From Candidatus Thorarchaeota archaeon (GTDB lineage: Archaea; Asgardarchaeota; Thorarchaeia; Thorarchaeales; Thorarchaeaceae), in the NCBI GenBank assembly GCA_016839445.1, contig JAEOUG010000095.1:1-13491 (forward strand): a DNA stretch of 13,491 nt, given 5' to 3'. A program made the position numbers and the translations under genes. The first letter of the stretch is position 1. Every line of letters begins with the position of its first letter. Under the pieces are notes generated by a model, which worked only from the letters and a program-made list of their open reading frames with translations, ran no database searches and had not been told where the DNA came from. Positions 1 to 13,491 of this stretch are shown here, piece after piece.

Positions 1-233
1 AGTACCGTACAGAACTTCGGTGGAACCCTAGGCGCCTTTCGTGTATACTCCGTCAGATGCACTCGGCGTCCTGGCTGAATCAGCAACTGGGACGTGCCGC
101 CTCCGGGCTGGTAGACCTTCAGCACAAAGATGTCATCATACTGATAGACGTTCTTGATGAAGGTACCTTCTGCGGCCTCACGTAGCTCTGGGAGTATGAG
201 TCGCAGATCGGTATTGCTCATCGAGTCTTTCAT
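1..233 (-). CDS. rqcH: Ribosome quality control factor RqcH/Rqc2 (NEMF/NFACT family), N-terminal part; runs off the left edge
   Basis: Not in the ORF track. Manual translation from ATG at 233 gives MKDSMSNTDLRLILPELREAAEGTFIKNVYQYDDIFVLKVYQPGGGTSQLLIQPGRRVHLTEYTRKAPRVPPKFCTV. This matches the NFACT-N start pattern (M(S/T)xxDLxxxxxEL...GxxIxNVY...LLIxxGxR(V/I)HLT...PxxFxxxL). An AGGTGA RBS lies just upstream on the minus strand. Confidence 0.9.
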   Translation of the reverse strand, partial: MKDSMSNTDLRLILPELREAAEGTFIKNVYQYDDIFVLKVYQPGGGTSQLLIQPGRRVHLTEYTRKAPRVPPKFCTV

Positions 234-265
234 ATCAGTTCACCTTGTCACACTGACCGACATCA

Positions 266-271
266 TTATAA
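266..271. promoter_or_regulatory. Putative TATA box (palindromic TTATAA) between divergent genes
   Basis: The only AT-rich hexamer in the 80-bp gap between ATG 233(-) and ATG 314(+). It reads the same on both strands. Confidence 0.45.
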
Positions 272-313
272 CGTAGTCGATTGAACTCGCCTGTTGAAGG
301 CCGGTGCGCAAAC

Positions 314-655
314 ATGGACCTTGACCCCTTTGCCAGATTCTTCAATCGCGTGTTTGGAAGGTGGGACGACTCTCCCAATGACCAGCAATACTACGTGAAG
401 ATCTTCTTCGCAATCATAAGCGCATTGATATGCGGTATTGGTGGCCCCTTCTTCGCTGGTACAAGAGGTCTGATGTTCGGCCTGCTTGTGTACGTCCTAA
501 GTCTGTTTGTTATTCGCTTCCTCCTTGAGATTGACCCACAGAAGCTCGGAGGAATGCAGAAGATGGTAACGAATTCACTACCGTCCTACCTCCTCCTCTG
601 GGTGGTGCTCTGGGCGCTGATATGGAACTTCTGGATTCCAGTGTTGTATCCGTAG
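314..655 (+). CDS. Small 3-TM membrane protein, EMC6/Rab5ip-like
   Basis: 113 aa from ATG 314 (the TTG at 281 is less likely). Three hydrophobic segments, and a C-terminal 'NSLPSYLLLWVVLWALIWNF' resembling the EMC6/Rab5ip motif (GLxxY/FxLxWxxxY). Family call is by eye. Confidence 0.6.
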   Translation: MDLDPFARFFNRVFGRWDDSPNDQQYYVKIFFAIISALICGIGGPFFAGTRGLMFGLLVYVLSLFVIRFLLEIDPQKLGGMQKMVTNSLPSYLLLWVVLWALIWNFWIPVLYP

Positions 656-844
656 CAGACTGCATTGCATTGTGAGAATCACAGCTCCCTTCATTTGAGC
701 CTACTCCTCCTCTTCGAGTTTTAGCAGGTTTCTCAATAGATTTCCCGGATATTGCGAATCACACAAACAACCCTTATTACAGCCGCTGAGAGAGTTGACT
801 GTGCGCAGAACCTCCTCCTGACGGGAATGGTGGTAGTTTAGACC

Positions 845-1318
845 ATGGACCAGCTCGATAGAGAACTCATTCGTATACTCCAGAAGGATGCAAAGACACC
901 CTTCACCAAGATAGCCGAGGAGCTGAGTCGACCAGACACGACCATTCACTTCAGAACAAAGAGGCTTGAGGAGAATAACGTGGTTTCCAGGTTCTCTGCC
1001 CTAGTGCGACCTGAAGCGTTTGGTTTCACCATGTGTTCCCTACTGACCATTGAGATCGGGGGTCATATCGTCCCGGAGATCAGCAAGGATAGGACACATA
1101 GCTTTGCCCAAGAGCTATCACAAAGAGACGACTACCTCTGGGTCGCTGTCGATCAGGAGCCCATGCTCATACGTGCACTCTTGATGGGAACTGATGAAGA
1201 GGGAATCGAGAGCGAGATTAGTAGACTCAGGAAAAGCCCTGACGTCGTGAATGTCACAGAGAATCCACTAGGTAAGGTAGTGAAAGGCTGGGAAATCAGC
1301 GGCAACCCTGAAAGGTGA
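845..1318 (+). CDS. Lrp/AsnC family transcriptional regulator
   Basis: N-terminal 'MDQLDRELIRILQKDAKTPFTKIAEELSRPDTTIHFRTKRLEENNVVSRFSALVRPEAFG' is a canonical AsnC HTH plus linker. The C-terminal effector domain is divergent. Confidence 0.92.
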   Translation: MDQLDRELIRILQKDAKTPFTKIAEELSRPDTTIHFRTKRLEENNVVSRFSALVRPEAFGFTMCSLLTIEIGGHIVPEISKDRTHSFAQELSQRDDYLWVAVDQEPMLIRALLMGTDEEGIESEISRLRKSPDVVNVTENPLGKVVKGWEISGNPER

Positions 1319-1330
1319 AGTGAACTGCTC

Positions 1331-2065
1331 ATGACTCGGACCAAGACCGGTATCAGGGGCTTCGACACCCTTGTTGGAGGTGGCTTCATTCCAGGAAGCA
1401 CCATTCTGCTCTCGGGTGGAGTGGGCTCAGGTAAGACCGTGTTTGGCCTCCAATTCCTCTACAACGGGGCCTCGAAGTTCGAAGAGGCTGGAGTCTATGT
1501 CACGGTCGAGGCGAGACCAGATGAACTTAGGCTTGAGGCCCAGCAGTTTGGATGGAATCTGGAGGAGTTTGAGAAGAGTCAGAAGATAGCGATAATCGAT
1601 GCTGCATCGAACAGAGCCGGACTACCCACTTCTGAGAAGTACTCCCTTAGGCGAGGATTTGACATGAGTGCTCTTGCAGAAGAGATCTATCGAGCAGTTG
1701 AGGAGCTAGGAGCAAAACGCTTGGTCATAGACTGCGTATCCGCACTCAGTATGAGGTCTAACGACCCCTCCGAATTGCGAACAGAGCTCTTCCGAATCAG
1801 CTCGCTTCTTCGAGAGCTGAAGGTCACGTCGTTACTGCTCAGCGAGACTGTTTCATCAGATCACCACAGCCGTTCAGGCGTGGAGCAGTTTGTGACGCAG
1901 GGTCTTGTTTCTCTCAACCTCTCAGAGGAGAACGGAAGCCTGAAGCGTGCACTGACTGTGTGGAAGATGCGTCAGACTGAACACAGTCTCAAGACACACC
2001 CCTTCTCGATTACAGACTCGGGCATATCTGTTCCTTCTGTGAGGTCTTCTAGTAAGAAGAACTAG
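1331..2065 (+). CDS. Single-domain KaiC/RAD55-like RecA-superfamily ATPase
   Basis: 'TGIRGFDTLVGGG', Walker A GGVGSGKT, 'GVYVTVE', Walker B 'RLVIDC', Arg finger 'KMR' and 'PFSITDSGI'. An AGGTGA RBS overlaps the lrp stop codon; the gap is 12 bp. Confidence 0.93.
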   Translation: MTRTKTGIRGFDTLVGGGFIPGSTILLSGGVGSGKTVFGLQFLYNGASKFEEAGVYVTVEARPDELRLEAQQFGWNLEEFEKSQKIAIIDAASNRAGLPTSEKYSLRRGFDMSALAEEIYRAVEELGAKRLVIDCVSALSMRSNDPSELRTELFRISSLLRELKVTSLLLSETVSSDHHSRSGVEQFVTQGLVSLNLSEENGSLKRALTVWKMRQTEHSLKTHPFSITDSGISVPSVRSSSKKN

Positions 2066-2547
2066 AAAAGAGCGACAAATTGGACAATCAGGTATGCCAC
2101 GAAGAGCAGAGGAACGAGTGCCACTTGTCTGTGTTCTTTGCTTGGACTCCTTCTCCAGACAATGTAACCCAAGAGAAGCATGACTGCAAGCTCTGCGGCG
2201 GATATGATGAACGCCTCAAGAATCGGCTCTCCCCAGCTCACAAGTTCTAATCCCGGACTGACCAATCCTATGAGAAGTGAGGTCTTGAGGTCTCCCCCGC
2301 CAATCGCTCCCAGTCTGAACAGAGTGTATCCTAAGACTAGAAAGGTCATTGTGGAAGACAGATGCAGCAGCCAGTCTTCCACAAGGTGACCTGTAATAGC
2401 ACCTGCTGCAACTCCTGTGATGGCAAAGACCAGAACGACTCTGTTCGGAATCCTTCTGTATCGAATATCGAGGGCTGCGCACACTCCCAAGATGAAGCAC
2501 ATCAGAGCAATTGATGCGATTGACGTCAGGCCCAAATCAAGTGCCAA
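2062..2547 (-). CDS. A24 family prepilin/prearchaellin peptidase (GxGD aspartic intramembrane protease), compact form
   Basis: Both catalytic motifs are present: 'ALDIRYRRIPN' and 'GAIGGGDLK'. About 5 TM segments. TTG start preceded by GGAGGA. Confidence 0.88.
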   Translation of the reverse strand: MALDLGLTSIASIALMCFILGVCAALDIRYRRIPNRVVLVFAITGVAAGAITGHLVEDWLLHLSSTMTFLVLGYTLFRLGAIGGGDLKTSLLIGLVSPGLELVSWGEPILEAFIISAAELAVMLLLGYIVWRRSPSKEHRQVALVPLLFVAYLIVQFVALF

Positions 2548-2705
2548 GAGACCATCCTCCTCGGGTCTTCAGTAGGTTGAGCAATGACGTATTTAGTCTT
2601 CACCAATTGACGGATAGCAACACAAATTAGGTACTCATCAAGTGGCGGCCGTGTGTGGACTCGGCCTGCCGAATCCTCGAACAAACACGTTCAGAAGATG
2701 GTCAG

Positions 2706-3593
2706 ATGAAAGACCCGCATCAAGTGATTCATGACACAACGGTTCGCTTGCTCAAGAAGGCTGCAACGGAGCTCCCTCAAGACGTTAAGAGGGCATTGAA
2801 GGCAGCTCACGAGAGCGAAACCGATGAGGGTGCGAAGACGCAGCTCTCTGCAATACTGACTAACCTCGAGATTGCTGAAACTGGTGTCCCCATGTGCCAA
2901 GATACTGGCATCATCATCTACTATGTGAAAGCTGGGGCCAAGTTTCCTTTCATTGGTGAAGTCCGAGATGCCCTGACAAAGGCTACCAGAAAGGCAACTG
3001 CGGAGACTCCTCTGCGACCCAACGCTGTGAATCCCATCGTCGGCGGCAACTCAGGCGACAATACTGGAGCAAAGATTCCATGGATTAACTGGGAGATAGT
3101 GGAGGGTGACTCGCTTGAAATTACGGCCTTCCCAAAGGGCGGTGGAAGCGAGAACGTGTCCATCATTGGAATGCTGAAGCCTGGCGTTGGCCTCACCGGT
3201 GTCAAGAAGCTCATTGTGGACAATGCAATGAACTACATGGGAAAGGCATGCGCACCGAACATCATCGGAGTAGGTATTGGAGGAGGCGCAGACATAGCTA
3301 TCAAGATTGCTAAGCAGCAGCTGCTCCGTCCACTCAATGATCAGCACCCAGAGCCAGAAGTAGCTCAGATTGAGAAGGAACTCATGGAGGCTATCAATGC
3401 CACAGGCATTGGTCCGATGGGTCTGGGAGGAAAGACAACAGTGTTGGGCGTGAAGGTTGGATATGCAATGCGCCATCCCGCGAGCCTGCCTGTGGGCGTT
3501 GCTGTCCAATGCTGGGCCGCACGCCAGAGCACTGCGATAATCACTAAGGATCTAGAGGTCACCTACACAACACATCCTACGGAGGGCAACTAG
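2706..3593 (+). CDS. Class I (Fe-S) fumarate hydratase / tartrate dehydratase-type hydro-lyase, alpha subunit
   Basis: Motifs 'PMCQDTG', 'PLRPNAV', 'PKGGGSEN', 'KACAP..GVGIGG', 'GIGPMGLGG' and 'HPASLPV..QCWAAR', supplying three Cys ligands. ATG 2706 is preferred over the GTG at 2655. Fumarase specificity is inferred from the neighbouring fumarate reductase. Confidence 0.92.
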   Translation: MKDPHQVIHDTTVRLLKKAATELPQDVKRALKAAHESETDEGAKTQLSAILTNLEIAETGVPMCQDTGIIIYYVKAGAKFPFIGEVRDALTKATRKATAETPLRPNAVNPIVGGNSGDNTGAKIPWINWEIVEGDSLEITAFPKGGGSENVSIIGMLKPGVGLTGVKKLIVDNAMNYMGKACAPNIIGVGIGGGADIAIKIAKQQLLRPLNDQHPEPEVAQIEKELMEAINATGIGPMGLGGKTTVLGVKVGYAMRHPASLPVGVAVQCWAARQSTAIITKDLEVTYTTHPTEGN

Positions 3594-4202
3594 ATGACTG
3601 AACATCACCTAACAACACCAATCTCCGAAGAGGACGCTAGGAAACTGAAGGTCGGCGATGTAGTCTATGTAACAGGAGAACACGTCTACACTGCACGCGA
3701 CGAAGCCCATGAACGTGCACTGCACATGTTCGAGAAGGGAGAGAAGACTCCCGTAGACTTCGAGGGTAGTGTAGTATACCATGTGGGACCAGTAGCTTGG
3801 CAGAAGGACGGCAAATGGGTGATCGTTTCTGCTGGTCCAACGACAAGTGTTAGGATGGAGCTCTTCGAGGATGAGTTCCTTCGTAAGTACAAGGCACGCA
3901 TCATCGTGGGGAAGGGCGGCATGGGCAAGAAGACCCTTGGTGCCCTCCAAGAAGTGGGTGCAGTCTATTGCAGCTACACTGGTGGGTGTGGTGCACTTGC
4001 AGCCAAGGGTCTGAAGGAAGTCCGCGCGTATGAGTGGCAGGACCTTGGAATGCCCGAGGCGCTCTGGGTCATCACTGCCGAGGAGTTCGGTCCACTTCTT
4101 GTCACAATGGACTCACACGGTGGAAGTCTTCATGATGAGATGGACAAGAAAGTGGCATCCAGGAAATCAGAAGTCTACGCCAAGATTGGCATCAAGGAGT
4201 GA
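3594..4202 (+). CDS. Class I fumarate hydratase, beta subunit
   Basis: 'LKVGDVVYVTG', 'TARDEAH', 'GPTTSVRM', 'GKGGMG', 'DLGMPEA' and 'MDSHG'. Abuts the alpha-subunit stop (TAGATG) with a GGAGG RBS. Confidence 0.93.
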   Translation: MTEHHLTTPISEEDARKLKVGDVVYVTGEHVYTARDEAHERALHMFEKGEKTPVDFEGSVVYHVGPVAWQKDGKWVIVSAGPTTSVRMELFEDEFLRKYKARIIVGKGGMGKKTLGALQEVGAVYCSYTGGCGALAAKGLKEVRAYEWQDLGMPEALWVITAEEFGPLLVTMDSHGGSLHDEMDKKVASRKSEVYAKIGIKE

Positions 4203-4207
4203 ATCCT

Positions 4208-4232
4208 GAGGGGGCTATCCCCCTCCTTCTCT
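4208..4232 (+). terminator. GC-rich hairpin followed by a pyrimidine tract (putative terminator or stability element)
   Basis: GAGGGGG-CTAT-CCCCCTC (4208-4225), 5 nt after the stop codon, then CTTCTCT. Confidence 0.55.
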
Positions 4233-4331
4233 TCCATTGAATCCAGCAGTCCCGCCAGTACAGGAAGTCTTAAACGCCGCTCATTTTCCCGAGGCTCATC
4301 GTCACAGGACACTCTTACTGGAGGACGTCAG

Positions 4332-6020
4332 TTGGAATACAAGACAATCATGTGTGATGTGCTTGTTGTTGGCGCTGGAGGCGCCGGCTGCAGGGCAGCC
4401 ATCGAGGCATCACGACACAATCTGGACGTGATTATGCTCAGCAAAGAACTACTTGGCAAGGCTCACACAGCCATGGCTGAGGGTGGATACAATGTATCCC
4501 TTGGCAATGTTGATCCCGATGATAACCCCGAAACTCACTTCAAAGACACCATCGTGGGCGGGAACTACCTAAACAACCAGAAGCTTGCCAAGGTTCTTGT
4601 TGACAGAGCCCCACAGCACATCTTCGATTTAGAGGACATGGGAGCTGTATTCGACAGGACTCCGGAAGGGAAGATTGCTCAGAGAGTCTTCGGCAAGCAG
4701 AGCTGGAGGCGAACAGCCTATGCGTCAGACAGAACCGGCTCTGAAATCATGGTGACACTGACTGAAGCCATCAGAAAGACTTCTGTCAGGGTGTTCGACG
4801 AAGTGTTCGCCACCAGACTGCTTGTGACGAACGGCAAGATCGCCGGAGTCTGTGCTGTGGACCTGAAGTACGGCGACTATCTCGTATTCCGCGCCAAGTC
4901 TGTCATCATGGCGACAGGAGGAGCTGGAAGGATCTTCAAGGTCACCAGTAATGCCCAGCTCGATGTTGGCGATGGCTACGGCATGGCGTACGAGGCAGGC
5001 TGCGAAATGATTGACATGGAGATGGTTCAGTTCCATCCTACAGGCATGGTCAAACCCGAGTCTGCCAGAGGACGCCTGGTCACAGAGGCAGTCCGAGGCG
5101 AGGGTGGCATTCTGCTCAACAATCAGGGCGAGAGATTCATGCACAGGTACTACCCCGCGGTCATGGAGCTGGCAGGGCGGGACCAAGTGGCTCGATCGAT
5201 AATGACTGAGGTCCTGGAAGGGAGAGGGTCTCCCAGCGGCGGTGCATATCTAAGCATCTCGCATCTTCCAAGGTCAATCATCGAATTCCGACTTGAGAGC
5301 ATGATTGAACAGTTTGAGGATGCTGGTGTAGATATCCGTGATGAACCCATGGAAGTGTCTCCCACGGCCCATCATTTCATGGGCGGCATCAAGATTGACG
5401 AGGACGCAGCAACCAACATTCCCGGGCTTTTTGCATCCGGTGAGTGCACAGGAGGCGTTCACGGCGGCAATCGACTTGGTGGAAACGCGCTCGCTGACAC
5501 GCAGGTCTTCGGAGCAGTTTCAGGTGAGAGCGCGGCAAACTACGCACGTGAGAATCCCCATCTCGGCGTTGACCGCGAGGAGATTACCAAGGAATTCGGT
5601 CGCCTTGAAGCAATGCTAAGCCGAAAGGAGGGTGTATCTCCATCAGACGCGCGCGCAGAACTCACCGAGCTCATGTGGGAAAAGGTGCAGATCTTCAGAA
5701 AGGAAGAAGAGATGCAGGATGCAGTCAATCAGCTACGTCGAATCGAGAAAGAAGTCGTGCCAAAGATCAAGGTCGATGTGCCAGTGAAGAGATTCAACCC
5801 CGGCTGGCATCAAGCCATGGAGTTTGTCCACATGGTTACTACGGCACGAATGGTGGCTGAGGCTGCTGTACTGCGAAAGGGGAGCAGAGGCGCACACTAC
5901 CGAGTGGATGCAGACCCCAATGACAATGGCTACTACAACATCGTAATCAAGAAGGACAAGGATGGCAAGATGGTCCTGCGGAAGGAAGATCTTGTGATTA
6001 CTAGCATCACACCACCGTGA
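4332..6020 (+). CDS. tfrA: Fumarate reductase/succinate dehydrogenase flavoprotein; thiol:fumarate reductase subunit A-like
   Basis: FAD motif GAGGAG, 'AHTAMAEGG', and the dicarboxylate-site motifs QFHPT, TEAVRGEG, RDQVAR, HHFMGG and HGGNRLGGN, plus 'SRGAHYR'. TTG start with GGAGG at 4321-4325. The symbol is assigned from the partner's architecture. Confidence 0.9.
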   Translation: MEYKTIMCDVLVVGAGGAGCRAAIEASRHNLDVIMLSKELLGKAHTAMAEGGYNVSLGNVDPDDNPETHFKDTIVGGNYLNNQKLAKVLVDRAPQHIFDLEDMGAVFDRTPEGKIAQRVFGKQSWRRTAYASDRTGSEIMVTLTEAIRKTSVRVFDEVFATRLLVTNGKIAGVCAVDLKYGDYLVFRAKSVIMATGGAGRIFKVTSNAQLDVGDGYGMAYEAGCEMIDMEMVQFHPTGMVKPESARGRLVTEAVRGEGGILLNNQGERFMHRYYPAVMELAGRDQVARSIMTEVLEGRGSPSGGAYLSISHLPRSIIEFRLESMIEQFEDAGVDIRDEPMEVSPTAHHFMGGIKIDEDAATNIPGLFASGECTGGVHGGNRLGGNALADTQVFGAVSGESAANYARENPHLGVDREEITKEFGRLEAMLSRKEGVSPSDARAELTELMWEKVQIFRKEEEMQDAVNQLRRIEKEVVPKIKVDVPVKRFNPGWHQAMEFVHMVTTARMVAEAAVLRKGSRGAHYRVDADPNDNGYYNIVIKKDKDGKMVLRKEDLVITSITPP

Positions 6021-6033
6021 GGAGGCTACACTG

Positions 6034-7596
6034 ATGGCAAAGACGATCAAGACACGCGTGCAGAGATACAATCCAGACACAGATGACGCGCCCTACATTC
6101 AGGAGTTTGATGTGGAATACGAACCAGGGATGACAGTCCTTGACGCGCTCCTTTATGTTCAAGACAAGTATGACTCAAGCCTAGCATTCCGTTGGGAATG
6201 CCGAGGTGGCCAATGTGGCTCCTGTGCCGTGCGAGTAAACGGGACGGCTCGGATTGCATGCAGAACGAAGGTCGAGCCCGATGAAAGCCTTCTTCTCGAG
6301 CCCCTGGAAAAGATGCCAGTGGTCAAGGACTTGGTCACGGACATGTCACAGGTCACCTACCGAATAAGGAGAATTCGACCCTACGTTGCTAGGGACAAGC
6401 AGCCCCAGCATCCCGAAATCATACATGCCGATCAAATAGAGAAGCTAAGAGAGATTCGCAAGTGCATAGAGTGCAGCGCCTGTCTCTCGAATTGCCCCAT
6501 CGTGCACGAAACCTGGGACTACCCCGGCCCGATGATCATTCGCCAGTTGGCTCGCCTAGAGCTTGATCCTCGAGATGTAGAAGACCGCATTGCTATGGCA
6601 ATGAACGAGATGGTCTATAGCTGCACCACCTGTAAGATGTGCGAGGACATCTGCCCGAAGAAGATCAAGATTCCCTCTCTTGCTGTTGAATTGCTGCGAG
6701 CAAAGGCTGTAGAGGCTGGCTATCCTCTTGCAGAGGGCCAGCAAGGCTTCGTGAACCAGATCGTGAAGACTGGCCGAGCAGTACCTGAGAAAGACGCTCC
6801 ACTACTGAAAGAGATACCAACTGAGGAGTTCATTGTTGAGAATCCTAGAGGTAGAGTGGCCTTCTTCACCGGGTGTTTGATTGACTACAGAATGCAGAGC
6901 ACTGGCAAAGCGCTTATCGATGTCTTGAACCGGAACAATGTCGATGTCATAGTGCCCAAAGAGCAGTGGTGCTGTGCCAGCCCAGCGTTCAGAACAGGTG
7001 ATCTCAATACTGCAGGCGCAGCCGCGCGCAGGGTCACAGAAATCTTCGAAACCACCATGGAGAAGTACAACCTCGATACAGTGGTTGTTGCCTGTGCTGG
7101 GTGTGGAAAGACTCTCCGGGAGGACCACCGTCCCCTCATTGAGGAAGAACGGGGTGAAGCCCCCAAGTTCAAGGTGTACGACCTTGCGGAGTACCTCATC
7201 GATGTCATTGGGAAGGAGAACATAGTAAAACCCAAGGGTGAGATCAAGCTGAAAATCACCTATCATGAGCCCTGCCACCTTGGGAGGGGTCAGGGTGTTG
7301 TGACCCAGCCTATCGAGCTCCTCAAGATGATTCCCGGGGTGGAGTATATCGATGACCCTATGAAGAACAGATGTTGCGGAGCTGGAGGCGGAGTCCGTGC
7401 GGGCCTCAGGGATCTGTCCATGAAGATCGCCAACACCAAGAAGGAGTACATCATGAAGACCGGTGCAGATATGGTGACCACAGAGTGTCCCTTCTGCACG
7501 ATTCAAATCAATGACATGATGAAGGGTGAAACCATGGAGGTCCGGTACATCCCCGACCTGCTGTCCGAATCATACAGAATAGGAGAGGAGCAGTAA
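6034..7596 (+). CDS. tfrB: Thiol:fumarate reductase subunit B-like (FrdB/SdhB Fe-S module fused to two HdrB/HdrD-type CCG domains)
   Basis: 2Fe-2S motif CRGGQCGSC...C; two 4Fe-4S motifs CIECSACLSNCP and CTTCKMCEDICP; CCG domain 1 (FTGC..WCCASP..ACAGC) and domain 2 (YHEPCH..RCCGAGG..ECPFC). No TM segments. GAGGAGG RBS. Confidence 0.9.
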   Translation: MAKTIKTRVQRYNPDTDDAPYIQEFDVEYEPGMTVLDALLYVQDKYDSSLAFRWECRGGQCGSCAVRVNGTARIACRTKVEPDESLLLEPLEKMPVVKDLVTDMSQVTYRIRRIRPYVARDKQPQHPEIIHADQIEKLREIRKCIECSACLSNCPIVHETWDYPGPMIIRQLARLELDPRDVEDRIAMAMNEMVYSCTTCKMCEDICPKKIKIPSLAVELLRAKAVEAGYPLAEGQQGFVNQIVKTGRAVPEKDAPLLKEIPTEEFIVENPRGRVAFFTGCLIDYRMQSTGKALIDVLNRNNVDVIVPKEQWCCASPAFRTGDLNTAGAAARRVTEIFETTMEKYNLDTVVVACAGCGKTLREDHRPLIEEERGEAPKFKVYDLAEYLIDVIGKENIVKPKGEIKLKITYHEPCHLGRGQGVVTQPIELLKMIPGVEYIDDPMKNRCCGAGGGVRAGLRDLSMKIANTKKEYIMKTGADMVTTECPFCTIQINDMMKGETMEVRYIPDLLSESYRIGEEQ

Positions 7597-7626
7597 GCAG
7601 GAAGAGGGTACCCTCGGACCTCTCCT
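7581..7626. terminator. Inverted-repeat structure between convergent genes (putative bidirectional terminator)
   Basis: Perfect 12-bp palindrome GAGGGTACCCTC (7604-7615), nested within outer arms AGGAGAGG (7581-7588) and CCTCTCCT (7619-7626). Confidence 0.5.
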
Positions 7627-8883
7627 CTATCTTCCCTTCAAGTGCTGTCTCAACATTCTGTGGACTTGGAGAGCGGCTAGCCTGTCTGAAACAAGCCCGA
7701 GGTCTGCAAGGCTCCAAACGGCATGAGAGAAGATCATCACATGTGGTGAGTCAAAGACCCCATTGATGGCCGACATGGCATACTGAGATGCACGGACCAC
7801 GCCAGTATCATGGTCAGAGAGAGAGGGTATTCTGGCCTCAAATGAGCTAGACTTCTCGTCCATCATGTGGCTCCAGAACTCCGTGTTGTCAAGTAGCCAC
7901 GAGCGTAGGCTGTCAGAGTCAGGAAGACGGAGATGTGTCGGAGAATCTGGCCAATCTGTACCTCTCTGCTTCTTGATGAGGTCTTCCACTGCTGCTGGAG
8001 TGTCTGTGCCGGGTATGTTGCGCTTCAGTGTTCTAAGCAGCCAATCCACTGTACCGGAGTCGACCCAACCGTTTGAGGCGCTCTCCACAATTCTGTGCGC
8101 GAAGATTCCATTGTGTCCGAGAGTTCCATAGTCTACCACACTGGCAGCAATCAGGTCCTGACTCGAAGACACATCGGTGGGCTTCGCGTACCTCGACACC
8201 GAGGCATCGAGACCGGCCCCCACAGTTCTCTTCGATGGGACCTTCCTAACAAGATACTCTGCGAGGTGCCACAGTGAGGCCATCTGAGGTCTTGTGTATG
8301 CTGGCTGAGGAAGCTCGGCAACAAGCGACACTGGCAATATGAATCCGTGGCCCAACCTATCCGGCTCTTCTGCCGCAAGGGTTGCTGTAGCCCTCATCAG
8401 ATGGACTGGCTCTGTCTTCGAGGCAAGGACAAGTGCTGCCTTCATGACTCCAGTGTGGCTTCTCTTCCTTATTGAGAGCTCAAAGTTCTGGACAGCATTG
8501 CTCATTGACTCAAGTGAAACGTCTATGTCATACTTCGGCCCACGTTCAAGACGCCAATGATCGACATCGGCGAGGTAGAATGCCAATCGCTGGATCAAGG
8601 TATTCTGAAGAGGCTCCCTCAGTTCATCGGGTATTGGCAGACTTCCCGGAACCACTGTTTCTTCCAGCATTTCCGGATTTGGGCCAAGATCCTCAATCAT
8701 CCTGTGAATGGTGTACGTGAGGATGCATGCATGCGGGGTGTCGTAGGTTCTCTCCTCATGCCAGGCTGCAGCGTGCATCAGAATCGCCCAGATTGCAGAA
8801 GGCTTCGCTGAGCCCAACATCTTTCTGAGTGAGTTCACTGCCTGTCTACCATCAGCCTTCAGACAGGCCTCAAGAAGGTCCAT
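7627..8883 (-). CDS. Hypothetical all-alpha protein (~418 aa) with four repeated His-containing motifs
   Basis: A long ORF that fills the gap. ATG 8883 is preceded by an AGGTGGAG RBS, whereas the track start at 8967 overlaps the upstream gene. Motifs DTPHACIL, DRLGHGFIL, GTLGHNGIF and DSPHVMIF. Confidence 0.85.
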   Translation of the reverse strand: MDLLEACLKADGRQAVNSLRKMLGSAKPSAIWAILMHAAAWHEERTYDTPHACILTYTIHRMIEDLGPNPEMLEETVVPGSLPIPDELREPLQNTLIQRLAFYLADVDHWRLERGPKYDIDVSLESMSNAVQNFELSIRKRSHTGVMKAALVLASKTEPVHLMRATATLAAEEPDRLGHGFILPVSLVAELPQPAYTRPQMASLWHLAEYLVRKVPSKRTVGAGLDASVSRYAKPTDVSSSQDLIAASVVDYGTLGHNGIFAHRIVESASNGWVDSGTVDWLLRTLKRNIPGTDTPAAVEDLIKKQRGTDWPDSPTHLRLPDSDSLRSWLLDNTEFWSHMMDEKSSSFEARIPSLSDHDTGVVRASQYAMSAINGVFDSPHVMIFSHAVWSLADLGLVSDRLAALQVHRMLRQHLKGR

Positions 8884-8939
8884 CGAATCTCCACCTAGGA
8901 AGAGTGCGCGCTCTGTGCATTTATCTCTTGACGGCTTGC

Positions 8940-9470
8940 CTAGGAAACGATGAACGACTCCCGGCACATTGTGCAGGTAATTGTTTCGCCCTTGACAGCT
9001 ATCCTGTTCAGCTCGTGTCTACAGAACGGGCATGCCGCTATCGTTTTCGGTGCAGGACCAGTTCCTGTTCCCAAAATGAAGTCCCCTGCATCATGGTCAA
9101 CGCGACCGGACAGCTCTCTTCCATCAAGCAAATCCTGAAGGATTCTAGTGACTTGCATAGCAGGGACTCCAGCCTCCTGAGAGATGCGTTCGATTGAGAT
9201 TCGACGGAATGACTGAACGGCGTTTCTGACTGCTGTAACGGGGTCCGTCCGTGCCTTGGTCAAGTCCTCTTGTGGCGGTGCTTTGTCAAGTGTGGCTCTG
9301 GCCGCAGCCAGGCCTGTGGCCTGCCCTCCGACTAGCTGTAGCTGTGCCTTCAGTGTCTCGAGTCTGCTGTTGTATTCGTCATCCGAGAGCAGCCCTCGCA
9401 TGTAGTCAAGGTCAAGATCCTTGATTGCTGCCTCGAGCTTCTCGGCATCTCTATGGGAGGAGCCTTCCAC
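8940..9470 (-). CDS. Hypothetical protein: SHOCT-like helical hairpin + PCI-like winged helix + C4 zinc ribbon
   Basis: Residues ~16-44 'IKDLDLDYMRGLLSDDEYNSRLETLKAQL'; residues ~88-133 'FRRISIERISQEAGVPAMQVTRILQDLLDGRELSGRVDHDAGDFIL'; CPFC-x15-CTMC. GTG start with AGGAG upstream. Domain calls are by eye. Confidence 0.8.
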   Translation of the reverse strand: MEGSSHRDAEKLEAAIKDLDLDYMRGLLSDDEYNSRLETLKAQLQLVGGQATGLAAARATLDKAPPQEDLTKARTDPVTAVRNAVQSFRRISIERISQEAGVPAMQVTRILQDLLDGRELSGRVDHDAGDFILGTGTGPAPKTIAACPFCRHELNRIAVKGETITCTMCRESFIVS

Positions 9471-9512
9471 TTCGCATCTCTCCTATACGTTCTGGTATTC
9501 ACTCATAGACAC

Positions 9513-9523
9513 CATAATATAAG
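9513..9523 (-). promoter_or_regulatory. Putative TATA box for the 8940-9470 gene
   Basis: The minus strand reads CTTATATTATG about 45-50 nt upstream of the GTG start. It is the strongest AT patch in this intergenic region. Confidence 0.45.
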
Positions 9524-9620
9524 GCGAATTGGGGTGAAGTAGTTTTCCTGCCACAAGCCTCGATGTCATAAGCGAAGTGACATATCCCTTATTTCAGGAG
9601 AAGGACCGGAGTCCACACAG

Positions 9621-10010
9621 ATGCACGAGTTCTCTGCCGCATGCTCAATTGTGGATACAGCAGTAGAGGCAGCCAGAGCCAACAGAGCAACGAAGGTTGC
9701 AGTTGTCAACGTGGAGGTCGGTGAATTCACGTTTCTGATTCCCGAGCAGCTTGAGTTCAATTTCGAGATAGCTAGTAAGAACACAATCCTGGAAGGAGCT
9801 CAGCTCAACATATCAAGGACTCCCGGGATTCTCAAATGCTCTGAGTGTGGTACCGAAGGTCCGGCGGAGATGGATCCTGCTCTTCCTCCACAGATCGCAG
9901 TCTTTTCCCCAATGAAGTGTCCGAAGTGTGGGAGCAGTAGTACTACGATTACTGGTGGTAAGGAGTTCGTGATAACCAGCATCGAGGCTGAGGTAGAAGC
10001 CTCTGTCTAG
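9621..10010 (+). CDS. hypA: Hydrogenase maturation nickel metallochaperone HypA
   Basis: N-terminal MHE nickel motif, 'VGEFTFLIPEQLEFNF', Zn site CSEC...CPKC and C-terminal 'GGKEFVITSIE'. Confidence 0.96.
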   Translation: MHEFSAACSIVDTAVEAARANRATKVAVVNVEVGEFTFLIPEQLEFNFEIASKNTILEGAQLNISRTPGILKCSECGTEGPAEMDPALPPQIAVFSPMKCPKCGSSSTTITGGKEFVITSIEAEVEASV

Positions 10011-10019
10011 ACTGTTGGA

Positions 10020-10397
10020 TTAGATGAGGACCGCGTTTAGGACTCCATGCTGCCCGGGTCTGCTGGTTACGCGTGCCCGGCCTTTTGATGTCTTGATAAT
10101 CGTGCCTCGTGTGATTACCTTTCTTCTCTGGTAATCCATGTTTGCCTCGTTCTTCTCGACATCCAAGAGCTCGGCCCTATACGTCTCATTCTTCGAGGGG
10201 TCAGTAACGTTGACAAAGTCGATTCGAAGAGCTGGCATCTTCTTGTTCTTGCTCCTACTGTCAATAAGCCGTCTCTTGATTTCACCCATGAGGGTCTCTG
10301 TCGGAGTACGTCCTAGCTGGTGCTTCCGCTTGCTTCGGAATTTCCGTATTCTAGCACCAGTGTTTGTGCGACTTGATCTTCTATGCCAGACGCCCAT
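10020..10397 (-). CDS. rps8e: 30S ribosomal protein S8e (eS8)
   Basis: 'MGVWHRRSSRTNTGAR..RSKRKHQLGR', 'ANMDYQRRKVITRGTII' and 'ARVTSRPGQHGVLNAVLI'. Confidence 0.97.
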   Translation of the reverse strand: MGVWHRRSSRTNTGARIRKFRSKRKHQLGRTPTETLMGEIKRRLIDSRSKNKKMPALRIDFVNVTDPSKNETYRAELLDVEKNEANMDYQRRKVITRGTIIKTSKGRARVTSRPGQHGVLNAVLI

Positions 10398-10443
10398 TAC
10401 TGACTACCTCTTTGTTAGGTCACTGACGCACCTAGCACAGTCG

Positions 10444-10451
10444 TTTTAAAT
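10444..10451. promoter_or_regulatory. Putative TATA box (TTTTAAAT) between divergent rps8e and hypE
   Basis: AT-rich octamer about 50 nt upstream of the rps8e ATG. It contains the palindromic TTTAAA. Confidence 0.5.
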
Positions 10452-10457
10452 CTTGCT

Positions 10458-10482
10458 TAGTGGCCGCACGGAGAGGCCACTA
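10458..10482. repeat. Perfect 8-bp inverted repeat with a 9-nt spacer
   Basis: TAGTGGCC-gcacggaga-GGCCACTA. Confidence 0.75.
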
Positions 10483-10538
10483 TCAACCCCTTCAAATACG
10501 AAGAAGACGCTTCCCAAGATGAACCCGGAGGAACCAAG

Positions 10539-11552
10539 ATGCCCAAGATCGAGTCTGCCCACGGAGCGGGGGGCAAGATAATGCAGAAGCTGCTTGAGGA
10601 GGTCATTATCCCATCCTTCACTCTCAGGAGAATGGGAGCAGTAGGGCTCGACGAAATGGATGACGGGGCAACAGTCCAGATGGATGGCACGAGGTTTGTG
10701 GTCTGTACCGACGCCCACACTGTCCATCCAATCTTCTTCCCTGGGGGCAATCTCGGCACCCTTACTGCCTGTGGCACAATCAATGACCTTGCCGTTATGG
10801 GCGCTAGACCAATAGCAATGACAAACACTGTCATTGTAGAGGAAGGCTTTGAGATAGAAACGCTTCAGACTCTGTTGTCTTCCCTGAATGATGTCATCGA
10901 GCCTCTTGGTGTAGCCATGGTTGCGGGAGACACGAAAGTGATGCCTCCTGGGACCCTAGATGGAATAGTGATGTCAACTACAGGCATTGGAGAAGTCTAC
11001 GGAGAAGACATTGTGACCGATGCAGGGGCCAAGCTCGGTGATGATATCGTCGTGACTGGACCGATAGGAGCCCACGGGACATCTCTTCTTGCCCATAGAG
11101 AAGGCCTGGAGTTCGACACAGATCTTGAGAGCGATGTCGCTCCACTCTGGGAGCCAATCCGCGCATGCCTTGACATTGGCGGCGTTCATGCGATGAAGGA
11201 CCCGACAAGGGGCGGCACCGCAGTAGCACTGAATGAGATTGCATCCAAGTCTAAGGTGGAGCTGGAGCTAGAGGAGGGAATGATTCCCGTCCAATCGGCA
11301 GTGAGGTCTCTCTGTGAAGTGCTTGGACTAGACCCCCTGAACATGTCCTGTGAAGGAACTGTCGTGATGTTGATTGACCCTTCCAAGACCTCTTCCATCA
11401 TTGACGCTTTACGTCAGTATCCGTCAACGAAGAATGCCACAGTCGTAGGCAAGGCCACCAGCGGTCCGCCGCGAGTTGTCATGAAGACAGAGATTGGTGG
11501 CAGGAAAGTGATTCAGGTTCCGTACGGAGAGCCTGTGCCTAGAGTCTGCTAG
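10539..11552 (+). CDS. hypE: Hydrogenase maturation carbamoyl dehydratase HypE
   Basis: 'AHGAGGK', 'TDAHTVHPIFFPGGNLG', 'GTINDLAVMGARP', 'GDTKV', 'MKDPTRGG', 'LGLDPL' and the C-terminal PRVC with its catalytic Cys. GGAGGA RBS. Confidence 0.97.
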   Translation: MPKIESAHGAGGKIMQKLLEEVIIPSFTLRRMGAVGLDEMDDGATVQMDGTRFVVCTDAHTVHPIFFPGGNLGTLTACGTINDLAVMGARPIAMTNTVIVEEGFEIETLQTLLSSLNDVIEPLGVAMVAGDTKVMPPGTLDGIVMSTTGIGEVYGEDIVTDAGAKLGDDIVVTGPIGAHGTSLLAHREGLEFDTDLESDVAPLWEPIRACLDIGGVHAMKDPTRGGTAVALNEIASKSKVELELEEGMIPVQSAVRSLCEVLGLDPLNMSCEGTVVMLIDPSKTSSIIDALRQYPSTKNATVVGKATSGPPRVVMKTEIGGRKVIQVPYGEPVPRVC

Positions 11553-12124
11553 AGATCCTCAAGCCCGGCTGTCCTCGGGCTCACACTCTCTTCCGCCTGC
11601 TGGTCCTCGAGAATCTTCTTCATCTTGTGCCTGAGTTGGGCCTTCATCCTGATTCGATCTGTATCAAGTCCGAAGTAGTCCGAGAAGAGCTGGGTGGTAG
11701 TTAGGATTTTGCTCCTGCCCTCTGGTACTGCATCGATGAACTTCTTCTCCGTCAACTCCTTGACATGGTCGTAACAGTGAGTTCCTCTCTGAGTCACCAC
11801 ATCTGACTGCAGAATTGGCTGTTTGAGAGCAATGTAGACCAGAGTCTGTAGAGTGGCAAAGGACAGCAAGCCACCAGGTATGAGCTTGCCAACCCTGGGC
11901 GTGAGTTCAGGTTTGAGCTGGAGCGCGTAGCGTTCCCTCGGCAGCGGTACAACTTCAAGGGCTCCGTCCCTGTGCATGTACTCGGCGCTCAACTGGTCGA
12001 GCAGTTTTTGGGTTGTCGACTGAGCCTTGCCGATGAGATCGGATAGCTCCTCCAGAGTGAGGGCTCTTCCGGACACGTAAAGTGCTGCTTCAAGAGTCAC
12101 TAGATCTTCGTCCAGTCCCATCAC
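11549..12124 (-). CDS. scpB: SMC-Scp complex kite subunit ScpB
   Basis: 'LEAALYVSGRAL', 'LSFATLQTLVYIALKQPI..SDVV..RG..YDHVKEL' and 'TTQLFSDYFGL' (tandem winged helix). Start is GTG 12124 or ATG 12121. Confidence 0.93.
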   Translation of the reverse strand: MMGLDEDLVTLEAALYVSGRALTLEELSDLIGKAQSTTQKLLDQLSAEYMHRDGALEVVPLPRERYALQLKPELTPRVGKLIPGGLLSFATLQTLVYIALKQPILQSDVVTQRGTHCYDHVKELTEKKFIDAVPEGRSKILTTTQLFSDYFGLDTDRIRMKAQLRHKMKKILEDQQAEESVSPRTAGLEDL

Positions 12125-12847
12125 CTACTTGGTTATCTTCAGCTCGGCTGTATCCTCTTCCGTTATCCTTGTCTTCTTTGCCTTCTTAGGAGGTTCTAGG
12201 AGCTTCAGCCAGATTACCTCTTCTTCATCCATCCAGATGTCAATCAGTGCCCGGGCATATAGGAAGAGAAGCGAGAAGAACACCCGGACTATCTCTCTCC
12301 GGGAGTTGTTCACCAAGATATCCGCGAACTTCACTGTCTCGTTGATTTGGATGAAGCGCTTCAGGTCTTCATAGACTTCGGCGATGGTCCCTTCGACATT
12401 GGCCTGATCTACGTCTATAGTGAACTGCAACGGGTCTGCTTTCGTTGAGTACTTCCGCTTTGTGGGCGTCGGGCGTTGCCGCACACCCTTGCCAAGGACC
12501 TGGTCCATTGCCACGAGTAACTCTTCTAGGGTGACGCGCTGATTCGTGAGTCTGAAGGGCGGTCGTATTAGCGGAATCTCGAAGTCGTCGTCGTCTTCTT
12601 CCTCTGGCGGAAGGAGCCCCAGCTCAACGAGTTCGCGTGTCTTCTTCATGAATATCACAGACGCGGAGTAAAGGGCGTTACCAGAGATACGGAAGTCAAT
12701 GTCTCCCATCCGCTTCATCTCATTCAGGAACCCGACAACCAGTTTCCCCACGTCGACATTCCATGGTTTGACCTTGTCCAGCTGAAGAATGTCAGTCAGG
12801 AGAATGTACGGCGGTGCAGCCCAGAAAGGTGATTCTCCCTCTGTCAT
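12125..12847 (-). CDS. scpA: SMC-Scp complex kleisin subunit ScpA
   Basis: 'PYILLTDILQLDKVKPWNVDV', 'DFRISGNALYSASVIFMKK', 'RVTLEELLVAM' and the C-terminal winged helix 'IVRVFFSLLFL'. Lies between smc and scpB. Confidence 0.92.
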   Translation of the reverse strand: MTEGESPFWAAPPYILLTDILQLDKVKPWNVDVGKLVVGFLNEMKRMGDIDFRISGNALYSASVIFMKKTRELVELGLLPPEEEDDDDFEIPLIRPPFRLTNQRVTLEELLVAMDQVLGKGVRQRPTPTKRKYSTKADPLQFTIDVDQANVEGTIAEVYEDLKRFIQINETVKFADILVNNSRREIVRVFFSLLFLYARALIDIWMDEEEVIWLKLLEPPKKAKKTRITEEDTAELKITK

Positions 12848-13491
12848 GAAGTTGCGGCCACCTCCTCAAGGTCGACAGACACAATCCTTGAGATTCCATC
12901 TTGGTTCGAGATTCCCACCAGAAGATCTGCCTTCTTAATGGTCGTTTCCCTCAGGGATACAACGATGAACTGAGAATTCTTGGACATTTCAGAGATGAGT
13001 AGGGCTACATTGTTGGCATTTACATTGTCGAGTGCTGCGTCAATCTCATCGAAGACGTAGAAGGATGCTGGGCTGTACATCTGAACTGCAAAGATGAGCG
13101 CTAGGCCTGTAAGGGTCTTCTCTCCTCCACTCATTGCATCAAGTGTCACCAGGTCCTTGCCCCTAGGCTTGGAACGAACCGTTATCCCTCCCATGAGTGG
13201 ATGCTCTGGATTCTCAAGCATTAGGCTCGCTTCCCCTCCTGGAGAGAGCTTCGCAAAGACCCGTGCGAAGTTGTCCGCTATCTCATTGTAGACTGTCAGG
13301 AACTTCTGTGTCTTCTCTCTCTCCAGTTCCTCCATGAAGGCGAGAATTTCCTTTCTCTCCTCTTCAAGCTTCGTCTTCTTATCGACAATCTCTTCGTACT
13401 TATCCTTCTCCATATCATAGTCTGTCAGAGCCTTGAGATTGACGGGCCCCAGCACTTCAAGGTCCCTCTCCAACTCTCGTATCTTCTCTTC
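12844..13491 (-). CDS. smc: Chromosome segregation ATPase Smc, C-terminal part (runs off the right edge)
   Basis: Frame is open to the window edge (EEKIRELERDLEVLGPVNLKA). Coiled coil, signature AMSGGEK, Walker B/D-loop FYVFDEIDAALD and 'QFIVVSLR'. ATGA overlap with scpA. Confidence 0.97.
   Translation of the reverse strand, partial: EEKIRELERDLEVLGPVNLKALTDYDMEKDKYEEIVDKKTKLEEERKEILAFMEELEREKTQKFLTVYNEIADNFARVFAKLSPGGEASLMLENPEHPLMGGITVRSKPRGKDLVTLDAMSGGEKTLTGLALIFAVQMYSPASFYVFDEIDAALDNVNANNVALLISEMSKNSQFIVVSLRETTIKKADLLVGISNQDGISRIVSVDLEEVAATS

Follow-up and report, generated by a model that had tools for sequence, protein, structure and literature searches.

A fumarase and TfrAB gene cluster in a non-methanogenic Thorarchaeon, with a predicted thiol-driven fumarate reductase

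Asgard archaea retain methanogen-type HdrABC-MvhADG without methane production, and which disulfide they reduce is an acknowledged open question. To our knowledge, the thiol:fumarate reductase Tfr is the sole enzyme besides Mcr that makes a CoM-S-S-CoB-type disulfide for Hdr. We asked what a Tfr-type cluster might do in a Thorarchaeon (Asgard), and with which thiol. The Asgard Hdr substrate has been called 'an unidentified heterodisulfide compound' (PMC11291895), and Zhang 2021 (PMC8163825) describes a CoM-S-S-CoB cycle in most Asgard archaea as still to be established. Asgard Tfr itself is already known. Tfr-type fumarate reductases have been reported in Hermodarchaeota (Zhang 2021, PMC8163825) and in Sifarchaeia (Sun 2021, PMC9723677), a Tfr phylogeny is available (Mei 2023, PMC9982363), and NCBI names Thorarchaeotal orthologues, 81-87% identical, 'fumarate reductase (CoM/CoB) subunit TfrB'. 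The gene cluster is ordinary and annotated already. As far as their accessible texts go, the Asgard Tfr papers do not discuss the Thorarchaeotal cluster, its fumarase neighbour or the ComA/ComE contrast described below; their supplements (Zhang Table S13, Mei Fig. S25) may list Thorarchaeotal Tfr.

The window, by which we mean the whole 13,491-nucleotide stretch of DNA that was analysed, carries at 2706-7596 on the forward strand the genes for class I fumarase alpha and beta, then the TfrA flavoprotein, then an FrdB-CCG-CCG fusion, TfrB. The features are as follows.

2706..3593, + strand: class I (Fe-S) fumarase, alpha subunit (PF05681, E 2.7e-91)
3594..4202, + strand: class I fumarase, beta subunit (PF05683, E 7e-46)
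4210..4235, + strand: inverted repeat GGGGG-CTAT-CCCCC followed by a pyrimidine-rich run, read directly, 8 nt past the fumB stop codon
4332..6020, + strand: TfrA, fumarate reductase flavoprotein (PF00890, FAD_binding_2, E 1.7e-98; PF02910, Succ_DH_flav_C, E 8.8e-24)
6034-7596, + strand: TfrB, with Fer2_3, Fer4_8 and two CCG domains (NF004898 TfrB, 523.2 bits)
6034..6765, + strand: N-terminal half of TfrB, FrdB/SdhB-like (PF13085, E 6.5e-33; PF13183, E 2.7e-12)
6766..7596, + strand: C-terminal half of TfrB, two CCG domains (PF02754 in two stretches, E 5.1e-32)
9621-10010: HypA, nearby in the window
10539-11552: HypE, nearby in the window

For fumarase alpha a GTG at 2655 could also serve as start, but the ATG at 2706 in the same frame is the likelier one. 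Its product scores 322 bits on the fumarate hydratase model NF004885 (cut-off 276) and 255.5 bits on the TtdA model (cut-off 365). For the beta subunit the top NCBIfam model is again a fumarate hydratase, NF004708, at 229.7 bits (below the cut-off of 269), with TtdB at 208.9 and the subfamily domain TIGR00723 at 205.4 (cut-off 145). The inverted repeat that follows may terminate or attenuate transcripts between fumAB and tfrAB; no Rfam family matched the window.

The four-gene order is kept across Thorarchaeota far beyond chance. The cluster is syntenic in about 70 Thorarchaeotal species, and where the loci leave room TfrB directly follows TfrA in 60 of 62 and is preceded by both FumA and FumB in 47 of 52. 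Median identity across these loci is 85% for TfrA and 83% for TfrB; two neighbouring genes reach 49% and 38%. Tfr is nearly universal and strongly conserved in Thorarchaeia. The gap between fumB and tfrA varies widely, from 125 to 1788 nt, so fumAB and tfrAB are best called neighbours, not a proven operon. ORFs that other loci carry in this gap were considered as pathway partners and set aside, seven of the eight having no Pfam match and one being TrmO. The public sequencing runs listed with the cluster are DNA only (marine sediment, estuary, mangrove and soil metagenomes), with no RNA run among them.

TfrA starts at a TTG, 7 nt downstream of GGAGG. Its top model among 54 matching families is NF004900 TfrA, at 685 bits, 33 below the cut-off of 718. 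Aligned to the SdhA structures 7d6v_A and 6lum_A, it has its flavoprotein catalytic motifs intact, and it carries GAGGAG (residues 14-19), FHPTG (234-238), RGEGG (255-259), HHFMGG (347-352) and GNRLGGN (379-385), with a His at the covalent-FAD position in KAHT (43-46).

TfrB passes the equivalog cut-off of NF004898 (523.2 bits against 385) over profile positions 2-487 of 488. Residues 8-221 match SdhB/FrdB structures (E about 4e-37), with a [2Fe-2S] motif at residues 56-76 (nt 6199-6261) and full CxxCxxCxxxCP motifs at residues 144-155 and 197-208, CIECSACLSNCP and CTTCKMCEDICP. Since each of the latter has all four Cys, two [4Fe-4S] clusters and no [3Fe-4S] cluster are expected from this motif reading. 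Two [4Fe-4S] clusters replacing the [3Fe-4S] of quinone-linked complex II are said to mark Tfr, reportedly a point made by Heim in 1998. In the C-terminal half both CCG motifs are intact, at residues 281-357 (nt 6874-7104) and 414-488 (nt 7273-7497). Thiols are presumably oxidised in this half, at two noncubane [4Fe-4S] clusters. It aligns with the HdrB structures 9sfi_C (E 5e-17) and 5odc_B (E 5e-16), both motifs in register.

No gene for an SdhC/D- or FrdC/FrdD-like membrane subunit, a feature of classical complex II types A-D, was found within the window. tfrA and tfrB have no other gene between or beside them, and no 19-residue Kyte-Doolittle window in FumA, FumB, TfrA or TfrB exceeds 1.6. 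An ORF at 281-655 (124 aa, three hydrophobic stretches), the one small hydrophobic ORF in the vicinity, was considered as a hidden SdhC/D anchor and ruled out: up to E 10, Pfam matches it to EMC6 alone (E 0.022), and it is upstream with 2 kb and three genes in between. An earlier, sequence-only reading of this DNA had described an anchor-less set of fumarase alpha and beta, flavoprotein and FrdB-CCG-CCG fusion; ORFs, domains and hydropathy all agree with it.

That reading had also assigned the architecture to the methanogen TfrAB type, and the domains, the TfrB equivalog score and the phylogeny bear this out. TfrB is 43% identical to the TfrB of Methanococcus maripaludis (P0126). Identity to methanogen TfrB is 41-45% in the CCG half and 38-39% in the FrdB half, and the CCG half has in common with methanogens the blocks FFTGCL.D.R.Q, PK.Q.CC.SP..RTG, CAGCG.TL, TYH.PCHL.RGQG, CCGAGGGVR.G and CPFC. 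We built a quick maximum-likelihood tree of 76 full-length FrdB-CCG-CCG representatives, with names looked up for 20 rows and organism names for 5. The Thorarchaeotal TfrB and an Asgard neighbour (P0072) fall within a 12-row clade (SH-aLRT 87) that includes the TfrB of M. maripaludis, that of Methanopyrus and a Methanomicrobiaceae homologue; none of the 76 rows could be recognised as the characterised protein of Methanothermobacter.

CCG domains alone do not prove thiol chemistry. The CCG half is closer to LdhH and GlpC, which are annotated as quinone-linked, than to HdrB. Scanned alone, residues 245-520 score 264.7 bits on the TfrB model, 178.7 on LdhH, 144 on GlpC and 80.8 on HdrB. TfrAB might then reduce fumarate with quinol (or act as a succinate:quinone reductase) as a peripheral enzyme without an anchor, in the manner of type E complex II, using its fused CCG domains as the quinone site. 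A MenA-like UbiA prenyltransferase (TIGR00751), at 87.8 bits here and above the 102-bit cut-off in 16 of 28 congeners, would fit such an enzyme and makes a prenylated carrier possible in Thorarchaeota. However, the naphthoquinone ring pathway is not recognisable, with MqnA/D and above-cut-off MenB each in none of the 28 genomes of the genus and MenD not found in the source genome. Residues 245-520 do not hit NF042965, the model of the SdhE anchor, at E<=1e-5, yet HdrB proteins of the source genome reach 141-160 bits on that model. This result speaks against the SdhE-type quinone anchor that had been named as a possible refutation of the thiol assignment. Hydropathy gives no hydrophobic or amphipathic anchor segment, and the nearest labelled relatives are methanogen TfrB proteins. 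Methanogens are not known to have quinones. Overall, we regard a quinone-linked enzyme as quite unlikely.

We then return to a thiol-linked TfrAB and to the source of its thiols. The host had been taken for an Asgard-like non-methanogen, and it is indeed a Thorarchaeon, with McrA in none of the 28 genomes of the genus; MtrAH is present. CoM/CoB synthesis was tested through the CoM markers ComA and ComE. ComA occurs in 0 of 86 Thor-family genomes, as does ComE above its cut-off, and these include two single-contig genomes (G320 and G368). ComE relatives of 102-161 bits occur in 18 of the 86, the source genome not among them. Thorarchaeia thus differ from most other Asgard families that carry Tfr in lacking both known CoM markers, a modest addition to what is known. 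With ComA and ComE missing, CoM and CoB, the sole proven donors of the Tfr family, have no known source in Thorarchaeota. The thiols might be CoM and CoB, scavenged or made by an unknown route, close analogues of them, or other thiols. The first two choices are possible because methanogen TfrB has almost the same residues around both CCG motifs. The sequence-only reading had gone further and proposed an uncharacterised thiol sink: the missing CoM markers speak for this, and the near-identity of the CCG sites to those of methanogen TfrB argues against so firm a claim of novelty.

Any disulfide formed could be recycled within the cell. The source genome encodes two HdrB and two HdrC proteins above equivalog cut-offs, HdrA-like proteins, two MvhA-G-D sets and six MvhD domains. 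For the proposal that an Mvh/Hdr-type hydrogenase could recharge the sink, HdrABC and MvhADG are present; hypA and hypE are nearby as it had pointed out, but their closeness indicates no functional link, since they sit among housekeeping genes (S8e, ScpAB, SMC). tfrAB is not adjacent to hdr or mvh genes. TfrB is above cut-off in 111 of 400 Asgard genomes, and HdrB is found in 108 of these 111 versus 156 of the 289 without TfrB; among the 400 genomes, no Asgard family that lacks HdrB has TfrB.

That TfrB is nested in genomes with HdrB can be explained equally well by a small substrate that the two enzymes share and by a docking partner. Instead of serving a free thiol/disulfide couple, the CCG clusters might only relay electrons from a protein to which TfrAB docks, be it ferredoxin, a module of the HdrA/MvhD type or a partner linked to F420H2 or NAD(P)H. 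The absence of the known CoM pathway from the Thor family is in keeping with a relay, as are the many HdrA and MvhD paralogues without an assigned partner and, from their family descriptions, GlpC and LdhH as CCG proteins without known thiol use. DsrC, considered as a protein dithiol partner, is missing from the source genome and from all 28 congeners, which also favours a relay. On the other hand, the CCG blocks proximal to the active site hardly differ from those of methanogen TfrB, which points to shared chemistry, and no conserved partner gene stands beside tfrAB in about 70 Thorarchaeotal loci. We therefore consider a pure relay unlikely.

Taken together, these data favour, at a probability of roughly 60%, a cytoplasmic malate-fumarate-succinate module in a non-methanogenic Thorarchaeon, made of the fumarase and a Tfr-type, thiol-driven TfrAB whose disulfide is recycled by Hdr-Mvh. 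The two-subunit Fe-S fumarase would dehydrate malate to fumarate, which TfrAB would reduce to succinate at the TfrA FAD. Electrons would enter at the two CCG-domain clusters as a thiol pair is oxidised to a disulfide, and would travel along the [2Fe-2S] cluster and both [4Fe-4S] clusters of TfrB to reach the FAD. HdrABC-MvhADG, encoded elsewhere in the genome, would re-reduce the disulfide with H2 (or formate). What the sequences show is gene content, family membership, intact cofactor and catalytic motifs, the lack of a membrane anchor and the presence of Hdr and Mvh; that the reaction runs towards succinate, that thiols drive it and that Hdr is coupled to it we infer. Succinate could continue via succinyl-CoA to 2-oxoglutarate (Kor) or methylmalonyl-CoA (mutase). 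KorA scores 556 bits (cut-off 411) and adjoins Hdr genes, and the source genome has two methylmalonyl-CoA mutase genes. The steps flanking Tfr are partly drawn from relatives, because the source assembly (89.8% complete) has neither an Ldh/Mdh-type malate dehydrogenase, in a search that left out other Mdh types and malic enzyme, nor SucC. We read the missing SucC as an assembly gap, since 25 of the 28 genomes of the genus have it above cut-off, and take it as a caution against single-genome absences.

The same genes could in principle work backwards. The midpoint potential of fumarate/succinate is about +30 mV and that of CoM-S-S-CoB about -140 mV, so that reduction of such a disulfide by succinate would be strongly uphill. 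A TfrAB that oxidises succinate, as a soluble dehydrogenase within a partial TCA cycle of the oxidative kind, and hands the electrons to a disulfide or other acceptor would need to overcome this, and we saw no high-potential acceptor system, the quinone pathway being unrecognisable. Complex II enzymes are reversible in principle, and Kor with succinyl-CoA synthetase could give succinate from glutamate breakdown; the characterised member of the Tfr family is reportedly a reductase (Heim et al. 1998). An oxidative role therefore seems very improbable.

For the thiol-driven module, a bolder and more tentative extension is that Thorarchaeotal TfrAB is the disulfide-forming half of an Mcr-independent thiol/disulfide loop using thiols other than CoM and CoB, in which, with HdrABC-MvhADG, fumarate might serve flavin-based electron bifurcation as its high-potential acceptor. 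If so, H2 and fumarate would yield succinate with ferredoxin reduced alongside, a quinone-free, cytoplasmic and fumarate-dependent form of energy coupling that feeds the Wood-Ljungdahl pathway. Being soluble and of two subunits, TfrAB offers an easy handle for identifying the Asgard redox carrier, and work on it bears on fumarate as an electron sink or bifurcation acceptor in kin of the eukaryotic host lineage.

Among known systems, the nearest is methanogen TfrAB, reportedly characterised as the thiol:fumarate reductase of Methanothermobacter (Heim et al. 1998). Both have two soluble subunits, a catalytically complete flavoprotein and an FrdB half fused to two CCG domains, and both are accompanied by a partial reductive TCA branch (fumarase, SCS, Kor). 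Unlike a methanogen, the Thorarchaeotal host is without Mcr, ComA and ComE and so without a known source of the proven donors CoM-SH and CoB-SH; its TfrA falls just below the equivalog cut-off, its TfrB is 26-30 residues longer, and its first CC motif reads CCASP where most aligned relatives have CCGSP. Type E succinate:quinone oxidoreductase and methylmenaquinol:fumarate reductase likewise have CCG domains in place of a haem-bearing SdhC/D anchor. There, however, they form a separate SdhE subunit and serve a quinone, whereas the Thorarchaeotal CCG domains are fused to the Fe-S subunit, lack an SdhE-model match and occur where no quinone ring pathway was found. HdrB of HdrABC-MvhADG (5odc_B, 9sfi_C) shares the CCG motifs, including CCGAGGGVRA and CPFC, and the same noncubane cluster chemistry is expected. 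In contrast to HdrB, the CCG half of TfrB scores just 80.8 bits against the HdrB cut-off of 345, is fused to FrdB without HdrC or HdrA partners, and would be expected to work in the opposite direction, with thiols oxidised.

We interrogated the fumarase and thiol:fumarate reductase (Tfr) cluster of this Thorarchaeota (Thor) genome by ORF calling and by Pfam and NCBIfam profile searches, and found four genes on one strand at 2706..7596. The window is the whole of contig C60, one of 190 in an assembly of 2.91 Mb (89.8% complete, 6.45% contamination). Cut-offs throughout are those of the NCBIfam models.

Features of the contig
281-655, + strand: 124-aa ORF with three hydrophobic stretches
2706 on, + strand: fumarase alpha (fumA), PF05681 E 2.7e-91, NF004885 322 bits (cut-off 276); the ATG at 2706 is the likelier start
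+ strand: fumarase beta (fumB), PF05683 E 7e-46
4210-4235: GGGGG-CTAT-CCCCC hairpin and pyrimidine run right after the fumB stop codon
+ strand: TfrA flavoprotein, top model NF004900 at 685 bits, under the cut-off of 718; start codon TTG, with GGAGG 7 nt before it
+ strand: TfrB Fe-S protein of 520 residues, passing NF004898 at 523.2 bits against a cut-off of 385
7627-8967, - strand: 446-aa ORF without a Pfam or NCBIfam match, kept in 51 Thor loci at 43-54% identity
8940-9470, - strand: 176-aa PCI-domain protein (PF01399 E 1.5e-5), kept in 55 Thor loci at 53-70% identity

The translation of TfrB contains one [2Fe-2S] motif, two full copies of CxxCxxCxxxCP and a pair of CCG motifs, both intact, and TfrA keeps the histidine at the covalent-FAD position together with HPTG, RGEGG, HHFMGG and GNRLGGN, as in solved SdhA/FrdA proteins. 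There is no solved structure of any Tfr; in a structure library, SdhB/FrdB chains align to the N-terminal half of TfrB (E about 4e-37) and HdrB chains to its C-terminal half (E about 5e-17), where the two CCG motifs fall in register. Hydropathy reveals no hydrophobic segment in FumA, FumB, TfrA or TfrB, and no membrane-anchor gene lies within the cluster. Profile scores, motifs and hydropathy together bear out the sequence-only reading of fumAB followed by a soluble, anchorless TfrAB.

Relatives of TfrB that are 74-87% identical occur at 71 loci, nearly all in MAGs labelled Thorarchaeota or Promethearchaeota and two in complete chromosomes. Thor loci are colinear from ORF 281-655 through an A24 peptidase, fumAB, tfrAB, the 446-aa protein and the PCI-domain protein to HypA, S8e, HypE, ScpB, ScpA and SMC. 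Because of these Thor-labelled relatives and the colinear neighbourhood, we assign the contig to Thorarchaeota rather than to contamination, in line with the Asgard-like host suspected at first reading. TfrA lies immediately upstream of TfrB in 60/62 loci with room for it, and FumA and FumB lie upstream in 47/52. The fumB-tfrA gap spans 125-1788 nt across Thor loci, with small unrelated ORFs in some, so that fumAB and tfrAB are conserved neighbours and not a proven operon. Median identity over Thor loci is 85% for TfrA, 83% for TfrB and 88% for FumB, far above the 49% and 38% of two neighbouring genes, which points to strong purifying selection on these three proteins.

Several features around the cluster deserve separate mention. 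ORF 281-655 has counterparts (47-71% identity) that precede the cluster in 46 Thor loci. Its sole Pfam match at E<=10 is EMC6 (PF07019; E 0.022, 15.7 bits, profile 3-80 of 81), and the ORF could encode an archaeal relative of this eukaryotic ER-membrane-complex subunit. ORFs 7627-8967 and 8940-9470 are convergent to tfrB. The space between fumB and tfrA measures 0.4-1.8 kb in other Thor genomes, at times holding small opposite-strand ORFs. One complete Thor chromosome carries a second, N-terminally truncated TfrB (locus L058, CP070658.1:1450793-1468016; covering residues 113-520 at 83% identity) that lacks an upstream TfrA, adjoining the PCI/HypA/S8e/HypE block, and a full fum-tfr cluster at a separate site (L038).

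A library search with TfrB gave 790 representatives at E<=1e-30, and the best 150 include 76 full-length FrdB-CCG-CCG proteins (470-600 aa). In a quick maximum-likelihood tree of these 76, for which 20 rows were looked up and 5 of those clusters yielded an organism name, Thor TfrB groups with methanogen TfrB: its closest partner is an Asgard representative (SH-aLRT 95), and the two sit inside a 12-row clade (SH-aLRT 87) that includes the TfrB of M. maripaludis (43% identical to Thor TfrB), that of Methanopyrus and a Methanomicrobiaceae homologue. Compared with methanogen TfrB, the Thor CCG half is 41-45% identical and the FrdB half 38-39%, and the blocks flanking both CCG motifs are near-identical. 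This active-site conservation favours CoM/CoB-like substrates for Thor TfrAB.

In agreement with what had been supposed from the DNA, the host is not a methanogen. Its genome lacks McrA, as do all 28 of its genus, and neither ComA nor ComE over the cut-off occurs in the 86 genomes of the Thor family; 18 of the 86, the host not among them, have a ComE relative at 102-161 bits. Two single-contig genomes (G320 and G368) have no ComA and no ComE over the cut-off, yet contain TfrB and HdrB. Both hdrABC and mvhADG, the suggested recharging system, are present in the host genome, where FdhA also adjoins an MvhD.

Hdr and Mvh genes of the host genome
C186: two HdrB and two HdrC over equivalog cut-offs, next to KorABD
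C117: HdrA-MvhD fusion with HdrCB
C164: MvhA-G-D-HdrA-HdrB-HdrC cluster
C145: second MvhAGD set

On C186 (L096, G000:C186:1-16000), KorB-like, KorA (556 bits) and KorD-like genes stand beside two divergent HdrC-HdrB pairs, all four proteins scoring over equivalog cut-offs; the pairs flank a radical SAM gene, and next comes an HdrA-like protein of 1033 aa. Elsewhere in this genome without Mcr, MtrH-MtrA-MtrH sits beside a MetF-like gene (L103, G000:C184:625-4147; MtrH 389.9 bits, cut-off 271).

Across the Asgard phylum, TfrB exceeds the cut-off in 111/400 genomes, and it does so in 74/85 other Thor-family genomes.

TfrB by Asgard family, and ComE-like proteins (E<=1e-50) among the TfrB-bearing genomes
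Thor family: ComE-like 0/75
f4: TfrB 3/3; ComE-like 2/3
f6: TfrB 3/4; ComE-like none
f14: TfrB 14/19; ComE-like 12/14
f16: TfrB 4/6; ComE-like 4/4
f22: TfrB 7/135; ComE-like 5/7
f30: TfrB 4/5; ComE-like none
f32: TfrB 1/1; ComE-like none

HdrB is found in 264/400 Asgard genomes, comprising 108/111 with TfrB versus 156/289 without; the three TfrB genomes lacking it are 69-81% complete, and no family without HdrB has TfrB. Since relatives are non-independent, this co-occurrence should be taken as a pattern rather than as a test. ComA is present in 17/400 genomes and in 4/111 TfrB-bearing ones, all four in f16; ComE-like proteins (E<=1e-50) are present in 123/400 and 23/111, respectively. By these counts, Thor is the large lineage with TfrB and HdrBC but neither CoM marker. 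More broadly, ComE (sulfopyruvate decarboxylase beta) exceeds the cut-off in 89/400 genomes and reaches E<=1e-50 in 82/135 of f22, so many Asgard archaea possess a late enzyme of the CoM pathway but lack its entry step, ComA.

Gene content argues against home-made CoM in Thor. Electrons could reach TfrAB from protein to protein with no free thiol, which we consider unlikely; DsrC is absent from the host genome and the 28 congeners. A quinol-linked, type E-like TfrAB is less likely still. The CCG half scanned alone scores 264.7 bits with TfrB, 178.7 with LdhH, 144 with GlpC and 80.8 with HdrB, and because the SdhE model gives no match to it at E<=1e-5, the SdhE-type quinone anchors considered at first reading find no counterpart here. 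No quinone synthesis can be recognised: none of the 28 genomes has MqnA/D, none has MenB over the cut-off, and the host genome lacks MenD. What speaks for quinones is a MenA-like prenyltransferase (87.8 bits in the host, over the cut-off in 16/28 congeners), with no men genes adjacent. The MenA-like UbiA prenyltransferase gene adjoins an actin homologue on C182 (L107:8541-9653, - strand; top model DHNA polyprenyltransferase, 145.9 bits, cut-off 264), in a genus where no men/mqn genes were found.

The Thor fumarase-Tfr cluster is real, rightly read and already known. Thor orthologues that are 81-87% identical are named 'fumarate reductase (CoM/CoB) subunit TfrB' at NCBI, as are relatives 42-51% identical from Atabeyarchaeia, Hodarchaeota/Hodarchaeales and Bathyarchaeia. 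A literature search for thiol fumarate reductase or TfrAB with Asgard returned no paper. Passages of individual papers report for Hermodarchaeota a Tfr-type fumarate reductase in the cytoplasm and leave undecided whether most Asgard archaea run a CoM-S-S-CoB cycle (Zhang 2021, PMC8163825), propose Tfr with CoM/CoB in Sifarchaeia (Sun 2021, PMC9723677), cite Asgard Tfr and note MtrAH in Thorarchaeia (Adam 2022), give a Tfr phylogeny (Mei 2023, PMC9982363), and, for Asgard Hdr, mention an 'unidentified heterodisulfide compound', along with a ComABC pathway for Freyarchaeia (Valentin-Alvarado 2024, PMC11291895).

We favour, with a probability of roughly 0.6, a Tfr-type enzyme that would couple oxidation of a thiol pair to fumarate reduction, its disulfide being recycled by Hdr-Mvh. 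The thiols would be oxidised at the CCG clusters of TfrB, electrons would travel by way of two [4Fe-4S] clusters and one [2Fe-2S] cluster to the FAD, where fumarate would be reduced, and Hdr-Mvh would re-reduce the disulfide. We propose the fumarate-reducing direction because of the redox potentials of the couples, and an oxidative succinate dehydrogenase is very improbable. The host genome has KorA over the cut-off and two methylmalonyl-CoA mutase genes; SucC is absent from its assembly (89.8% complete) and over the cut-off in 25/28 genomes of the genus, and no Ldh/Mdh-type malate dehydrogenase was found in the same assembly. Thor TfrAB offers a practical route to identifying its thiol donor. 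Its succinate may be converted to succinyl-CoA and on to 2-oxoglutarate or propionyl-CoA, a route that would resemble the partial, reductive branch of the TCA cycle in methanogens.
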